NCBI GenBank assembly: GCA_042408445.1
Contig: JBHORC010000023.1
Span: 11,920-75,919 of the forward strand
Direction of reading: 5' to 3'
Source: Chloroflexota bacterium
GTDB taxonomy: Bacteria > Chloroflexota > Limnocylindria > Limnocylindrales > CSP1-4
Length of the DNA: 64,000 bases
The position numbers were made by a program, and so were the translations under genes. Within the stretch, counting starts at the first letter, position 1. The number at the start of each line of letters is the position of its first letter. Shown here piece by piece: positions 1 to 64,000 of the stretch. The notes under the pieces were generated by a model. It was not told the DNA's origin and ran no database searches. It saw only the letters and a list, made by a program, of their open reading frames with translations.

Positions 1-1
1 G

Positions 2-1441
2 GGCTTCATCTTCGGCGCCGACCTGATCCGGACCTCCCCGTCCTGGTCCGCGGCTGACACGAAGGCGCTCCAGGACTGGCTCCGGACCGTGATCCTCCCC
101 GCCGCGTCGGAGCGGCCGAACAACTGGGGCGACGCCGGGACGTTCCTCCGGATCGCGATTGCCGAGTACATCGGCGACGACGCGGAGTTCGATGCCGCAG
201 TCACGAAGTGGCGATCGCTCCTCGATCTGGTCGAGCCGGACGGCCGGATCCCCGAGGAGTCGCGCCGCGGCCAGGACGGGATCTCGTACACGCAGGAGGC
301 CCTCCAGTACAAGGTCGCGGCCGCGCAGCTCGCCGAGCGGCGGGGCGTCAACCTCTGGGACGCGGTCGGCTCCCAGGGCGGCAGCCTCAAGGTCAGTCTC
401 GACCGCCTCGCGTTCTACGTGCGGCATCCGGCCGAGTGGCCCGATGCGACGGACCCGGAGGTCCCCGATCCGGGGCCGGCCTGGGAGATCGCCTACGCGC
501 ACTGGCACGATCCCGCATGGGTCGAGTTCGTCCAGGCGGCCCGGCCGTACGGCGACGCCGGCCACTCCGCGATCCGCTGGACGACGCTGACGAACGGCGT
601 CCCGATCGATGACTCGGCGGGGGCGGCATCACCGTCGCCGTCCTCGGCCACCACGTCGTCCGTCGTCAGGCCCACCACGGCGGCGCGAACCCCGGCGGCG
701 ACGGCACCCGTCATCCGCGCAACCCCGCCGCCCCCGCCGACGGCCGCGCCATCCGTCGTGGCCGGCGCGCCCGGTCTCGCGAGCCTCCAGGTGGGCCTCG
801 TCGCGACCGCGGCGCCCGGCGATCTCCGCTTCCGCGTCGCGTGGTCGGCGCCGGAGCCCGGGACCGTGGCGATCGACGCGTCGGCGAGCGGCGGCTGGAA
901 CCCGCTCCTCGAGAGCAGCCGAGCGAGTGGCACGGCGATCTTCTCCCGGCCCGAGGGGTCGTTCTCGGTCCGCGGCCGGGTCCTCGGCGACGGCGGGACG
1001 AGCGAGTGGCTGGAGCTTGGCGGCGTCCGCGCCGAACGGATCGATGCCGGCCCCGATGCGCTCGCCCTGTCGGGATCGTGGGAGACCGCCCGCGCCGATG
1101 CCTACAGCGGCGGTGAGGCGGCGTCCACGAACCAGAGCGGGGCCAGCGCGACGTGGACGGGAACCGCGAGCGGGCTCCTCGTCATCGGTCCCGTCGGGCC
1201 GACGCGCGGTTCGCTCGGGGTCTACGTGGACGGGTCGCTCACCACGACGGTCCCGCTTCGCGCCCCGAGGTTCGCCGCGAGGCGCGTGCTTGCGGCCCTG
1301 ACCTGGCCGGGAACGACGAGCCACGAGGTCGTCCTCAAGGCGCTCGACTCGACGGGTGGTGGCTCGACCGTTGCGGTCGACGAGCTCGTCCGGCTCGAGG
1401 GCGGCTCCGTCAGTTCGACAGGAAGCGGGCCGACAGGATGA
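2..1441 (+). CDS. alginate-lyase-like polysaccharide lyase with Pro/Thr-rich linker and C-terminal beta-sandwich-like module (5' partial, continues upstream of window)
   Basis: The frame of ORF 89..1441 stays open back to nt 2 (GFIFGADLIRTSPSWSAADTKALQDW...). RPNNWGDAG and SYTQEALQYKVAAAQLAERRG resemble PF05426-type alginate lyases. A PPPPPT linker is followed by a SGSWETARADAYSGGEA... tail. Confidence 0.55.
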   Translation, partial: GFIFGADLIRTSPSWSAADTKALQDWLRTVILPAASERPNNWGDAGTFLRIAIAEYIGDDAEFDAAVTKWRSLLDLVEPDGRIPEESRRGQDGISYTQEALQYKVAAAQLAERRGVNLWDAVGSQGGSLKVSLDRLAFYVRHPAEWPDATDPEVPDPGPAWEIAYAHWHDPAWVEFVQAARPYGDAGHSAIRWTTLTNGVPIDDSAGAASPSPSSATTSSVVRPTTAARTPAATAPVIRATPPPPPTAAPSVVAGAPGLASLQVGLVATAAPGDLRFRVAWSAPEPGTVAIDASASGGWNPLLESSRASGTAIFSRPEGSFSVRGRVLGDGGTSEWLELGGVRAERIDAGPDALALSGSWETARADAYSGGEAASTNQSGASATWTGTASGLLVIGPVGPTRGSLGVYVDGSLTTTVPLRAPRFAARRVLAALTWPGTTSHEVVLKALDSTGGGSTVAVDELVRLEGGSVSSTGSGPTG

Positions 1442-1673
1442 CGAGCGTCACGGTGATCGCGACCACGCCCAGCGGCGCGATCGCCGCCTCGATCGCGTCG
1501 GGCACGAGGTCCGTGAGGGGCGTCAGGATGAAGATCGCCCCGAGCGCGCCCGCGACCAGCCCGACGATGGCCCGGGCGACGGGGACGGGCTGCTCCGGGC
1601 TCGACCGGATGACGAGCATGATCACGCCTCCCGCCGCGATGAGGAACACGAGGGCGATCTCGATGCCGGCCAT
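1410..1673 (-). CDS. small hydrophobic membrane protein (87 aa, about 3 TM)
   Basis: Internal ATG at 1673 of ORF 1410..1853 gives MAGIEIALVFLIAAGGVIMLV...VVAITVTLVILSARFLSN. The upstream part of the ORF is Arg-rich junk. Confidence 0.5.
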   Translation of the reverse strand: MAGIEIALVFLIAAGGVIMLVIRSSPEQPVPVARAIVGLVAGALGAIFILTPLTDLVPDAIEAAIAPLGVVAITVTLVILSARFLSN

Positions 1674-1699
1674 CGCTCGATGATAGGGGGGTCGCCCGC

Positions 1700-3688
1700 T
1701 TGACGGCGCCCGGATCGCACGGGCGTCGGATCGGTGGAAGCCGCCTGGCCGCTCTCGCCGTGATCGTGCTCGGCACGGCTGGCGTCGTCGGCGGCAGCAT
1801 CGCGCTGTCGACCGCGGACCACTCGGTCCCGTCCGTCCGGCCGTCCACGTCACCGATCACCGGCTCGTCGGCCCCGCGGCCGGTCCTCTCGGCGGACCCC
1901 GTGGGCCGCGCGTACCTCGACGCGAAGCTCCCGGACGACATCACGGACCCGCTCGGACCGGCCTCGATGAGCCCGACGTTCCAGATCGACGGCCGATGGT
2001 GGGCCGCGCTCCTGGATCCCGCGAGCCGGGAGACCCGGCTGTACGAGCTCGGCGCGGACGGAACGACGTGGCGCGACACCGGCCGCGTGCTCGACGAGCG
2101 GCCGGACGCCCGCGTCGACGTCGTCTGGACCGGGAAATCGCTCTACGTGGCGAGCGTCGTCCCGAGCAACGCATCGACGAGCGGGATCCGGATCAACCGC
2201 TACAAGCCGGACGCGAAGACGGGCTTCGTCCAGGAGTCGGACTTCCCGGTCGCGATCACCGACCGGGGTGTCGGCAGCCTCAGCTTCGCCCGGGACTCGA
2301 CCGGACGGCTCTGGATCGCCTTCGTCGAGGAGACGAAGATCGTCCTCGTCCACTCGCTGGACTCGGACTTCCTCTGGTCGCCACCGATCGCCCTCCCCGG
2401 CGAGGCGGCCGTCGGGCCGCGGGACTCCGCCGTCCTGCTGCCGTACGGGACCGGCCAGCTGGGGATCGCCTGGTCGTCCGTCGCGGGCAGCATCGTCCGG
2501 TTCGCGACTCGCGCGGATTCGAGCGATCCCGCGATCTGGTCGCAGCCCGAAACCGTCAGCGAGGGCGTCACCCTCCAGGACGGGCCGATCTCCGTGGCGG
2601 CGCAGCCGGACGGCGGCGTCGTCGTCGGGATCGCGGGCGACACCCGCGCGTCCGTCGGTGGGTCGTTGACGTCGGCGCGGATCGTCGTCGCCCGGCGTGA
2701 CGCAGCCGGCGGCTGGTCGTCGGCCGTCGCCGGCCGGGTCGAGGACCGCCACGACGGTGTGGCCGTGGCGGTCGATCCCACGAACAGCGAGATCGATCTG
2801 CTCATGATGCGCAACGCCAACGACGGGACGTCATGGGTCATGAAGCGGTCGACGACCGGGCGTCTCGAGTTCGATGCCGGGCCGGGTCTCGCCGTGACCG
2901 CCGGCACGCCGACCGGCGCCGAATTGTCCGCGCCGCACCTCGCGAAGGGACCGGCCGACCCGGCGACGGGCGTCCTGGTCGTCGGCTTCGATCCGGCGAG
3001 CCATCGCTACCTCCACGCGATCGTCCAGGCCGCGGACATCGCGGCCGGCAGCCCGCCGCCGACGCCCTCCGGCCCACCCCCCGCTGCGGCGGCACTGCCG
3101 CTGCTCCTCGTCGACGACACGTTCGAGCCGTACGCCCTCGGCACGAAGACCCCGGAAGGCTGGACGGTCTCCAACGGTGCGCTGGACACGAACATCACGG
3201 TGGCAAGCGCGCCCGGCCGCGGCCGCGTCCTGCACCTCGTGTCGACCGCCGGCGGCGAGACCCGCGCCTGCAAGACCTTCGCGACCGTCGATCGGGGTCG
3301 CCTCACCGCGTTCACCGTCGTCCGCGCGTCGGCCAACGGCACGACGGACGGGGTGATGATCAGCCTCCGCTTCCACGGCGACGAGGCGGTGACGACCCGG
3401 TTCGGGCAGGGCGGGACGTTCGCCTACTACGCCGGCCAGACGAAGGTCCGGACCCTCGCGGTCTGGGAGCCCGGCGTCTGGTACCGCTCGACCGTCGTCG
3501 TCGACCTGACGAAGCGAACCTGGGAATGGACCCTGACGAAGGAGGGGTTCAGCCGGGTGATCATCCGGGCCGTGTCGATCCCCTTCCGCGAGACGGCCGC
3601 GAAGTCTGTCGGCTCCGTCTGCGTCCAGACGGCAGCGGGGCGGGCCGGCCTCGGGCTTGACGTCGACCGGGTCGTCGTCAGCCGCTAG
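1700..3688 (+). CDS. secreted or anchored protein: N-terminal domain paralogous to the N-terminus of 9865..12930, plus C-terminal LamG/concanavalin-like domain
   Basis: TTG start and a signal/anchor (RLAALAVIVLGTAGVVGGSIAL). STGRLWIAFVEETKIVLVHS aligns with STGRLWATWVQNNQVVVTHT of the large protein. A PPPTPSGPPP linker precedes a lectin-like tail. Confidence 0.6.
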   Translation: MTAPGSHGRRIGGSRLAALAVIVLGTAGVVGGSIALSTADHSVPSVRPSTSPITGSSAPRPVLSADPVGRAYLDAKLPDDITDPLGPASMSPTFQIDGRWWAALLDPASRETRLYELGADGTTWRDTGRVLDERPDARVDVVWTGKSLYVASVVPSNASTSGIRINRYKPDAKTGFVQESDFPVAITDRGVGSLSFARDSTGRLWIAFVEETKIVLVHSLDSDFLWSPPIALPGEAAVGPRDSAVLLPYGTGQLGIAWSSVAGSIVRFATRADSSDPAIWSQPETVSEGVTLQDGPISVAAQPDGGVVVGIAGDTRASVGGSLTSARIVVARRDAAGGWSSAVAGRVEDRHDGVAVAVDPTNSEIDLLMMRNANDGTSWVMKRSTTGRLEFDAGPGLAVTAGTPTGAELSAPHLAKGPADPATGVLVVGFDPASHRYLHAIVQAADIAAGSPPPTPSGPPPAAAALPLLLVDDTFEPYALGTKTPEGWTVSNGALDTNITVASAPGRGRVLHLVSTAGGETRACKTFATVDRGRLTAFTVVRASANGTTDGVMISLRFHGDEAVTTRFGQGGTFAYYAGQTKVRTLAVWEPGVWYRSTVVVDLTKRTWEWTLTKEGFSRVIIRAVSIPFRETAAKSVGSVCVQTAAGRAGLGLDVDRVVVSR

Positions 3689-3699
3689 GCTTGCCGGCC

Positions 3700-4635
3700 A
3701 TGAGGTTCCTCGTCACCGGCGCCGCCGGGTTCATCGGGTCGCACCTGTCCGAGGCGCTGGTTGGCGGCGGCCACGAGGTGGTCGGCGTCGACACGTTCAT
3801 CGACTACTACCCGCGGTCGTTCAAGGAGTCGAACCTGGAGCGACTCCGCGACGAGGGGCAATTCACCCTCCACGAGCTCGATCTCCGGACGGCGCCCCTC
3901 GAGCCGCTCGTCGATGGCGTCGACGCGGTCGTCCACCTCGCCGCGATGCCGGGCCTCGTCCGGAGCTGGACCGACGTCGAGCTCTACACGACCTGCAATC
4001 TGCTCGCCACGCACCGCCTCGTCGAGGCGATCCTCGCGCGCGGTGGGCCGCGTCTGCTCCACATCTCGACGTCGTCGGTGTACGGGATGGATGCCGTCGG
4101 TGACGAGACCACGCCGACGCGGCCGATCTCGCCGTACGGCGTCACGAAGCTCGCGGCCGAGCACCTCGTCCTCGCCAACGTGATGACCCGCGGCCTCAAC
4201 GCCTCGATCGTCCGCTACTTCTCGATCTTCGGGCCGCGCCAGCGGCCGGACATGGCCTATCACCAGTTCATCGAGGCGATGCTCGACGGGCGCCCGATCA
4301 CCGTCTTCGGCGACGGCGAGCAATCCCGCTCGAACACCTTCATCGACGATTGCGTCCGCGGGACGATCGCAGCGGTCCAGGACGCGGTTCCGGGCGAGAT
4401 CTACAACATCTCCGGCGGCGAGGAGATCACCCTCAACGCGGCGATCGCGGCCATCGCCGAGGCGGTCGGCGTCACGGCGACGATCGAGTGGGGCCCCGCC
4501 CGACGCGGCGACCAGCGGCGGACCGCCGCGGACACGGGCAAGGCGGAGCGGGCGTTCGGCTATCGGGCGACGACGGGTGCCCGCGAGGGACTCACTTCCC
4601 AGGTTGCCTGGCACGTGGCGCGTCGCGGGGGCTGA
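3700..4635 (+). CDS. NAD-dependent nucleotide-sugar epimerase/dehydratase (extended SDR)
   Basis: MRFLVTGAAGFIGSHL Rossmann motif and a YGVTK catalytic Yxxx K motif; about 311 aa. Confidence 0.85.
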   Translation: MRFLVTGAAGFIGSHLSEALVGGGHEVVGVDTFIDYYPRSFKESNLERLRDEGQFTLHELDLRTAPLEPLVDGVDAVVHLAAMPGLVRSWTDVELYTTCNLLATHRLVEAILARGGPRLLHISTSSVYGMDAVGDETTPTRPISPYGVTKLAAEHLVLANVMTRGLNASIVRYFSIFGPRQRPDMAYHQFIEAMLDGRPITVFGDGEQSRSNTFIDDCVRGTIAAVQDAVPGEIYNISGGEEITLNAAIAAIAEAVGVTATIEWGPARRGDQRRTAADTGKAERAFGYRATTGAREGLTSQVAWHVARRGG

Positions 4636-4708
4636 CGCAGCCCGGGGCTGACGTCCGGGCGGTTCGCGTGCCCAGGCGAGCGCGCCGCGAGATCGATCGA
4701 CGGGTCGC

Positions 4709-5884
4709 TCAACTCGGAGCCGGGGCCAATGCCACCGCGTCGACCCAGACGCTCGCCGTCGACTGGCCGACGTCGATCAGGATCTCCGCCGTCGGGTCGT
4801 CGACGATGCTGTCGAACTGGATCGTGATCGTGGTCCACGCCGGCGTCACGTCGACGATGCGGGCGATGTAGGGGGCGGTCTCGGTGGCGTCGGTCACCCG
4901 GATCCGCACATCCCGGGCGACGGCCGCCTTGATCGAGAGCTGGATGACGTAGCTCTGACCGGCCTGGATCGCGATGCCGCCCTGCGCGAGGCTGACGCCG
5001 GATCTCGCGCCGCTGTCCGCCTGGATGTCGATCCGGGCCGAGGCCGCACCCTCGACGTGCTGCGTCCGGTCCTCGCTCACCGTCCCGGCGGCCGGCGCGT
5101 TCGTTCGGACGACCCAGCCGGTCAGTCCCTTCTCGAACCCGCCGTTGACGAGGAGCCCGCCCGGGGCGAGGGACGGGACCGGGCCGCTGGCGGGCGGCTC
5201 CGTGGGCGGCGCGGCCGAGGGCAGCGGAGTCGGCGACGGCGCTGGAGTGGCTGTGGGCGCGAGCGAGGGCGGCCCGGACGCGACGGCGCTCCCGGACGGG
5301 GTCGTGCCGACCGATGGCGCGGGCGACGTGACCTCCCCGTCGAGGATCCTCTGGGCCCGGGCCGTCAACGGTGCCAGGGCGGTGATCTGCGCAACGGCAC
5401 CCGTCGCCGCCTTCACGTAGGCGGTCTCGTTCCGGACGCTCTGGTCCGACACGCCGCGCGTCGTCTCGGCGAGGGCTCCGTAGGCATCGTCGAGCTGGAT
5501 GCCGAGGGTCGCTGTCGCCGGATCGGAGGTCAGGGTTCGGACCGCGCCACCGACCGCGGTGACGCTCGCTACATCGGACGAGATCCTCGGCAGGATCACC
5601 GAGATCTGGTTGATCCGGCGCGGGGTCCGGGCGAGCTCCGCGGACAGCTCCTTGGCGCTGTCGGTGAGGCGCCCGTTGACCGTGATGACCACCGAGAGAG
5701 ACGAACGGAGCGATGCGCTCAGGCCGCCGGACCCGGCCGGCCCGGGGGCCTCCGATGGACCGGGCGTGGCGGCCGGCTGGGCCGATGCGCGTGCCGACGG
5801 CCGGACGAGGACCACGCCGAGCACGATCAAGCACAGGACAGCGGCAATCAGCTCGGGGGAGAGGCGGGAGCGCGCGAAGCTCAT
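4709..5884 (-). CDS. membrane-anchored protein with helical region, Pro/Ser/Thr linker and C-terminal CBM4_9-like carbohydrate-binding module
   Basis: N-terminal TM segment (IAAVLCLIVLGVVLV). LLVNGGFEKGLTGWVV... is typical of CBM_4_9 modules. Its start overlaps the stop of 5881..6834 by 4 nt. Confidence 0.55.
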   Translation of the reverse strand: MSFARSRLSPELIAAVLCLIVLGVVLVRPSARASAQPAATPGPSEAPGPAGSGGLSASLRSSLSVVITVNGRLTDSAKELSAELARTPRRINQISVILPRISSDVASVTAVGGAVRTLTSDPATATLGIQLDDAYGALAETTRGVSDQSVRNETAYVKAATGAVAQITALAPLTARAQRILDGEVTSPAPSVGTTPSGSAVASGPPSLAPTATPAPSPTPLPSAAPPTEPPASGPVPSLAPGGLLVNGGFEKGLTGWVVRTNAPAAGTVSEDRTQHVEGAASARIDIQADSGARSGVSLAQGGIAIQAGQSYVIQLSIKAAVARDVRIRVTDATETAPYIARIVDVTPAWTTITIQFDSIVDDPTAEILIDVGQSTASVWVDAVALAPAPS

Positions 5885-6834
5885 CGGCGCGCGGAGCTGG
5901 CTTGCTGCGTCCCGAAGGCGGCCCGGAGATCGATGCCGGGCTCGACGATGACGCCGACGAACGCCAGTCCGACGTCCATGAGCGGGTTCTGGCTGCCGAT
6001 CGAGAGTCGATCGCCGACCACGGTCACCTCGATGTCCTTGGTCGACATCCGCGTCGCCACGTTCGCCGGGTTCAGGTGGAGCGGGCCGAAGATCTGCAGC
6101 TCCGGGCCGACCCGGGTGAGCAGGTAGCGGCTGCCGGGCTGGAGCGGCCGGTTTCCGCCGACGAAGACGCCGCTTCCGATCACGGCGAACGGACGGTCGT
6201 CGCCGTTGTCCGTGCCGTTCCGAGCGTCCGAGGCCGGATCCGGCCGGCGGTCCCAGCCGTCCTCGGTCCTCGGGCTCGGAATCGCCGCCGTTGCGACGGT
6301 CGACCCGCGCTCACCGCCGAGGCGCGCGTCGCGGGTCGCGGCGAGGACACTGTTGCCGCCGTTGAACGAACGTCCCTGCTCCGTCCGCCCCGGTCCGACC
6401 GCCACCGGAGCGCCGCCCGGTCCGCGGCCCGCCGACGTCGCGACGGTTCCACCAAGCGCACCTGCCAGGGCCGGCGAGGCATGCGGTCCGATGTGTCGGC
6501 CTGCCGACAGCTCCGGGCCGATCTCATCCGTCTCGGGCGGCAGCCCGGTCGCAACATCGTTGCCGCAGGAGCGGCAGGTGTCCGTCCAGCCCCGGACGCG
6601 CCAGCCGCACGCCCGGCATTGGCCCGGCGGTGCTGCGAGCAGGAGCGCGATCGCGAGCGGCCCGAGGATCGCGCCGAAGACGATCCACAGCGGGACGAGA
6701 CGCGTTCGGGCGACCGCAAGCCAGCCCGAGAGCGGGCCGAAGATGCTGGCGTAGCCGGCGAGAATCACGAGGCCGACCTGGATGTCGGGCAACAGCGCCT
6801 CCTCGTCAGGGGCGTTCGCCCCCGCGGCGGACAT
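5881..6834 (-). CDS. membrane protein with two TM helices, CxxC...CxxC zinc-ribbon, disordered region and C-terminal beta-rich domain
   Basis: ATG at 6834 (MSAAGANAPDEE). TM segments, then QCRACGWRVRGWTDTCRSCG. The 67 upstream codons of the tracked ORF look non-coding. Confidence 0.5.
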   Translation of the reverse strand: MSAAGANAPDEEALLPDIQVGLVILAGYASIFGPLSGWLAVARTRLVPLWIVFGAILGPLAIALLLAAPPGQCRACGWRVRGWTDTCRSCGNDVATGLPPETDEIGPELSAGRHIGPHASPALAGALGGTVATSAGRGPGGAPVAVGPGRTEQGRSFNGGNSVLAATRDARLGGERGSTVATAAIPSPRTEDGWDRRPDPASDARNGTDNGDDRPFAVIGSGVFVGGNRPLQPGSRYLLTRVGPELQIFGPLHLNPANVATRMSTKDIEVTVVGDRLSIGSQNPLMDVGLAFVGVIVEPGIDLRAAFGTQQASSARR

Positions 6835-6998
6835 CGTAGGGCCCACCGCACGGCGCCGCCACGGCGCCGCGTCAGGCGGGTAGCAGGCGGTGGTCCGCCT
6901 CCTTGCCGAGGACCTTGCGATGGTGACGACGCGCACCAGAACCGCGGCATCTGCGGCACTTTGGAAGGGTCCCGTGAGGATCAGGAGATTGTCGGCAA

Positions 6999-7012
6999 AG
7001 GTCCTAGGACCT
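6999..7012. promoter_or_regulatory. perfect 14-bp palindrome AGGTCCTAGGACCT in a divergent promoter region, flanked by further GGTCC/GGACC half-sites
   Basis: Read directly. Extra half-sites lie at 6967-6973 (GGGTCCC), 7019-7025 (GGGGACC) and 7041-7049 (GGGGGACCG), in the 355-nt gap between 6834(-) and 7189(+). Confidence 0.3.
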
Positions 7013-7188
7013 ATCGTTGGGGACCGAGCGCGCACATATCGGGGGACCGGCTGGAATCACCGGACTCATTCGGATTCATCGTTCCTTTCGTTGCCCCTCG
7101 CCCATCGCCCGAAGCGCGCATCGCCCCAGCGACCGGGTCGGTCGCAAAGCCCGTGATGCTTCGTGAAGCGCGCGGGGGGAGACCTGAG

Positions 7189-8592
7189 TTGAGAGTTGCC
7201 GGCGTCGGTCAGGGATACGTCGGATTGGTCACCGCCGCCGGTGCGGCAGAGTGGGGGCACGAGGTCGTCGGGGTCGAGATCGATCCGCGCCGCCTCTCCT
7301 CCCTCCAGGCGGGGATCAGCCCCATCTACGAGCCGGGTCTCGCCGAGCTCGTCGAGGCGCACACGCAGAGCGGCCGCCTGACGTTCACGAACGACACCGC
7401 TGCGGCCGCGGCCGGCAGCACGATCGTCTTCGTGGCCGTCGCGACCACCAACGCCGAGGGCCAGTGGGACTTCGGCACCATGCGGCGGGCCCTCACCGGC
7501 CTCGTCCCGATCATGGATGACGGGTCCACCCTCGTGATCCGCTCGACGTGCCCGCCGCCGCTGGTCCGGGAGGTCTCGACGCTCGTCGCCGAGCTTCGTG
7601 GCGCCGCCGGCCGGGAGCCGGTCGCGCTCGCCTTCAACCCGGAGTTCACGCGCGAAGGCACCGCCGTTCGCGATTTCCTCGAGCCGGACCGGGTGATCCT
7701 CGGGATCGCCGCGGACCCGGATGGAACCGGCGAGTCGCATCTCCGCCAGTTCTACGCAGCCGTCGAGACGCCGATCCTCGTGATGAGCGCGGTCGACGCG
7801 ATGCTCTCGAAGCTCGCGGCGAACCTCTTCCTCGCCACGAAGATCTCCTTCGCCAACGAGCTCGCCGCGCTCTGCGATCTCCACGACTCCCGCGTCGAGC
7901 GGGTCGTCGAGGGGATGTCGTACGACCCCCGGATCGGTGGGTCGTTCCTCCGGGCCGGGATCGGCTTCGGCGGCTCGTGCCTGCCGGACCAGGTCACGAT
8001 GACCGTCGCGGACGCGGACGCGCTCGGCCTGGACGTCCCGCTGCTGGCCGCCGTGGACAGCATCAACGCCCGCCAGCGGATCGCGTTCGTCGACCGGATC
8101 GCCGACCTCTGCGGCGGTGTCGAAGGCAAGCGGATCGCGCTGCTCGGCGTCACGTTCAAGCCGCACACGGACGACGTTCGCGCGGCGCCCGGGCTGGACA
8201 TCGCCCGCGACCTCATCGCTCGTGGCGCGACCGTCGTCGCGTACGACCCGATGGAAGGCGCTCGCCGGTCGGCCCGACGGCTCGTCCCCTCGATCGAGAT
8301 CGCCGACTCGGCGATGGCCGCGATGACGGACGCCGACGCGATCGGCCTCGTGACCGAATGGCCGGAGTTCATCGCCCTGCCCTGGGACGAGGTGGCCGCC
8401 GTGGTCCGCCATCGGCGGATCGTCGACGGACGCAACGCTCTCGATCCCGAGGCGCTGCTCGCAGCCGGGTTCGCCTATTCGGCGTTCGGCCGCGGCACGG
8501 TCGGGCGGGCGGGGAGCCGGACGCTGGTTCACGCCGGCGTCGCAGACGGCCGCGAGGCCGGGCTCGCCTCGGGCGCCGCCCTCGGCGACTGA
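7189..8592 (+). CDS. ugd: UDP-glucose/GDP-mannose 6-dehydrogenase family (UDP-glucose 6-dehydrogenase likely)
   Basis: (M)RVAGVGQGYVGLV NAD-binding motif and catalytic GFGGSCLPDQ. The GGGGGGAG RBS lies 8 nt before TTG 7189. ATG 7156 is an alternative start. Confidence 0.85.
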   Translation: MRVAGVGQGYVGLVTAAGAAEWGHEVVGVEIDPRRLSSLQAGISPIYEPGLAELVEAHTQSGRLTFTNDTAAAAAGSTIVFVAVATTNAEGQWDFGTMRRALTGLVPIMDDGSTLVIRSTCPPPLVREVSTLVAELRGAAGREPVALAFNPEFTREGTAVRDFLEPDRVILGIAADPDGTGESHLRQFYAAVETPILVMSAVDAMLSKLAANLFLATKISFANELAALCDLHDSRVERVVEGMSYDPRIGGSFLRAGIGFGGSCLPDQVTMTVADADALGLDVPLLAAVDSINARQRIAFVDRIADLCGGVEGKRIALLGVTFKPHTDDVRAAPGLDIARDLIARGATVVAYDPMEGARRSARRLVPSIEIADSAMAAMTDADAIGLVTEWPEFIALPWDEVAAVVRHRRIVDGRNALDPEALLAAGFAYSAFGRGTVGRAGSRTLVHAGVADGREAGLASGAALGD

Positions 8593-8604
8593 CCGGAGCA
8601 CAGC

Positions 8605-9249
8605 ATGAACAGGCGGGGAACCAGCATCGCCCTATGGGGCGCTGCGATCATCGCGGTCGTGGCGATCGTCGTCGGGCCGGTCTTCGGCTACATGGTCGTC
8701 GTTGTTCCGTTCGTCGTCGGGGCCGTCGTCGGCTCGGCCGTCGGCGGGATGGCCGTCGCGGCTGGCCACAATCGCGAGTCGTACCTGGGCGGCGCCACGA
8801 GCGACGCGGTCGTCGGCTGGCAGGAGTTCCACCGTGAGCTCGCCAGGTCGCGGCGGTTCGGTCGGACCTTCGGTCTCGTCCGGTTTCCCGGCGCGAACGC
8901 CGCCGAGACGCCGACGACGCACCTCCGTGACCGGATCGCGGCGCGCGCCCGGCGCAACGATCGGGTCTGGATCGACGGGAGCGATCTCTTCCTGCTCCTG
9001 CCGGAGGCGGACTCGGACGCGGTGGGCGCGGCCGTCGCCCGGACGCAGGCCCACGCCGCCGGGGCGCTCGGCAACGGCGTCGTCGCCGTGTTCCCGGCGA
9101 GCGGGATCACGAGCGGCGCGCTGATCGCCTCGCTCTACGGCGAGCAGTCGGCGCCGGTTGCGATCGGGTCGTGGGCGCCGGTCGTCGCGACGATCGCCCA
9201 CCCGAACGACGCGGAGCTCGGGGACGACATGGCGGAGACGGCGACGTGA
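8605..9249 (+). CDS. membrane-anchored protein with degenerate GGDEF-like (nucleotidyl-cyclase fold) domain
   Basis: Two N-terminal TM helices. FGLVRFPG...RNDRVWIDGSDLFLLLPEADSDAVGAAVAR matches the GGDEF-domain core, but with DGSDL in place of GGDEF. Confidence 0.45.
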   Translation: MNRRGTSIALWGAAIIAVVAIVVGPVFGYMVVVVPFVVGAVVGSAVGGMAVAAGHNRESYLGGATSDAVVGWQEFHRELARSRRFGRTFGLVRFPGANAAETPTTHLRDRIAARARRNDRVWIDGSDLFLLLPEADSDAVGAAVARTQAHAAGALGNGVVAVFPASGITSGALIASLYGEQSAPVAIGSWAPVVATIAHPNDAELGDDMAETAT

Positions 9250-9251
9250 CG

Positions 9252-9860
9252 ATGGCGGCGAGTCGGCCCATCTCGCGCAGCAAGCGCGCGATGGACCTGA
9301 TCATCGTCCTGGCCGCCATGCCGATCCTGCTGCCGGTGATCGGCATCTGCGCGATCGCGGTCCGCCTGGACTCGCCCGGTCCGATCTTCTTCCGTCAGCA
9401 GCGAACCGGCCTGCACGGCGTCCGGTTCGGGATGTTCAAGTTCCGGACGATGGTCCAGAACGCGGAGGAGCTGAAGGCGTCCCTCGCCCATCTCAACGTC
9501 CTGCCGCCGCCGGACTTCAAGATCATCGACGACCCGCGGATCACGCGGGTCGGCAGGTTTCTCCGCAAGTCGAGCCTGGACGAGGTCCCGCAGGTCCTCA
9601 ACGTCCTCCGCGGCGACATGTCGATCGTCGGCCCCCGGCCGACCTCATTCGCCGCCTCGACCTACGAGCTCTGGCATGCGGAGCGGCTGGAGATCACGCC
9701 GGGGATCACGGGTCTCTGGCAGGTCCGCGGCCGCAACGAGTCGACGTTCGACGAGCGTCTGCGGCTCGACGTCGAGTACATCGCCAAACGCTCCGTCCTG
9801 TTCGACCTCCGAATCATCCTCGAGACGATCGGATCCGTGCTCAATCGCAAAGGGGCCTGA
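9252..9860 (+). CDS. small monotopic phosphoglycosyl (undecaprenyl-phosphate sugar) transferase, Bac_transf family
   Basis: RAMDLIIVLAAMPILLPV..., RLDSPGPIFFRQQRTGLHG, FGMFKFRTM, DDPRITRVGRFLRKSSLDEVPQ and GDMSIVGPRP. An alternative GTG start at 9246 overlaps the upstream stop. Confidence 0.9.
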   Translation: MAASRPISRSKRAMDLIIVLAAMPILLPVIGICAIAVRLDSPGPIFFRQQRTGLHGVRFGMFKFRTMVQNAEELKASLAHLNVLPPPDFKIIDDPRITRVGRFLRKSSLDEVPQVLNVLRGDMSIVGPRPTSFAASTYELWHAERLEITPGITGLWQVRGRNESTFDERLRLDVEYIAKRSVLFDLRIILETIGSVLNRKGA

Positions 9861-9864
9861 CATC

Positions 9865-12800
9865 GTGGGTTTGTTCCGCGCCGCTCGTGACCGTCGTTCG
9901 CTCAGCCGTCGACGGATCGCCCCAAGAACCACGAGCGCTGGTGCGGCACTCCTCCTGGTCGCCAGCTCCTTCGTCGTCGCGCCGGTCGTCACGGCCGCGG
10001 CCGGCGACATCGGGTTCGAGGGTCCGAGCTACACCGGGTCGAGCTCCGCTCCGTCTGGCTCGAAGCCCGAGAGCAAGCTCTGGTACAACGACGGCATCTG
10101 GTGGGCGGATCTCTGGAGCACGACGGCGAACGTCTTCCATATCTGGAGGCTGGACCTCGCGGGCCACCAGTGGATCGACACCGGCGTTGCCGTGGACCGC
10201 AAGGGCACGCGGGCAGACGCACTGTGGGACGGGACCAAGCTCTACATCCTGTCGCACGTCTACTCGACTTCCCCGGCAACCGGCAACCCGATGCGGCTGT
10301 ACCGGTACAGCTACAACTCGACGACGAAGGCGTACTCCCTCGACTCCGGCTTTCCCGCGACGGTCTCCGACTACAAGACCGAGACTGCCGTCTTCGACAA
10401 GGATTCGACCGGCCGGCTGTGGGCGACCTGGGTCCAGAACAACCAGGTCGTCGTGACGCACACGAACGGCACCGACAACGTGTGGGTGACGCCGTTCGTC
10501 CTGCCCGCCACGGGCACAACGGTGGATCCGGACGACATCTCGTCGATCATCGCCTTCAAGAAGGCCGGCGGAACACCGCGCATCGGCGTGATGTGGAGCA
10601 ACCAGGTCGACAGCAAGATGCACTTCGCGTTCCACAACGACGGCGCCGCGGACAGCGCCTGGGACGACAGCGCGATTGCGCTGCAGGGCACGAAGAACGC
10701 GGACGACCACATCAACCTGAAGTCGCTGGATTCGGACAACAGCGGACGCATCTTCGCCGTCACGAAGACGAGCCAGACGACCGGCAGCGCGCCGCTGATC
10801 ATGCTGCTGACCTTCACCCCGTCCGGCACGGCCGGGACCTGGTCAGCGACAACGGTCTCGCGGGTGTCCGACGGGCCGACACGGCCGATCGTCATCATCG
10901 ATCAGCAGGCGATGCAGGCCCATGTCTACATGACCGGACCGGTCGCCCCGGCGACCACGGGCGACAACGGCGGGAAGATCGTCGAGAAGGTCTCGTCCCT
11001 GTCCACGCTCGGCTTCCCGGTCGGCGCGGGCACGACGGTGATGCAGGACGCCTCCAGCCCGGCCATCAACAACGTCTCCTCGACGAAGCAGAACGTCAAC
11101 GCGACGACCGGGCTCGTCCTGATCGCGGGCAACGACTCGACGAGCCAGTACTGGTGGGCCTACGACGCGCTGGGCGGCACGCCGCCGCCGCCCGCTCCAC
11201 CGGTCGCCGCGTTCACCGAGGCCCCGCCGAGCGGGCCCGCGCCGCTCACCGTCCAGTTCACGGACACCTCGTCCAACACGCCGGCGAGCTGGGATTGGGA
11301 TTTCGGTGACGCCACCGCCCACAGCATGGCCGCGAACCCGAGCCACACCTACACGAGTCCGGGCACCTACACGGTCACGCTCGTCGCCAAGAACGGCGAC
11401 GGCCAGGACGACGCCACGAACACCGTGACCGTCGGGCAGCCGCTCGCGACGCAGACGTTCACGCCGACCGCCGACTCCTTCACGAGCCAGGCGAGCCCGA
11501 CGAAGAACTATGGAACGGACGCCGCCCTTCGGGTCCGGAACAGCAGCTCGTCGTTCCGCTCGTTCCTGAAGTTCAACGTCACCGGCCTGAGCGGGACGGT
11601 GCAGTCGGTCAAGCTCCGGCTCTGGGTCAACGACGCCAGCGCCAACGGCGGCTCGGTCTATCCCGTCTCGAGCGCCTGGACGGAGACCGGCACCGGATCG
11701 ATCACGTGGAACACGGCTCCTGCCCTGCCGGGCTCAGCGCTGAATGCCGTTGGGCCGGTGACAGCCATCGGGACGTGGGCAGAGGTCGATCTCGGTGCCG
11801 CCGCGGTCGCTGGTAACGGCACGGTCAGCTTCGCGATCGCCGGCGGCTCGTCCGACAGCGCGTACTACTCGAGCCGGACCGGGACGAACGCACCGCAGCT
11901 CGTCGTCTCGACGGACAGCGGTGGCCCGCCGCCGCCCAAGCCGGTCGCCGACTTCACGGCAAGCCCGCTCAACCCGACGACCGGGCAGAGCGTCCAGTTC
12001 ACGGACCAGTCGACGAACACCCCAACCAGCTGGGACTGGGACTTCGGTGATGGAACGACGCATGGTTCCACCGCCAACCCGACCCACGCCTACGCGAACC
12101 CCGGGCAGTACACGGTCAAGCTCGTCGCGACGAACGGCGGGGGCGCAAGCGATCCGGCGACGAAGTCCGCCTACATCACCGTCAGTGCCGCGCCGCCGCC
12201 CGCTCCGGTTGCCGCGTTCCATGCGGACCGGACGACCGGCACGGCTCCACTGGCCGTCCAGTTCACAGACGATTCGACGAATAGCCCGACCAGCTGGGCG
12301 TGGGACTTCGACAACGACGGAACGACCGACTCGACCGCGCAGAACCCGTCGTTCATCTACACCGCCCCCGGGCCGTACAGCGTGAAGCTCACGGCATCGA
12401 ACCTCGGGGGACCGGGCTCCACGACGAAGTCGAGCTACATCACGGTCAGCAGCGGCTCGACCACGACCTCGACGTTCTTGTCGACCCAGGACACGCGGCC
12501 GAACCAGGCCAACCCGACGTCACTGACCGGCGGGACGGACCCGGTGCTTCGCGTGCGGCTCGACCCGACCGGCGCCTATCACACCCTCGTTCGCTTCAAC
12601 GTGACGGGGCTGGCGGGGACGATCACGTCGGCCAAGCTCCGCCTGTTCTGCACGGACGCCAGCCCGAATGGCGGGACCGCGTACAAGACGAGCGGCGCGT
12701 GGAGCGAGGCCACGACGAACTGGAACAACGCGCCCGCCGCGACGAGCGGTGCGGCCGGGACCGCGCTGAATGTGGTCGCCGGGGCGTGGGCCGAGTTCGA

Positions 12801-12930
12801 CGTGACGGCCCTGGTGACCGGCAACGGCCAGGTCGATCTCCTCGTCCAGGACGGGAGCTCGAACAGCGCGTACTACTCGAGCCGGGAGGGCGCGAACCCG
12901 CCGCAGCTGGTGATCACCACCGGCCCGTAG
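9865..12930 (+). CDS. large secreted protein: N-terminal domain paralogous to 1700..3688, then PKD, DNRLRE/CBM96-like, PKD, PKD, DNRLRE/CBM96-like
   Basis: GTG 9865 and a signal peptide (ALLLVASSFVVAPVVTAAAG). Three LxVQFTDxSxNxPxSWxWDFGD PKD cores. Two LRVR...F(L/V)(K/R)FNVTGL...KLRL(W/F) modules ending in NAPQLVV/NPPQLVI. Confidence 0.75.
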   Translation: MGLFRAARDRRSLSRRRIAPRTTSAGAALLLVASSFVVAPVVTAAAGDIGFEGPSYTGSSSAPSGSKPESKLWYNDGIWWADLWSTTANVFHIWRLDLAGHQWIDTGVAVDRKGTRADALWDGTKLYILSHVYSTSPATGNPMRLYRYSYNSTTKAYSLDSGFPATVSDYKTETAVFDKDSTGRLWATWVQNNQVVVTHTNGTDNVWVTPFVLPATGTTVDPDDISSIIAFKKAGGTPRIGVMWSNQVDSKMHFAFHNDGAADSAWDDSAIALQGTKNADDHINLKSLDSDNSGRIFAVTKTSQTTGSAPLIMLLTFTPSGTAGTWSATTVSRVSDGPTRPIVIIDQQAMQAHVYMTGPVAPATTGDNGGKIVEKVSSLSTLGFPVGAGTTVMQDASSPAINNVSSTKQNVNATTGLVLIAGNDSTSQYWWAYDALGGTPPPPAPPVAAFTEAPPSGPAPLTVQFTDTSSNTPASWDWDFGDATAHSMAANPSHTYTSPGTYTVTLVAKNGDGQDDATNTVTVGQPLATQTFTPTADSFTSQASPTKNYGTDAALRVRNSSSSFRSFLKFNVTGLSGTVQSVKLRLWVNDASANGGSVYPVSSAWTETGTGSITWNTAPALPGSALNAVGPVTAIGTWAEVDLGAAAVAGNGTVSFAIAGGSSDSAYYSSRTGTNAPQLVVSTDSGGPPPPKPVADFTASPLNPTTGQSVQFTDQSTNTPTSWDWDFGDGTTHGSTANPTHAYANPGQYTVKLVATNGGGASDPATKSAYITVSAAPPPAPVAAFHADRTTGTAPLAVQFTDDSTNSPTSWAWDFDNDGTTDSTAQNPSFIYTAPGPYSVKLTASNLGGPGSTTKSSYITVSSGSTTTSTFLSTQDTRPNQANPTSLTGGTDPVLRVRLDPTGAYHTLVRFNVTGLAGTITSAKLRLFCTDASPNGGTAYKTSGAWSEATTNWNNAPAATSGAAGTALNVVAGAWAEFDVTALVTGNGQVDLLVQDGSSNSAYYSSREGANPPQLVITTGP
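11200..12450 (+). repeat. intragenic coding repeats: three PKD modules (about 11200-11440, 11941-12186, 12202-12450)
   Basis: The DNA string GTCCAGTTCAC(G/A)GAC...AGCTGGG(A/C)(T/C/G)TGGGA(T/C)TTCG recurs at about 11248, 11993 and 12256. Confidence 0.7.
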
Positions 12931-12951
12931 CGGCGTCTTCCGGGCGAGATC

Positions 12952-12977
12952 GAGGCCGGTCCTCGCGGACCGGCCTC
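12952..12977. terminator. GC-rich 11-bp hairpin between convergent genes (candidate bidirectional terminator, no U-tract)
   Basis: GAGGCCGGTCC-TCGC-GGACCGGCCTC, 22 nt after the stop at 12930. Confidence 0.4.
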
Positions 12978-13089
12978 TGCATGTCCGGGCCTTCGTCTGC
13001 GCGGGGCCGTTCGCGCGCCGTCGCGCGCCGGGGCGAGCGGCCGTTTGCGCGCGGCCGGCGCGGGGGCGAGCGGATCAGTGCCGCCTCCC

Positions 13090-13815
13090 TCAGCCGAGCG
13101 TGCCGCCCGGCGTCGTCTCGTGGACGGTGACGTTGCCGAGCCCGCGTTCGCCGAGGGCCCGGCGCAGCTCGTGCGGCGTCCCGGCGAGGAGCGGGAACGT
13201 GCCGTAGTGCATTGGCACCACGTCCTGGACGCCGAGCAGCTCGACGGCGATCGCCGCGCTCGCCGGATCCATCGTGAAGTGGCCACCGATCGGAAGGAAC
13301 GCCGCCTGGGGCCGGAACCGCTCGCCGATGAGTCGCATGTCGGAGAACACGTCCGTGTCGCCGGCAAAGTAGAAGCGGAAGCCGTCCTCGAGCTCCACGA
13401 CGAAGCCGACGGGCTCACCGAGATAGAGGGGCGTTTCCGCCCCGTGCAGATCGCCGGACGAGTGGTCCGCCCGGACCATCGTGACCCTGAGGCCGGCGGC
13501 GTCGACCGTCCCGCCCTTGTTCATCCCGATCAGGCCGTCCTTGTGGGCGTAGTTCCGGCCGAGCCAGAGACTCATCTCGTGGATGCACGGCCACGCCGGT
13601 CGCGTCCGGCTGGCAATCGAAAGCGCGTCCCCGAAGTGGTCCGCGTGGCCATGGGTGACGAGGAGCAGGTCGCAGCGGTCGACCTCGTCCGGGCGCTTCG
13701 GGCTTCTCGGGTTGCCGAACCACGGGTCGAACAGCATCGTCGTGCCGGCGGTCGTCCGGACCTCCCAGCAGGCGTGTCCGTACCAGGTGAAGGTGGCGCT
13801 GTCGGTGAGGGGCAT
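13090..13815 (-). CDS. metallo-beta-lactamase-fold metal-dependent hydrolase (UPF0173-like)
   Basis: MPLTDSATFTWYGHACWEV..., LLVTHGHADHFGD and FLPIGGHFTM. ATG at 13815. Confidence 0.8.
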   Translation of the reverse strand: MPLTDSATFTWYGHACWEVRTTAGTTMLFDPWFGNPRSPKRPDEVDRCDLLLVTHGHADHFGDALSIASRTRPAWPCIHEMSLWLGRNYAHKDGLIGMNKGGTVDAAGLRVTMVRADHSSGDLHGAETPLYLGEPVGFVVELEDGFRFYFAGDTDVFSDMRLIGERFRPQAAFLPIGGHFTMDPASAAIAVELLGVQDVVPMHYGTFPLLAGTPHELRRALGERGLGNVTVHETTPGGTLG

Positions 13816-13978
13816 CCGGGCAGACCTCCGAGGGGGCGAGCAGGTGAGCGAGCGGCGTCGCTCAGGGGTTGATCGCCGGATCATCGCGCGCCTGACGGAC
13901 GAGTGCAGGCTGGCGGCGGGCAATCGTGCGCCCGACGTTCGATTGCCGCGGCGCGCCGGCCAGGAGCCAGATGACGGA

Positions 13979-14845
13979 GTGTCGCGGGTCCTCGGCTACA
14001 CTCGCCCGGTGCCTGCCGAACGGATCGCCGAGAACCTCGCGTTCATCAACTGGACCGTCCTGACCGGCCTCGCCATCGGCTCGTTCGTCGCCGTGGTCGT
14101 CGCGCGGCTGCGGACCGACGCCACCCGCGGGTTCCTCGCCTTCACCGCGGCCTGCGCCGTTGTGCTCGGGGTGCTCGCGTTCCTGTCGGATCAGGCGCTC
14201 CCGCTTCCGCGCGCCGACTCGCCGATCCGGATCGATCCGGCCTTCGACGAGCCACGCCGCCTCGCCCTTGCCGCGTTTACGGCGATTGCTGCCGTCTACG
14301 TCGTCGCCCTCGTCCAGCGCCGGCGCTCGCCGGTCATCGCCGGTGCCGGACTCGCCGCCGCGGCCGCGACGCTCGTGTGCGGGGCGCTCGCGTGGGCCGG
14401 TGGGACGCTGCTCGCGGTTCCGCTGCTCCTCCAGCTCGCCGTGCTCGCGGTCGCGACCGGCGGCGTGTTCGCGGCGATGATCCTCGGCCACTGGTATCTC
14501 GTGACCCCGAAGCTGCCGGAGGCGCCGCTCATCCTGATCGCCCGCGGCCTCCTCGGCGTCGTGGCGCTCCAGGTCGTGCTGTTCGCTGTGTGGGTCTCAA
14601 CGGGCGCGGGGCCGGGCGGCGGCGGGCCGTTCGCCGTGCTCGTGGGGCCGTGGGCGCTGTTCGTGTGGTTGCGCCTGATCGTCGGGCTGATCTTCCCGCT
14701 CGTCGTGTCGTGGGCGGCCGTGCAGACGGCCCGGACGCGTTCGATGGAATCGGCGACGGGCCTCCTCTACATCAACGTCGGGACGATCGCCGCCGGGACG
14801 ATCCTCGCGGCCGGGCTCTATTTCGGGGCAGGCCTCCTGGTCTGA
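13979..14845 (+). CDS. polytopic integral membrane protein, unknown function
   Basis: About 8 hydrophobic segments. Start is uncertain (GTG 13979 or 14009). The next gene begins 20 nt after its stop. Confidence 0.5.
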   Translation: MSRVLGYTRPVPAERIAENLAFINWTVLTGLAIGSFVAVVVARLRTDATRGFLAFTAACAVVLGVLAFLSDQALPLPRADSPIRIDPAFDEPRRLALAAFTAIAAVYVVALVQRRRSPVIAGAGLAAAAATLVCGALAWAGGTLLAVPLLLQLAVLAVATGGVFAAMILGHWYLVTPKLPEAPLILIARGLLGVVALQVVLFAVWVSTGAGPGGGGPFAVLVGPWALFVWLRLIVGLIFPLVVSWAAVQTARTRSMESATGLLYINVGTIAAGTILAAGLYFGAGLLV

Positions 14846-14865
14846 GCCGGACGGATCGAGGGACG

Positions 14866-15528
14866 ATGAAGAACGATCGCGACTGGCTGCCGGGGGCACG
14901 CGAGGCGGACTGGGTCGACGCGCTGGCGCGGCCGCTGCTGCCCGCCCTCGCCGCGATCGAGGCCGCGGCGAGCGCCGCGCCGCAACGGATCCCGATCGTC
15001 GACCGCGACAGCGGCCGGGCGCTCTCGGCCCTTGCCGCCGGGCGGCGGCGGATCGTCGAGGTCGGCACGGCGTACGGCTACTCGACGCTGTGGCTCGCGC
15101 TCGGTCAGCCCGCCGACGGGACGATCGTGACGATCGATCCGGATCGCTCGCGGACGAATCTCGCCCGGGGCTGGTGGCGTGAGGCGGGGATCGCCGACGA
15201 CCGGATCCACGTGGTGAACGCGAAGGCGCTCGAGGCGTTCGACGCGAGGGAGGCGGCGCTCGCCGGACCGTTCGACCTGGCCTTCATCGATGCCCTGAAG
15301 CCCGAATACCTGGCGTACCTGGACGCGCTCGTCCCGCGGCTCGCACCGGGCGCGCTCGTCGTCGCGGACAACGTCCTGTGGAGCGGCCGCGTCGCCGACG
15401 AGACGAACGCGGACCGGGAGACCATCGCGCTCCGCGAGTTCGACGCCGCGGTTCTCCGCGACGATCGCTTCAACGCGACGATCCTGCCGGTGGGTGACGG
15501 CCTGCTCGTTGCCGGCTACCGGGGCTGA
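14866..15528 (+). CDS. class I SAM-dependent O-methyltransferase (family 3, caffeoyl-CoA OMT/YrrM-like)
   Basis: IVEVGTAYGYSTLWLA SAM motif, FIDALKPEYLAYLD and LVVADNVLWSGRV. Confidence 0.8.
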   Translation: MKNDRDWLPGAREADWVDALARPLLPALAAIEAAASAAPQRIPIVDRDSGRALSALAAGRRRIVEVGTAYGYSTLWLALGQPADGTIVTIDPDRSRTNLARGWWREAGIADDRIHVVNAKALEAFDAREAALAGPFDLAFIDALKPEYLAYLDALVPRLAPGALVVADNVLWSGRVADETNADRETIALREFDAAVLRDDRFNATILPVGDGLLVAGYRG

Positions 15529-15536
15529 ACCGGGGC

Positions 15537-16406
15537 GTGGCGATCGGCGGCGACGAGGCCCGGGCCCCGGGGAGTGGCGACTCGATCCCGCTCCGCCTGC
15601 GCGTTCGGCTGTTCGCCATCCAGCGCGAGCTCGCGGGAACCCGCGAGGTCGCTCTCGAGCTCCCGCCGGGCTCGACCGTCGAGGACGCCTGGTCCGCGGT
15701 GGTCGCTCGCCATCCCGGGCTCGCGCCCGGCCGACCGTCCGTCCGGTTCGCCCGGAACGGCGACTACGCCGAGGCTTCCACGCCTGTGGCGGACGGCGAC
15801 GAGGTCGCCTTCATCCCGCCGGTGAGCGGCGGCGCGGACGAGCCGAACGCCGGGCCGGCGCGACCGCCAGCCACCGCGAGGATCCTCGAGATCGTCGACG
15901 GCCCGCTGTCGCGGACGATCCTCGCCGACCTCGAGCAGCGGCTCGCGACGGACGAGGACGGCGCCGTCGTCGGGTTCATCGGGCGGACCCGCGTCTCGCC
16001 CGGGACGCCGGCGCCGGGCCAGGAGGCGGAGGCCGCGCGACACGCCGGCCGCTCCGTCGAGACGCTGGAGTACGAGGCCCACGAGCCGATGGCGCTCCGC
16101 GTCCTCGCGACGATCGCGGACGAGATCCGCGAGCGCTTCGCCGTGGAGCGGGTCGCGATCGTCCACCGAACCGGCGAGGTGCCGCTCGGCGAGGCGAGCA
16201 TCGCCGTGCTTGCCGTCGCGCCCCACCGCGACGCGGCGTTCCGGTCGGCCCGCTACGCGATCGACGAGACGAAGGCGCGCGCGCCGATCTGGAAGGCGGA
16301 GCGGTTCCGCGACGGCCACATCTGGATCGGCGAGCCGGCACGCGAGGGCCCCGCGACGGACGGTGCCGCCACGCCCGGAACCGTCGACGCCGACCCTGCC
16401 GGCTGA
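15537..16406 (+). CDS. molybdopterin synthase MoaD-MoaE fusion (MoaX-like)
   Basis: The N-terminal beta-grasp ends ...DGDEVAFIPPVSGG. It is followed by a MoaE core (GAVVGFIGRTR..., LEYEAHEPMA, ASIAVLAVAPHRDAAF, IDETKARAPIWKAERF). Confidence 0.8.
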   Translation: MAIGGDEARAPGSGDSIPLRLRVRLFAIQRELAGTREVALELPPGSTVEDAWSAVVARHPGLAPGRPSVRFARNGDYAEASTPVADGDEVAFIPPVSGGADEPNAGPARPPATARILEIVDGPLSRTILADLEQRLATDEDGAVVGFIGRTRVSPGTPAPGQEAEAARHAGRSVETLEYEAHEPMALRVLATIADEIRERFAVERVAIVHRTGEVPLGEASIAVLAVAPHRDAAFRSARYAIDETKARAPIWKAERFRDGHIWIGEPAREGPATDGAATPGTVDADPAG

Positions 16407-16421
16407 GGCATCCTTCGCGCG

Positions 16422-17993
16422 ATGGCCGATGACCTCGGACCGCTCGACCGACTGACCGAACGCGCCGAAACGCTGGCGGGCGCCTGGGCGGGCCGGGCCC
16501 GCGCATCCACGACGATCGGCCGCGAGCGCGCGCTCCTGCGGATGTTCGGTGTCAGCGGGCTCGACCGGGCGGGTCGGCCGCTCGCGTGGTCCGTCGTCGA
16601 CCGGTATCTCCTCGGCGGTCGGGGCCGCCTCGCCACGGGCGTCGTCCTGCCGTTCGCTCTGGCGCTCGTCGAGTACGACCTCGATCCGCAGCGGCTGGCG
16701 CTCGATGTCGCCTCCGGCGCGGTCGATCTCGGGATGGAGGCCGATCTCCTGAGCCAGCCGGACCGGCGGGCGATCGCCGAGCAGGAGGCGAGCCGCCAGG
16801 TGATCGCTGCGATCGATCGGATCGACGCGAACCGCACGGCCCGAGCGGAGCTGATCGCCGTCCTCGGCGAACCGGCGCGACCGCTCGTTGGCGCGGCGAT
16901 CGGCGAGCCGGACCTTGCCGGCGCGCTGGACGAGGCGCGAGCCGCGGTCGAGGCCGGGGCCGATCTGCTCGACGTCGACGTGCCGATCGGGCGGGAGCTC
17001 AGCGATCGGCTGAAGCGCGCCGGGATCGACGCGCCGGTCTGGCAGCCGCGCCGGGGCACCGGCCCGGTCGACAGCCTCGAGCAGGCACCGACGGGCAGCC
17101 AGCGGGCGCTCGGCGGGCTCCGTCGATCCCTGGATGAGGTCGCCGCCCAGCGGCGCGGATACGTCCGTCTCGGGATCGTGCCCCCGACGCTCGGCACACC
17201 GGAGAGCGCGGTGGTCGCCGCGTTCGAGCGGATCGACGTTGCGCGGTCCGATCCGCTCGGGGAGATCGTCGCCGGCCATGTCGCGCCGGAACGCGTCCTC
17301 GCCGATCACGCCTTCGGCCACGCGATCCTCGCCCGCGCCGGCGTGTCCGTCGTGATCGGCGCGGGACCGCTCGTCGTCGGCCCGGACCTCGCCCGGGGCG
17401 TGCCGTCGGAGCCGGCGGTCATCGCGGGCCGGGCGCTCGCGCTGCAGCTCCTCGGCGTCGCGATCGCCCGTGGCAACGGTCTGTCCGACGAGCAGATCCT
17501 CGTCGGTGGGCTGACCCCGTGGATCGTCGAGGAGAGCCAGCCCGTAGCGCGGGCGGCCGCCGAGATCGCCCTGCGCCGCGCGCTCATGCCGAGCCTCGGG
17601 ATCGTCCTCGACGAGCCGCCGCCGACGGCAGCCCACATCGAGCTGTGGCCGGCCGTCGTCGCCGCGATCCGGCCGGACGCCGGGACCGCCGCGGTCGTCC
17701 GTCATCGCCCGGACCGGGCGGTCATCAAGGAGACGAGGTTCAGCGCGGTCGTCTCGCGCGAGGTCGCGGCCGCGTATCAGGCGTTCGTGCTCGCGCCGGA
17801 CGCGCTCCGCCACGCCCGCGCCACCGCCGCGGCCGCGTTGCGGACGCTGGAGCAGCTGTCGGACGAGGGCTGGCGGGCGATCGTCGGCGATGGGCCGGCG
17901 GGTGGCCTCGACCGCCGGCTCGGCGAGGATTCCGTCACGGAGCGCTCGGACACATTCGACCCGCTCGCCCGCGAGCTCAGCCGGGCGGGCTAG
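16422..17993 (+). CDS. lysine 5,6-aminomutase alpha-subunit (KamD)-like TIM-barrel protein, orphan
   Basis: Colinear resemblance, from my recollection of the Clostridium KamD sequence, in GRERALLRMFGVSGLD, AAVEAGADLLDVDVPIG, GYVRLGIVPPTLGTPESAVVAAFERIDV and the C-terminal LEQLSDEGW...G. There is no KamE-like gene nearby. Confidence 0.5.
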   Translation: MADDLGPLDRLTERAETLAGAWAGRARASTTIGRERALLRMFGVSGLDRAGRPLAWSVVDRYLLGGRGRLATGVVLPFALALVEYDLDPQRLALDVASGAVDLGMEADLLSQPDRRAIAEQEASRQVIAAIDRIDANRTARAELIAVLGEPARPLVGAAIGEPDLAGALDEARAAVEAGADLLDVDVPIGRELSDRLKRAGIDAPVWQPRRGTGPVDSLEQAPTGSQRALGGLRRSLDEVAAQRRGYVRLGIVPPTLGTPESAVVAAFERIDVARSDPLGEIVAGHVAPERVLADHAFGHAILARAGVSVVIGAGPLVVGPDLARGVPSEPAVIAGRALALQLLGVAIARGNGLSDEQILVGGLTPWIVEESQPVARAAAEIALRRALMPSLGIVLDEPPPTAAHIELWPAVVAAIRPDAGTAAVVRHRPDRAVIKETRFSAVVSREVAAAYQAFVLAPDALRHARATAAAALRTLEQLSDEGWRAIVGDGPAGGLDRRLGEDSVTERSDTFDPLARELSRAG

Positions 17994-18070
17994 TCGCGCC
18001 GAAGCCCTCGTGGCGTGCCGTCCAGGCGCCGCGCCGCGCCGCGCCCCTCGCTGGGAGCAACCCCGCGGCC

Positions 18071-18337
18071 TCAGCCTCCGGACACCGCCGGGATCACGTG
18101 GACGGTCGCGTCCGGCGGCACGGTGGTCTCGAGCGTTGCCATCTCGCCGTTCACGAAGACGTTGATGTGCTGCCGGATCGTCGGCCCGCTGTCGACGAGC
18201 CGGTTGCGCAGCCCGGGCGTCAGCTGATCCAGCCGGTCGATCGCCTCGGCCACGGTCCGCGCCTCGATCTCCGTGGAGCGGCTCGTCCCGGGGATCAGCG
18301 AGACGAGCGAGCGCGGCAGCACGACCGTGACGGCCAT
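18071..18337 (-). CDS. MoaD/ThiS-family beta-grasp sulfur-carrier-like protein (88 aa, C-terminal GG)
   Basis: MAVTVVLPRSL...INVFVNGEMA...DATVHVIPAVSGG-stop. ATG at 18337, 8 nt downstream of the BNR gene. Confidence 0.7.
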   Translation of the reverse strand: MAVTVVLPRSLVSLIPGTSRSTEIEARTVAEAIDRLDQLTPGLRNRLVDSGPTIRQHINVFVNGEMATLETTVPPDATVHVIPAVSGG

Positions 18338-18345
18338 CGGACGAC

Positions 18346-19422
18346 TCAGTCGACCTCGATCGCCTGGACGCCCCAGATCGATGGCAGGTTGTCGGCGATC
18401 CGCTGCCACGACTCGCCCTCGTCGGTCGAGCCATACAGCTGACCGGTGCTCGTCCCGAAATAGATCCCGGCCGGGTCGCCGCGGTCCACGGACAGCGCCT
18501 CCCGAAGCACGCCGACGAACGCATGCTCCTGCGGCAGCCCGTTCGCCTGGCGCTCCCAGCTGTCGCCACGGTCCCGGGTTCGCCAGGCCGCGAGCGCGCC
18601 GCCGGGCGCGGTCCGGCCGTCCTCCGGCTGACTGAGCGGCACGACCCATGCCGTCGCCGCGTCCCGGGGATGCGTGCCCATGACGAAGCCGAAGCTCGAC
18701 GAGAGCCCGGCGCTGATGTCCTCCCAGGACCTGCCCGCGTCCCGTGAGCGATAGACGCCGCAATGGTTCTGCTGGTAGAGGCTGTCGGGCTCGCCCGCCG
18801 CCATCGTGAGCTTGTGGACGCACTGGCCGGTCTCCGGGTGGGGATCCGGCTGGAAGCACGCCGAGACGCCGCGATTCCGCGCCTCCCAGGTTGCGCCACC
18901 ATCCTCGGTCGCGAACGTCCCGACAGCACTGATCGCGACCCAGACGCGGCTTGCGTCCGTGGGGTGGGGGACGATCGTGTGGCAGATCAGCCCGCCGGCC
19001 CCCGGCTGCCAGCCCGGCTTCTGCCGGCTCGGGTGATCGCGGAGGGCGGAGACGTGGGTCCACGTTGCGCCGCCGTCGTCGCTCCGGAACAGCCCTGCCG
19101 GCTCAACGCCGGCGTAGATCGCGCCGTGGGCCGGCGTCACGTTCCAGACCGTCGGAATCTTCGGGCCCTCGTCGCCGTAGGTCAGCCCCTCCGACGAATG
19201 GCTCCAGCTCCTGCCCAGGTCATCGCTCCGGAACACCGCGGGACCGAACCATGGCGATCCGCCGCCGGCATAGATCGAGCCGGTGGAGCCGTCCCACTGG
19301 AGGTCATGGATCGGCCAGCCCTCGCACAGCGGCTCGCTGACCGACCAGTCGCGACGCGCGCTCCCGCCGTCGAGGATGAAGGCGCCCTTGCGGGTTCCGA
19401 CGAGGAGCAGCGTCCGGGTCAT
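18346..19422 (-). CDS. BNR/Asp-box repeat beta-propeller protein (sialidase/xyloglucanase-like fold), apparently cytoplasmic
   Basis: Six SxDxGxxW boxes: SDDLGRSW, SDDGGATW, TEDGGATW, SRDAGRSW, TRDRGDSW, STDEGESW. AGGGAGAG RBS before ATG 19422. No signal peptide. Confidence 0.75.
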   Translation of the reverse strand: MTRTLLLVGTRKGAFILDGGSARRDWSVSEPLCEGWPIHDLQWDGSTGSIYAGGGSPWFGPAVFRSDDLGRSWSHSSEGLTYGDEGPKIPTVWNVTPAHGAIYAGVEPAGLFRSDDGGATWTHVSALRDHPSRQKPGWQPGAGGLICHTIVPHPTDASRVWVAISAVGTFATEDGGATWEARNRGVSACFQPDPHPETGQCVHKLTMAAGEPDSLYQQNHCGVYRSRDAGRSWEDISAGLSSSFGFVMGTHPRDAATAWVVPLSQPEDGRTAPGGALAAWRTRDRGDSWERQANGLPQEHAFVGVLREALSVDRGDPAGIYFGTSTGQLYGSTDEGESWQRIADNLPSIWGVQAIEVD

Positions 19423-19599
19423 GTGGTCTCTCCCTGGATGTCCGATCGGTATCGATGGAGACGATGCTCGGCGCGGGAACTCATCGGTCGAGACGGGAAG
19501 CGAACGCCGGGACGGAGCGGCGCACCGCACGAGGTGGCCGCCACAGCGCGTGCGCCGACCCGCCGAAGCCCGGGCCGCAGCCCGCGCCGGTTGCCCGTC

Positions 19600-20064
19600 T
19601 CAGTTCCCCGACTTGAACGGATAGACGACCCAGCGGTCCGTCGTCACGACGTGATGGTCCGGCGCGCCCGGCACCTGCGAACGAGCCGGCTTGTAGTGGA
19701 GAACCGCCGTCGTCGGCAGCCCGCCGGCCTGGCGAACCCGCTCGGTGACCGCGTGGATCGTCGTCCCGCTGTCCCAGACCTCGTCGACGATCAGGACGCG
19801 CTGGCCGCGGAGGAGGGGATCGGCCGGGAACTGGAGGAACGTCGGCTTCGGACCGGGCCGGCCCTCGTCGTCGTAGTACTCGACGGCCGCGACGAGGATG
19901 TTCCGGAGGCCGAGCCGGTAGGCCAGCATCCCCGCCGGAACGAGACCGCCCCGGGTGATCGCGAGCATGACGTCGTATTCGCCCGTCACCTGGTCGCCGA
20001 GCTCCGCGACCATGGCGGCCAGGGCGTCCCAGGTGACGATGTCCTTCTCGATCGCCACGCTCAT
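19600..20064 (-). CDS. phosphoribosyltransferase (xanthine/guanine PRT-like)
   Basis: PRPP-binding loop VLIVDEVWDSGTT; 154 aa. Confidence 0.75.
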   Translation of the reverse strand: MSVAIEKDIVTWDALAAMVAELGDQVTGEYDVMLAITRGGLVPAGMLAYRLGLRNILVAAVEYYDDEGRPGPKPTFLQFPADPLLRGQRVLIVDEVWDSGTTIHAVTERVRQAGGLPTTAVLHYKPARSQVPGAPDHHVVTTDRWVVYPFKSGN

Positions 20065-20087
20065 CGACAGACCGTCCTCTCGCCGTG

Positions 20088-22100
20088 TCAGCTCGCGACG
20101 CCGTTGGGGCTCGCGTTGCGGATCGCCTCGACCGTCGACGGGTCGTCCAGGGCCGACAGATCGCCGGGATCGAGCCCGAGCCAGGCCGCCCGGACGACGC
20201 GTCGCATGATCTTGCCCGATCGCGTCTTCGGCAGCGCGGCCACGACGGCGATCGCCTCCGGCCGGAGCGTCTTGCCGAGGTCCTCGACCACCCGCCGCGC
20301 GATTGCGGCTCGAAGCTCGTCGTCATCGCGCTCGCCGCGCCGGAGGGTGCAGACGACGACGATCGTCTCGCCCTTGATCGCATGGGGAACGCCGATCGCC
20401 GCGGCTTCGACGACAGCTGGATGGGCACATGCAGCCGCCTCGACCTCTGCCGGTCCGACACGCTTGCCGGCGACCTTCAGCGTGTCGTCCGAGCGACCGC
20501 GGATCGACCAGTGGCCATCGTCGCCGACGACCGCCCAGTCGCCGTGGACCCACGTCCCGGGCACCCGTCGCCAGTAGGACTCGAGATAGCGATCGCGGTC
20601 CTGCCAGAAGCCGCGGGTCATCCCCGGCTCCGGCGCACGGATCGCGAGCTCGCCGACCTCGCCCCGGAGCGGCTGCCCATCGGCGTCGATGACGTCGGCG
20701 ATGGTCCCGATGCACGGCCCGTTGAAGGAGGCGGGCTTGATCGGCGTCAGGAGGTTGCAGCCGACAATCCCGCCAGAGACCTCGGTCCCGCCGGAGTAGT
20801 TGACGACCGGCAACTGGCCGCCGCCGACCTCGCGGAAGAACCACGACCAGCTGTCCGGGTCCCACGGCTCGCCGGTCGAACCGAGGACGCGAAGCGACCG
20901 GAGGTCGTGGGCGCGAACGGGGTCCGTGCCGTGCTGGATCAGCGCCCGGACGACGGTCGGCGACAGCCCGAGATGGGTGATCCGGTGGCGCTCGACGAGG
21001 CTCCAGAGCCGGTCGGGGCCGGGATGATCCGGCGCTCCCTCGTAGAGGACGAGCTCGGCGCCGAGGAGCAATGCGCCGGAGATCGCCCACGGGCCCATCA
21101 TCCAGCCGAGGTCCGTGAACCAGAACAGCGTGTCGCCGGAGCGCAGGTCGAACGTGTGGGCGAGGTCCTGGGCCGCCTTCACGGGGAAGCCGCCGTGGAC
21201 GTGGACGGCCGCCTTCGGCCGCCCGGTCGTGCCCGACGTGTAGATGAGCATGTACGGGGTCTCGGGGTCCGTCGCGGTCGTCTCGGTGGCCTCGCCCTCG
21301 TCGAGGAGTGCCGCTCGCGCGGCGTCGAGCGCCTCGTCCCACCAGCGGTCACGATCGCGGCTCCACGGAACGCTCGGCGCGCGCTCGCCGAGCCGCCGCA
21401 CCACGAGGACCCGCCGGACGGACGGTGCGAGGGCGACCGCCTCGTCCGCGACGGTCTTCATCGCCACGACCCCGCCGCGGCGAAGGAAGCCGTCGGCGGT
21501 CACGAGCACCGTCGCGTCGCAGTCCCGGAGGCGGCTCGCGACGGCCGGCGCCCCGTAGCCCGAGAAGATCGGCGTGTAGATCGCGCCGATCCGGCCCAAA
21601 GCGAGTGTCGCGACGACGGTCTCGATGAGCATCGGCAGGAAGATGCCGACCCGATCGCCGGCCTGGACGCCCTGTGCGGCAAACATCCGGGCGGCGACCG
21701 AGACCTCCATCTCGAGCTCGGCGTTCGTGAACCGGCGGACGGCGCCGTCCTCGCCTTCCCACGCCACGGCCCGGCCGGCGGGGTCGCGGGCGGCGCGTGG
21801 ACCGGTCGAGGCGCGAGCGTGGTTGAACGAGCCGCCCCGCCACCAGCGGGTCCACTCGGGGCCCGCGCTCGCGTCCATGATCTCGGTGGGCCGGCGGTCC
21901 CAGGGCAGTCCGATGTCGTCCGTGGCCGCGCCCCAGAACCAGGCGGGATCGGTCGCCGCCCGTGCCTGGAGCGCCTCCAGGTCCCGCTCCCCGGTGGCGC
22001 GCAGGAAGGTCGCGAGTCGCGACTCGGCGAGGAGCTCCGGCGTCGGCCGCCAGACGGCGTCGGGCACGTCTCGGCCGAAGATCGGGCGGTCGATGGCCAT
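20088..22100 (-). CDS. AMP-forming acyl-CoA synthetase (acetyl-/acetoacetyl-CoA synthetase-like)
   Basis: YTSGTTGRPKA AMP-binding motif, WFTDLGWMMGPW and LPKTRSGKIMRR; 670 aa. Confidence 0.85.
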   Translation of the reverse strand: MAIDRPIFGRDVPDAVWRPTPELLAESRLATFLRATGERDLEALQARAATDPAWFWGAATDDIGLPWDRRPTEIMDASAGPEWTRWWRGGSFNHARASTGPRAARDPAGRAVAWEGEDGAVRRFTNAELEMEVSVAARMFAAQGVQAGDRVGIFLPMLIETVVATLALGRIGAIYTPIFSGYGAPAVASRLRDCDATVLVTADGFLRRGGVVAMKTVADEAVALAPSVRRVLVVRRLGERAPSVPWSRDRDRWWDEALDAARAALLDEGEATETTATDPETPYMLIYTSGTTGRPKAAVHVHGGFPVKAAQDLAHTFDLRSGDTLFWFTDLGWMMGPWAISGALLLGAELVLYEGAPDHPGPDRLWSLVERHRITHLGLSPTVVRALIQHGTDPVRAHDLRSLRVLGSTGEPWDPDSWSWFFREVGGGQLPVVNYSGGTEVSGGIVGCNLLTPIKPASFNGPCIGTIADVIDADGQPLRGEVGELAIRAPEPGMTRGFWQDRDRYLESYWRRVPGTWVHGDWAVVGDDGHWSIRGRSDDTLKVAGKRVGPAEVEAAACAHPAVVEAAAIGVPHAIKGETIVVVCTLRRGERDDDELRAAIARRVVEDLGKTLRPEAIAVVAALPKTRSGKIMRRVVRAAWLGLDPGDLSALDDPSTVEAIRNASPNGVAS

Positions 22101-22245
22101 GTCAGAAGCCTACGACGACCTGCGCGTCCCGAGCAGCGGGTGGATCGCGTCCTCAGTACCGGTGGCGCCGCGTGGCCGCGCGACGGCGTCCCGCACGACG
22201 CAGGCCGGACGCTACGCTGCCTCCGACCACACGAGGTTCGAGCCC

Positions 22246-23001
22246 ATGACCTTCGAGCGAACCGCTCCCGCGCCGGAGCCCGCCCCGACTCCCGCCATCG
22301 CCCAGCAGGCGGAGCACGGCATCAGCGGCGGCGCGCCGACGCCGGTCCAGATCCGCCTCCAGATCCTGTCGACGGAGCACTGGTCGTTGCTGGCTTCGCG
22401 CGGCCTCGCGTGGAACGAGTCGTTCAGTCGGGCCGGGATGTTTCTGTCGACCTTGTCGGGATCGATCGTCGCGCTCGGCCTGATCGGGAGCGTGGATGGC
22501 TTTCACGACGCATTCTTCGTGGCCGCGCTCGTCGTCCTGCCGGTCGATCTCTTCGTCGGGATCGGGACGTGGCTCCGGATGGGCGCGACGAACTACCACG
22601 ACGCGATTGCTGTGGCCGGGATGAATCGCATCCGTGCCGGCTACCTGGAGATCGCTCCTGATCTCGAGCCGTACTTCGTGATGGGCACGCGCGACGATGC
22701 GACAGGCATCGGGATCACCATGGCCGTGCCGCCCGGCACGGCACCATTCGTTCATCTTGTGGCGGGGACTCCCACGCTGGTGATGGTCCTGAACGGGGTG
22801 ATCGCGGGCGCGATCGCGGCCCTGGTTCTCGTCCGGTTCTCCGCGCTGGGGAGCCTCGCGATCATGGCAGCCGCCCTGAGCGTTGCGGTTCTGCTGATCG
22901 GCGCGCAGTTCCGGGTTGCCCGCCAGAACATCCGGCGCGGCCAGCAGGCGTTGCAGCCGATGTTCCCGACACCCGATCCCGTCGTCCGCGCCAGGCAATG
23001 A
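22246..23001 (+). CDS. integral membrane protein, unknown function
   Basis: ATG 22246 (MTFERTAPAPEP...). About 5 hydrophobic segments. Its stop overlaps the ATG of the MttB gene (ATGA). Confidence 0.5.
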   Translation: MTFERTAPAPEPAPTPAIAQQAEHGISGGAPTPVQIRLQILSTEHWSLLASRGLAWNESFSRAGMFLSTLSGSIVALGLIGSVDGFHDAFFVAALVVLPVDLFVGIGTWLRMGATNYHDAIAVAGMNRIRAGYLEIAPDLEPYFVMGTRDDATGIGITMAVPPGTAPFVHLVAGTPTLVMVLNGVIAGAIAALVLVRFSALGSLAIMAAALSVAVLLIGAQFRVARQNIRRGQQALQPMFPTPDPVVRARQ

Positions 23002-24521
23002 CTGTCGAGCCGGTCGCCCATCGGCGCCGCGAGCGCCGGACGACCGGGTCCGTCCCGCAGCTCCCGTTCCGGCAGCTGACGAACCCGTTCACGCCGCTCG
23101 AGGTGCTGTCCGCGGACCAGATCGAGGACGTCCACCGCGCGTCCCTCCGGATCCTCGCCGAGATCGGCGTCGAGGTGCTGGGCGACCGGGCGATCGATCG
23201 GCTCGCCGCGGCCGGCGCCTCGGTCGATCGCACGACGCGGCGTGTTCGCCTGGAGCCCGGGCTTGTCGAGGAGCTGATCGCGACCGCGCCGGCCGAGTTC
23301 ACACTTCACGCCCGCAATCCCGAGCGCGACGTCATCCTCGGCGGTCGGAATCTCGTCTTCTCGTCCGTCGGGGGCCCGGCGTTCGTGACGGACCTGGACC
23401 GTGGCCGCCGGGCCGGCAACTGGCAGGACTTCCAGGATTACGTGCGGCTCATCTCCGCGCTGAACGTGATCCACCAGGAAGGCGGCGGCCCGCTCGAGCC
23501 GACCGACCTCCCTGTCGAGACGCGCCATCTCGACATGTACGCGTTCCTCGCGACGACGCTCGACAAGACGTGGCACTGCCTCGGCTTCGGGGCGGCGGTC
23601 GTCGAGGACGCCCTGGAGATCACCGCGCTCGCTCGCGGGGTCGATCGCGACGCGCTGCTCGCGGAGCCGTCACTGATCACGATCATCAACACGAACTCGC
23701 CGCTTCGCCTTGACGGGCCGATGGGCGACGGCCTGATCGCGATGGCCGAGGCGGGCCAGGCGGTCGTTGCCACCCCGTTCACGCTCGCGGGCGCGATGAC
23801 GCCGGTGACGCTCGCCGCGGCGATCGCCCAGCAGAACGCCGAGGCGCTGTTCTGCGTCGCACTCAGCCAGCTCGTCCGGCCCGGTGTGCCGGTCGTCTAC
23901 GGCGCGTTCACCTCGAACGTCGACATGCGGACAGGCTCGCCGGCCTTCGGGACGCCGGAATCGGTGAAGGGCGCGATCGCCTCCGGACAGATGGCCCGTC
24001 GCTATCGCCTGCCCTGGCGATCCTCGAACGCGACCGCATCCGTCGTCGTCGACGCCCAGGCGGCGTACGAGTCCGAGATGGCCGTGTGGGGAGCGATCAT
24101 GGGCGGCGTGAACCTGCTCTACCAGGGCGCCGGCTGGCTCGAGGGCGGGCTCACCGCCTCCTACGAGAAGCTGATCGTGGACGCCGAGATCCTGCAGATG
24201 ATGTCCGAGGTCCTGCAACCGATCGTCGTCGACGAGGCGACGCTCGCGGTCGATGCGATCGCCGAGGTCGGTCCCGGTGGCCACTTCTTCGGATCGGCCC
24301 ACACGCTCGAACGCTTCGAGACGGCGTTCTACCGGCCGATCCTGTCGGACTGGCGGAACTACGAGACGTGGGCGGACGACGGGGCGCGAACCGCCACGGA
24401 ACGGGCGAACGGGATCTGGAAGCAGCTGCTCGCCGAGCACGAGCCACCGCCGATCGACGATGGACGGCGCGAGGCGATCGGCGCGTTCGTTGCGCGGCGC
24501 AAGCAGGAGATCATGAGATGA
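22998..24521 (+). CDS. trimethylamine methyltransferase MttB-family protein (non-pyrrolysine type)
   Basis: LSADQIEDVHRASLRILAEIGVEV, INTNSPLRLDG and VVATPFTLAGAMTPVTLAAAIAQQNAE; 507 aa, uninterrupted by TAG. Confidence 0.85.
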   Translation: MTVEPVAHRRRERRTTGSVPQLPFRQLTNPFTPLEVLSADQIEDVHRASLRILAEIGVEVLGDRAIDRLAAAGASVDRTTRRVRLEPGLVEELIATAPAEFTLHARNPERDVILGGRNLVFSSVGGPAFVTDLDRGRRAGNWQDFQDYVRLISALNVIHQEGGGPLEPTDLPVETRHLDMYAFLATTLDKTWHCLGFGAAVVEDALEITALARGVDRDALLAEPSLITIINTNSPLRLDGPMGDGLIAMAEAGQAVVATPFTLAGAMTPVTLAAAIAQQNAEALFCVALSQLVRPGVPVVYGAFTSNVDMRTGSPAFGTPESVKGAIASGQMARRYRLPWRSSNATASVVVDAQAAYESEMAVWGAIMGGVNLLYQGAGWLEGGLTASYEKLIVDAEILQMMSEVLQPIVVDEATLAVDAIAEVGPGGHFFGSAHTLERFETAFYRPILSDWRNYETWADDGARTATERANGIWKQLLAEHEPPPIDDGRREAIGAFVARRKQEIMR

Positions 24522-25126
24522 CGCACAGCCCGGACGAACCCGTCCGAGCGCTGCTCGAGCGGATCGCCGCGCCGGCCGCGGAGCCGACGCCGGACCTGGC
24601 GGCGATCGGCCGTTCGCTCGCCGAGCTCGCCGGCGATGCCGACTACCTCGCCACGTGGATTGAGCGCATGGGCGGACGAAGCGGTGCGCTCCCGATCCAC
24701 GCTCCCGCGCGCGGACCGCGACTGACGCTGGTCCACCGGCCCGACGGGGAGATGAGCGCGGTCCACAGCCACGGCACGTGGGTGGCGATCAGCGCGATCG
24801 CCGGCGTCGAGACCCACCGGCGTTGGCGGGTGATCGACGGGGAGGATGGCTCCTCGCGGGTGGAGCTCGCGGAGGATCGGGCGCTCGAAGCGACGGAGGT
24901 GGCGACGCTCCTCCCGCCGGACGACGTTCACGACCACGGTCATCTCGCCGGCCGCGGCGCACCGGCGTACGCCCTGATCCTGCTCGGCGACGACCAGACC
25001 CGGTTCACGCGCAGGGAGTGGGACCTCGCGACCGGTCGCCACCGGGTGCTGGTGCCCGGCGACGGCGGCCGCTGGCTGGCGTCCGAGCCGATGCCCGCGG
25101 AGGCGGCAGCGAGCATCACGGGATGA
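24518..25126 (+). CDS. cupin-like metalloprotein (cysteine-dioxygenase-type fold suspected)
   Basis: MSAVHSHGTWVAISAIAGVETH and DDVHDHGH. The ATGA overlap couples it to the MttB gene. Confidence 0.45.
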   Translation: MTHSPDEPVRALLERIAAPAAEPTPDLAAIGRSLAELAGDADYLATWIERMGGRSGALPIHAPARGPRLTLVHRPDGEMSAVHSHGTWVAISAIAGVETHRRWRVIDGEDGSSRVELAEDRALEATEVATLLPPDDVHDHGHLAGRGAPAYALILLGDDQTRFTRREWDLATGRHRVLVPGDGGRWLASEPMPAEAAASITG

Positions 25127-25256
25127 ATTCGGTCGGTCGACCGTCCTCGTCGGCCGTCATACTTCGCGCACTCTGCCGCGGGCCGATCCGCCCCGGCAGT
25201 CGTCGCCGCCCGGACGCTCGCGGGCGAGACGGATGCAGCGAGGGTTGGGCTGGACG

Positions 25257-25676
25257 ATGGCGATGAACGCAGTCGACGCGTTGGCCAGGGTGCCGATGCT
25301 CGCGAGCCTGGACCGGAAGCACCTCGAGAAGCTCGCGAAGGACTTCTCCGCTCGGACCTTTCCGGCCGGCGCCGTCGTCGTCCGCGAGGGCGATGACCAC
25401 GGCGTCGGGTTCTTCGTCATCGCCGAGGGCGAGGCAATCGTGTCCGTCGGAGGGAACGAGGTTTCGCGGCTGAAGGCCGGCGACAGCTTCGGTTCGATCG
25501 CCCTGATCAGCGACCGGGTCCGGACCGCGACGGTGACCGCGGTGACCGATCTCCCCTGCTACGTCATGACCCTCTGGGATTTCCGCTCATTCGTGAAGGG
25601 CGACAGCGAGATCGCCTGGCAGCTCCTCCAGCAGCTCGCCCAGATGGTTCGCAAGCAGAACGACGCGCATCACTGA
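25257..25676 (+). CDS. stand-alone cyclic-nucleotide-binding domain protein
   Basis: VVREGDDHGVGFFVIAEGEA...AGDSFGSIALI...RTATVTA; 139 aa. Confidence 0.8.
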   Translation: MAMNAVDALARVPMLASLDRKHLEKLAKDFSARTFPAGAVVVREGDDHGVGFFVIAEGEAIVSVGGNEVSRLKAGDSFGSIALISDRVRTATVTAVTDLPCYVMTLWDFRSFVKGDSEIAWQLLQQLAQMVRKQNDAHH

Positions 25677-25711
25677 TCGGGGACCCGGCGCGGCCGGTTC
25701 GACGCTGAGCC

Positions 25712-26056
25712 TTACGCGGGCGGCAACAGGAAGTACGCCGCGAGGGCGAGCACCAGGAAGATGATCACGAGGGTCGCGGCCCAGGCGAGCGCCTCGGTGA
25801 GGGTCAACCCGAGGAAGCGGTGATTCCGCGAGACGCGCGTCGTCACGAGCCAGACGAGGCCGACGAGCGCCACGGCGAGCGCCTGCGGCATCGAGACGAA
25901 CGTCGCGGCCATGACCGACACCGCGATCACCGGCTGGAACCGCTCGAACGTCTCGAGCGCGGTCGGCCGGCGCGGTGGTCCGAGGTCCGGTGGCGGGGCG
26001 TCGTCGCCCGACGGATCGGTGGCGCGTGCCGCGGGGTCGTGCAGAGGTTCGCTCAT
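25712..26056 (-). CDS. small membrane protein (114 aa, 2-3 TM)
   Basis: ATG 26056 overlaps the kynA stop (ATGA). Hydrophobic C-terminal two thirds. Confidence 0.5.
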   Translation of the reverse strand: MSEPLHDPAARATDPSGDDAPPPDLGPPRRPTALETFERFQPVIAVSVMAATFVSMPQALAVALVGLVWLVTTRVSRNHRFLGLTLTEALAWAATLVIIFLVLALAAYFLLPPA

Positions 26057-26853
26057 AGTCGGCCGCGGATCTCCCACAGGTCGGGGAACATCGGACGGAA
26101 CAGCGTGGTCCGGAGGTACTCGACCCCGGCCGAGCCGCCCGTGCCGCGCTTGGTGCCGATCGTTCGCTCGACCATCTTGACGTGACGATACCGCCACTCC
26201 TGGATGCCCTCGTCGAGATCGACGAGCCGTTCCGCGACGAGCGCGGCGTCGGCGTCGCTGCGGTAGACGACGACGAGGACGTCCTGGACCCGCTCGTCCG
26301 GCTCCGGTGGGAGGGTGGGATCGCGCGCGAGCACGTCGTCCGCAAGCACGTGGCCGCGCGCGGCGAGGTACGCCAGGAACGATCCCCAGAGCGCGCGCCG
26401 CGCCTGGGCCGCCTCGATCCGCCGGCGCGCGGATCCCTCCGGCTGTGCCCGAGCCGCTCCCGGATCCCGCTGCCCGAGCACCGCCTCGACCTCGCGGAAC
26501 TGCGCTGACTGGAAGCCCGATGCGCTCTCGAGGCGATCGCGGAAGGAGAGGAACTGGAGCGGCGTCATCGTCTCGAGGACGTCGACCTGGGCGACCAGCG
26601 TCTTGAGGATCTTCAGCACCCGATTGAGAAGGTGGAGCGTCGTGTCCGTGTCCGCCCGCTCGAGCGTCGCCTGGATCTCCGCCAGCTCGTGGAGGAGCTG
26701 CTTGAACCACAGCTCGTAGACCTGGTGGATGACGATGAACAGCAACTCGTCGTGCTCCGGGCGGCCGTCCGACGCGGTCGACAGCGGCCGCTGGGCCGCG
26801 AGCAGGTCCTCGAGACCCAGGTACGACGCGTAGGTGACGGCGCGGCGCGTCAC
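26053..26853 (-). CDS. kynA: tryptophan 2,3-dioxygenase
   Basis: YASYLGLEDLL, HDELLFIVIHQVYELWFKQ, SGFQSAQFR, EWRYRHVKMVERTIG and GTGGSAGVEYL. GTG 26853 overlaps the upstream stop (GTGA). Confidence 0.9.
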   Translation of the reverse strand: MTRRAVTYASYLGLEDLLAAQRPLSTASDGRPEHDELLFIVIHQVYELWFKQLLHELAEIQATLERADTDTTLHLLNRVLKILKTLVAQVDVLETMTPLQFLSFRDRLESASGFQSAQFREVEAVLGQRDPGAARAQPEGSARRRIEAAQARRALWGSFLAYLAARGHVLADDVLARDPTLPPEPDERVQDVLVVVYRSDADAALVAERLVDLDEGIQEWRYRHVKMVERTIGTKRGTGGSAGVEYLRTTLFRPMFPDLWEIRGRL

Positions 26854-27041
26854 GCGGTTCGGCGGTCGCCGGGCTCGGACGGCTGCGAGCGCTGGAGCGC
26901 CGCGACGACCTGGTCCCGGCTGGCCTCCATGTTGTGGATCCGGCGACCGTGATCGATCGTGGCGTCGACGACGGTGTCCTCGGTTCCGGTCACCGTCCAG
27001 CCACACGCGCAGCTGTTCGTGAACTCGCCTTCGTCCGACAT
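26850..27041 (-). CDS. DUF1059-like small metal-binding protein
   Basis: MSDEGEFTNSCACGWTVTGTEDTVVDATIDHGRRIHNME fits my recollection of the DUF1059 pattern (Cys pair, then His-rich helix). Confidence 0.55.
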   Translation of the reverse strand: MSDEGEFTNSCACGWTVTGTEDTVVDATIDHGRRIHNMEASRDQVVAALQRSQPSEPGDRRTA

Positions 27042-27065
27042 GGGTCGACTCCTTCTGCGGCTCGA

Positions 27066-27560
27066 TCAGCCGAGGTTCCGGAATGGCTCCGGCACGCGTC
27101 CCGAGAGCGGCAGCTGCCAGGACGCCGGGAGCGCTTCCGCGACGGCGGGGTCATCCTGGGCGAGCCAGGCAAGGTGGCGCAGGCCGTGCTCCATCACGGC
27201 GCCGATCTCGATGGCAGCCGGCGCGCTCGTTGCCGCCGACCGGGCAAGCTCGCTCCGCCGGACTGGCTCCCGGGCCATCGGTCCGATGACGGCCGCGTCG
27301 ATCACGACCACAAAGCTGAGGATGACGGCATTCCGGTCGCGTCGCCACGACGTCGAGTGGACGAGGATCGGCGGCCCAACCGTCTCGCGGACGATCCGGT
27401 CGACGACCTCGACGGGATGCTCGGCGGCGCCGAGCTGGACGATCCAGGCCTGCGGCCCGTCCGGCCCCGTGAGGACGATCTCGCCATCGACGAGGGACAG
27501 GACGAAGATCTCGGCCTGGACGGGGCTGTCGACGTCCCAGCCGTTCGGCGTGCGACTCAC
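27066..27560 (-). CDS. hypothetical protein (164 aa)
   Basis: Only the C-terminal third of ORF 27066..28550 has protein-like composition. The remainder is antisense to the YcaQ-like gene. GTG at 27560. Confidence 0.4.
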   Translation of the reverse strand: MSRTPNGWDVDSPVQAEIFVLSLVDGEIVLTGPDGPQAWIVQLGAAEHPVEVVDRIVRETVGPPILVHSTSWRRDRNAVILSFVVVIDAAVIGPMAREPVRRSELARSAATSAPAAIEIGAVMEHGLRHLAWLAQDDPAVAEALPASWQLPLSGRVPEPFRNLG

Positions 27561-27641
27561 CGTCGCATCGTAGCCGTCGTCGCGAGCGGAACGGCCGGGA
27601 ACCTGACGGGACCTGACCGGCGCCGTCCGTAGACTCGCCCA

Positions 27642-28736
27642 GTGACGAACCTGGCGATCGCCCACGCACGACTCCGGAACAGCCGGCTCGCCACCGACCC
27701 GCTGGCCACGTCGCAGGACGTCGTCCGGTGGTTCGGCGCGGTCCAGTCGCAGGACGTTCCCGGTGCGCTCTGGGCGATCGCCCAGCGCCTGCCCGCGGGA
27801 ACCGGCGTGGAGGAGGTCGCCGGCGCGTTCGACCATGGGGAGATCATCCGCACTCACGCGCTGCGGCCGACCTGGCATTTCCTCGCACCGGACGAGCTGC
27901 GCTGGATCCAGGCGCTGACGGGCGAGCGGGTCCATCGTGTCGCCGGCTCGATGTATCGCCGTCTCGGCCTGGACGCCGCCGAGTTCCGGCGAGCCGAGGC
28001 GGCGATGCGGGAGGCGCTGTCCGGCGGTCGCGCGCTGACGCGTGACGAGCTCCGGCCGCCCGTCGCCGCGACGGGCCTCGACGTCGCCGACCCGCTCGTG
28101 ATCACCCATCTCGCGATGCACGCCGAGCTCGACGCGGTGATCTGCAGCGGACCGCGGCGGGGCAAGGAGTTCACCTACCAGCTGGTCGACGAGCGCATCC
28201 CGGCGACGCCACCTCGCACCGCCGACGACGCGCTGCGGGACCTCGCCGGCCGCTACTTCACGAGCCACGGTCCTGCCCTCGTCCACGACATGGCCTGGTG
28301 GTCCGGGCTGACCGTCACGGCGGTCCGGCGCGGGGTGGAGCTCGCCGGCGACGTCCTCGAGCACCGCGAGATCGACGGCAAGCGCTACGTCGCCGCAACC
28401 GGTGGATTCGAGCCGGCTGACGTGACGGACCCGCACGTCCTCCTCCTCTCGAACTACGACGAGTACCTCGGCTCCTACACGGACTACTCGCCGATCTTCG
28501 ACGTGTCGCTGCCGCAGGCGCGAACCGTTGCCGACGTCCTCGGCGTCCACATCGTGGTCCGCGACGGTCTGGTCGTCGGTGGCTGGCGGCGTGCGTTCCG
28601 GGGCCGCCGAGCGGTGGCCACCGTCAGCCTGCTGAAGCCGCTCTCCGCCGAGGAGCGGCGGGCGCTGGAACGCGAGACGGAGCGCTGGGCCGCGTTCTTC
28701 GGGCTGCAGCCGGAGCTCGTCGTCCGCGAGGCGTAG
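27642..28736 (+). CDS. winged-helix DNA glycosylase of the YcaQ/AlkZ (DUF1006) family
   Basis: VVRWFGAVQSQDVPGALWAIAQR (Q-x-Q/D catalytic region), IIRTHALRPTWHF and MHAELDAVICSGPRRGKEFTY. Confidence 0.75.
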   Translation: MTNLAIAHARLRNSRLATDPLATSQDVVRWFGAVQSQDVPGALWAIAQRLPAGTGVEEVAGAFDHGEIIRTHALRPTWHFLAPDELRWIQALTGERVHRVAGSMYRRLGLDAAEFRRAEAAMREALSGGRALTRDELRPPVAATGLDVADPLVITHLAMHAELDAVICSGPRRGKEFTYQLVDERIPATPPRTADDALRDLAGRYFTSHGPALVHDMAWWSGLTVTAVRRGVELAGDVLEHREIDGKRYVAATGGFEPADVTDPHVLLLSNYDEYLGSYTDYSPIFDVSLPQARTVADVLGVHIVVRDGLVVGGWRRAFRGRRAVATVSLLKPLSAEERRALERETERWAAFFGLQPELVVREA

Positions 28737-28808
28737 CGCCGGTTCGCCCGCCTCGCTCGGAGCGGGCCGCGTCGCGATTCCTTGGTCGAGCCGGCCTTCG
28801 CGGAGCCC

Positions 28809-30338
28809 TCAGGCGACGACGTGCCGCCGCCGGTTCTCCCGCCGCCGGCCGATGGCAGCTTCGGCGTCGCCGGCGACCGGAGCAGCCGCGGGCGCGACCA
28901 GCGGCAGTTCCGTCTGGTCGACGAGCCCGGACCGCAGGATCCGCTGCAGCTCGGCGTCGATCGCGGGATCCGTCTCGAGCTGCGCGTACGCCGCGAGCCG
29001 GCGGTTCACCTCGTCGGTCGCCCGCTCGTCGATCTCCTTGGCGCCGGCCTTCGTCCACGCCTCCCGGTTGTCCCGGTCGATCAGCGTCGAGGGCAGGAGG
29101 AGCTCCGTGGGCCAGTGCTCCAGCGTGTGCGGCGCCATGATCAGGTGCTGATCGGCCATCAGCTGGTCGATGAGGTCGCTGACCGGCAGGTCGCCCTGCT
29201 CGCGGACCTCGCGGACGAAATGAAGCGCCTGACCGCACATCGCGTCGTCGTAGACGAGCTTCGGCAGGGAGAAGACGAGCAGGAAGTCCAGCATCCCCGG
29301 GCCGCTCACGCTGTTCACGCCGGCGAGCGCCGCCAGGAGGGCCGACCCGAACGTCTCCGCACCGGCCTGGGCATCGAGCGTCTTCGCGTCGGACAGCGCC
29401 ATGTACGACTGCGTCGGCAGCCCGAGCCATTTCGCCACGGCGACGTACGCGACGTCGAGCTGGAGCGCCTCGATCGCCGCCATCGGCGACGACGCGATCT
29501 TCATGTGGAACGTGGCGGGCGCGCCGCCGAAGAGGACGGGTGCCCCCGGCCGGACGATCTGGGCCATCGTGATGCCGGCAAGGACATCGATCGTGTGGAA
29601 GACCGTCGCGCCGATCAGCGTCACGGGCGCGATCAGCCCCATGAGCGTCACCGGCACGATCTCGACCGGGATCCCGGCCTCGACGCAGTCGATCAGGTTC
29701 TGGCAGGAGTCCTCGCTGTACCGGAAGTTGCCGGTCGCGGTGATCGTGAAGATCGACATCGGCCGGGCGCGAAGGTCGTCGGCGCCGTCCCGGAACAGCG
29801 CCATCATCTCGGTCATCCGCGGCACGCCGTGCTCCGTGAAGGCCCCCGAGACGACCGGCTTCGTCGAGTTCGTCAGGCAGAGGTAGAGGCGCCACGCATC
29901 GGAGACCTGCGGCTCGATGTCCGAGGTCGAGAACGCCGTGGCCAGGTAGGGGATATTGGCGAGCCCATCGCCGAGCCGGATGTACTCGGCGAAGTCCTGG
30001 CTCTGCGCCAGCCGTGTCTCGCCGGTGCGATGGTCGAGGACCTTCAGGCCGCTGGAGCCGGGGATGAAGTGGACCCGGTCGTCGCCGAGATCCGCGCGGA
30101 CGCCGCCGTCCCGACCGAAGAGCTGGAACGAGCCCGGCGCAACCCGGATCGCCTCCTCGACGACTTCTCGGGGGAACAGGATCCGGCCGTCCGGTCGCTG
30201 CGGCAGGCCCGCCGCGATGAGCCGTTCGCGCATGCCCGCGCCGCGGATCTCCATGCCGTGGGTCGCCAGCACGCGCTTCGCCTCGTCGACGATCCGCTCG
30301 ACGAGCGCCGGCTCCAGGATGTTCAGGCTCGGTCGCAT
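28809..30338 (-). CDS. second MttB-family methyltransferase (non-pyrrolysine type), divergent paralogue
   Basis: [56 protein letters not shown]; 509 aa without an in-frame TAG. Confidence 0.8.
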
Positions 30339-30409
30339 CGCCGGCCATCATGCAGGACCCGGACGGCGCGCCGCGCTCGCGATCCGCGCCGTACGCCTAC
30401 CCTGAACCC

Positions 30410-31141
30410 ATGTCCGACGAGACCCCGACTCCGCTCCACGATCGCGTCGTCCTGATCACCGGCGCGACGGGTGCCCTCGGCCGTGTCGCCACGAGGGAGT
30501 TCGGCGCGGCAGGCGCTCGTCTCGGCCTGGTCGGCACGAACGGCGATCGACTCACGGAGGTGGCCAACGAGGCGGGGCTCGCGGCGGACCGATGGCTGCC
30601 CGCAACGGCGGACCTGCGCGTCGCGGAGGAGACGGCGGCCGCGGTCGACGCCATCGTCGAGCGGTTCGGTCGCGTCGACGTCGTCCTCCACCTGGTCGGG
30701 GGGTTCGTGCCCGGCGCGCCCGTGACGGAGCTCGATCCCGAGCAGCTCCGCTTCATGCTCGACCAGCACGTCTGGTCGACGGTCCACGTCGTTCGGGCGG
30801 TCCTGCCCGGGATGACCGATCGCGGCTGGGGCCGGATCCTCGCCGTCACGTCGTTCACGACGGTCTCGACGCCCGCGAAGGCGGCGATCTACGCCACGAC
30901 GAAGGCTGCTCAGGAGACCTTCCTCCGGACGGTCGCGAAGGAGGTCGGCGGCTCCGGCGTCACCGTGAACACGGTGGCCGTGCGGGCGATCGACGCCGAG
31001 CATGCCCGCGAGCGCGACCCGAGCCCGAAGAACGCGGCGTGGACCACTCCCGAGGAGATCGTGGCGACGTTCCGGTACCTGTGCTCCGATGATGCTGAAG
31101 GCATCAACGGCGCGCGGATCCCGATGGACGGCCGGAGCTAG
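30410..31141 (+). CDS. short-chain dehydrogenase/reductase
   Basis: VVLITGATGALG, YATTKAAQE (Yxxx K) and GVTVNTVAV. Confidence 0.8.
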   Translation: MSDETPTPLHDRVVLITGATGALGRVATREFGAAGARLGLVGTNGDRLTEVANEAGLAADRWLPATADLRVAEETAAAVDAIVERFGRVDVVLHLVGGFVPGAPVTELDPEQLRFMLDQHVWSTVHVVRAVLPGMTDRGWGRILAVTSFTTVSTPAKAAIYATTKAAQETFLRTVAKEVGGSGVTVNTVAVRAIDAEHARERDPSPKNAAWTTPEEIVATFRYLCSDDAEGINGARIPMDGRS

Positions 31142-31142
31142 C

Positions 31143-32474
31143 TCAGCGCCGGGGCGGGTCCTCTGCCAGGACGGCGCCAGCGGGTCGGTCCGGCTCGACC
31201 TCGATCCCGGCCGGCGCATCCGGCGCCACGTCCGTCAGCCCGTCGTCGCCCGGCTCGGCCCGGTCCAGGTCCAGCGTGCGAAGGGTGGGCACAAGGAGGG
31301 CGGTCGCCGCGACCACCGCAAGCGTCAGCACGCCACCGCCGACGACGCTCGGCACGGTCCCGAACGCGCGCGCCGCCACGCCGCTCTCGAACGCGCCCAG
31401 CTCGTTCGATGCGCCGATGAAGATCCAGTTCACGGACGCGACCCGGCCCCGGATCCGCTCGGGCGAGAGGACGCGGAGGATCGTGTTCCGGATGATCATG
31501 CTCACCCCGTCGGTCACGCCGGAGACGAACAACGCGACGAGCGACACCGCGAAGACCGTCGAGGCGCCGAACACGACCATGCTCACCCCGAAGCCGGCCA
31601 CGCACACGAACAGCAGCGGACCGGCGTGGCGGCTCGGCGGCCGGCGGGTCGCGACGATCATCACGAGAAGCGCCCCGACCGACGGCGCGGTCCGGAGCAC
31701 GCCGAGCCCCACGGAGCCGACGTGGAGGATGTCGGTCGCGAAGATCGGCAGGAGCGCGATCGCGCCACCGAAGAACACCGCGAAGAGGTCGAGCGCCATC
31801 GAGCCGAGGAGCGCGGGCGTCCGGCGGACGTAGCGGATCCCGCCGAGCAGGCTCTGGACGAACGGCTCGCCGACGATCGGGGCAGCGACCGGCTTGGGTG
31901 CGATCGTGACCAGGCACAGGGTCGATGCGGCAAGCAGCAGCGCGATGACGCCGTACGTCGCCGGGATGCCGATCACGGCGATCGCAATCCCGCCGGCCGC
32001 CGGGCCGATGATCGCTCCGGCCTGGCTCACCGTGCTCAGGGTCGAGACGCCACGCGCCGCGGATTCGCGGGGCACGACCTGGGCCTCGATGGCCGTGAGC
32101 GCGGGTCGTTCGAAGCCGCTGGCGATCCCGGTCGCGAAGATCACGGCGAGGATCCCGAGGAGCGTCGCGCCGGCCGCGGCCTGGGCGGCGAGGGCGATCG
32201 CGCAGATCGTGACCGCGGTGCTCGTCGCGACGACGATCGCGCGTCGCTCGCGTCGATCCGCGACGTGCCCGCCGAACAGCACGAGGGACAGGGCGGGGAT
32301 CGCCTCGACGAGCCCGAGCCAGCCGAGCGACAGGGGATCCCGGGTCAGCTCGTAGACCTGGAACGCGACCACCGTGGCGAGCGCGCTGACCGCCAGCGCG
32401 TTCGTCGTCCGCGCGCCGAGCAGCGCCCGGAACTCCGGCAGCTGGAGAAGGGAGGCGTCGCTGGGCTCGGGCAC
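31143..32474 (-). CDS. MFS transporter (EntS/MFS_3-like)
   Basis: About 12 TM segments and GGHVADRRERR. Start GTG 32474 was chosen to avoid the cupredoxin gene, so it is uncertain. Confidence 0.7.
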   Translation of the reverse strand: MPEPSDASLLQLPEFRALLGARTTNALAVSALATVVAFQVYELTRDPLSLGWLGLVEAIPALSLVLFGGHVADRRERRAIVVATSTAVTICAIALAAQAAAGATLLGILAVIFATGIASGFERPALTAIEAQVVPRESAARGVSTLSTVSQAGAIIGPAAGGIAIAVIGIPATYGVIALLLAASTLCLVTIAPKPVAAPIVGEPFVQSLLGGIRYVRRTPALLGSMALDLFAVFFGGAIALLPIFATDILHVGSVGLGVLRTAPSVGALLVMIVATRRPPSRHAGPLLFVCVAGFGVSMVVFGASTVFAVSLVALFVSGVTDGVSMIIRNTILRVLSPERIRGRVASVNWIFIGASNELGAFESGVAARAFGTVPSVVGGGVLTLAVVAATALLVPTLRTLDLDRAEPGDDGLTDVAPDAPAGIEVEPDRPAGAVLAEDPPRR

Positions 32475-32551
32475 CGGCGGATGGTAGGTCAGACGGGCAG
32501 CGGAAGCGCCCGCCGGCAACCGGCGGGCGCTCCATGCGAGGGCGAGGTCCG

Positions 32552-32920
32552 TCAGGGCGCGACCGTCACGGAGCCTTTCATGTTCTGGGGGTGGAGATGG
32601 CACTGGTAGGAGAACGTGCCGGCCGACGGGAACGTGAAGGTCACGGATTGCCCCGGCTGCATCTCTATCGGACCGTTCGGCAACCCGCCGTCGAGGAACT
32701 GCACGGAGTGGGTGAAGTGGTCGTGGTTCGTCCACGTGACCGTGTCGCCCGGATGGACGGAGATCGCGGCGGGGGCGAACCGGTACGAGGCCGGGAGGTC
32801 GACCGTCGTCGTCGCCACCGGCGACGCGTTCGAGCCGCCGGTGGCGCTCGAGCAGCCGGTCAGGGCGGTCGCCGCGACGACGGCGAGGATCAGGCCCGCC
32901 GCTCGAGCCATCGGGGTCAT
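32552..32920 (-). CDS. cupredoxin (blue-copper) lipoprotein
   Basis: LTGCSS lipobox. TWTNHDHFTHSV and YQCHLHPQNM supply candidate His/Cys/His/Met ligands. Confidence 0.75.
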   Translation of the reverse strand: MTPMARAAGLILAVVAATALTGCSSATGGSNASPVATTTVDLPASYRFAPAAISVHPGDTVTWTNHDHFTHSVQFLDGGLPNGPIEMQPGQSVTFTFPSAGTFSYQCHLHPQNMKGSVTVAP

Positions 32921-32921
32921 G

Positions 32922-33227
32922 TCAGGCACGACCCCCAACCGATGAGCGATCCAGGATCGTCCGGGTCGCGGCGACAAAGACGAGCACGAAGGCGAGCAGG
33001 TCGAGGACTTCGCTGATCGTGTGGGCGAAGAGGAAGACCGTCCAGTCGAGGTGGTAGGTCATGTAGCTGATCTCGGCGAGCGCGAACAGCGAGAATGCCC
33101 AGCCGAGCGTCTGGGCGCCGGCACCGAACGACCGCCAGGCGAAGTACGCGCCGATTGCGAACAGGATCACGTGGATGGCCAGAAACCCGATCGGGGGGAT
33201 CTGGTTGACGAAGTCACCGAAGGGCAT
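32922..33227 (-). CDS. small membrane protein (101 aa, 3 TM)
   Basis: Hydrophobic throughout. Its stop is 1 nt before the cupredoxin start. Confidence 0.5.
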   Translation of the reverse strand: MPFGDFVNQIPPIGFLAIHVILFAIGAYFAWRSFGAGAQTLGWAFSLFALAEISYMTYHLDWTVFLFAHTISEVLDLLAFVLVFVAATRTILDRSSVGGRA

Positions 33228-33486
33228 CTCGATCGCTCCTTTTCGGCCGGTCCGTCCGGCTGGATTGGCGGACCCCGTCGGCGACGACGCCGACGAGGCC
33301 CATGACCATTCCGACGAGGACGACGAGGTGCGCCGCGTGCTCTCCGAGCGTGAACCCGGCCGCTGCCCCGGGTGCCGCGAACGAGTGCTCGGCGAGGTCG
33401 AAGACCAGGCCGAACCCGATCGTCGCTGCTCCGAGCTTCGTCAGCCCGGGGACGTGCTGGGCGGGTCGCTGAGCGGGATCGAGCAT
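33214..33486 (-). CDS. small membrane protein (90 aa) with His-rich helices
   Basis: ATG 33486 (MLDPAQRPAQH...). FDLAEHSF and LGEHAAHLVVLVGMV. It overlaps the next gene by 14 nt. Confidence 0.45.
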   Translation of the reverse strand: MLDPAQRPAQHVPGLTKLGAATIGFGLVFDLAEHSFAAPGAAAGFTLGEHAAHLVVLVGMVMGLVGVVADGVRQSSRTDRPKRSDRDALR

Positions 33487-33506
33487 GGCCTGCGTGCCTC
33501 TCGCGT

Positions 33507-33585
33507 CTCTATCGTTAACAGCGGCTATGATTAGACGAGATGCACGGCCTGTCAACTGTTTCGTCAGTCGACACGTGCGATAGAG
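33507..33585. promoter_or_regulatory. divergent promoter/operator region with nested inverted repeats
   Basis: CTCTATCG (33507-14) pairs with CGATAGAG (33578-85). TGTCAAC-N10-GTCGACA lies at 33550-73. The segment is relatively AT-rich, between 33486(-) and 33596(+). Confidence 0.3.
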
Positions 33586-33595
33586 TCGAGGAACG

Positions 33596-34261
33596 ATGAA
33601 CGACGACGCCCTCGAACGACTCGCGCCCCTCGCCGACCGCGTTCGGCGAGCGCTCTACAGCTTCGTGGTCGCACAGGCGCAGCCGGTCGACCGCGATTCC
33701 GCCGCTGCCGGGACGGGGATCGGCAGGGCACTCGCCGCGTTCCATCTCGATCGGCTCGTCGCGGCCGGATTGCTGTCCGCCGAGTACCACCGTCGCAGCG
33801 GCCGGACGGGACCCGGCGCCGGACGGCCCGCGAAGTTCTACGCGCGGCGGGCCGGCAACGAGGTGGCGGTGTCGCTGCCCCAACGGGACTACGACGAGGT
33901 CGCGGAGATCCTCGCCGAGGCCGTGGAGGCCTCGGACACGGCCGAGGCGGCTGCGCTCGATGCGGCACGCCGCCGCGGTCGACAGGTCGCGGACGAGGCA
34001 CGCGCGGCCAGTGACGCGCCGGCTCTTGTGGACACGCTTGCGACCCGCGGCTATGAACCGTTCGTCGATTCGGCCGGCGTCGTCCGCCTCCGGAACTGCC
34101 CCTTCGATCGGCTCGCGAACGATCATCGGAGCCTGACCTGCTCGCTCAACCTGGCGATGCTCTCCGCCCTCGGCGAGGAGTTGGAGCCGGGGAGGATGGA
34201 GGCGACACCGCAGCGACCCGACGAGTCGTGCTGCGTCGCGTTCGTGCCCCGACCGGCCTGA
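33596..34261 (+). CDS. winged-HTH transcriptional regulator (ArsR-like N-terminus) with Cys-containing C-terminal domain
   Basis: RRALYSFVVAQAQPVDRDSAAAGTGIGRALAAFHLDRLVAAGLL, then RLRNCPFD...LTCSLN...ESCCVAF. Confidence 0.6.
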   Translation: MNDDALERLAPLADRVRRALYSFVVAQAQPVDRDSAAAGTGIGRALAAFHLDRLVAAGLLSAEYHRRSGRTGPGAGRPAKFYARRAGNEVAVSLPQRDYDEVAEILAEAVEASDTAEAAALDAARRRGRQVADEARAASDAPALVDTLATRGYEPFVDSAGVVRLRNCPFDRLANDHRSLTCSLNLAMLSALGEELEPGRMEATPQRPDESCCVAFVPRPA

Positions 34262-34417
34262 TCAGGTCGGCACTCCGCCGGCGGCTGCTCAACGGCGCGT
34301 CACCGTCGCCTCACCCGCCCTCGCGCTCTTCGCCCGGGAACGGGAACCGCAGGCCGGTTGCCACCGTCTCCGGCCGATTGCGGTGCCTGCCGCGGTTCCT
34401 GCGTGTCCGGAGCTCTC

Positions 34418-35413
34418 ATGTCCGCTCGACCCGTCCGCCAGTCCATCCTCCTCGCGTCCGTTGCCGCGTTGGCCGTCGCCGCCGCGGCATGCAGCGCGAC
34501 ACCGGGACCGTCTCCGTCGTCCGCACCGCCTGCGGCCAGCCCGTCCGGATCGACCTCCAGCCCGCAGACGCCGAGCGCGTCGGCCGAGCCCTCCAAGGTC
34601 GAGGCCAGCCTCCTCCTGGAGGTCACCTCCGAAGGCGGGTTCATCAACCCGGTCGCGAACCTGAACGCGCTGCCTGTCGTCGAGGTCTACACCGACGGCC
34701 GGATCCTCACGCCGGCACCCCAGGACGCGATCGCCCCGGGTCCGCTCCTGCCGACGGTCGACGTCCGAAGCGTGGGATCGGCCGGTGCCACCGCCATCGC
34801 GGCGGCGATTCATGCCGCCGGCCTGGACGTGCCCGCGACTGCCGGTCCGGGTGTTCCCGGCGACTCCGGCACGGACGTGTTCACGGTCACGATCGACGGG
34901 CAGACGACCGAGACGCGGCTGTCCGGCAACGGTCCGGGCATCGGCGAGCCGGGCGGCCCGGTGATCGGCGGCGTGGGGTCCGGACGGAGCATGGACCCGA
35001 GCGCTGCCGGCGCGGGAGCCAGTGCCGGCAGCGACGCGGAGCGGGCCGCGGCGTTCGCCCTCCTGGCGCGGCTGCTCGACCCAGGGGAGACCTGGGGCGC
35101 GGCCGCATCGGCGCCGACGCGCTACGTCCCCGCCGGCTATCGCCTGTTCGCTGCACCCGCGTCGCCCTCAGGAGGACCGTCGACACCGGGGTCCGTCGCG
35201 TGGCCGCTCGCGACGCCACTCGCCGAGTTCGGTTCGCCGGCGCAGCCGGACCGCGGAGTTCCCGGCCTTCGCCAGGGAGCGGTCCTCGGCGCAGACGCCG
35301 CGACCGTCGCGCCCCTCCTCTCCGCCGCAACGCAGGACACGACCTTCTCGTCCGGTGGATCGTCGTGGACGCTCTACGTCCGGCCGCTGCTCCCGGACGA
35401 GCTGGCGGGCTGA
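34418..35413 (+). CDS. lipoprotein, unknown function
   Basis: MSARPVRQSILLASVAALAVAAAAC lipobox followed by a Ser/Pro-rich linker. Confidence 0.55.
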   Translation: MSARPVRQSILLASVAALAVAAAACSATPGPSPSSAPPAASPSGSTSSPQTPSASAEPSKVEASLLLEVTSEGGFINPVANLNALPVVEVYTDGRILTPAPQDAIAPGPLLPTVDVRSVGSAGATAIAAAIHAAGLDVPATAGPGVPGDSGTDVFTVTIDGQTTETRLSGNGPGIGEPGGPVIGGVGSGRSMDPSAAGAGASAGSDAERAAAFALLARLLDPGETWGAAASAPTRYVPAGYRLFAAPASPSGGPSTPGSVAWPLATPLAEFGSPAQPDRGVPGLRQGAVLGADAATVAPLLSAATQDTTFSSGGSSWTLYVRPLLPDELAG

Positions 35414-35462
35414 GGCGAGCCGCAGGAGGCCCGAGGCGAGCCGTCGGCGCACAATCGCCGGG

Positions 35463-36551
35463 ATGAGGGGTCGTTTCAGCCAGCCGTCCGTCGCCGCGGT
35501 CGCCCTCGCCCCGCTCCGGTTCTTCCTCGGCGGCACGTTCGTCTACGCGGGCCTCGACAAGCTCCTCGACCCGCGCTTCTTCGACCCCGCGAGCGCCGCC
35601 TCGATCCAGGCCCAGATGCTCGTGTTCACCCGCGTCTCGCCGATCGGTGGCCTCGTCCGGCTCGGCCAGCCGCTTGCGGTTCCGATCGGCCTGGCGATCG
35701 CATTTGCCGAAATCGCCGTCGGGATCGGCGCGCTCACCGGCCTGGCGTTCCGTCTTGCCGCGTCGGTCGGCGCAGCCCTCGCGATCCTGTTCTTCCTCAC
35801 GGCGTCCTGGTCGACGCACCCCTTCTACTACGGGCCGGACCTGCCGGTCGCCGCCGGCTGGATCACGCTCGCGTTGACGGGTCACGGCGGTGTCCTGATC
35901 GCGCGGCGCCTGATCGATTCGGTGGGGCCGGTGGCGACGCCTCCGGCCGCGCCGCCGGGAACCGCGAGCCCGACATCCGCCGTCGCCCGGGCGCATCCCG
36001 CCGTCGCCGCCGATCGTCCTGCGCTCGAGGGCCGCCGAGCCATTCTCCAGGCCGGGCTGCTCGGACTCCTCGCCCTGGTCGCCGGATCCCTCGCCGTCCC
36101 GTTCCGGACGGCGGCTCCCGAAGAGGACCTGGACAGCCAGGCTCCCGGGCCCTCGCCGGCCGCCAGCCCGGTCGCGTCGGCACCCGGAGCGAGCGCAGGT
36201 GCCTCCGGAGCGATCGGAGCCCGCATCGCCACGACCGCCGAGCTGCTCCGGTCCGGGGCGAAGGCCTTCACCGTTCCATTCACCGCGGCGGCGCCGCTGC
36301 CGGCCGGCGACCCGGGTGTGGTCGTGCGGCTCGCCGACGGCTCGTTCGTTGCCTTCGACGCGACGTGCACCCACGCCGGCTGCCGCGTCGAGTGGGACCG
36401 CCAGGATCAGGTGCTCGTCTGCCCGTGCCATGGCGCCGTCTTCGACCCCGCGGCGGACGGCGCGGCAGTCGATGGCCCGACGAACGAGCCCCTCGCTCGG
36501 CTCCCGATCTCCGTCGACGCGACGACCGGAACGATCACCCTTCGCGGCTGA
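35463..36551 (+). CDS. DoxX-like membrane domain fused to a Rieske [2Fe-2S] domain
   Basis: N-terminus LRFFLGGTFVYAGLDKL with 4 TM segments. C-terminus CTHAGC...CPCHG, the Rieske motif. Confidence 0.7.
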   Translation: MRGRFSQPSVAAVALAPLRFFLGGTFVYAGLDKLLDPRFFDPASAASIQAQMLVFTRVSPIGGLVRLGQPLAVPIGLAIAFAEIAVGIGALTGLAFRLAASVGAALAILFFLTASWSTHPFYYGPDLPVAAGWITLALTGHGGVLIARRLIDSVGPVATPPAAPPGTASPTSAVARAHPAVAADRPALEGRRAILQAGLLGLLALVAGSLAVPFRTAAPEEDLDSQAPGPSPAASPVASAPGASAGASGAIGARIATTAELLRSGAKAFTVPFTAAAPLPAGDPGVVVRLADGSFVAFDATCTHAGCRVEWDRQDQVLVCPCHGAVFDPAADGAAVDGPTNEPLARLPISVDATTGTITLRG

Positions 36552-36690
36552 GCGGCCGGCCGCGTCGCCCGTCGAGGGATCCGTGGCTGGACGAGCGAAC
36601 TGCGACGAATCGTTGACGTCGCGTTGATTCCTGCCCCGGGACCCGGGCGATATGGTGCCTCCACCGATCGCGTGCCCGGAGGAGGATCCC

Positions 36691-38493
36691 GTGCTGCACT
36701 CCCGTCGCCCGCTCCGCGCCATCCTCGCGACCCTGCCCCTGCTGTCGCTCGCGCTCCTGTCGGCCGGTCCTGTCGATGCGGACTCCGGCAAGGCGCCGCT
36801 CGGCGGCTTCAAGCACCTCGTGGTCATCTACGAGGAGAACCACAGCTTCGACAACCTGTACGGCCAGTGGGGGTCCGTGGCCGGGCAGCACGTCCAGGGC
36901 CTGTCCGACGCGCGGGCGTCGCACCGGATTCAGGTCTCGCAGACGGGCGAGCCGTACACCTGCCTGAAGCAGCTCGACGTCAACCTCGACACGGATTTCG
37001 CTGGCAGCACGACACCGGCGTTCCCGGCGAACTCGCTCTCGAAGCGGTCGAGCTGCAACCCGGAGACCGTCACGTTCCCGGACGGCTCGACGACGACGTA
37101 CACGAGCCATTTCCGGAACGCGCCGTTCAATATCGATCGCTACATCCCGGCGGACGCGACCACCTGCCCGCGCCCGAACCAGGAGTTCAGCTTCCCGAAC
37201 GGGATCATGGACGGCGCGATCAATCCCGCGACCGGTCAGACCTACGGGACCGAGGGCGGCTGCACCCGGGACCTCGTTCACAAGTTCTACCAGGAGCAGT
37301 ACCAGCTCAACGGTGGTGCGCAGAACCGGTACGTCACGGGCAGCGATGCCGTCGGGACCGTCATGGGCACCTACGACACGAAGGCGCTCCCGATCTATCG
37401 CTATCTCCACGCCGGCAACGCGCCGAACTACGTCATCGCCGATCGCTTCTTCCAGGCCGCGTTCGGTGGCTCGTACCTGAACCACCAGTACCTGATCGGC
37501 GCCCAGCCGCTCCTCTGGCCCAGCGCTCCCACCGCCCAGCACGCCGTCCTCGACTCGTCCGGGATCCCGCACGCCTACCCGCTGCTCAAGCCGGATCGCG
37601 CCGTCGTCGACGGCCCGGTGACCCAGGCCTGCGGGACGGCGACCACCGTCGCAGGCCTCGCCTGCGGGGACTGGGCCGTCAACACGCTCCAGCCGCCGTG
37701 GGAGCCGCAGGGCATGTTCGGTGCACCCGAGCCGGCGACGGACGACACGCATGTCGCACTGAACATCGGCGACCGGATGAGCGACGCCGGGATCAGCTGG
37801 GCCTGGTACGCGGGCGGCTGGGACAACGCGGCGGGCATCGTGAACGGGCCCGGCTGGACGAACGGCTCGACAGCGGGCGTCTGCGGCGATCCGAACGTCT
37901 CGGCCACGGACAAGCAGTACCCGTACTGCCCCGACTCGAGCTTCCAGTTCCACCATCAGCCGTTCAACTACTTCAGCCGGTATGCGCCGGGCACGACGGA
38001 TCGCGCCACGCACCTGCGCGACGAGGTCGAGTTCATCTCTGCGGCGAAGCACGGCAGGCTGCCGCAGGTCAGCTTCGTGAAGCCGCTCGGCAACGAGAAC
38101 GAGCACCCCGGCTACTCGAGTGAGCCGAATGGCAGCGACCACCTCGTCGACCTGATCAAGGCGATCGAGTCGGGGCCGCAGGCGAAGAGCACGCTGATCG
38201 TCGTCACGTACGACGAGTTCGGCGGCCAGTGGGATCACGTCTCGCCGCCAGGGCTCGGCACGCGCGGGGCGCACGACGCGTTCGGGCCTGGCACCCGGAT
38301 CCCGGCGCTCTTCATCTCGAAGGGCTTCCGCTCGTCCGGCGTGGACCACGGTGTCTACGACACGACGTCGATCATGGCGACGATTGAGCACCAGTTCGGG
38401 CTGGCACCCGTCGAGGCTCGCGGTGATGTCGTGCCGCGCGATCGACTCGTCAATGACCTCCGGAGCGTCGTCGCCCGTGGGCGGCGCCACTGA
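36691..38493 (+). CDS. secreted phosphoesterase family protein (AcpA acid phosphatase / phospholipase C family)
   Basis: GGAGGAGGA RBS before GTG 36691, then a signal peptide. HLVVIYEENHSFDNLYG and VVTYDEFGGQWDHV. Confidence 0.8.
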   Translation: MLHSRRPLRAILATLPLLSLALLSAGPVDADSGKAPLGGFKHLVVIYEENHSFDNLYGQWGSVAGQHVQGLSDARASHRIQVSQTGEPYTCLKQLDVNLDTDFAGSTTPAFPANSLSKRSSCNPETVTFPDGSTTTYTSHFRNAPFNIDRYIPADATTCPRPNQEFSFPNGIMDGAINPATGQTYGTEGGCTRDLVHKFYQEQYQLNGGAQNRYVTGSDAVGTVMGTYDTKALPIYRYLHAGNAPNYVIADRFFQAAFGGSYLNHQYLIGAQPLLWPSAPTAQHAVLDSSGIPHAYPLLKPDRAVVDGPVTQACGTATTVAGLACGDWAVNTLQPPWEPQGMFGAPEPATDDTHVALNIGDRMSDAGISWAWYAGGWDNAAGIVNGPGWTNGSTAGVCGDPNVSATDKQYPYCPDSSFQFHHQPFNYFSRYAPGTTDRATHLRDEVEFISAAKHGRLPQVSFVKPLGNENEHPGYSSEPNGSDHLVDLIKAIESGPQAKSTLIVVTYDEFGGQWDHVSPPGLGTRGAHDAFGPGTRIPALFISKGFRSSGVDHGVYDTTSIMATIEHQFGLAPVEARGDVVPRDRLVNDLRSVVARGRRH

Positions 38494-38586
38494 GGTCGCG
38501 TGCCCGGTCCCGTCGTGGCGGGGTGGGGCGGCGACGGGACGATCGGGGCGTTGACGAGGCAGGCGTGACACCGCGACTGTCCGTCC

Positions 38587-39051
38587 ATGAGCTGGTCGAA
38601 GCGAATCGCGCTTGCCGCCGGGATCGTGCTGGTCGGCACCTACCTCGCACTGTTCTTCGGGCCGCAGGTTCCGCCCTGCCTCGGGCCGCTCGGCGTGACG
38701 ATGGTCCAGTGCGCCAGCGTGACGGGGATCGTCCCGACGTCCGGACCAGGGCCGGTCATCTTCGGGCTGTCGGTCGCCCTCGCCGTCGTCGTTCTCGTGC
38801 CTGCCCGACTGCTGCGACATCGGGAGGTCATCCTCGGAGCGGCCGCTGCGGCGATTGCCGGAGCGTTTGCCTACCTGACGCGGCGACCCTTGACCCTGGA
38901 CGGCTTCGACTCAGGCGGACGCTGGCTGTCCGTTGCCCTTCCGCTCGACGTCAGCGATGTGCTGCTGGCGGTAATTCTCGGAGCGACGGCCGGCGCGGTG
39001 GCCGTGGCCGGCGCCCTGGCGCTGATCTCCCGGCGGCGCACGAGCGCCTGA
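38587..39051 (+). CDS. membrane protein (154 aa, 4 TM)
   Basis: Hydrophobic profile and an ATG start. Confidence 0.45.
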   Translation: MSWSKRIALAAGIVLVGTYLALFFGPQVPPCLGPLGVTMVQCASVTGIVPTSGPGPVIFGLSVALAVVVLVPARLLRHREVILGAAAAAIAGAFAYLTRRPLTLDGFDSGGRWLSVALPLDVSDVLLAVILGATAGAVAVAGALALISRRRTSA

Positions 39052-39101
39052 GCGAGCATCGTCGCGAGCGGTCCTTCGGCCATTCGGCTGATCATTAGCG
39101 C

Positions 39102-39827
39102 GTGGACGGCCCAAATCCCCGCGCTCGTAACGAGCGGCGCGCATCGCGTGCGGCGCGGAACGCTGCCGGCCGCGTCGCGGGTGCAGCCGAGGACGCGGTC
39201 GAGATCGTTGTCGACCGCGCGACCGACCTCGTCGGCGATGCCGTCGGGGCGGCCCGGTTCGTCGCGCGGCGCTGGGACGAGCGGCCGGGGGCCCGCGTCC
39301 GGCGGGTGCGTCGTCTCGCGCGCGAGCCGCTGCCGTACCTCTACGCCGTCCATCCCGAGGCTCGCCGCGCGTCGCCACGCGAGGTCGGCGTCCGGCCGAT
39401 TCCGGTCGACCTGATTGCCGGCACCGCCGTCGGCGGCGCCACCCAGCGCGGTGGCGACTTCCTTCCGTTGCGGCCGTTCCGATCGCGGAACTGGCAGGCG
39501 CGCTGGGCGCGGATCCGAGCGGCGATCGACCGGCTCGACATCCTTCCGCCGATCGACGTCGTCCGGTTCGCGGACCGCTACTGGGTCCTCGACGGGCACA
39601 ACCGGGTCGCCGCTGCGCTCTATGCCGGGCAGGTCGAGATCGACGCGAACGTCGTCGAGCTGGTCCCGCCCAGTCAGGCGCCGTCCGAGCGGCCCTCGAC
39701 GCTCGCGGCCGTCCTCACCGGGAGTCGCGCGCTCCGGACCGCCGGCGCGGGTCGGCCGGTCGGCCCGACGACCGACGAGTGGATCGACCTCCCGGACGAC
39801 GATCCCGATGCGGAGCGCGGCCAGTGA
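39102..39827 (+). CDS. ParB/sulfiredoxin-like N-terminal domain protein
   Basis: IPVDLIAGT...PIDVVRFADRYWVLDGHNRVAAALYAG (DGHxR-type motif). The Arg-rich N-terminus makes the start uncertain. Confidence 0.5.
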   Translation: MDGPNPRARNERRASRAARNAAGRVAGAAEDAVEIVVDRATDLVGDAVGAARFVARRWDERPGARVRRVRRLAREPLPYLYAVHPEARRASPREVGVRPIPVDLIAGTAVGGATQRGGDFLPLRPFRSRNWQARWARIRAAIDRLDILPPIDVVRFADRYWVLDGHNRVAAALYAGQVEIDANVVELVPPSQAPSERPSTLAAVLTGSRALRTAGAGRPVGPTTDEWIDLPDDDPDAERGQ

Positions 39828-40525
39828 TCCGACGGGCGACGGTGGAGTGGCCGAGCGAGGCTCCGTTTCGCGGCCGCGATCGTCGACCGATCCGGCTCCT
39901 GGCCGTGTCGGACGAGCGCGAGCCGGCGCTCGAAATCGCCCGGAACCGTGAGCCGCTCGCCCCCCTGGACGGGGTGATCGGCTGCGGCGACCTGGATCCG
40001 CGGTGGCTCGCCTTCCTCGGCGATGCGTTCGCCGCGCCGCTCATCTACGTCCGCGGCAATCACGATCGCGGCGGCGACTGGGACGAGCGCCGGCTCGTCG
40101 TTCCGGATCCTCTGCGGTCCGGGAGCGAGACCCATCTCGCGGGTCTCGCGATTGCGGCCTTCGAGTGGCCGGACGTCGATGGCCAGGGCAACCGACGCCG
40201 CTCGGACATCGCCTGGACCCAGGCGCTGCGCGTCGCGATCCCACGGCTGGGAGCCGCCATGCTCGGCCGAGCCGAGCCGCTCCTCGTCGTCAGCCACGCC
40301 CCGCCGGAGGGTGTCGGCGACGGCGACGACGCCTACCATCGCGGCTTCCCCGGCTACCGCTGGCTGCTCGATCGGCTGCAGCCACCGCTCTGGCTGCACG
40401 GCCACACGACGGTCGCGTCCGTCGACGAGCTCGTCGTCCGGTGCGGACCGTCGACGGTGATCAACGTGACGGGCGCCATCCTTGTCGAGATCCGGCCTCC
40501 GGAGGTGAGTTCCGGCAGCCGGTGA
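39824..40525 (+). CDS. calcineurin-like metallophosphoesterase
   Basis: IRLLAVSDE, GCGDLD, YVRGNHD, VVSHAPP and WLHGHT. A GTGA overlap couples it to the ParB-like gene. Confidence 0.75.
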   Translation: MIRRATVEWPSEAPFRGRDRRPIRLLAVSDEREPALEIARNREPLAPLDGVIGCGDLDPRWLAFLGDAFAAPLIYVRGNHDRGGDWDERRLVVPDPLRSGSETHLAGLAIAAFEWPDVDGQGNRRRSDIAWTQALRVAIPRLGAAMLGRAEPLLVVSHAPPEGVGDGDDAYHRGFPGYRWLLDRLQPPLWLHGHTTVASVDELVVRCGPSTVINVTGAILVEIRPPEVSSGSR

Positions 40526-40712
40526 TTCGCGCGGCCTTCGCGGTGGGTCGGCACTGGAGCGCGTGCGATCCCGTCATTCGGGCGTCCGCTGCGTGATGCA
40601 TCCTCGGCTCGCGCCGTGTCCCGGGCTGGAGGGCCCGACGGCGGAGGGAGAGGGACCTGATGAGCCATCGTGATCGACCCGCTGCCGGCTGGGTTCCGGC
40701 GACCGCGACGTC

Positions 40713-41411
40713 ATGACCGCGGACGTCGTCGCGGGGATCCTGCTGATCCTGGTCCCGATCGCGTTCAACGTCGCGTTCTTCGCGCTCGGCAAGGCGTTCG
40801 ACTACCCCGACATCCTGCGCAAGGAGCCGGACGAGATCCTGCGGCGCTTCGCGGCCGGCGGCTCCGGGCTGATCCTGCGGTGGGAGGCGCTGCTCGTGAG
40901 CGCGCTCGCGATGCTGCCCCTCGCTGCGGTCCTCGCCGTCGCGCTCGGCGCGTCGCCGACCCTGACCGTGCTGAGCGTCACCGTCGGCGCCGCGGCGGCG
41001 CTCGTCCAGGCGCTCGGCCTCGTCCGCTGGCCGTTCGCGGTCCCGGACCTGGCGCGTCGTCATGCTGCCGCCGTCGACGGGCCCGCCGGCGAGGCCGATC
41101 GGCGATCGGTCGAGCTGGTCTTCGCGACGCTCCATCGACTGTCGGGCGTCGGGATCGGCGAGCATCTCGGGTACCTGCTCACCGGTGTGTGGACGCTGCT
41201 CGTGTCGGCGTCCGTGCTCTCGACGGCCGTCCTGCCCGGGTGGCTCGGCGTCGTCGGGCTGCCGATCGGCGTCGCCCTCCTCGTCGGCACGCTGGAGTTC
41301 GTCGGACCGAACGAGCGAACGGGCTGGCCGCTGGCGGGGACGATCGTCCCGATCGCCTACATCGCCTGGTCGATCTGGCTGATCGCGCTCGGGATCTTCC
41401 TGCTCATCTGA
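40713..41411 (+). CDS. DUF4386-like integral membrane protein
   Basis: LILVPIAFNVAFFALGKAFDYPDILR and 6 hydrophobic segments. Confidence 0.55.
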   Translation: MTADVVAGILLILVPIAFNVAFFALGKAFDYPDILRKEPDEILRRFAAGGSGLILRWEALLVSALAMLPLAAVLAVALGASPTLTVLSVTVGAAAALVQALGLVRWPFAVPDLARRHAAAVDGPAGEADRRSVELVFATLHRLSGVGIGEHLGYLLTGVWTLLVSASVLSTAVLPGWLGVVGLPIGVALLVGTLEFVGPNERTGWPLAGTIVPIAYIAWSIWLIALGIFLLI

Positions 41412-41465
41412 GGCTCTGCCGGGGGCGGCGCATGGCAGGGCTCAGCCCGGATCACGAGAGGGAAG

Positions 41466-41541
41466 TGGAGCGGGAGACGGGGTTCGAACCCGCGACATTC
41501 AGCTTGGGAAGCTGACACTCTGCCAACTGAGTTACTCCCGC
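41466..41541 (-). tRNA. tRNA-Gly (anticodon CCC), CCA encoded
   Basis: Reverse complement is GCGGGAG-UA-ACUC-AGUUGGCA-GAGU-G-UCAGC-UUCCCAA-GCUGA-AUGUC-GCGGG-UUCGAAC-CCCGU-CUCCCGC-U-CCA, which folds into a clean cloverleaf. Confidence 0.93.
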
Positions 41542-41594
41542 TCGGGAGAGCCTCCAGTCTAGCGAGACGTCATCCGCGGTGCCAGCGCGCCGGC

Positions 41595-42233
41595 CTATTC
41601 CGAGGCGGCGCCGGCCGATCCCGCGCCGACGACCGGGAGTCGCAGGATCGATCGGGCGCGAGCGGCCGGGACGTCGTGCTCGTCGGCCAGGTCGAGCTCG
41701 TGGAGGTACGACCCGGCCTCGAGGCCACGCTCACGGACCGCATCGAGCAGCCGGCGAACGGTCGCGGCCTGTTCGGATCGACGGCCCAGATGCAGGATCT
41801 GCGCCGCCGCGCCGTCCCCGAAGAGCGTGACCCGGACGAGCGGCACCTCGCGCTGACCCTGTCGGGCGGTGTCCGCGATCGCGGCGAGCGCCTCCTCCTC
41901 CGACGCGGTCCCGTCGACCTCGATCATCTGCCGCCACCGCCAACCGGAGCGATCCGCGAGCTGCAGCAATGCCGTCCCCACCGGAACGTCCTCGGGCCAC
42001 CACCACACACACTCGAGGATCGTCTGGCCCGGGGACGACAGATGGCGGTCCCGGACCCACGACTCAAGCCGCCGCTCGACGTCCCGGAGCGTGGCCCTCG
42101 CCAGCGCGAACTCCGCGGCGGTTGGCGACCCGCGCCCATCGATCGCGAACACGCGACGGGAGCCGGAGGTGACGAAGGACGGCTGGTCCGTCGCAGCGTG
42201 GCGAAGGTCGAATCGCGAGCTGATCGAGTCCAT
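41595..42233 (-). CDS. GyrI-like small-molecule-binding domain protein
   Basis: ATG 42233 (MDSISSRFDL...). ILECVWWWPED and AAQILHLGRRSEQAATVRRL resemble GyrI/SOUL-like effector domains. The upstream 120 codons of the ORF look non-coding. Confidence 0.45.
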   Translation of the reverse strand: MDSISSRFDLRHAATDQPSFVTSGSRRVFAIDGRGSPTAAEFALARATLRDVERRLESWVRDRHLSSPGQTILECVWWWPEDVPVGTALLQLADRSGWRWRQMIEVDGTASEEEALAAIADTARQGQREVPLVRVTLFGDGAAAQILHLGRRSEQAATVRRLLDAVRERGLEAGSYLHELDLADEHDVPAARARSILRLPVVGAGSAGAASE

Positions 42234-42457
42234 CACGGGCGACGAGCACGGGTCCGGGGTTCGGCAGCCCTCACGCGCACAGCGTCCCGCAGATCGGGAG
42301 CGCGCCGCAACGAACAGCGCCAGTGACGCCTTGCGTCGCCGATACAGTTGCCACCCGTCGCCGGCGGGCCCGCGGCCGCGCGGTCCCCATCCGGACGCGA
42401 CGCGCAACCGGAACGCAACTTGCGCCGCGAGGGATCGGCTGCGACACTCCCCCGGCC

Positions 42458-42526
42458 ATGACCCGACCTCGACTCCCGGGCCGCTGTCTCTGTCCGTTCC
42501 CCTGCGAGGCAGGACGGGCAGCGTAA
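42458..42526 (+). CDS. candidate regulatory leader peptide, 22 aa with 3 Cys (MTRPRLPGRCLCPFPCEAGRAA)
   Basis: ATG 42458 and TAA 42524. Cys codons are TGT 42485, TGT 42491 and TGC 42503. It lies inside alternative hairpins just upstream of a terminator and the rhodanese gene. Confidence 0.45.
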   Translation: MTRPRLPGRCLCPFPCEAGRAA

Positions 42527-42556
42527 TCGCGCGTTGGAAGACCGCGGACTCTCCCT

Positions 42557-42585
42557 GACCCCTGCTTGGCAGGGGTCTTCTGTTT
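42557..42585 (+). terminator. intrinsic terminator in the 5' leader of the rhodanese gene
   Basis: GACCCCTGC-TTG-GCAGGGGTC followed by TTCTGTTT. T-rich runs are very rare in this window. Confidence 0.6.
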
Positions 42586-42625
42586 CCCGTCACCGGGCAA
42601 CGCCCGAACCAGGAGAGTCCATCCG

Positions 42626-43990
42626 ATGTCGAACCCTGCTCCCACCATCGAACCCGTGACCGCTGACGAGCTCGCGGCCCTGCTCCGCGCGGGGAGCGTC
42701 ACCGCCATCGACACCCGCCCGCTCGCCGCGTTCAACGGCTGGCAGCTCGGCAGCGAGGCCCGGGGCGGCCACATCCCCGGCGCCGTCGCGATCCCGGCGG
42801 AATGGCTGCCCCGGCTCGATGATTCCGATCTCGAAGCGATCGTCCGCGACCACGACCTCCCGAGCGGAAGCACCGTCGTCCTCGTCGGGTCCGGCGACGA
42901 CGACCTGGACGGCGATGCGACCGGGCTGGCCAAACGCCTCGCGCGTCTCGGGCTCGACGTCCTGCGGCTGGCGGGTGGCTGGCCGGCCTGGACCGCCGAT
43001 GCAGCTCGACCGGTCGACTCGTTGCCGCGCTTCGAGGCGCTCGTCCATCCGGCCTGGCTGCTCGAGGTGCTCGGCGGCGGTCGACCGGAAGCCGCGCCGG
43101 CCGGCGAGCATCTGCTCTTCCACGTGAACTTCGGGGTTCCCGAGGAGTACGCCGAAGGCCACATCCCGGGCGCGCTCTACCTCGACACGAACTGGCTCGA
43201 GGACCCGGACGGCTGGAACCGCCGGACGCCGGCGGAGCTCGATCAGGCCGTCCGCGCGCTCGGCATCACCACCAGGACGACCGTGATCCTCTACGGCCGC
43301 GACACCGAGGGTGACGCGAACGAGAAGTGGCCCGGTCGCCGAGCGGGCCAGATCGCCGCTACCCGTGCGGCGCTGATCCTGCACTACGCCGGCGTCGACG
43401 ACGTGCGGCTGCTCGACGGCGGCTACGACCGCTGGGTCCGTGACGGACATCCGGTCGAGACGACCGATCGGCAGCCGGTCCCGGTCGACTCGTTCGGGGC
43501 GGCGATCCCCGTCCGGCCGGAGATCATCGTCGACCTCGACGAGGCGAAGGAGATCCTCGCCGATCCCGCCCGAGCCGCCCTCGTCAGCGTCCGGACCTGG
43601 CGCGAGCACATCGGCGCGGTCAGCGGCTACAACTACATCGGGCCGGCCGGCCGGATCGCGGGCGACGTCTGGGGCAACTGCGGCACCGACGCGTACCACA
43701 TGCAGCACTACCGCGCCGTCGACAACACGATGCGGCCGTACCCGGAGATCGTCGCCAACTGGGCGGAGGCGGGGATCACCGCGGACAAGCGCGTCGCGTT
43801 CTACTGCGGCACGGGCTGGCGAGCCAGCGAGACGTGGTTCTACGCGTACCTGCTCGGCTGGTCGAACATCGCCGTCTACGACGGCGGCTGGCTCGAGTGG
43901 AGCAGCGACCCGGCCAACAACCCGATCCTCGTCGGGGACCCGACCCAGGCCGTGGCGAACCTCGTCGCCGCCGGCGAGGAGGTGGCCTAG
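42626..43990 (+). CDS. thiosulfate/3-mercaptopyruvate sulfurtransferase with three rhodanese domains
   Basis: AGGAGAG RBS. GGHIPGA repeats. Catalytic loop FYCGTGWRAS in the last domain. The first domain lacks a Cys. Confidence 0.8.
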   Translation: MSNPAPTIEPVTADELAALLRAGSVTAIDTRPLAAFNGWQLGSEARGGHIPGAVAIPAEWLPRLDDSDLEAIVRDHDLPSGSTVVLVGSGDDDLDGDATGLAKRLARLGLDVLRLAGGWPAWTADAARPVDSLPRFEALVHPAWLLEVLGGGRPEAAPAGEHLLFHVNFGVPEEYAEGHIPGALYLDTNWLEDPDGWNRRTPAELDQAVRALGITTRTTVILYGRDTEGDANEKWPGRRAGQIAATRAALILHYAGVDDVRLLDGGYDRWVRDGHPVETTDRQPVPVDSFGAAIPVRPEIIVDLDEAKEILADPARAALVSVRTWREHIGAVSGYNYIGPAGRIAGDVWGNCGTDAYHMQHYRAVDNTMRPYPEIVANWAEAGITADKRVAFYCGTGWRASETWFYAYLLGWSNIAVYDGGWLEWSSDPANNPILVGDPTQAVANLVAAGEEVA

Positions 43991-44063
43991 TCGAGGCGCC
44001 GAGCCTGGCGGGGAGCCTCCGAGCCCCGGAGGTGACACCCCGGACCGCGCGCTACGGCCGTCG

Positions 44064-44093
44064 TTGACACGTTAGGACGGCCGCCCGTACGAT
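44064..44093 (+). promoter_or_regulatory. sigma-70-type promoter for the riboswitch transcript
   Basis: TTGACA (44064-69), 18-nt spacer, TACGAT (44088-93), about 18 nt upstream of the aptamer. Confidence 0.5.
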
Positions 44094-44111
44094 CCCGCGA
44101 CAACTGAAGAG

Positions 44112-44218
44112 CTCTTATCAAGAGTGGCGGAGGGACCGGCCCGTTGAAGCCACGACAACCTACCGACGTCGAGTCGGCAAGGTGCCAATTCCGGGCAGGT
44201 CCTCCTGCACGATAAGGG
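44112..44218 (+). promoter_or_regulatory. SAM-I (S-box) riboswitch aptamer
   Basis: CUCUUAUCAAGAGUGGCGGAGGGACCGGCCCGUUGAAGCCACGACAACC...AAGGUGCCAAUUCCGGGCAGG...CACGAUAAGGG matches the S-box core nearly base for base. P1 is CUCUUAUC/GAUAAGGG. Confidence 0.9.
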
Positions 44219-44230
44219 AACTCCCTTCGG

Positions 44231-44253
44231 GACCCTTCCGAGCAGGAAGGGTC
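44231..44253 (+). terminator. riboswitch expression-platform hairpin (terminator or sequestor; no U-tract)
   Basis: GACCCTTCC-GAGCA-GGAAGGGTC. The CCCTT of its 5' arm can alternatively pair with AAGGG of the P1 3' strand. Confidence 0.4.
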
Positions 44254-44303
44254 TCCTCGTGTCCGGTCCGCTCCTCGTCGCTCCATCCGCCGCAGGAGCC
44301 GAC

Positions 44304-45632
44304 ATGACGACCGAGATGGCACCGTTCCGAACGACCGAGCCCGAGCCCCGGGCGGGCCGGCCGGTCATGGCTGCGGAACGGATTCGCGGGCTCGTCTGTC
44401 GTCGCTGCGGCCGGCCGGAGACGCTCGGACCGTCCTACGTCTGCTCGGCCTGCTTCGGGCCCCTCGAGGTCGCGTACGACCGGGACGTCGTCCGCGAAGC
44501 GCTGAGCCGCGAGTCGATCGAGGCTCGCCGACCCGGCATCTGGCGGTATCTCGAATTCCTGCCCGTGGACGCGCCGCCGGCCCGTGCGCTCGCCGTCGGC
44601 TCGACGCCGCTCGTGCCCGCGGAGCGACTCGGTCCGGCGATCGGCGTCGATCGGCTCTGGCTGAAGGACGACAGCCGCAACCCGACGCTCTCGTTCAAGG
44701 ACCGGGCGGTGGCCGTGGCGGTCGCCCGCGCGGCGACCTTCGGGATCGAGACGCTCGCCTGCGCCTCCACCGGAAACCTCGCCGGAGCGACTGCCGCTGC
44801 CGCGGCCGCGGTCGGCATGCCCGCGTACGTCTTCATCCCCGCCGATCTCGAGCGGCCGAAGGTCGACCACGCCCTGGCGTATGGCGCCACCGTCGTCCCC
44901 GTCGACGGGACCTACGACGACGTGAACCGGCTCTGCCTCCAGGTCGCCGACGAGCTCGGCTGGGGGTTCGTCAACGTCAATCTGCGGCCGTTCTACGCCG
45001 AAGGGAGCAAGACCCTCGCCTTCGAGATCGCCGAATCGCTCGGCTGGCGCTCGCCGGACGTCATCGTCGCGCCGATCGCCTCCGGGGCGATGTTCACGAG
45101 GCTCGCCCGCGGGTTCGAGGAGCTCGCCGATGCCGGCCTCATCCACCGCCGTCCGATCCGCTTCGTCGGGGGTCAGGCCGCCGGCTGTTCGCCGGTCGCG
45201 ACGGCCTGGGGACGCGGCGAGGAGGTCCAGCCGGTGCGGAACCCGGAGACGTTCGTCCACTCGCTGGCGATCGGCAATCCGGCCGACGGCGACGCCTCGG
45301 TCGAGCTCGCGACGGCAACCGCGGGTTCGATCGAGGCGATCGAGGATCGGGACACCGCGGCCGCGATCCGCGACATCGCAACGCTCGAGGGGATCTACAC
45401 GGAGACAGCGGGCGGCGTGACGGTGGCCGCGGCCGCGGCCGCCCGACGACGCCGCGTGATCCGCGACGGCGACGAGGTCGTCGCGATCCTCTCCGGCAAC
45501 GGGATGAAGACGCCCGACGCTCGGCTCCTCGGCGGCGGCGAGCGCGAGGCGCGGCCCGGTCGGCCCGGTCTCGCGCCGGTCATCCGCCCGCGACTCGACG
45601 ACTTCGAGGGCTGGCTGGAGGGACGGGCATGA
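44304..45632 (+). CDS. threonine-synthase-like PLP enzyme with N-terminal zinc ribbon (MetM-type homocysteine synthase candidate)
   Basis: GCAGGAG RBS 5 nt before ATG 44304. CRRCG...CSACFG. PLP-lysine region SFKDRAV and ACASTGNLAG. Confidence 0.75.
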   Translation: MTTEMAPFRTTEPEPRAGRPVMAAERIRGLVCRRCGRPETLGPSYVCSACFGPLEVAYDRDVVREALSRESIEARRPGIWRYLEFLPVDAPPARALAVGSTPLVPAERLGPAIGVDRLWLKDDSRNPTLSFKDRAVAVAVARAATFGIETLACASTGNLAGATAAAAAAVGMPAYVFIPADLERPKVDHALAYGATVVPVDGTYDDVNRLCLQVADELGWGFVNVNLRPFYAEGSKTLAFEIAESLGWRSPDVIVAPIASGAMFTRLARGFEELADAGLIHRRPIRFVGGQAAGCSPVATAWGRGEEVQPVRNPETFVHSLAIGNPADGDASVELATATAGSIEAIEDRDTAAAIRDIATLEGIYTETAGGVTVAAAAAARRRRVIRDGDEVVAILSGNGMKTPDARLLGGGEREARPGRPGLAPVIRPRLDDFEGWLEGRA

Positions 45633-45901
45633 GCACGGTCCGGATCCCGCCCACGCTCCGGACGGCGACCTCCGGGCTGAAGCTGATCGAGGTCGGCGGA
45701 GCAACGGTCCGTGACGTCGTCGACGGGCTCGTGGCGCAGTACCCCGGGCTGTCGGCCCAGGTCCTCGCCGCCGACGGCGGCCTCAACCGGTTCGTGAACG
45801 TGTTCCTGAACGACACGGACGTCCGCCATCTCGACGGTCTGGACACGCCCGTGCGCGACGAGGACTCGCTGCTCCTCCTGCCCGCGATGGCCGGCGGCTG
45901 A
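45629..45901 (+). CDS. ThiS/MoaD-family sulfur-carrier protein (MetO/CysO-like), C-terminal GG
   Basis: MSTVRIPPTLR...FVNVFLNDTDV...DSLLLLPAMAGG-stop. An ATGA overlap couples it to the upstream gene. Confidence 0.75.
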   Translation: MSTVRIPPTLRTATSGLKLIEVGGATVRDVVDGLVAQYPGLSAQVLAADGGLNRFVNVFLNDTDVRHLDGLDTPVRDEDSLLLLPAMAGG

Positions 45902-45902
45902 C

Positions 45903-46910
45903 CTACGCCGGGCGGTCGCCCTCGCGTCGGTGCGTCCCCGCCAGCGCGCCGAGCGCCTCGCGGTCGAGCTGATCGGCGGGCACCTCGGCGACCCGCGCTC
46001 GGGTGATGGCCCGTAGCGTCGCCGTTCGGACGCCGCCTTCGAGCGCCGCACGCTCGCCAACGACCGCCCCGGGCCCGATCTCGGCCACGGGCTCGGCATC
46101 GACCTCGACCGCAAACATCCCGTCGAGGATCAGGTAGACCTCGTCCGCCATGTCGCCCTGGCTCATCAGGATCCCGTCCTCGGCGATCGTGCGGATCCTG
46201 GGCTTCGTCGCGCTCCCCATGATCCCGGCGGACAGCTGCCGCTCGAGCGCCGACTCGACACTGGAGACGACGGCCGGCGAGTCCGTCGCGCCCCACGGCG
46301 TCTGGAGGCCGAACGACTCGTTGAACCACTTCTTGAAATCGACGACACCCGACTTGTGGACGAGCTGTCCGTCCGCGTCGTAGATCCAGTGCCGCGGGAA
46401 CGGACTCGCGCCGACGAGCTCGTGCTCGGCCGATCGGTCCGCGTGGATCGTCAGGGCAAGCGTCGTCCACGCGATGGACGGCCAGAACTGGACGAACGGT
46501 CGCCGGGCGACGGGCCGAGGCGTCGGGATCCCCATTCGGCCCCCGACCGTCTGGACGAACCGGACCGCGTCCGGCCGGACCTCCGGCTCGGGCTGGATGT
46601 CCGGCAGATGCACCGCCGGGAACCGGATCGCGGCCGGACCGACCCGGACCGTCGTCGCGCCGATGTGTCCCTGGCCCAGGTGGCCGTGGCCGACGATCCG
46701 ACCATCCTCGACCTCGACGAAGGCCCGCAGCTCATTCGCCTCGCGAAAGCGATCGCTCAGCCGCAGCGCTTCGATGTCGTCGATCCGGTCCGGTGGCGGC
46801 TCGTCGTAGTGGGTCACGCCCAGCTCGAAGGGAACCTTCGAGAGGCCTTCGATCGCCTCCGACGGGATCCACGAGATCGCCGTGACGCTGGACTCGTACC
46901 GCTCGGCCAT
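45903..46910 (-). CDS. protein with unassigned 230-aa N-terminal domain and C-terminal cyclic-nucleotide-binding domain
   Basis: GGAGGGG RBS before ATG 46910. C-terminus ILMSQGDMADEVYLILDGMFAVEV...GPGAVVGERAAL...RTATLRA. Confidence 0.65.
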   Translation of the reverse strand: MAERYESSVTAISWIPSEAIEGLSKVPFELGVTHYDEPPPDRIDDIEALRLSDRFREANELRAFVEVEDGRIVGHGHLGQGHIGATTVRVGPAAIRFPAVHLPDIQPEPEVRPDAVRFVQTVGGRMGIPTPRPVARRPFVQFWPSIAWTTLALTIHADRSAEHELVGASPFPRHWIYDADGQLVHKSGVVDFKKWFNESFGLQTPWGATDSPAVVSSVESALERQLSAGIMGSATKPRIRTIAEDGILMSQGDMADEVYLILDGMFAVEVDAEPVAEIGPGAVVGERAALEGGVRTATLRAITRARVAEVPADQLDREALGALAGTHRREGDRPA

Positions 46911-47004
46911 GCCGCCCCTCCAAAGACACGTGAACGTCGTGAGTGTGCGCGATTCCGCCGCCGCGAAACAGCGCGGTCCCACGACGCTGCCCGCCGGCTC
47001 CGCG

Positions 47005-48564
47005 CTAGCCCTCCATCCGGACTTCCTCGAGGTCCAGCTCGCGCTCGATCGCCCGCAACGTCTCGTCGTTGATCACCCGCCGGTTCCGCAGCTCGAGGAC
47101 CGCTTGCCGCTCCGCGGCGATCACGTCCCGCTGGATCGCTTCGTGCTCCACACGCTCCTGGCGACGCTCGGCCGACTCGTCCTCGTCGTCCGTCGCGAGG
47201 TGCCGCGTCCGGTCCCGGAGCCCGGACTCGAGGCGGTCGAGCAGCGGTCCGTGGGTCGGCCAGCGCGCGCGAGCAGCCGCGACCTCCGCGAGTCCTGCGT
47301 CGTAGGCGGCGGCACGAGCCAGCGAGTCCTCGTCGCCGTCCGCCTCGACGCCGTCCCAACCGGCCCGGGCGACGAGGAACGGCAGGGTCAGGCCCTGGCC
47401 GACGAGCGTGATCAGGATCACCGCGAACGTCACGAGCAGGACGAGGTTCCGTTCGGGGAACGCCGCGGGAAGGGCCAGCGCGGCGGCCAGCGACACCGCC
47501 CCGCGGAGTCCCGCCCAGGCGACGACGAGCGTCAGCCGCCGGGCGACGGCGGGATCGCGCCGGGCGAGCGCACGACGCGGCGAGTTTGGCAGGAGGCTCG
47601 CGGCGAACACCCAGACGATCCGGCTGACGACGACGACGGCGCCCACGACGAGGCAGATCGCGACGAGCTGGCCCACCGAGTAGGACCCGAGGCCCGAGAC
47701 GATGGTCGGGAGCTCCAGCCCGATCAGGACGAACAGGAAGCCGTTCAGGACGAACCCGATCATCTTCCAGGTGGTGAGCCAGAGGATCCGGCTGTTCGGC
47801 GTCAGGATCGTGCCGAGATTGCTGCCGATCACGAGACCGGCCGTCACGGCAGCCAGGACGCCGGACAGGCCGACCCGATCGGCCGGCAGATACGCGACGA
47901 ACGGGAGGACGAGCGAGATCGCGACCTCGACGGGTGGATCGTCGAGCCGCCTGAGGATCTCGCCGGCGAGCCGGCCGACGACGATCCCGAAGAGGATCCC
48001 GCCGACCGCCGCGACGACGAACTCCGCGATCGTGCTCGACAGGACGAACGCGCCGCCGACGGCGGTCGCGAGCGCGACGCGATAGGCAACGAGGGCGGTG
48101 GCGTCGTTGAACAGCGCCTCGTCCTCGACGAGCGCGACGATCACCCGGGGCGTCCCGAGCCGGCGGAATGTCGACGTGGCCGCTGGGGCGTCGGTCGGCG
48201 CGACAATCGCGCCGAGCGTGAAGGCGCCTGCCCAACCGAGCGCGGGAACGGCCGCATGGGCGACGACCGCGACGATCGTCATGGTGAACAGGACCAGGCC
48301 GAGGGACAGCCGCAGGATCGGCGCGAGGTTCGTCCGGATCTCGCGCACCGGCGTCCCGACCGCAGCCGTGAAGAGGAGCGGCGGCAGGAACACCGACAGG
48401 ACGAGATCCGGGCTCATCTCGATCCGCGGGAGATCCGGGACGACCGCGAGGGCCAGCCCACCGAGCACGAGCAGGGTCGGATACGGAACGCCGAGCCGGC
48501 GCGAGACCTCGTAGAGGATCGCGATCGCGACGAGCAGCGCGAGGACGGCGGTCAGGACCTGCAA
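47005..48564 (-). CDS. Na+/H+ antiporter, CPA1 (NhaP-type) with cytoplasmic C-terminal domain
   Basis: GAIVAPTDAPAA and EDEALFNDATALV; about 11 TM segments; 519 aa. Confidence 0.85.
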   Translation of the reverse strand: MQVLTAVLALLVAIAILYEVSRRLGVPYPTLLVLGGLALAVVPDLPRIEMSPDLVLSVFLPPLLFTAAVGTPVREIRTNLAPILRLSLGLVLFTMTIVAVVAHAAVPALGWAGAFTLGAIVAPTDAPAATSTFRRLGTPRVIVALVEDEALFNDATALVAYRVALATAVGGAFVLSSTIAEFVVAAVGGILFGIVVGRLAGEILRRLDDPPVEVAISLVLPFVAYLPADRVGLSGVLAAVTAGLVIGSNLGTILTPNSRILWLTTWKMIGFVLNGFLFVLIGLELPTIVSGLGSYSVGQLVAICLVVGAVVVVSRIVWVFAASLLPNSPRRALARRDPAVARRLTLVVAWAGLRGAVSLAAALALPAAFPERNLVLLVTFAVILITLVGQGLTLPFLVARAGWDGVEADGDEDSLARAAAYDAGLAEVAAARARWPTHGPLLDRLESGLRDRTRHLATDDEDESAERRQERVEHEAIQRDVIAAERQAVLELRNRRVINDETLRAIERELDLEEVRMEG

Positions 48565-48727
48565 CGGGCCGCGTCCAAAGACTGAGCGCCGAGGGGCAGG
48601 GGAGACGGGGGCGGGCTCATCGGGGCGATTGTCGCGCGTCCGACCCCGAATCGATGACGTCGCCAGCGCGTCGCGCCGGCACTCGTGAGCGGGCCGCGGC
48701 GAGGCGGCTGAGCCCTATGCTCCGCGC

Positions 48728-49633
48728 ATGGCGATGCCGCAGACCGGGATCTTTGCCCTCGGGACGATGTCCCATGCCTACCTCGAGTTCGATGCCCGTC
48801 CCGACGCCGACCCGGTCTCGCTCGTCCGCGACGTGGCCGGTCTTCGGGAGCCGCGGACGACGATCGGCGGTGTCAACGTGGTCGCCGGGTTCCGGCCGGA
48901 GCTCTGGGCGGCGGTCGCCCCGGACGACGCGCCGCCACGCCTCCGCGGGTTCAACGAGCCGGTCGTGGGGCGGGACGGCTACACGATGCCCGCCACCCAG
49001 CACGACGTCGTTGTATGGATCACCGGCGCGTCGTACGACGCCGTGTTCGACGTCGAGCGGCTCGTCACCGAGGCGCTCCGGCCGCACGCCGACGTCGCCC
49101 GGGAGATGGTCGGCTGGCCGTACCACCACGATCACGACCTGACGGGCTTCGTCGACGGAACCGAGAACCCGACCCTGGTCGAGGCGCCGTCCGAGATCGC
49201 GATCGAGCCGGGGCAGCCGGGCGAAGGCGGCACCGTGCTCCTGCTCCAGCAGTGGCAGCACGATGCGCGGGCGTGGGAGACGCTGCCGGTCGCCGATCAG
49301 GAGCGGGCGATGGGCCGCGAGAAGGCGGAGGGCGACGAGCTGGACCCGCTGCCCCCGACGTCGCACGTGGCGCGGACGGACCAGGACACGTTCGGGAAGA
49401 TCTTCCGGCGGAACATCGGCTACGGGACGCTGCTCGACCACGGGACGATCTTCGTCGGCTTCGCCCGGGATCGGGAGCGCCTCGAGGCGATGCTCGAATC
49501 CATGGTCGCGCGGGCCGGGGTCGGTCGGGACGAGCTGACGCGGTTCACCCATCCGCTCACCGGTGCCTACTACTTCGTCCCGGCCGCGGAGGCGCTCTCG
49601 AGGAGCTGGCCGACGACGCCACGGCCGGGCTGA
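48728..49633 (+). CDS. Dyp-type peroxidase
   Basis: QTGIF, HDLTGFVDGTENP (GxxDG) and IFRRNIGYG. Confidence 0.85.
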   Translation: MAMPQTGIFALGTMSHAYLEFDARPDADPVSLVRDVAGLREPRTTIGGVNVVAGFRPELWAAVAPDDAPPRLRGFNEPVVGRDGYTMPATQHDVVVWITGASYDAVFDVERLVTEALRPHADVAREMVGWPYHHDHDLTGFVDGTENPTLVEAPSEIAIEPGQPGEGGTVLLLQQWQHDARAWETLPVADQERAMGREKAEGDELDPLPPTSHVARTDQDTFGKIFRRNIGYGTLLDHGTIFVGFARDRERLEAMLESMVARAGVGRDELTRFTHPLTGAYYFVPAAEALSRSWPTTPRPG

Positions 49634-49736
49634 ACCGGCGGCCGCGCTCCCCCGGCTCGTTCTTCCACATTGAATATTTCCACTGACGACCGGATATCCC
49701 TTGCATTGTTGCTGGCCGTGCGGCACGATCCCCGTG

Positions 49737-49808
49737 ATGCGCTGGCTTCCTTCGGTCGACTCGAAGAAGAAGCTCCGGCGGCCCGACGTCCGGGCCCTGG
49801 GGCGGTAG
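49737..49808 (+). CDS. candidate regulatory leader peptide, 23 aa with KKK (MRWLPSVDSKKKLRRPDVRALGR)
   Basis: ATG 49737 and TAG 49806. AAG AAG AAG at 49764-72. A possible TTGCAT(49701)-17nt-CACGAT(49724) promoter would put the transcription start at or next to the ATG, making the mRNA leaderless. Confidence 0.4.
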   Translation: MRWLPSVDSKKKLRRPDVRALGR

Positions 49809-49858
49809 CCGGCGCGCACAACGCACGACGGGAGCCTCCAGGGATCGGAGGCTCAGGG

Positions 49859-49892
49859 GCCGCGGCACCACGAAGGTGACCGCGGCTTTTTT
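49859..49892 (+). terminator. intrinsic terminator upstream of dapB
   Basis: GCCGCGGCACC-ACGAA-GGTGACCGCGGC (11 bp, one bulged A) followed by TTTTTT. I noticed no other run of this length while reading; not systematically searched. Confidence 0.7.
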
Positions 49893-49929
49893 GTTGCCTC
49901 CGGACCGGCTCAACCAACCGGAGGACGAC

Positions 49930-50679
49930 ATGACGACGATCGTGATGGGCGACGGCGCGCTGGGACAGGCTGTCGCGGGAGCGTTGCGGCGACGAGGCGA
50001 CGACGTCCAACTCGTCGGCCGGCCGCGTGGCGGGCGGCACGAAGCGGCGACCTTCGCGGCGGCCGATCTCGTCGTCGAGGCCTCGCGCGGGTCCTCCGTC
50101 CTGCCCAACGTGCGAGCGGCGGTTGCCGGCGGAGCCCGCCGGTTCGTCATCGCGACGACGGCCTGGGACGGCGATCGCGACGAGGTCCAGGCGACCCTCC
50201 GACGGTCGGGCGCGGCTGCCGTCGCCGCTCCCAACTTCAGCATCGGCGTCTCACTGTTCGCGCGTCTCGTCGACCAGGCCGCGGTGCTCTTCGGCGCCGT
50301 TGAAGGCTTCGAGCCGTACCTCGTCGAGTGGCACCGGCGGACGAAGACGGATCGGCCGTCCGGCACGGCGCGCATGCTCGCGAGCCGGATCGCAGCCGCC
50401 ACTGACGCCTCCTCGCACAGCCCGGAGCTCGAAGTCGTGTCGGTTCGTGCCGGCTCGTCGCCCGGCATGCATCTCGTCGGGTTCGATGCGGCCGGCGAGA
50501 CCGTCGAGCTGCGTCTGACCGCCCGTGATCGGTCGGCATACGTCGCCGGGATGCTCGCCGCGGCCGATTGGCTCGCCCGTTCATCGCGGACGCCCGGACT
50601 CCATCCGTTCGATCCGGTGGTCGACGAGCTGCTCGCCCGTGGCTCCAGCCCTCGCGAGACGCGCCTAGCCGCGTCGTGA
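49930..50679 (+). CDS. dapB: 4-hydroxy-tetrahydrodipicolinate reductase
   Basis: GGAGGA RBS. APNFSIGV and EWHRRTKTDRPSGTA. Confidence 0.85.
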   Translation: MTTIVMGDGALGQAVAGALRRRGDDVQLVGRPRGGRHEAATFAAADLVVEASRGSSVLPNVRAAVAGGARRFVIATTAWDGDRDEVQATLRRSGAAAVAAPNFSIGVSLFARLVDQAAVLFGAVEGFEPYLVEWHRRTKTDRPSGTARMLASRIAAATDASSHSPELEVVSVRAGSSPGMHLVGFDAAGETVELRLTARDRSAYVAGMLAAADWLARSSRTPGLHPFDPVVDELLARGSSPRETRLAAS

Positions 50680-50714
50680 CCCGTCCAACCCAGCCCCACT
50701 TCGAAGGAGAACCG

Positions 50715-51722
50715 ATGACTCCCCGACCTGTTCCCGCCGATCGCCCCTGGCTTCGTGGAGCGTTCACCGCGCTCGTCACCCCCTTTGCCGAGGACGGCGC
50801 GATCGACGAGGCCGAATTCCGCCGTCTCGTCGCGTGGCAGCTCCTCGCCGGCATCGACGGCCTCGTTCCCGTCGGCACGACCGGCGAGGCGCCGACGTTG
50901 TCCGCGGGCGAGCGGGAGCGACTGATCGCCCTGACGGTCGAGGCAGCCTCCGCGGCGGGTCCGGACCGTCGCGTCCCGGTCATCGCCGGGACCGGGACGA
51001 ACGACACGCGGGCGACGATCACGGCGACCCGCCGGGCGGCAGAGCTCGGCGCGGACGCCGCGCTCGTCGTCGTGCCCTACTACAACCGGCCGGACGCGCG
51101 GATGCTCCGGGCCCACTTCGAGGCCGTTGCCGAGGACGGCGACCTCCCGATCGTCGTCTACAACGTCCCGGGACGAACCGGCACGAACGTGGACGCGGAC
51201 ACGTTCCTGCGACTCGCCGAGCACCCACGCGTCGTGGCGGTGAAGGAGGCGAGCGGCAACCTCGAGCAGCTCGCCGTGATCTGCCGGGATCGGCCGCGGG
51301 ACGTCGCGGTCCTGTCGGGCGACGACGCCGCAACCCTCGCGATCCTCGCGATGGGCGGCGACGGCGTCGTCTCCGTCGCGTCGAACGAGATCCCGGGCGA
51401 GATGGCGTCCCTGTGCGCTGCGGCGATCGACGGGCGATGGGACGACGCGCGGCGGATCCACGAGCGCTGGCTGCCGTTGATGCGGGCCAACTTCCAGGGC
51501 GCACCGTCGCCCGTGCCCGTGAAGGCGGCGCTCGCCGCGATGGGCCTCGTCGCCTCGGACACGCTCCGGGCGCCGATGCTCCCGCTGGAGGAGGGGCCGC
51601 GGACGCGCCTCCTCGCACTGCTCCGCGATCTGGCGCTCATCGACGGCGGTGGCCGGTTCGCGGTCCGTCCGTCCGCGGCCAACGCGGCGGTCCGCCGGGA
51701 CAGTGCGGAGGCGGTGGCATGA
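50715..51722 (+). CDS. dapA: 4-hydroxy-tetrahydrodipicolinate synthase
   Basis: ALVTPF, GTTGEAPTL, VVYNVPGRTG and AVKEASG. Confidence 0.9.
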   Translation: MTPRPVPADRPWLRGAFTALVTPFAEDGAIDEAEFRRLVAWQLLAGIDGLVPVGTTGEAPTLSAGERERLIALTVEAASAAGPDRRVPVIAGTGTNDTRATITATRRAAELGADAALVVVPYYNRPDARMLRAHFEAVAEDGDLPIVVYNVPGRTGTNVDADTFLRLAEHPRVVAVKEASGNLEQLAVICRDRPRDVAVLSGDDAATLAILAMGGDGVVSVASNEIPGEMASLCAAAIDGRWDDARRIHERWLPLMRANFQGAPSPVPVKAALAAMGLVASDTLRAPMLPLEEGPRTRLLALLRDLALIDGGGRFAVRPSAANAAVRRDSAEAVA

Positions 51723-52564
51723 CGGCGCTCCAGCACCCCACGCTCGAGCTCGACGTCGCCGCGTCGGGCCGGCGTCGGCCCGGCCCCAACACCGCCGTGA
51801 ATGCCTCCGCGATCCTCGACGACCTCGAGACGGGCCGGCTGCGCGCGGCCGAGCCGGACGGCAACGCCCCGGACGGCTGGCGCGTGCGCCCCGACGTCAA
51901 GTCGGCGATCCTCGCGTCCTTCGCCGACCGGACCACGGTCGACTGGACGGCGGGGCCGCTCACCTTCCGGGACCGCGTGGCGCTCGGGCCACGGGCAGAC
52001 CTCGCGGGTGGTCCGTGGCGGATTGTCCCCGGCGGGACCGCCGTGCGGCGCGGCGCGCATCTCGCTGACGGCGTCGTGGTGATGCCACCCTCGTACATCA
52101 ACGTCGGGGCGTGGGTGGGCGAGGCGACGATGGTCGACTCGCACGTGCTGGTGGGGTCGTGCGCCCAGATCGGCGCCAGCGTGCATCTCGCCGCGGGCGT
52201 CCTCATCGGCGGCGTGCTCGAACCGCCGGGAGCACGGCCCGTCATCGTCGAGGACGAGGCCTTCGTCGGCGCGGGTGCATGCCTGCTCGAGGGCGTGCTC
52301 GTCGCCCGCCGTGCCGTCATCGCGGCGGGGGTCATCCTCACCGGAACGTCTCGGCTGTACGACGTCGTCGCGGGCCGGGTCCTGGAGGGTTCGCCGGCGC
52401 GGCCGCTCGTCGTTCCGCCCGGGGCCGTCGTCGTCCCCGGCACGCGGGCCATCGAGGGCGCCTTTGCCGCGTCGCACGGACTCGCCGCCTCGACGGCCCT
52501 GATCGTCAAGCACCGTGACGAGCGGACCGACGCCCGGGTCGCGCTCGAGGAGGCGCTCCGGTGA
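51719..52564 (+). CDS. dapD: 2,3,4,5-tetrahydropyridine-2,6-dicarboxylate N-acyl(succinyl)transferase
   Basis: Left-handed hexapeptide repeats (VGAWVGEATMVDSHVLVGSCAQIGASVHLAAGVLIGG) and a DapD-like N-terminus. ATGA overlap with dapA. Confidence 0.75.
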   Translation: MTALQHPTLELDVAASGRRRPGPNTAVNASAILDDLETGRLRAAEPDGNAPDGWRVRPDVKSAILASFADRTTVDWTAGPLTFRDRVALGPRADLAGGPWRIVPGGTAVRRGAHLADGVVVMPPSYINVGAWVGEATMVDSHVLVGSCAQIGASVHLAAGVLIGGVLEPPGARPVIVEDEAFVGAGACLLEGVLVARRAVIAAGVILTGTSRLYDVVAGRVLEGSPARPLVVPPGAVVVPGTRAIEGAFAASHGLAASTALIVKHRDERTDARVALEEALR

Positions 52565-53928
52565 CGCCGGTCGCGACGGGTGAGGCGCCCGCCGTCGCCT
52601 CGATTGGTGGGCCGCAACCCAACCACGAGATCCGCTCGGCGGACGGGCTCGCCGGCCTCGACCCGGCGGAGCTCGCGGCGCGGTTCGGGACCCCGGCGTA
52701 CCTGTACGACTTCGACTGCATCGCGCGACGCCAGTCGGCGCTCCGCGCGGCCCTGCCGAAGCGCGTGGACATCGCGTACGCGGTGAAGGCCAACCCGGCG
52801 CTCGCCGTCGTCGACCTGCTCGGGCGGCTCGGCGCAGGTGCCGATGTGGCATCCGCCGGAGAGCTGGCGACGGCCCTCGCGGCCGGCGTCGATCCCCGCC
52901 GGATCGTCATGACCGGCCCCGGCAAGCGGGACGATGAGCTGGCGGCTGCTGTCCGGGCCGGGATCCGCGCCGTCACGGTCGAGTCGCTGGGAGAGCTGGG
53001 CCGCCTCGAGGCGCTCGCCGCTGCCCGGCCGCGGGACGTGGCGCCCGTTCCGGTCATGCTCCGGCTCGCCGTTCGCGCCGACGCGGGCTTCGAGCGGACC
53101 CGCCTCGTCGGCGATGACGGCGCCGGCAAGTTCGGAATGGACCGCTCCGACGTCCGGGAGGGAGCCGCCCGAATCGCCCGCTCTCCGCACCTTCGCCTGG
53201 TGGGACTGCACGCGTTCGGGGCATCGAACGTCCTCGATGCGGACACGCTGCTCACCCACGCTCGCGCCACCGTTCGGGCGGCCCGCGAGCTGGCCGCCGA
53301 AACGCGCCTCCCGCTCGAGGTCATCGACGTCGGCGGCGGTCTCGGGATCGCCTACGCCGACGGCGAGGAGCCGCTCGACATCGATGCGCTCGGCGTCGGA
53401 TACGCGCGGCTGATCGACGAGCTGGCCGCGGATCCTCTCCTCGCGCGCGCACGCCTGCTCGTCGAGCCGGGCCGCTGGCTGGTCGGGCCGGCTGGCGCGT
53501 ACCTGTCGCGGGTCGTCGACCGGAAGGTCGTCAACGGCCGGGAGGTCGCGATCCTGGACGGCGGGATCCATCACGTGCTCCGGCCCGCGCTGGTTCGCCA
53601 GGAGCATCGGCTCGCGGCCTTCCCGGGAGCGTCGACCGCGAACACCGCCGGCCCGGAGGGGCGTTCTCCACGACCCGTCACGATCGCCGGACCCCTCTGT
53701 TCCGGTCTCGACGTCCTCGCCCGGAACGTCGAGTGCGGCGACCTCGGCGTCGGCGCGCTCGTCGCCATCCTCGATGTTGGCGCCTATGGCTTCACGGAAT
53801 CGATAGCGCTCTTCCTGTCGCACCCGATCCCGCCGGAGATCGCGATCCGCGGCGGGCGTGCCGAGGTCATCCGCCCGCGCCAGGAGCCCGAGGAGTGGCT
53901 GCGCCGCCAGGTCGTTCCGCGCTGGTGA
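52561..53928 (+). CDS. lysA: diaminopimelate decarboxylase (fold-III PLP decarboxylase)
   Basis: FGTPAYLYD, AYAVKANP and VIDVGGGLGI. GTGA overlap with dapD. Confidence 0.8.
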   Translation: MTPVATGEAPAVASIGGPQPNHEIRSADGLAGLDPAELAARFGTPAYLYDFDCIARRQSALRAALPKRVDIAYAVKANPALAVVDLLGRLGAGADVASAGELATALAAGVDPRRIVMTGPGKRDDELAAAVRAGIRAVTVESLGELGRLEALAAARPRDVAPVPVMLRLAVRADAGFERTRLVGDDGAGKFGMDRSDVREGAARIARSPHLRLVGLHAFGASNVLDADTLLTHARATVRAARELAAETRLPLEVIDVGGGLGIAYADGEEPLDIDALGVGYARLIDELAADPLLARARLLVEPGRWLVGPAGAYLSRVVDRKVVNGREVAILDGGIHHVLRPALVRQEHRLAAFPGASTANTAGPEGRSPRPVTIAGPLCSGLDVLARNVECGDLGVGALVAILDVGAYGFTESIALFLSHPIPPEIAIRGGRAEVIRPRQEPEEWLRRQVVPRW

Positions 53929-54015
53929 CCTCGCCCGCCGCGGACGCCGGCCACGCCGCCGACGCCGCGGGCCCCGCCACCCTCCTCGCGGGGCGACATC
54001 GGGCACGATCCGGAG

Positions 54016-54534
54016 ATGCGGATCGCCGTCGTCTCGGACACCCACCTGCCGCGGTTCGGGCGAGCCCTGCCTCGCGCCCTCCGGGACGGGATCCACGCCG
54101 CACGAGCCGACCTGATCCTGCATCTCGGCGACTTCACCGGCCCCGAGGTCCCGGAGCTGTTCGAGGCGCTCGGGCCCTTCGACGCCGTTGCGGGCAACAA
54201 CGACGACGAAGGCCTGGTCGCCCGGTTCGGCCGGCGGAAGGTCGTCCAGGTCGGCGCGGTCCGTCTGGGCCTCACCCACGGCGATCTCGGCGTCGGCCGC
54301 ACGACACCGCGTCGCGCCGCGAGCGCCTTCGGGCCGGACGAGGTCGAGATCGTCCTCTTCGGCCACAGCCACATCCCGCTCGTCCAGCGGCTCGACGACG
54401 GCCGCTGGCTCGTGAACCCCGGCTCGCCCACGGACCGGCGCCGCCAGCCGCGCTATTCGTGGGCCCAGATCGAGATCGCGTCGAGGGCCGACATTCGACC
54501 GGAGCTCCGCTTCTTCGACGACCGATCTCCCTGA
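54016..54534 (+). CDS. YfcE/MJ0936-type metallophosphoesterase
   Basis: MRIAVVSDTHLP, HLGDF, AGNND, FGHSH and NPGS. Confidence 0.8.
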   Translation: MRIAVVSDTHLPRFGRALPRALRDGIHAARADLILHLGDFTGPEVPELFEALGPFDAVAGNNDDEGLVARFGRRKVVQVGAVRLGLTHGDLGVGRTTPRRAASAFGPDEVEIVLFGHSHIPLVQRLDDGRWLVNPGSPTDRRRQPRYSWAQIEIASRADIRPELRFFDDRSP

Positions 54535-54630
54535 CGACGGCGATCAGACCGGGTCGTCGCGAGCCGGAACCGGCCGCTTCGGCGACGATGTCGCCTTCGC
54601 CCGCCCAAACCGCATCGTCAGGAGCCGCTG

Positions 54631-55152
54631 GTGGACATCGACCTGTCGCAGATCCTCGCCCCGGATACACCGGTCCTCGAGATCGTCATCCGGGGGACGA
54701 TCGTCTATCTCGCCCTCTTCCTGCTGCTCCGGCTGACCGGCAAACGGCAGACCGGAGGGGTGGGCGTGTCGGACCTGCTCGTGATCGTGCTGATCGCCGA
54801 CGCGGCGCAGAACGCCATGGCCGGCCAGTACAACTCGGTCAGCGACGGGATCATCCTGGTCGCGACGATCATCTTCTGGGCCTACGCCATCGACTGGCTG
54901 GGCTACCACGTGCCCCGCGTCGAGCGGTTCGTCCATCCGGACCCGCTGCTCCTCATCGAGAACGGACGCACGCTCCCGAAGAACCTTCGCTCGGAGCTGC
55001 TGACCCACGAGGAGCTGATGTCCGAGCTGCGGGCGCAGGGTGTCGATTCGATCTCCGCCGTGTCTCGCGCCTACCTGGAGGGCAACGGCCAGCTGACCGT
55101 TGTCAAGCAGGACGGGAGCTCCGAGCCGAAGCCCAAGAAGCAGATGGGGTGA
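54631..55152 (+). CDS. DUF421 (YetF-like) membrane protein
   Basis: AGGAG RBS and GTG 54631. LLRLTGKRQ...DLLVIVLIADAAQNAM. Confidence 0.65.
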   Translation: MDIDLSQILAPDTPVLEIVIRGTIVYLALFLLLRLTGKRQTGGVGVSDLLVIVLIADAAQNAMAGQYNSVSDGIILVATIIFWAYAIDWLGYHVPRVERFVHPDPLLLIENGRTLPKNLRSELLTHEELMSELRAQGVDSISAVSRAYLEGNGQLTVVKQDGSSEPKPKKQMG

Positions 55153-55781
55153 CGGACGCCCCTGGCCCCGCGGTCGTCTTCGATCTCGGCGGCGTCCTCA
55201 TCGACTGGGATCCCCGCTACCTCTATCGCTCCATCTTCGACGACGAGGCGCGGATGGAGACGTTCCTCGCCACGGTCACGACGAGGGAATGGAACCTCGC
55301 CCAGGACGCCGGACGGCCCTGGTCGGAGGCCGTCGAGGAGCTCGCAACCCGGTATCCGGAGTGGCGCGACGAAATTCACGCCTACTGGCAGCGGTGGCCC
55401 GAGACGCTCGGTGACGCGATCGAGCCGACCGTCGAGATCCTCGCCGAGCTTCGCGCCGCCGGTGTCCCGCTCTACGCATTGAGCAACTGGTCCGCGGAAA
55501 CCTTCTCGTTCGCCGAGGGCCGCTATCCGTTCCTGGCGTGGTTCGCCGGGATCGTTGTCTCCGGCTTCGAGCGGCTCGTGAAGCCGGACCCGCGGATCTT
55601 CCGGGTCCTCCTGGACCGGTACGGGCTCGACGCCGGCGACACGATCTTCGTCGACGACCAGCCGGCGAACGTGGAGGCCGCGCGCGGCGTCGGGATGCAC
55701 GCCCTCCGGTTCGTCGACGCGCCGACGCTCCGAGCGGACCTCGCAACGTTCGGGCTCCTGGAGCCGGCCGACGGGTCGTGA
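55149..55781 (+). CDS. HAD-superfamily hydrolase
   Basis: VVFDLGGVLIDW, LSNWS, KPDPRIF and FVDDQPANVEAA. GTGA overlap with the upstream gene. Confidence 0.8.
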   Translation: MTDAPGPAVVFDLGGVLIDWDPRYLYRSIFDDEARMETFLATVTTREWNLAQDAGRPWSEAVEELATRYPEWRDEIHAYWQRWPETLGDAIEPTVEILAELRAAGVPLYALSNWSAETFSFAEGRYPFLAWFAGIVVSGFERLVKPDPRIFRVLLDRYGLDAGDTIFVDDQPANVEAARGVGMHALRFVDAPTLRADLATFGLLEPADGS

Positions 55782-55837
55782 GCCATGCCGGCGGCTGCTA
55801 TTCTCCCGCCGTCCCGTCGCCCCCGAGGAAGCACCGC

Positions 55838-56680
55838 TTGCGGCTGTCGCGCCGGCCCCCCGGCCACCCTCGTTCGAGTCGCACCACGCCCGTCGCGCTG
55901 ATCGGGCTTCTGGCCGTCGTCCTCGTCGCGGTCCTGGGCGGCTGCGACGTCCTGACCGCCCAGGTCACGCCCGTTCCCAGCCGCGTGTCCCGGACCCCCG
56001 AACCGCTTCCGACCGACGAGCCCGCCGAGTCGGACGAGGTGCCGACCCCGAGGCCCGAGGCGTCCGGCGGGGCGCCGGACTTCGTCGACGGCGCGGACGG
56101 ATTGAGCGATCTCGACTCGTACCGGGTGGCGGTGGTCAGCACCGGTCTCGTGCCCGCGAGCACCCCGGACGGCAAGGTGTCGATGACCTCGACGATCATC
56201 CAGACCGAGAACCCCGCCGCGCAGTTCACGATGATCGGCGTCGACGGTCTGGACGGGGGCCGTCTCGATGCGATCGTGATCGGCGATGAGGCGTGGCTGA
56301 AGCCCGGCGGCGGTCGCTGGCAGAAGAGTCCCGGCGGCGCCGCGGATTTCGACGCCGCGTTCACCGCGCTGTCGCCGACCGACCTCGCAGCCGGGTTCGA
56401 GAGCCTCGCGAGCGCGATCGTGAAGATCGGCCCCGAGAAGAAGAATGGCGTCGCGACCGTCCACTACCGGGCGGACTCCGGCGACGCGGATGCGGCCGCG
56501 GCGGGCCTGACCAGCGGGTCGGCGGATCTCTGGCTGGCCCGGAGCGGCGGCTACCTCGTCGCACTCCTCGTCAACGGCGACTGGGACATCGACGGCGTGC
56601 CCACGCCCGTCACGCTCAGGATCGACGTGACCCACGTGAACGACCGGGCGAACAGGGTGAAGCCGCCCGCCGGAAGTTGA
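55838..56680 (+). CDS. lipoprotein, unknown function
   Basis: TTG 55838 (uncertain) and an AVLGGC lipobox, followed by a Pro/Glu-rich linker. Confidence 0.5.
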   Translation: MRLSRRPPGHPRSSRTTPVALIGLLAVVLVAVLGGCDVLTAQVTPVPSRVSRTPEPLPTDEPAESDEVPTPRPEASGGAPDFVDGADGLSDLDSYRVAVVSTGLVPASTPDGKVSMTSTIIQTENPAAQFTMIGVDGLDGGRLDAIVIGDEAWLKPGGGRWQKSPGGAADFDAAFTALSPTDLAAGFESLASAIVKIGPEKKNGVATVHYRADSGDADAAAAGLTSGSADLWLARSGGYLVALLVNGDWDIDGVPTPVTLRIDVTHVNDRANRVKPPAGS

Positions 56681-56707
56681 TCGCCGGCCGAAACGTCGGC
56701 GGGGTGC

Positions 56708-57424
56708 GTGCCGTCGCCCGCTGATCCGGGCAACGCCCACGCTGGTCCGGTGACGCCCAAGACGCAGCGGCCCCTCGATCCCGTGCCCCTCGATCATCCC
56801 GCGCGATCCATCGCTCCGGGCGAGGGCCTCGACCGCGCACGCTTGGTCGCCGTCGGCTGCACCGCCTGCGACCTGTACGCCCGTGCGACGCAGACGGTCT
56901 TCGGCGAGGGTCGCCCGCAGGCGCCGCTCATGCTCGTCGGGGAGCAGCCCGGCGATCGCGAGGATCTCGCGGGCCGCCCGTTCGTCGGGCCGGCCGGGGC
57001 GATGCTCGATCGTGCCCTCGTCGACGCGGGGATCGATCGTGAGCACGTCTTCGTGACGAACGTCGTGAAGCACTTCAAGTGGAAGCCGACCGCGGGCGGC
57101 AAGCGGCGCCTCCACGAGCGGCCGAACCAGGCAGAGATCCGGGCATGCCGGCCGTGGCTGGACCTGGAGACCGAGATCGTCCGTCCGGAGCTCCTCGTCG
57201 CCCTCGGCGCCACCGCTGCGCAGGCCGTGATCGGACGCGACTTCCGGATCACCGAGCAGCGCGGCCAGCTCCTGCCCGCGGTGAACGGCGGGCCGCGGCT
57301 CCTCGCGACGTTCCACCCGTCGGCGATCCTCCGGGCCCGCACGCCGGAGGATCGCGAGCGGATGCTCGCCGCGCTGGTCGGCGACCTGTCGATCGCGGCG
57401 GACGTCATCGCCGGGGCCGCGTGA
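56708..57424 (+). CDS. family-4-type uracil-DNA glycosylase, UdgX-like subclass
   Basis: GCTACDLY, MLVGEQPGDRED, FVGPAG, the insertion loop HFKWKPTAGGKRRLHERP and FHPSAILR. Start is uncertain (GTG 56708 or 56750). Confidence 0.75.
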   Translation: MPSPADPGNAHAGPVTPKTQRPLDPVPLDHPARSIAPGEGLDRARLVAVGCTACDLYARATQTVFGEGRPQAPLMLVGEQPGDREDLAGRPFVGPAGAMLDRALVDAGIDREHVFVTNVVKHFKWKPTAGGKRRLHERPNQAEIRACRPWLDLETEIVRPELLVALGATAAQAVIGRDFRITEQRGQLLPAVNGGPRLLATFHPSAILRARTPEDRERMLAALVGDLSIAADVIAGAA

Positions 57425-57458
57425 CTGCCCGCGACGGGTTGGCTGGTATCGTCCCTTC

Positions 57459-58244
57459 GTGGACCACATCGCCGTTCGGGAGCGTCTCGCGGGCCCGGAC
57501 CTCGCCCCGATCGACACCCCGGAGCTCCGGCCGCTGGAGGCGGAGTGGTTCGGCCGGATCGGGTACCGGGACGCGTGGGCGCTCCAGAAGGACGCCGCCG
57601 CCGCGCGCGCCGAGGACCGGATCCCGGACCGCCTGTTCCTCCTCGAGCACGAGCCGGTCCTGACGCTCGGCCGCCAGGCGGACGAGTCCCACGTCCGCGC
57701 CTCCGCGGACGAGCTGCAGCGACGCGGCATCGAGGTGATCCGTGTCGAACGAGGCGGCGAGGTCACCTACCACGGACCCGGCCAGCTGGTCGCGTATCCG
57801 ATCATCGCGCTGTCCCGGCGCGGGCTGATGCTTCGCCCGCTGGTCCGCGCTCTCGAGGCGGCGATGATCGACACGTGCGCTGCGTTCGGAGTCGCGGCGA
57901 TTCGCCGCGACGGCCATCCTGGCTGCTGGGTCGACGGCAGCGAGGCCGCGGCCGCCGGACCTGTTGGCCTCGTCCACGCCGGTCCCGCCCGAAAGATCGG
58001 CGCCCTCGGCATCCGCGTGGAGCGAGGGGTCTCGTACCACGGGATCGCCCTGAACGTCGATCCGGACCTCCGTGACTTCGAGCTCATCGACGCCTGCGGC
58101 ATGCCCGGCGTGGTGTCGACCTCGATCGCCCGCGAAGCCGGTCGGCCGGACGAACCGCCATCGACGGACGCCGTCGAGCGGGCGGCCCACGTCTTCGCGA
58201 CCGCCTTCGCCCACCGGATCGGCGCCGAGCTCGAGCTCTCGTGA
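57459..58244 (+). CDS. lipB: octanoyltransferase
   Basis: LLEHEPVLTLGR, RGGEVTYHGPGQLV and KIGALGIRVERGVSYHG. Confidence 0.85.
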   Translation: MDHIAVRERLAGPDLAPIDTPELRPLEAEWFGRIGYRDAWALQKDAAAARAEDRIPDRLFLLEHEPVLTLGRQADESHVRASADELQRRGIEVIRVERGGEVTYHGPGQLVAYPIIALSRRGLMLRPLVRALEAAMIDTCAAFGVAAIRRDGHPGCWVDGSEAAAAGPVGLVHAGPARKIGALGIRVERGVSYHGIALNVDPDLRDFELIDACGMPGVVSTSIAREAGRPDEPPSTDAVERAAHVFATAFAHRIGAELELS

Positions 58245-59248
58245 CGGCCGGCCTCTTCGAGCTGCGCAAGGACGCGATCACCGGATGGTGGGTCGCGACG
58301 ATCGTCGATCGCGCCTTCGACCGGTCCCGCTTCGCTCGCGCTGCCGATCCGGTCGATGACGGTGGCGATTGCCAGAACTGCCGTCTCCCGGCCGGGGAGG
58401 GGATCCGGCTTCGGACGCTGAAGGATTTCGCGTTTCACGTCGTGGGAACGGACGCGGAGGCGCGGGAGCTCGAGGCGAGCGTCGCCCAGGTGTCGCTGAC
58501 GAACGCCCGGGCGAGCGGCAGCTGGCGGACCATCGTCGCTCCGCCGGGCGAGCATCGGGCCCTGCACGCCGTCGGAACCGAGATGGTCAACGGCCTCCTG
58601 ACCGAGGTCCGTTCCGCGCTCGCCGACGCGCGCCGCACGGCCCAGACGGACCATCTGCAGGTCGTCCAGAACTGGGGCGCCCAGGCAGGCGCCCGGACGA
58701 ACCATCTCTGCCTCGACCTCTACGACCTGCCCCAGATCCCGCACCGGATCGCCGAGGAGCTGGGCGGCGCCGCACGGTTCGTGATCCGGGAGGGCGAATG
58801 CCCGTGGTGCCGACTCGTCCGCGAAGAGCCGAACCGGCCGGAGCGGCTGATCTGGCAGGACAACGACTCCGTCGCCTTCGCGCCGTACGCGTCGCGCTCG
58901 CCGTTCGAGGTCTGGATCGTGCCGCGTCACCACGAGGCGGACTTCGGGCGGGCGACGGATCGCGATGTCGCCGCCGCGGGGGAGGCGCTTCGCCAGGTGC
59001 TCGCCGCGCTGTCATCGGCCCTCGACGGCCCGCCGTACAACCTCGTTCTGCACACCGCGCCCCTCCGCGAGCAGGTCGACGCCACGTACCACTGGCACTG
59101 GGAGATCCACCCGCGCCTCCGCGAGATCGCCGGACTGGAGCTGGGCACGGGGCTGCCGGTCAATCCCGTGTCCCCGGAGGACGCCGTCGAGGAGCTCGTT
59201 GCCCGCGCGCAACGCGTTCGCGTCGCCGCGCTGGAGGCGAGCGGGTAA
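58241..59248 (+). CDS. galactose-1-phosphate uridylyltransferase (GalT/HIT-like) family protein, specificity unknown
   Basis: CQNCRL, ECPWCRL, PFEVWIVPRHH and YHWHWEIHPR histidine-triad-like motifs. GTGA overlap with lipB. Confidence 0.6.
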   Translation: MTAGLFELRKDAITGWWVATIVDRAFDRSRFARAADPVDDGGDCQNCRLPAGEGIRLRTLKDFAFHVVGTDAEARELEASVAQVSLTNARASGSWRTIVAPPGEHRALHAVGTEMVNGLLTEVRSALADARRTAQTDHLQVVQNWGAQAGARTNHLCLDLYDLPQIPHRIAEELGGAARFVIREGECPWCRLVREEPNRPERLIWQDNDSVAFAPYASRSPFEVWIVPRHHEADFGRATDRDVAAAGEALRQVLAALSSALDGPPYNLVLHTAPLREQVDATYHWHWEIHPRLREIAGLELGTGLPVNPVSPEDAVEELVARAQRVRVAALEASG

Positions 59249-59429
59249 TGGGTTGCACGCCGGGGCGGGGACGGCGTCACACCACTCAGCAGCACGGCGT
59301 CTCTTGGGCCAGGAGCGGGCGCCCAACCTTGCTCGCCTCCGCCCCGCGTCCGCGACATCCGGAGGATCCATGGTCGGCGCCCTCGACAACCAGATCGGCA
59401 TGGGCCGGGGGTTCGTTGGGGGAGCGACG

Positions 59430-60020
59430 ATGAGCGGTGCCTGGGAGCAGGACGCGGCCGCCGGCTTTGTCGAGGCGCTGTTCGCCGCGCATCACGGCGA
59501 GATCTACGCGTATCTGATCCGGATGCTGCGCGATCCGGAGCTCGCCGCGGACCTGACGCAGGACGCGTTCATCAAGGCCTACCGCAACTACGACGCCCTC
59601 GAGAAGCCCGAGAACGCGCGCGCCTGGCTCTACCAGATCGCCCATCGGGTCGCGCTCGACCACATCCGCCGCCAGAAGATCATCCGGTTCCTGCCATGGA
59701 CCGGAGAGAGTCGCGGTGCGGCGCCCTCGACGGAGCGGCTCGTCATGGACGCGCATCTGTCCGGCGACATGCAGCGGGCGCTCGCCCGGATCCCGGAGCG
59801 TCAGCGCGCCGCGCTCCTCCTGGCCGAGCTCCACGACCTCACCGGTCTCGAGCTGGCCGCGGCCCTGGGCGTGAGCCACGTTGCCGCCCGCGCACTCCTC
59901 ACCCGTGCCCGCGATAGCCTCCGCCAGGCGCTCGCAACGGAACGCGAAGCGGAAGCAGCCGCTGACGCCGAGGCGGATGCCCGAAGCGCCGCGAACCAGC
60001 CGCCGCGAGGCGCCCGATGA
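59430..60020 (+). CDS. ECF-type RNA polymerase sigma factor
   Basis: GGGGGAG RBS. DLTQDAFIKAYR (region 2) and LTGLELAAALGVSHVAARALLTRAR (region 4). Confidence 0.85.
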   Translation: MSGAWEQDAAAGFVEALFAAHHGEIYAYLIRMLRDPELAADLTQDAFIKAYRNYDALEKPENARAWLYQIAHRVALDHIRRQKIIRFLPWTGESRGAAPSTERLVMDAHLSGDMQRALARIPERQRAALLLAELHDLTGLELAAALGVSHVAARALLTRARDSLRQALATEREAEAAADAEADARSAANQPPRGAR

Positions 60021-61909
60021 GCGGCCGGGACGGCACCGGATCGGAGGCGGGCGCCGGCGTCCACGCTCGAGCCCGCCTCGCCATCTCGGATCGGCTTCAT
60101 CATCTCCTGTCCGAGAGCGAATCTCGCTGGCTCGACGAGCACCTCGCGGGCTGCCCGAAGTGCCGCTCCGACGCCGCGGCCTACGAGGCCGATCGGGCGG
60201 CCCTTCGCCAGCTCCGAACCGATCTCCCCGTTCCTCCCCGCGATCTCTGGGCGCGGACGTCCGCGGCCATCGAGCGGGAATCTGGCTTCCGGGACCGGCT
60301 ACGGATCGCCGGCCGCGGCCGGCGCCTCGCGTCACCTCCCACCGTGTTCGTTGCCGCGCTCGTCGCGGTGGTCGTCGTCGGGACGCTGACCTCCTCCCGG
60401 CTTCCCGGCGGCGACCACCCGACCGCGCAATCCGCCGGCGCGGTCGCCCTCGGCACCTCGGTCGCGTCCGCCGTGACCGCGACGCCGATCCCGGTCGGCG
60501 GCCAGGTCCGATACGTGAGCCAGGGTCAGGACGGGACGTACCGCGTTCGGACCGTCGATGTGAAGGCGGTCTGCGCTACGAACGCCGCGGACTGTGGACC
60601 GGCCGCCGCCGTCGATGACCAGCCGGTCGCGCTGACGTCGGAGCCGCGATCGGTCTTCGGGTCGCAGAACACGAACCAGCTGATCGTCGTGGACGAGGCG
60701 GCGCCCGGTCACGTGGCGACGATCTCGGTCGTGGCCGTCGCAACCGCACGGCCGGATGCCACGCCATCGGCGAGCGACCTCGCGACGGCAAGCGCCGACG
60801 GCGGCACGCAACCCCCGGCGACGCCCATCCCGACGGTCACCCTTCGGCCCATCGACAGCCCCCGGACCACGCCGTCCCCGGCGCCCGCAACCGGGACGCC
60901 GGCGCCGCCGCCATCGTCGTCCCCTCGCACCGCGTCACCCTCGTCGTTCGCCAGCCCGTCGGCGACGGTGACGAACGCGCCATCGATCGAGGCCAGCTTC
61001 CCGTCCGTCATCCCGGTCTCGCCCTCGCCGACGCCCGGCGGCCCGGTCCTGATCGCCCAGGACGTCGTGATGGTCGGCCAGTCCGCCGCGTACTCGCCGA
61101 GCGGGACCTGGTTCGCCTTCACCGCTCGGCCATCGGACAGCTCCCTGGGCTCGGACATCTACGTCTGGAAGGTCGGCGATCGCGCGGCGCGGGCGGTGAC
61201 GACCGACCATCGGTCGTCGTTCGCCTCGTGGCTCGCCGACGACATCGCGGTCGGCAGCACGGTCGTCGACGTTGCCGCGGCGGACGGGAGCAGCGACGTC
61301 CATCAGGAGGCGATCTCGTACCTGCTGGACCCCGCGACCGGTGGCCAGGTCCCCGAACCGCAGACCGGTCGAACGTGGCGGCCGTCCGTGGACCCGACCG
61401 GCCATCGGGCGATCTACTGGACCGGGTCGCTGCGGAAGGCAGCCGACTCCGCGGTCTACCTTCCCGACGCGGGACGCCTCGTCGTCGGAGACTGGAACAC
61501 CGGCAGCTCTGCGCCGACAGACACGCCGACCGCCACCTCGCTCGCGACGGACCAGGCGGACGAGCGCCACGAGACTACGGTGGCCGCCGGGCGCATGGCG
61601 GACTGGGATGCTCGGTGGGATCCGACCGGATCGAAGGTCGCCGTCTGGATCGCCGATTCCCAGGATCCGAACGTCGGACACCTCAGCCTCTACGCCGTCA
61701 ACGAGGACGGCCGGCTCGACCTCCGCAAGCCGATCCTCGACGCAGTCCGGGCGAATGCAGGCTTCTCGATCTCGGCCGGGAAGCTCGTCTGGGCGGCACC
61801 GTCGTCCGATGGGTCCGAGGCGGGCGGCAGGATCCTCGTCCTCGCCTGGACGGACCATGGCGCGGGCACGATCGAGACGCTGCCGGACCGCGTCGTCGTC
61901 ATCCGCTGA
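60017..61909 (+). CDS. anti-sigma factor (zf-HC2), single TM, Pro/Ser/Thr linker, large extracytoplasmic beta-rich domain
   Basis: HLAGCPKC motif, TM segment VFVAALVAVVVVGTL and an ATGA overlap with the sigma gene. Confidence 0.7.
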   Translation: MSGRDGTGSEAGAGVHARARLAISDRLHHLLSESESRWLDEHLAGCPKCRSDAAAYEADRAALRQLRTDLPVPPRDLWARTSAAIERESGFRDRLRIAGRGRRLASPPTVFVAALVAVVVVGTLTSSRLPGGDHPTAQSAGAVALGTSVASAVTATPIPVGGQVRYVSQGQDGTYRVRTVDVKAVCATNAADCGPAAAVDDQPVALTSEPRSVFGSQNTNQLIVVDEAAPGHVATISVVAVATARPDATPSASDLATASADGGTQPPATPIPTVTLRPIDSPRTTPSPAPATGTPAPPPSSSPRTASPSSFASPSATVTNAPSIEASFPSVIPVSPSPTPGGPVLIAQDVVMVGQSAAYSPSGTWFAFTARPSDSSLGSDIYVWKVGDRAARAVTTDHRSSFASWLADDIAVGSTVVDVAAADGSSDVHQEAISYLLDPATGGQVPEPQTGRTWRPSVDPTGHRAIYWTGSLRKAADSAVYLPDAGRLVVGDWNTGSSAPTDTPTATSLATDQADERHETTVAAGRMADWDARWDPTGSKVAVWIADSQDPNVGHLSLYAVNEDGRLDLRKPILDAVRANAGFSISAGKLVWAAPSSDGSEAGGRILVLAWTDHGAGTIETLPDRVVVIR

Positions 61910-62022
61910 TCGGGCGGTCGCGAAACCCGGCGCGGAAGGCGGTCTCGACGAGACGGTCCGGCGGACCGTCAGGCGCCACGGGGCCCACGAGGGCGTCCGA
62001 ATCGCGCTAAGGTCCGCGGATC

Positions 62023-62583
62023 GTGCGACCAACCCGTCTGGTCGCGGGCGCGGCGCTCACCGCCGCCCTCGCCCTGGGTTCGTTGCCGGCCATCGCGGCA
62101 TCTGCTGGGCCTGTGCCCGCCGCCGTCGTGGACCCGGCGACGTTCCAGTCCTTGAACAGCAACGCGTTCGCGACCGTCGGAGCCACGACGGTGTCCGTCG
62201 ATTCGCGGTTCGCCGGACAGGGCCGTGTCGATGCCACGACGACCTTCACGGAACCCGGCACGGCGCCGGCGATCGTCGTTCGTGGCCGCCCCAGCGTCAC
62301 GCTCCCCGGGGCCCACAGCGGTTCGGCGCTCAAGCCGCCGCGCTACACGCTGACGGGCGTCGCGACCTTTTACGGCAACGGGACCACGGCGATGCGCCTG
62401 CCGCGCGGCACGACGATCGTCGTGTGCGGCGGCGGTGGCTGCCTCGAGCGGATCGTGACGGACTACGGTCCGGTCCTGTCCTCGAAGAACCGGATCATCG
62501 ACCTCTACACGCCGGACTTCTTCGCCGTCTGCGGTTGTCCCTCATGGTCGGGGACGACCAGGGTGACTGTCTCGGTCTACTGA
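62023..62583 (+). CDS. secreted RlpA-like double-psi beta-barrel protein
   Basis: Signal peptide, then TGVATFYGNG...VVCGGGGCLERIVTDYGP...IDL. Confidence 0.65.
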   Translation: MRPTRLVAGAALTAALALGSLPAIAASAGPVPAAVVDPATFQSLNSNAFATVGATTVSVDSRFAGQGRVDATTTFTEPGTAPAIVVRGRPSVTLPGAHSGSALKPPRYTLTGVATFYGNGTTAMRLPRGTTIVVCGGGGCLERIVTDYGPVLSSKNRIIDLYTPDFFAVCGCPSWSGTTRVTVSVY

Positions 62584-62747
62584 CGGCGGCTCGCTGCGGG
62601 GCGTTGGCCCCACGCGCCACTCGTCGCCCGCTCCCGGCCCTTGGTCGCAGCCCGCTCGGGCCCGCCGTGTCGCGGTATCCTGATCGCGACCCCTTCGGAC
62701 GGCCCCGTGAGGCCGCATGAGCGCCCAGCGAGGCCCGGGAAGGAGCG

Positions 62748-63308
62748 ATGAGCGGCCGCCAGATCATGACCGCCGACGAGATCCGTCGAGCCGTCGTCCG
62801 GATCTCGCATGAGATCGTCGAGAAGCAGGCCGGAACCGCCGGTCTCGCGCTCGTCGGCATCCGGCGCCGCGGCGTCCCGCTCGCCCGCCGGATCGCGGCC
62901 GCGATCGACGAGAACGAGTCGACGACGATCCCGGTCGGCGCCCTGGACATCACCTTCTACCGCGATGACCTGTCGCTCGTCGCGCAGCAGCCGATCGTCA
63001 AGGGCACGGACCTTCCCTTCGACCTCAACGGCTCCACGATCGTCCTCGTCGACGACGTCCTCTACACCGGCCGAACGATCCGGGCCGCGATGGACGCCCT
63101 CGTCGACTTCGGCCGGCCGCAGGCCATTCGACTGGCCGTGCTCGTGGATCGTGGCCATCGCGAGCTCCCGATCCGGGCGGATCATGTCGGCAAGAACGTC
63201 CCGACCTCCCGCGAGGAGGTCGTCCGCGTCCACCTCGAGGAGATCGACCGGGAAGACGCGGTCCTGATCGATCGCGCGGCCGAACGGACCGCGGCGCCGG
63301 TCGGATGA
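62748..63308 (+). CDS. pyrR: bifunctional pyrimidine operon regulator / uracil phosphoribosyltransferase
   Basis: [25 protein letters not shown] and [16 protein letters not shown]. Confidence 0.9.
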
Positions 63309-64000
63309 CGGTCGCGGACCGGGACCGCGCTGCGTCGGAGAGTCCGGCCACCGACGTTCCCATCGCCGTCCCGATCGTCGATTCGCCGCCCGATGGCCAG
63401 GAGGTCGCTTGGCGCCACCGCCATCTCCTCGACGTCGACGTGCTGTCGTGGGCGGACATCGACCTCGTGATGCGAACGACGGACGCGATGCGCGAGGTCC
63501 TCGCCCGGCCGATCACAAAGGTGCCCGCCCTCCGGGGCCGGAACGTGACGATCCTCTTCTACGAGCCGTCGACGAGGACGCGCGTGTCGTTCGAGGTCGC
63601 CGCGAAGAACCTCTCCGCCGACGTCGTCAACATCGCTGCCGCCACCTCGTCCGTGACGAAGGGCGAGTCGCTCGTCGACACGGTCCGGACCGTGGAGGCC
63701 CTCGGCGCCGAGATGCTCGTCATGCGGCATTCCGTCTCCGGCGCGCCGTATCTCGCCGCGGAGACGTTCTCGGGCTCGGTGCTGAACGGCGGCGACGGTT
63801 GGCACGGCCATCCCACCCAGGCGCTCCTCGATCTGTACACGCTCCGGGCCGCGATCGGCACCGGAGACCCCGGCTCGTTCTCGCTCGCCGGCCGGAAGGT
63901 CGTCATCCTCGGCGACGTCCTGCATTCGCGGGTCGCGCGGTCGAACCTGTGGTCGCTCAGCGCCGCCGGCGCCGACGTCTGGGTCTGCGGGCCGGCGACG
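63305..64000 (+). CDS. pyrB: aspartate carbamoyltransferase catalytic subunit (3' partial, runs off window)
   Basis: ATGA overlap with pyrR. My own translation gives ...[13 protein letters not shown]..., VMRH and [11 protein letters not shown]. The frame is open to nt 64000. Confidence 0.85.

Follow-up and report, generated by a model that had tools for sequence, protein, structure and literature searches.

A probable cysteine-codon leader-peptide attenuator upstream of triple-rhodanese sulfurtransferase genes in Limnocylindria (Chloroflexota)

The locus and the distribution of its leader

In the window (the whole stretch of 64,000 nucleotides that was analysed), a gene for a triple-rhodanese sulfurtransferase is preceded by a compact leader whose parts follow one another in a fixed order: promoter, AUG without a Shine-Dalgarno (SD) sequence, a short open reading frame (sORF) of 20-29 codons, a hairpin, an intrinsic terminator and, after a further ~40 nt, the SD and start codon of the gene. 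The features are listed below with their positions in the window.

42420..42448, + strand: promoter, with -35 box TTGCGC (42420-42425), a spacer of 17 nt and -10 box GACACT (42443-42448)
42458..42526, + strand: leader sORF of 22 codons, MTRPRLPGRCLCPFPCEAGRAA and a stop, with ATG at 42458, TAA at 42524-42526 and no upstream SD
42485..42493, + strand: regulatory codons TGT-CTC-TGT (Cys-x-Cys), identified from codon counts across leaders
42491..42505, + strand: segment 1, the 5' strand of the anti-antiterminator, which includes the second Cys codon, CCTGC and TGC 42503
42507..42524, + strand: segment 2, the 3' part of the sORF, AGGCAGGACGGGCAGCGT, which can pair either with segment 1 or, as antiterminator, with the terminator 5' arm plus the anti-SD region
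42527..42547, + strand: hairpin P, directly 3' of the stop codon
42546..42554, + strand: anti-Shine-Dalgarno (anti-SD) GGACTCTCC (GGACUCUCC), a perfect complement of 42612-42620
42557..42585, + strand: intrinsic terminator (segments 3 and 4), stem-loop GACCCCTGC-TTG-GCAGGGGTC at 42557-42577 and T tract TTCTGTTT at 42578-42585
42612..42628, + strand: SD region GGAGAGTCC (42612-42620, with GGAG at 42612-42615) and start codon ATG 42626
42626..43990, + strand: regulated gene, a triple-rhodanese sulfurtransferase of EanB/YnjE type, 454 aa

The protein contains three PF00581 domains, in agreement with the triple-rhodanese assignment made in an earlier, sequence-only reading of this DNA, all of whose positions for the sORF, the Cys codons, the repeats and their complements proved correct when the window was rechecked. 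Its best solved relative is EanB from Chlorobium limicola (6h98; 379 bits, 45% identity over 420 aligned residues), and the motifs SGYNY and FYCGTGWR align with the EanB catalytic residues Tyr353, Cys412 and Arg417. As the score against the second solved relative, E. coli YnjE, is also high (310 bits), the subfamily assignment stays a joint EanB/YnjE one. Neither a partner histidine methyltransferase (EanA/EgtD) nor other sulfur genes were found among the genes within about 10 kb, and the neighbours of the rhodanese orthologs differ between loci.

The leader precedes the triple-rhodanese ortholog in no fewer than 63 of the 80 genome loci, to which two variants (L032 and L043) can be added, in all six of the closer relatives (6/6) and in 92 of 97 metagenome pattern matches, the other five being chance matches. 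Wherever contig DNA suffices, it lies directly upstream of the rhodanese ortholog, and its recurrence with orthologs at a protein identity of 65-83% indicates that the arrangement is more than a product of chance. All carriers, about 150 uncultured soil sequences, belong to the class Limnocylindria of the Chloroflexota and none to the actinobacteria. No other genes were found under the same leader among the informative metagenome matches, and a further copy was absent from the window and from the locus flanks. Comparison of the leader with Rfam covariance models (riboswitches, T-box, known leaders) gave zero matches at E <= 10. A scan of the whole window at Rfam gathering thresholds returned only a SAM riboswitch and a tRNA, both outside the leader.

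Every member locus has a match to TTGnnn-N17/18-nAnnnT at the identical position; the promoter in the window itself scores under the threshold of a generic promoter scan. The -10 box is followed by the sORF ATG after 8-10 nt in most member loci, and this spacing, together with the missing SD, makes it plausible that the sORF is leaderless, a leader of 1-3 nt being equally possible from the sequence. The stretch between the T tract and the SD, only ~40 nt, is too short to accommodate a second promoter for the rhodanese gene.

The cysteine codons and the reading frame of the sORF

The window sORF contains three Cys codons (TGT 42485, TGT 42491 and TGC 42503), of which the first two mark the positions that are conserved in the family. 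In the main clade, which contributes 114 unique sORFs, 100 have Cys at the first position (TGT 76, TGC 24) and 111 have it at the second (TGT 102, TGC 9), with a freely varying codon in between, so that synonymous TGT/TGC variation is located exactly at these two codons. Cys makes up 0.6% of the codons in the window genes, as compared with 2-5 Cys in each sORF of 20-29 codons (about 23). The preference for TGT is itself unusual: TGC accounts for 88-98% of the Cys codons in genes (TGT 8 vs TGC 61 in the window genes, 2 vs 133 in the orthologs), whereas the sORFs prefer the rare codon. Additional Cys codons are dispersed over variable neighbouring positions, and adjacent Cys-Cys pairs occur only sporadically.

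The sORF starts with ATG, without an SD, in nearly all leaders. When this ATG is chosen by its position relative to the promoter alone, Cys-x-Cys falls in frame in 59/63 genome leaders and 75/76 metagenome leaders, that is, the promoter-anchored frame is kept in 134/139 leaders overall; the exceptions include three loci in which the promoter-proximal ATG is out of frame (L012, L044, L049) and one with Cys-x3-Cys (L182). The N-terminal part varies in sequence and tolerates only whole-codon indels, with the total length staying at 20-29 codons. The retained frame, the whole-codon indels and the synonymous TGT/TGC variation support the prediction, already made in the sequence-only reading, that a Cys-codon sORF is translated here.

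The 3' half of the sORF follows a different rule. In the main clade it shows zero synonymous change, with Arg always encoded by AGG, and the clade to which the window belongs (hereafter the window clade) reads it in a different frame (PFPCEAGRAA vs HAAAEQGRWCR). The frozen nucleotides and the change of frame indicate that this half is an RNA element. The third Cys codon, which had been counted among the sensing codons, is doubtful in that role: TGC 42503 is the conserved RNA segment CTGC read in a clade-specific frame, a ribosome stalled on it would cover segment 2 as well, and the codon is probably incidental. Many leaders also encode His residues near Cys-x-Cys (for instance HHHCMCH), and the likeness of the enzyme to EanB prompted consideration of His as a second sensed amino acid. 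This was rejected: the CAC runs, absent from the window, are complementary to GGTGGTG within the same leader, and the His codons are therefore more likely to reflect an effect at the RNA level.

Terminator, alternative pairings and the Shine-Dalgarno helix

The intrinsic terminator lies where it had been noted, between the sORF and the rhodanese gene, and is the sole terminator-like site in 41500-44500. Its GC-rich 9-bp stem folds with -16.7 kcal/mol (z = -4.6), and in the member loci the stem sequence is invariant, the loop varies between 3 and 8 nt, the terminator is 91.7% paired and a T tract always follows. A role of the palindromes as a DNA operator was also considered and is unlikely, since the spacing of the arms ranges from 3 to 8 nt; moreover, the T tract always comes after them.

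The string CCCCTGC is present twice, at 42499-42505 and 42559-42565, as is its complement, in the form of GCAGG at 42509-42513 and GCAGGGG at 42569-42575. The 1:2 hairpin (42491-42521), with the second Cys codon inside it, has an energy of -16.1 kcal/mol (z = -3.1), and the corresponding helix is 88.8% paired across the family. The antiterminator fold (42507-42567) reaches -25 kcal/mol, with a z of only -1.4, and its core, GCAGGG in the sORF against CCCTGC in the terminator 5' arm, is invariant, with 97.9% of cells able to pair. In folds with a masked ribosome footprint and the 3' arm not yet made, all 60 leaders (60/60) gave a minimum free energy structure in which 5 nt or more of the 5' arm are paired to the sORF, at a mean of -38.6 kcal/mol versus -30.9 in shuffled controls; pairing with the C-rich arm persists in 66% of trials even when the G-rich sORF tails are shuffled. 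There is no covariation for 1:2 or 2:3, the sequences involved being almost without variation, and the cognate duplexes show no energetic advantage over non-cognate ones; for 2:3, a core pair that never varies leaves no covariation to back it. RNAalifold on the raw leader alignment recovered the terminator as the sole structure. The terminator state is favoured over the antiterminator by only about 4.5 kcal/mol, and the trp leader has a similar kinetic balance between its states.

Directly 3' of the stop codon, hairpin P (-8.0 kcal/mol) fits both conformations, and covariation is seen in its helix across the family (one pair is UA 37 / CG 17, another CG 39 / GC 7). The 1:2 stem of the window includes the second Cys codon; for the main clade, segment 1 lies 10-14 nt past the second Cys codon and the stop ~11-15 nt past segment 2. 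With this geometry, a stalled ribosome would mask segment 1 and a ribosome at the stop would mask segment 2. The scheme of 1:2, 2:3 and 3:4 pairings put forward in the sequence-only reading thus stands as regards the conserved terminator and the complementarity, and lacks covariation for 1:2 and 2:3; where covariation was found, it concerns hairpin P and, in the window clade, a helix between anti-SD and SD. A further pairing proposed there, between GAAGACC (42537-42543) and GGTCTTC (42574-42580), is possible in the window, in which both strings are present, and was dropped as a conserved feature because the closest relative (L178) has GAACGACC, which breaks the complementarity.

The anti-SD:SD helix had been missed. 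The module 42546-42620 folds with -40.4 kcal/mol (z = -4.5), and among 10 window-clade leaders the cognate anti-SD:SD pairs have a mean of -16.6 kcal/mol, compared with -12.2 for non-cognate pairs, with 0/5000 permutations as low. This covariation is confined to the window clade. As 121 main-clade leaders show no pairing beyond the non-cognate controls, the helix is specific to the window clade and was rejected as a feature of the whole family. The anti-SD nucleotides pair with the 3' part of the sORF in the antiterminator fold. In constrained partition-function (equilibrium) folding, SD accessibility changed weakly (0.31 antiterminated versus 0.22), with no clear rise.

Proposed mechanism, competing readings and known systems

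Conservation of the parts, of the reading frame and of the codon-level pattern is observed throughout this leader family, and both hairpin P and, in the window clade, the anti-SD:SD helix covary. We regard the leader as probably a transcription attenuator of the ribosome-mediated (leader-peptide) kind, responding to the supply of charged tRNA-Cys. Transcription would start at, or a few nucleotides before, AUG 42458, and a ribosome would translate the 22-codon sORF close behind the RNA polymerase. When cysteine is plentiful, it would reach the stop at 42524 and cover segment 2 (42507-42524) together with the 5' half of hairpin P, whereupon the terminator (42557-42577) with its U tract could form and transcription would end before the rhodanese gene. 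If no ribosome is present, segment 1 would pair with segment 2 and the terminator would form likewise. When Cys-tRNA is scarce, the ribosome would be expected to stall with UGU 42485 or 42491 in its A site, occupying segment 1; segment 2, left free, could then pair with the emerging anti-SD region and the terminator 5' arm, and this 2:3 structure would block the terminator and allow the polymerase to read into the rhodanese gene. Most likely, then, the gene is switched on when charged cysteine tRNA runs short. In the window clade, pairing of GGACUCUCC (42546-42554) with the SD (42612-42620) would probably keep transcripts that carry the terminator hairpin untranslated.

A more speculative extension, which we offer tentatively and would not be surprised to see fail, is that in the window clade one stalled ribosome sets two switches, the sORF 3' end capturing the anti-SD as well as the terminator 5' arm next to it and so coupling read-through with SD release (a transcriptional and translational cysteine attenuator on a leaderless sORF), and that the regulatory link marks the widespread EanB/YnjE-like triple rhodaneses as sulfur-scavenging enzymes induced by cysteine shortage and not as ergothioneine synthases. 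For the attenuator as such, the physiological logic stays hypothetical, as induction by cysteine shortage would not make obvious sense if the enzyme is an EanB-like ergothioneine synthase.

The same leader could be read as a purely translational attenuator of the mycobacterial type, in which stalling at Cys codons frees the rhodanese SD and the hairpin with its U tract is a structural module or a leaky stop. The covarying anti-SD:SD helix of the window clade (-16.6 vs -12.2 kcal/mol, 0/5000 permutations), the stability of the 42546-42620 module (-40.4 kcal/mol, z = -4.5) and an antiterminator fold in which the anti-SD is bound by the 3' part of the sORF are all compatible with it, and the experimentally studied Cys system acts in this way (10.1101/834739). 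Yet the 121 main-clade leaders keep the terminator and U tract without the anti-SD:SD helix, SD accessibility at equilibrium is nearly equal between the states, and the Cys codons themselves do not pair with the SD, which leaves this reading with little likelihood. We give as little weight to the possibility that the sORF is an independent gene, with its own terminator, for a functional Cys-rich peptide (for instance a persulfide acceptor or a metal-binding partner), the enzyme being made by constitutive partial read-through. Such a peptide would account for the conserved Cys-x-Cys, the His residues next to it in many leaders (HHHCMCH) and the constant linkage to a sulfurtransferase gene, the His codons, however, finding an explanation at the RNA level in the complementarity of CAC to GGTGGTG. 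A peptide gene also fits poorly with an unconstrained N-terminus, a C-terminal half kept as nucleotides and not as amino acids (the PFPCEAGRAA and HAAAEQGRWCR frames), the use of the rare TGT codon and the presence within the sORF of a conserved copy of the terminator 3' arm.

Conservation of segment 2 and of both terminator arms beyond the needs of base pairing could also point to antitermination that responds to a ligand or protein, either riboswitch-like or through an RNA-binding protein on the repeated GCAGGG / CTGC, with the ORF incidental. This is the least probable of the readings: an untranslated RNA would not be expected to keep a frame in 134/139 leaders, to restrict indels to whole codons or to show the TGY-NNN-TGY pattern, Rfam holds no matching family, and the variable palindrome spacing (3 to 8 nt) makes a DNA operator unlikely.

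Interpreted as a leader-peptide attenuator, the leader family is a new, well-supported member of a known attenuator type. A search of the literature found nothing on this element in Chloroflexota or Limnocylindria and no leader-peptide system reported for the phylum. Terminator-based Cys leader-peptide attenuation was previously represented by a single prediction (cysS in Rhodobacterales) that was never put to experiment, and the Cys system studied in mycobacteria acts at the level of translation. The family has ~150 members, shows clean signatures at the level of codons and is biased towards a rare codon; it represents a well-defined cysteine attenuator in an uncultured class of soil Chloroflexota. 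For the EanB/YnjE-like triple rhodaneses, it offers a testable functional clue in that their expression would be tied to Cys-tRNA charging, and the motif can be used for annotating Limnocylindria genomes.

Among known systems, the classical leader-peptide attenuators are those of the trp, his, leu and thr operons of E. coli and Salmonella. In common with them, the Chloroflexota leader has a short, probably translated ORF with codons for the amino acid thought to be sensed, four segments that could form 1:2, 2:3 and 3:4 pairings (2:3 being predicted from complementarity), an intrinsic terminator just before the regulated gene, a stop codon at which a ribosome would cover segment 2 and a terminator slightly more stable than the antiterminator. 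It differs from them in its proposed signal, cysteine, in having an sORF without an SD at 8-10 nt past the -10 box, in the covarying hairpin P inside the antiterminator, to which the window clade adds an SD-sequestering helix, in its target, a single sulfurtransferase gene in place of a biosynthetic operon, and in its occurrence in the phylum Chloroflexota. The device resembles attenuation of the trp type more than the mycobacterial translational system.

In the latter, the leaderless sORFs Ms5788A/Rv0815A carry polycysteine tracts of up to eight consecutive Cys codons, and these tracts form base pairs with the SD region itself (Canestrari et al. 2020, 10.1101/834739). The regulation is translational and does not involve a terminator, and the regulated operon includes cysA2, a rhodanese-type thiosulfate sulfurtransferase (10.1101/834739). 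Both systems have a Cys-codon sORF that lacks an SD and opens the transcript, in the Chloroflexota by prediction from the promoter spacing, and for both it is proposed that ribosome stalling lifts the block on expression when cysteine is limiting. The Chloroflexota leader, however, has two spaced Cys codons (Cys-x-Cys) and no poly-Cys tract, a canonical terminator throughout, and an SD that pairs with a separate anti-SD, in the window clade only; sequence similarity is absent and the phyla differ. Of the two relationships that the sequence-only reading had left open, homologous or convergent, the Cys-x-Cys arrangement, the terminator and the lack of pairing between the Cys tract and the SD favour the convergent one and speak against homology.

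Closer in design is the uORFC-8-2 motif upstream of cysS in Rhodobacterales (Alphaproteobacteria), a predicted Cys uORF with tandem Cys-Cys at positions 14-15, in which the first stem contains the Cys codons and a further stem with a U run, downstream of it, is regarded as an intrinsic terminator (Brewer et al. 2021, PMC8632094). Both are Cys-codon uORFs with a terminator and both are known from prediction alone; judged by the published description only, the Chloroflexota leader departs from that motif in its spaced Cys codons, its rhodanese target and its unrelated sequence. In Actinobacteria, short ORFs with Cys codons near the stop precede cys/cbs genes (Seliverstov et al. 2005, PMC1262725), and Rho-dependence was suggested for them, as conserved hairpins or terminators were not found (PMC1262725); in the Chloroflexota leader, by contrast, conservation is strongest in the terminator and the alternative pairings.

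Layout and distribution of the leader

The leader at 42420-42626, ahead of the triple-rhodanese gene, had been interpreted from sequence alone as a Cys-codon sORF with a terminator and antiterminator that attenuates this gene. The coordinates of that sequence-only reading were all correct on re-checking, and its attenuator interpretation is essentially right, the element being a real, conserved leader. Upstream lies a divergently oriented gene with a weak GyrI-like match, whose start at 42233 leaves the intergenic region of ~390 nt to the rhodanese gene. A tRNA-Gly(CCC) gene (41466-41541, minus strand) lies downstream of the GyrI-like gene.

Features of the leader in the window
42458-42526, plus strand: sORF encoding MTRPRLPGRCLCPFPCEAGRAA and a stop, Cys codons at 42485, 42491 and 42503
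42491-42521: 1:2 hairpin within the sORF 3' region, including the second Cys codon, -16.1 kcal/mol
42499 and 42559, plus strand: CCCCTGC repeats (sequence check)
42507-42567: antiterminator (2:3 pairing), -25.0 kcal/mol
42509 and 42569, plus strand: GCAGG(GG) repeats (sequence check)
42527-42547: hairpin P, -8.0 kcal/mol
Plus strand: intrinsic terminator, hairpin GACCCCTGC-TTG-GCAGGGGTC then TTCTGTTT (terminator scan)
42626, plus strand: ATG of the rhodanese gene (three rhodanese domains), GGAG ahead

The terminator hairpin folds at -16.7 kcal/mol (z = -4.6) in the window leader and, with its TTCTGTTT tract, is the sole terminator-like site within the scanned region 41500-44500. No Rfam family matched the leader, even at E <= 10.

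Protein homologs are annotated as Candidatus Limnocylindrales or Chloroflexota, and the lineage carrying the leader is not actinobacterial. Among the 80 genome loci whose orthologs share 65-72% identity, 63 have the leader under a strict rule, and 6/6 closer relatives (up to 83% identity) carry it too; outside the strict 63, L032 and L043 have variant leaders and L017 a degenerate form. The metagenome search pattern GCAGGGCAGGTGGTG-N35-65-CCCCTGC matched 97 contigs, comprising 83 with an ortholog directly downstream, 9 that end too early and 5 chance matches. No second leader copy or different target gene was seen in the window, the locus flanks or the informative metagenome contigs.

Anatomy of the leader family
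Promoter: -35 TTGnnn, spacer of 17-18 nt, -10 box such as CAGAAT, CACAAT or GACACT
-10 box to sORF ATG: 8-10 nt, no Shine-Dalgarno (SD)
sORF: 20-29 codons
Hairpin P: begins at the sORF stop codon, pyrimidine-rich stretch next
Terminator: (G)ACCCCTGC-loop-GCAGGGGT(C), then a T tract
T tract to SD and gene start: about 40 nt

Between terminator and SD, 20-30 nt before the start codon, 22/63 leaders repeat the heptamer CCGTCAC, which in the window (42588-42599) folds as a small hairpin, CCCG-UCAC-CGGG. Frame irregularities occur in L012, L044 and L049 (promoter-proximal ATG out of frame with Cys-x-Cys, or sORF without a stop), perhaps through indels or faulty assembly; L017 is short of one Cys codon and its terminator differs, and L043 retains the hairpin and lacks the T tract. 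Such leaders may be decaying or variant forms. Ten Gaiellales/Actinomycetes-labelled ortholog loci (L006, L020, L024, L031, L054, L055, L057, L070, L077, L079) are without the Cys leader and share a conserved box, (A)TAGTCGCTTTACTTTGTATA, ~60-100 nt before the ortholog start, which may combine promoter and operator; the ortholog thus stands under a different device there.

Coding and structural constraints

The sORF ATG was picked solely by its distance from the promoter, and with that choice Cys-x-Cys lies in frame 0 in 59/63 genome and 75/76 metagenome leaders; the N-terminal residues vary freely and length differs by whole codons. From this pattern we infer that the sORF is translated. Among 114 unique main-clade sORFs the first conserved Cys is found in 100 (TGT 76, TGC 24) and the second in 111 (TGT 102, TGC 9), with a free codon between them and extra Cys codons at five neighbouring positions. 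Cysteine makes up 0.6% of codons in window genes, which use 61 TGC vs 8 TGT (orthologs, 133 vs 2), whereas the conserved leader codons are the rare TGT in 76% and 92% of about 126 unique leaders (window, 42485-42493), so that the leader prefers the rare, wobble-read UGU. The choice may adjust how sensitive the leader is to tRNA-Cys charging, or it may reflect an RNA-level constraint; rare Leu codons are used similarly in the E. coli leu leader. Of the three Cys codons originally proposed, two are conserved and the third, TGC 42503, is probably a by-product of the window-clade frame; stalling at that codon would put segment 2 under the ribosome as well. His codon runs adjoin the Cys codons (as in HHHCMCH) in many leaders, among them L063, L067, L072, L182 and L183. 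The enzyme does resemble a histidine-derivative sulfurase, but the sORF 3' part contains GGTGGTG, to which CACCAC is complementary, so the His codons were probably enriched for RNA structure and not to sense a second amino acid.

The 3' half of the sORF is an RNA element. Its main-clade codons, GCC-(GAG)-CAG-GGC-AGG-TGG-TGT, are nearly free of synonymous change, AGG is the sole Arg codon (CGN is ~40 times commoner in genes), and the single variable codon, which changes non-synonymously, sits in a loop. In the window's own clade, a 1-nt shift places the string CTGC...GAG...GCAGG in another frame, and the peptides end in ...PFPCEAGRAA vs ...AAEQGRWCR in the main clade.

Counted on 63 sequences, the terminator helix is almost invariant (91.7% of cells paired), hairpin P covaries (80.4%; UA 37 / CG 17 and CG 39 / GC 7), the 1:2 hairpin has a few double changes (88.8%), and the two sides of the antiterminator core GCAGGG:CCCTGC never change together (97.9%). 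Comparison of cognate with non-cognate duplexes gave p of about 0.045 at best for 2:3 and nothing for 1:2. When a ribosome footprint was masked at the second Cys codon and the terminator 3' arm withheld, the minimum-energy fold paired at least 5 nt of the terminator 5' arm with the sORF in 60/60 leaders (mean -38.6 kcal/mol); with shuffled sORF tails the figures were 66% of trials and -30.9 kcal/mol. On average the terminator state is the more stable by about 4.5 kcal/mol, so any antitermination must be kinetic, as it is in the trp leader.

The element looks like classical-type attenuation keyed to tRNA-Cys. A ribosome at the sORF stop codon would sit over segment 2 together with half of hairpin P, letting the terminator form; one stalled at UGU 42485 or 42491 would occupy segment 1, so that segment 2 could pair with the terminator 5' arm. 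The spacing fits a bacterial ribosome footprint: in the main clade 10-14 nt separate the second Cys codon from segment 1 (in the window the two overlap), and about 11-15 nt separate segment 2 from the stop.

In the window, the anti-SD GGACTCTCC (42546-42554) is fully complementary to the SD region GGAGAGTCC (42612-42620), and the module 42546-42620 folds at -40.4 kcal/mol (z = -4.5). Across ten window-clade leaders the two sides co-change (GGACTTCTCC/GGAGAAGTCC, GACGCTCC/GGAGCGTC, GCTCTCCGG/CCGGAGAGC, for example), and cognate duplexes average -16.6 vs -12.2 kcal/mol for non-cognate ones, with 0/5000 permutations as low; the same test gave no signal in 121 main-clade leaders. The antiterminator fold pairs the anti-SD with the sORF 3' end, which points to joint control of termination and SD release in this clade, a reading that stays tentative because equilibrium SD accessibility changes little (0.31 vs 0.22).

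The regulated gene and known Cys leaders

The nearest solved structure to the rhodanese-gene protein is Chlorobium limicola EanB, an O2-independent ergothioneine synthase (6h98; 379 bits, 45% identity), followed by E. coli YnjE (310 bits), and equivalents of EanB Tyr353, Cys412 and Arg417 are found. A neighbourhood scan revealed no EgtD/EanA-type methyltransferase or sulfur gene near the rhodanese gene, and the ortholog's neighbours vary from locus to locus. Seebeck's group points out that for many EanB-like enzymes a function is not known (PMC9516567); the Cys-codon leader favours a part in supplying sulfur. Nearby, a SAM-I riboswitch (RF00162, 74.4 bits; 44112-44218, plus strand), preceded by a near-consensus promoter (TTGACA-18-TACGAT; 44064-44093, plus strand), lies upstream of a gene for a threonine-synthase-like PLP enzyme (44259-45632; TIGR00260 above cut-off). 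It is unusual for a thrC-like gene with a SAM riboswitch to adjoin a Cys-attenuated sulfurtransferase.

Comparative evidence identifies the leader as a real, conserved and previously undescribed predicted member of the leader-peptide attenuator class. Naville and Gautheret described leader peptides as known only in Proteobacteria, Actinobacteria and, through their own work, Firmicutes, and our literature search for a Cys leader element in Chloroflexota/Limnocylindria found none. The Cys leader peptides of Seliverstov et al. (PMC1262725) have no terminators; cysS in Rhodobacterales is predicted to follow a Cys-Cys uORF and a terminator (Brewer et al., PMC8632094); and, according to Canestrari et al., no cysteine uORF-mediated attenuation had been described before their work (10.1101/834739). 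Compared with the mycobacterial and uORFC-8-2 families (the latter by published description), the leader lacks the conserved run of consecutive Cys codons and the pairing of Cys tract with SD that define the former, and the tandem Cys codons ahead of cysS that define the latter, and therefore falls outside both. A rhodanese gene under a Cys-codon leader parallels the mycobacterial Ms5788A-cysA2 case; however, the mycobacterial system of Canestrari et al. is translational and without a terminator, whereas the Limnocylindria leader has one and would work like a trp-type attenuator.

Follow-up and report, generated by a model that had tools for sequence, protein, structure and literature searches.

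The window, by which we mean the whole 64-kb stretch of DNA analysed here, carries on its forward strand a lysine biosynthesis operon, dapB-dapA-dapD-lysA (49930..53928), delimited by Pfam matches and start codons. These matches agree with the gene assignment made in an earlier reading of the letters without database searches (hereafter the sequence-only reading). From its ATG start at 49930, dapB extends to 50679 and is followed by dapA (50715-51722), dapD (51719-52564) and lysA (52561-53928), all on the same strand; because dapA, dapD and lysA overlap as ATGA and GTGA, these three genes are tightly coupled. Upstream lies dyp, a Dyp peroxidase gene (48728-49633), and the gap between dyp and dapB measures 296 nt, rather than the 297 nt first given. 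Lysine biosynthesis is a textbook case of control by L-box riboswitches or regulatory proteins. For the leader in this gap, the sequence-only reading had proposed the architecture of ribosome-mediated attenuation, keyed to lysine.

We compared the locus with 80 orthologous loci from species-level genomes of Candidatus Limnocylindrales, an abundant uncultured group of soil Chloroflexota. A leader of ~200 nt precedes dapB in 80/80 of these genomes (among the matches listed). About 150 more distant dapB loci lie outside this sample, and one locus (L046) was left out because a scaffold join across a run of Ns duplicates its leader. As far as the flanks reach, dapB is followed by dapA in 79 loci, dapD in 76 and lysA in 56. 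The linkage to dapB is exclusive at the level of sequence: a pattern scan of metagenomes for the leader returned dapB contexts only, with dapB downstream in all 63 evaluable contigs, and no other copies were found in the window or the 80 loci by fuzzy motif searching. A covariance model, run on the window with its filters off, scored the leader itself at 126.5 bits and gave one additional chance partial match at 11377-11435, within a coding region. In none of the 80 loci is dyp upstream of dapB, whereas every one of them has the leader; we therefore rejected the possibility, raised in the sequence-only reading, that the terminator described below simply ends the dyp transcript, since it goes with dapB and not with dyp.

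The predicted leaderless leader ORF, MRWLPSVDSKKKLRRPDVRALGR, spans 49737..49808 on the forward strand, from ATG 49737 to the TAG stop at 49806-08, and contains three regulatory Lys codons, AAG AAG AAG, at 49764..49772. Both had been placed at these positions before, and alignment of the orthologous leaders, the comparison suggested at the time, shows that frame, start, stop position and Lys codons are all conserved. An uninterrupted, in-frame ORF is found in 79 of 80 leaders (the L080 leader is frameshifted, and a 1-nt deletion in L064 shifts the stop), and the AAG columns of Lys1 and Lys3 are invariant in 80/80. In the 79 intact leaders, the middle codon encodes Lys 67 times, Gln 4, Ala 3, Ser 2, Glu 2 and Arg once; 65 of these ORFs begin with ATG and 14 with GTG. 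Three stop codons, TGA (48 leaders), TAG (22) and TAA (9), interchange at a single position at which TGG never occurs; this position is codon 27 in 61 canonical-length leaders, including all 54 unique ones. Lys1 is preceded by 10, 9, 12 or 6 codons. Variation in ORF length comes in multiples of three, and the spacer 3' of the stop occurs in all lengths of 23-31 nt and, as outliers, 20 and 33 nt. In relatives from the window's clade, the peptide reads MRWL..KKKLRRP.xRALG(R/L), followed by the stop. The segment from Lys1 to the stop has 92.6% nucleotide identity, versus 69% for dapB coding DNA. The regulatory codons number only two or three.

Lysine is rare in the surrounding proteins, as had been judged by eye: it makes up 1.07% of the 24,288 residues translated from the window's high-GC3 ORFs, and KKK is absent from these translations. 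AAGAAGAAG has a single occurrence on either strand of the 64-kb window. Three representative leader peptides matched none of the families in Pfam or NCBIfam at E <= 10. Stop-codon counts in alternative frames were also tried as a coding test and set aside as uninformative in GC-rich sequence.

Immediately 5' of the ORF is a predicted promoter (49701..49729, forward strand), with a -35 element TTGCAT at 49701-06, a 17-nt spacer and a -10 element CACGAT at 49724-29. These coordinates, too, had been given correctly, and the pattern TTGCAT-17-nAnnnT is conserved in the 80 loci at a fixed distance from the start codon. Counted in 77 of them, the end of the -10 element lies 6-7 nt from the start codon in 58 loci and 10 nt from it in 7, and in 76 of the 77 the promoter-anchored start sets the same frame as that of the ORF. 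The -10 element of the window-clade relatives is CAGCAT, CAGACT or GACACT. Because the predicted ORF starts 6-7 nt past a conserved promoter, we propose that its mRNA is leaderless. An in-frame GTG lies at 49734, upstream of ATG 49737, and no Shine-Dalgarno (SD)-like sequence was noticed by eye 5' of the leader start codon. A generic sigma-70 scan of the window did not call the predicted promoter. Two repeat arrangements around it were examined and rejected: an operator in the form of an inverted repeat, TTGCA..TGCAA, was no better than shuffles in most loci, and a direct repeat of the -10-like hexamer 5' of the -35 element was not above permuted partners (2.44 versus 2.29 +/- 0.09).

The leader RNA is predicted to be highly structured, with a folding z of -5.9 for 49730-49945 and 0/200 shuffles folding as well. 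In the minimum-energy fold, a long-range helix, P0 (49738..49816, forward strand, as are all the elements that follow), joins the 5' end of the ORF (49738-47) to 49807-16, at and just past the stop, and encloses two hairpins. P1 (49745..49773), also obtained by folding, holds the Lys codons in its 3' arm, and P2 (49772..49803), the proposed anti-antiterminator, reaches from the last base of Lys3 to 2 nt before the stop. The sequence-only reading had listed hairpins at 49780-96 and 49832-54; the second stands as given, whereas the first is present but forms only the apical part of P2. Downstream of the ORF are P3 (49832..49854; GAGCCUCC/GGAGGCUC), 98.6% paired across the 80 sequences, and P4 (49859..49892; GCCGCGGCACC/GGUGaCCGCGGC, then U6), an intrinsic terminator that is 98.8% paired across the same set. 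The terminator is the 11-bp stem (49859-86) and T6 run (49887-92) recognized earlier, with the addition of one bulged A. A simple terminator scan missed P4 because of this bulge, and a fold-based scan of either strand of the window returned it as the only convincing hairpin-plus-T-run. We argue for a selected terminator function of P4 from this uniqueness in 64 kb and from its lower stem, which is nearly invariant across loci. A last hairpin (49892..49930), found in minimum-energy folds and reaching the dapB start codon, is predicted to sequester the dapB SD sequence (GGAGG, 49920-24). In it, CCTCCGG at 49897-903 pairs with CCGGAGG at 49918-24, covering the GGAGG before the dapB ATG, exactly as the sequence-only reading had it.

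These predicted structures are conserved across the family. The terminator-state structure as a whole is 93.1% paired, compared with 34-50% for slid controls, and contains 12 pairs changed on both sides, versus 4.9 +/- 1.3 in shuffles (0/500 reach 12). P1 contributes 5 such pairs, P2 (98.3% paired) 3, and the P0 homologue of the main family, CGCCG:CGGCG (87% paired), 2. One P1 pair (columns 33-42), CG in 36 sequences and GC in 19, is aligned to TCC/TCG, a synonymous Ser change. The apical loop of P2 is clade-dependent; the window clade lacks 6 nt of it, which keeps the frame. Covariation is sparse, the core being almost invariant.

A promoter, an ORF and a terminator of its own would also suit an independent small-protein gene, or a terminator merely ending the dyp transcript, in either case unconnected to dapB regulation, and gene callers do occasionally call small ORFs at the leader. 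We regard this as highly improbable. The unit always lies directly 5' of dapB, in 80/80 genomes and 63/63 contigs, with dyp absent upstream in 80/80; the ~40-60 nt between the terminator and dapB are filled by the SD hairpin, no promoter-like sequence being noticed there by eye; and substitutions in the N-terminal half of the peptide fall on all codon positions.

The degree of conservation raises a different alternative, namely that the leader acts as RNA only, either as a riboswitch of a new kind, responding to lysine or an intermediate of the pathway, or as the target of an RNA-binding protein, with the ORF features as by-products. From Lys1 to the terminator, mean nucleotide identity is 87.5%, versus 69% for dapB; stems and linker are conserved beyond what a simple attenuator needs, and the leader contains the repeated motifs GGC(C)UCCAGGG and GGCGGCCC. 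An RNA-only regulator would, however, leave unexplained the ATG or GTG at a leaderless distance from the promoter, the three interchangeable stops at one position that is never TGG and the multiple-of-3 indels found inside the ORF only. The clade of L057, L076 and L079, moreover, retains AAG-x-AAG with no CUUCU-type P1 partner for the Lys codons visible by eye, and the clade differences in the P2 apical loop also speak against it. Rfam searches point the same way. No L-box (RF00168) or T-box (RF00230) was matched, at E <= 10 in 49550-50050 or at the gathering threshold in the window and 10 loci, and other Rfam families gave nothing relevant at the leader (E <= 10) or, at the gathering threshold, in the window and the 10 loci. 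We therefore consider RNA-only control improbable.

Conservation of the peptide itself could instead reflect a nascent arrest peptide of the kind exemplified by TnaC and SpeFL, which would sense free lysine or another metabolite rather than tRNA-Lys charging. Its C-terminal half, LWRPCREARALGL, is nearly invariant, and the position of the stop codon is fixed. This conservation, however, is at the nucleotide level, includes synonymous sites and coincides with P2, and the C-terminal half differs in the window clade (LRRPDVRALGR). A lysine-induced stall at the stop would also be expected to expose the P2 5' arm and favor read-through, which is the wrong direction for a biosynthetic operon. Taken together, these points make an arrest peptide very unlikely.

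Attenuation calls for an antiterminator that excludes the terminator, and the sequence-only reading had not been able to draw a convincing one by eye. The 3' arm of P3, together with the linker at 49855-58, can pair instead with the 3' arm of P2. This alternative fold is 95.6% paired, compared with 37-55% for slid controls, and includes two compensatory pairs that use linker bases unpaired in the terminator fold. These compensatory events come from two clades only, and in six loci a 5-7-nt insert between P3 and P4 shortens the alternative helix. The proposed antiterminator reaches just the first ~5 nt of the terminator. Pairing of the P2 5' arm with the 5' arm of P4 did not clearly outperform shuffled, GC-rich arms (p = 0.008-0.27).

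We modeled the effect of ribosome position under two masks, one in which all RNA 5' of the ribosome front was masked and a stricter one that covered only the footprint, P-12 to P+15, and left the RNA behind the ribosome free. Under the first mask, the median cost of freeing the terminator 5' arm was 11 kcal/mol when Lys1 occupied the A site and 3.8 kcal/mol when the ribosome was at the stop, the former exceeding the latter in 80/80 sequences. Under the footprint-only mask, the cost was 6-8 kcal/mol in all ribosome states; in the window's own sequence it peaked when the ribosome stood at the stop. Equilibrium folding of the full-length RNA retained the terminator in every ribosome state modeled. 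A conserved alternative fold with two compensatory changes is thus present, but its dependence on ribosome position appears under one mask and not under the stricter one, and its thermodynamic support as an antiterminator appears to depend on the ribosome model.

This dependence bears on a further alternative, in which the leader ORF senses lysine by stalling but the output is dapB translation, through the SD hairpin, or mRNA stability, with P4 acting as a leaky constitutive terminator or merely a structural hairpin. An antiterminator that is not thermodynamically robust is compatible with such an output, as are the imperfect U-tracts of several loci (such as GGCAUUUCG and GGCUUCGUG). In the 70 loci evaluated, the core of the dapB SD is at least 80% paired in the minimum-energy fold of 61, with arm sequences that differ by clade, and the mycobacterial precedent discussed below works through sequestration of the ribosome-binding site (RBS). 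However, the SD hairpin is local and lies ~100 nt beyond the ORF stop, and equilibrium modeling of SD release on stalling showed no change in dapB SD accessibility between ribosome states. That P4 is the sole hairpin-plus-T-run in 64 kb, with its conserved lower stem, also favors a selected terminator function. An output other than termination is, in our assessment, unlikely, although less so than the alternatives considered above.

We therefore favor, with confidence somewhat above even, the reading in which the element is a cis-acting, lysine-responsive, ribosome-mediated attenuator of dapB-dapA-dapD-lysA built on a leaderless leader ORF. The conserved ORF, Lys codons, promoter spacing and terminator, together with the lack of an L-box or T-box match, support the lysine-keyed architecture first proposed from the letters. 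In this attenuator, transcription would start at or within a few nucleotides of AUG 49737, and a 70S ribosome would bind directly at this 5'-terminal start codon. With ample charged tRNA-Lys, the ribosome would pass the three AAGs, reach the stop and leave, after which P0/P1/P2, P3 and P4 would fold locally and most transcripts would end at the U-tract (49887-92); the same outcome would be expected if no ribosome loaded. When charged tRNA-Lys is scarce, the ribosome would wait at the AAG codons and, because these abut the P2 5' arm, would hold the outer stem of P2 open. The freed P2 3' arm (49794-49803) could then pair with the P3 3' arm and the P3-P4 linker (49850-49858), and the freed P2 5' arm (GCGGC, 49777-49781) with the start of the terminator 5' arm (49859-49863). 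This downstream pairing would delay the terminator and let RNA polymerase continue into dapB. In this model we infer that the ORF is translated and that ribosomes stall at its Lys codons, and likewise which pairing acts as antiterminator and in which direction the operon responds.

At the level of the lineage, we consider it slightly better than an even chance that these leaders constitute an undescribed family of RNA/peptide regulators in Candidatus Limnocylindrales, in which a leaderless AAG-x-AAG ORF (mostly AAG-AAG-AAG) attenuates a lysine operon of the diaminopimelate (DAP) pathway in the place of an L-box. Such a family would be the first Lys-keyed attenuator of a DAP operon and the first leader-peptide attenuator in the phylum, and it would combine leaderless translation, a terminator and an SD hairpin. 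If so, lysine too came under the oldest logic of attenuation, in a lineage so far without culture, and a leaderless short ORF has served a second, independent time as an amino-acid sensor, outside Actinobacteria, which would suggest that such "ribulon" control is common among high-GC bacteria rich in leaderless mRNAs. The leader family provides a well-defined model (R1) for annotating Limnocylindria genomes, and the leader is a candidate for a compact, portable lysine-responsive part in heterologous hosts.

L-box riboswitches are the described RNA mechanism for lysine (PMC1262725). Like the L-box (RF00168), which often ends in a terminator, the element described here is a cis-acting leader of lysine biosynthesis genes; unlike it, the leader spans ~155 nt, of which ~70 nt are a predicted translated ORF. 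The literature that we searched contained no lysine leader-peptide attenuator. Attenuation by a Lys-codon leader peptide was reportedly described by Tsubouchi and colleagues in the Journal of Biological Chemistry in 2005 for the alpha-aminoadipate (AAA) lysine cluster of Thermus thermophilus, and to our knowledge this would be the only precedent for Lys-keyed attenuation. The sequence-only reading was thus fair in calling a Lys-codon leader peptide unusual, although the reported Thermus case means that such a peptide is not unprecedented. By that description, both leaders place tandem Lys codons before lysine biosynthetic genes, whereas the pathway (DAP here, AAA there), the phylum and the leader sequence differ.

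The classical attenuators include trpL, hisL, leuL, thrL, ilvL and pheL, as well as ilvB1 of Mycobacterium tuberculosis (PMC13236596). With these the Limnocylindrales leader shares a short ORF with codons for the pathway end product, hairpins and an intrinsic terminator between that ORF and the first biosynthetic gene, a stop codon beside a hairpin that we propose to be the anti-antiterminator and, as proposed, a response in which stalling leads to read-through. It departs from them in being keyed to lysine, in its predicted leaderless ORF without an SD, in having only two or three regulatory codons, in the extra hairpin P3 and long-range helix P0, in a putative antiterminator that overlaps only ~5 nt of the terminator and in its host lineage, Chloroflexota (Limnocylindrales).

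In the leaderless polycysteine short ORFs of mycobacteria, a stalled ribosome blocks an RBS-sequestering duplex, resulting in translational control (Canestrari et al., bioRxiv 10.1101/834739). The leader described here concerns another amino acid in another phylum, has no sequence similarity to these ORFs and, unlike them, interposes a strong intrinsic terminator, with an SD hairpin that is local. As in mycobacteria, the first cistron of the amino-acid operon is predicted to be a leaderless short ORF, and this ORF has consecutive codons for the cognate amino acid; the RBS downstream is predicted to be sequestered in a hairpin and, as we propose, a stalled ribosome would remodel the structure of the mRNA downstream.

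The flank 5′ of dapB contains all the elements described in the sequence-only reading, at the coordinates proposed there. On the forward strand, a promoter (TTGCAT at 49701–49706, a 17-nt spacer and CACGAT at 49724–49729) precedes a leader ORF of 23 codons, MRWLPSVDSKKKLRRPDVRALGR, which extends from the ATG at 49737 to the TAG at 49806–49808 and includes three consecutive Lys codons (AAG AAG AAG, 49764–49772; Lys1–Lys3). The hairpin at 49780–49796 is the apical part of a longer one (49772–49803). Downstream lie a second hairpin (49832–49854), a terminator with an 11-bp stem (49859–49886) interrupted by a single bulged A and followed by T6, and a CCTCCGG/CCGGAGG hairpin that covers the dapB ribosome-binding site. 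The leader is flanked by a Dyp peroxidase gene (48728–49633) and by dapB (49930–50679, +, 249 aa), with dapA, dapD and lysA following on the same strand through overlapping start and stop codons (within 49930–53928). Its folding energy has a z-score of −5.9 relative to shuffled sequences, and a fold-based scan of both strands recovers the proposed strong terminator as the sole convincing hairpin-plus-T-run in the 64-kb window. A generic scan of the window did not call this stem because of its bulge. Ordinary gene ends in the window seem to lack canonical terminators; the fold-based scan also returned a weak second candidate at 62368, within an ORF.

DapB homologs place the organism in Chloroflexota, Candidatus Limnocylindrales. 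The window DapB is short, its N-terminal Rossmann domain scores 22.4 bits against Pfam DapB_N, below the curated cut-off of 25.6, and some relatives are recorded only as 'dihydrodipicolinate reductase C-terminal domain-containing protein'. At the other end of the operon, a long mechanical ORF (53733–55781, +) overlaps the end of lysA; its HAD hydrolase domain is restricted to residues 480–654, and the true gene start is therefore probably much farther downstream. A second ORF, DUF421/YetF-like, occupies 54631–55152.

Among eighty species-representative genomes, the same leader lies 5′ of dapB in all 80 and, as far as the flanks reach, dapA follows dapB in 79, with dapD present in 76 and lysA in 56. 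None of the 80 has dyp upstream of dapB; the unit of promoter, ORF and terminator is therefore linked to dapB. Scanning metagenomes with AAGAAGAAGCTCYGGCGGCCC returned at least 120 stretches. In the 80 loci listed, dapB lies downstream in 60, 17 end too early for evaluation and the remaining three diverge after the first ~10 dapB codons; with these three included, dapB is downstream in 63 of 63 evaluable loci among the matches listed. The three contigs (L097, L116 and L119) all break at the same place, passing from dapB codons up to ILGD into unrelated sequence, a pattern suggestive of chimeric assembly across conserved sequence. Neither the window nor the flanks of the loci contain a second leader copy; two copies around a run of N in one locus (L046, ~2580–3000) are a scaffolding artefact.

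The terminator-state fold comprises five helices: P0 (49738–49816) pairs the 5′ end of the ORF with bases just past its stop, the 3′ arm of P1 (49745–49773) holds the Lys codons, P2 (49772–49803) runs from the last base of Lys3 to 2 nt short of the stop, P3 (49832–49854) is the hairpin between the ORF and P4, and P4 (49859–49892) is the terminator. Across 80 sequences the fold is 93.1% paired (slid controls, 34–50%), with 12 pairs changed on both sides as against 4.9 ± 1.3 after shuffling (0 of 500 shuffles reach 12). The clearest covariation joins P1 columns 33 and 42 (33–42), CG in 36 sequences and GC in 19; both sides read TCC/TCG, a synonymous Ser codon change, which fits translation combined with pairing. 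P2 has compensatory changes in two orthologous loci (L061 and L070), and there is little variation in P3 or the lower P4 stem. Mean pairwise nucleotide identity reaches 92.6% from Lys1 to the stop and 89.8% from P3 to P4, and is 71% in the spacer 3′ of the stop, 69% in dapB coding DNA and 62% in the N-terminal part of the ORF. A conserved spacer 5′ of P3, GACGACGAA (49820–49831), is complementary to the U-tract and following bases, UUCGUUGUC (49887–49896); in the full-length fold of one ortholog (L001) the equivalents pair, enclosing P3 and P4. This predicted helix may be chance or a helper of the terminator.

The reading frame proposed for the leader ORF withstood comparison. Its start codon is ATG in 65 loci and GTG in 14, and in 76 of 77 the first ATG or GTG past the conserved −10 shares the frame of the Lys codons, a count that takes in seven loci reading CATGTG, where GTG is the homologous position. 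Start and Lys1 lie 30, 27, 36 or 18 nt apart, each a multiple of three, and the P2 loop is 6 nt shorter in the window clade; the non-coding spacer 3′ of the stop shows every length between 23 and 31 nt, and outliers measure 20 and 33. The stop is TGA in 48, TAG in 22 and TAA in 9. In canonical-length leaders it always falls at codon 27, and TGG never occupies this position, even though both varying positions often carry G. The only real exception to the frame is L080, from an MFD-series MAG that we take to be a long-read assembly, where a 1-nt deletion leaves the start codon in another frame; in L064, a 1-nt deletion inside P2 moves the stop three codons (9 nt) downstream. These deletions may be assembly errors or real ORF decay. 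Codons 2–10 show variation in each of their three positions, and the peptide sequence is therefore not itself conserved; codons 14–26, which coincide with P2, are nearly invariant at the nucleotide level. The window's closer relatives (L081–L085 and L027) encode MRWL..(S/A)KKKLRRP(D/E)xRALG(R/L), then TAG, TAA or TGA. By these signatures, the leader ORF behaves like a translated one.

Conservation of the Lys triplet is complete for its outer codons and partial for the middle one: Lys1 and Lys3 are AAG in 80 of 80 independently aligned sequences, and the middle codon is Lys in 67 of 79, otherwise Q, A, S, E or R. In L012, K-A-K (AAG GCG AAG) is paired with a CUUCU-to-CGUCU change in the P1 5′ arm, and in L061 and L070 K-E-K accompanies UCUCC; these matched changes keep P1 paired while the outer Lys codons stay. 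The L057/L076/L079 clade retains K-x-K with no CUUCU partner visible by eye, which argues for a constraint acting at the codon level. Lysine is as scarce locally as had been supposed, at 1.07% of the 24,288 residues in high-GC3 ORFs of the window, from which KKK is absent; AAGAAGAAG occurs once in the window. Against this overall value, DapB has 1 Lys in 249 residues, DapA 2 in ~335 and LysA 5 in 455, a paucity that fits the need to make these enzymes during lysine starvation.

The proposed promoter is likewise conserved: TTGCAT, the 17-nt spacing and an nAnnnT pattern recur across loci, with TATGGT as the −10 in most. The window's CACGAT is weak, yet it retains A2 and T6, as do CAGCAT, CAGACT and GACACT in relatives. 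From the −10 end to the start codon there are 6–7 nt in 58 of 77 loci and 10 nt in a subgroup, and no Shine–Dalgarno (SD)-like sequence was seen by eye before the start in the loci; we infer a transcription start that would yield a leaderless mRNA. Six loci (L004, L014, L041, L067, L068 and L080) form a leader subtype that combines the 10-nt gap with a 5–7-nt P3–P4 insert. Just 5′ of the −35 (window 49660–49700; ~8–14 nt upstream in the loci) lies a conserved A/T-rich element, which reads GGAAATGG in the majority of loci and, in the window clade, GAATATTTCC...GGATATCC. It may serve as an UP-like element or as the site of a regulator; neither a promoter inverted repeat nor a covarying direct repeat reached significance when tested.

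A search for mutually exclusive leader structures, which the sequence-only reading had called for, yielded a conserved alternative fold but no displacement of the terminator at equilibrium. In this fold, the P2 3′ arm CCCUGGGGCU pairs with GGCUCCAGGG, comprising the P3 3′ arm and the P3–P4 linker, and GCGGC of the P2 5′ arm pairs with GCCGC, the first terminator bases. It is 95.6% paired across the alignment (slid controls, 37–55%). Two of its pairs change in a compensatory way, the L057 clade having U-A in place of C-G and L061 and L070 having C-G in place of U-A; each pair uses linker bases left unpaired in the terminator fold. When the RNA was modeled as ending at the P4 loop, with everything up to the ribosome front masked, the median cost of freeing the terminator 5′ arm fell from 11 kcal/mol when Lys1 occupied the A site to 7.1 for Lys2 and 3.8 for a ribosome at the stop, and the Lys1 cost exceeded the stop cost in 80 of 80 sequences. 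Full-length equilibrium folds retained the terminator in all ribosome states, and masking the footprint only gave no difference between states (6–8 kcal/mol each), with the highest cost for the window sequence in the stop state. The duplex of the P2 and terminator 5′ arms has no clear advantage over shuffled GC-rich arms, and in the six insert-bearing loci the alternative helix is shortened. Given these mixed results, we take the modeled antiterminator as plausible only, in part backed by covariation. The SD core of dapB lies at least 80% within a local hairpin in 61 of 70 loci, with arm sequences that differ between clades; in the models its accessibility is unlinked to ribosome position on the leader ORF.

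Searches of Rfam 15 returned no match for the dapB leader, neither L-box nor T-box, even at E ≤ 10, and none in ten orthologous loci; the leader peptide matches no Pfam or NCBIfam family. Elsewhere in the window Rfam finds a SAM riboswitch and a tRNA. The host thus employs a riboswitch, at 44112–44218 (+; SAM-I, 74.4 bits, E = 1.4e-15), but not for lysine; it presumably serves sulfur amino-acid metabolism. The gene directly 3′ encodes a PLP-dependent (PALP family) enzyme (44259–45632, +), and the window scan found no hairpin-plus-T-run after the riboswitch, so its expression platform is probably translational. The window's only tRNA is tRNA-Gly(CCC) (41466–41541, −).

On balance, the element is probably a lysine-keyed, ribosome-mediated attenuator acting on a leaderless ORF. 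Sequence comparison establishes the anatomy and conservation of the leader, its coding signatures, invariant Lys codons, linkage to dapB and lack of a known riboswitch; the mechanistic steps, namely ORF translation, ribosome stalling and antitermination, and the direction of response are inferred. The attenuation originally proposed is supported in all but its antiterminator step.

The Thermus thermophilus alpha-aminoadipate lysine cluster reportedly has a Lys-codon leader-peptide attenuator; we found no lysine leader-peptide attenuator in the literature searched. A comparative survey of Actinobacteria identified no RNA element at lysine operons; the RNA mechanism it names for lysine is the L-box (PMC1262725). 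The novelty of the dapB leader is that it is lysine-keyed, leaderless and in Chloroflexota, without an Rfam, Pfam or NCBIfam entry. It follows the logic of the trp, his, leu and ilv attenuators, a scheme described for the Mycobacterium tuberculosis ilvB1 leader (PMC13236596), and its leaderless sensory ORF is similar to the poly-Cys short ORFs of mycobacteria, whose target is sequestration of the ribosome-binding site (bioRxiv 10.1101/834739).
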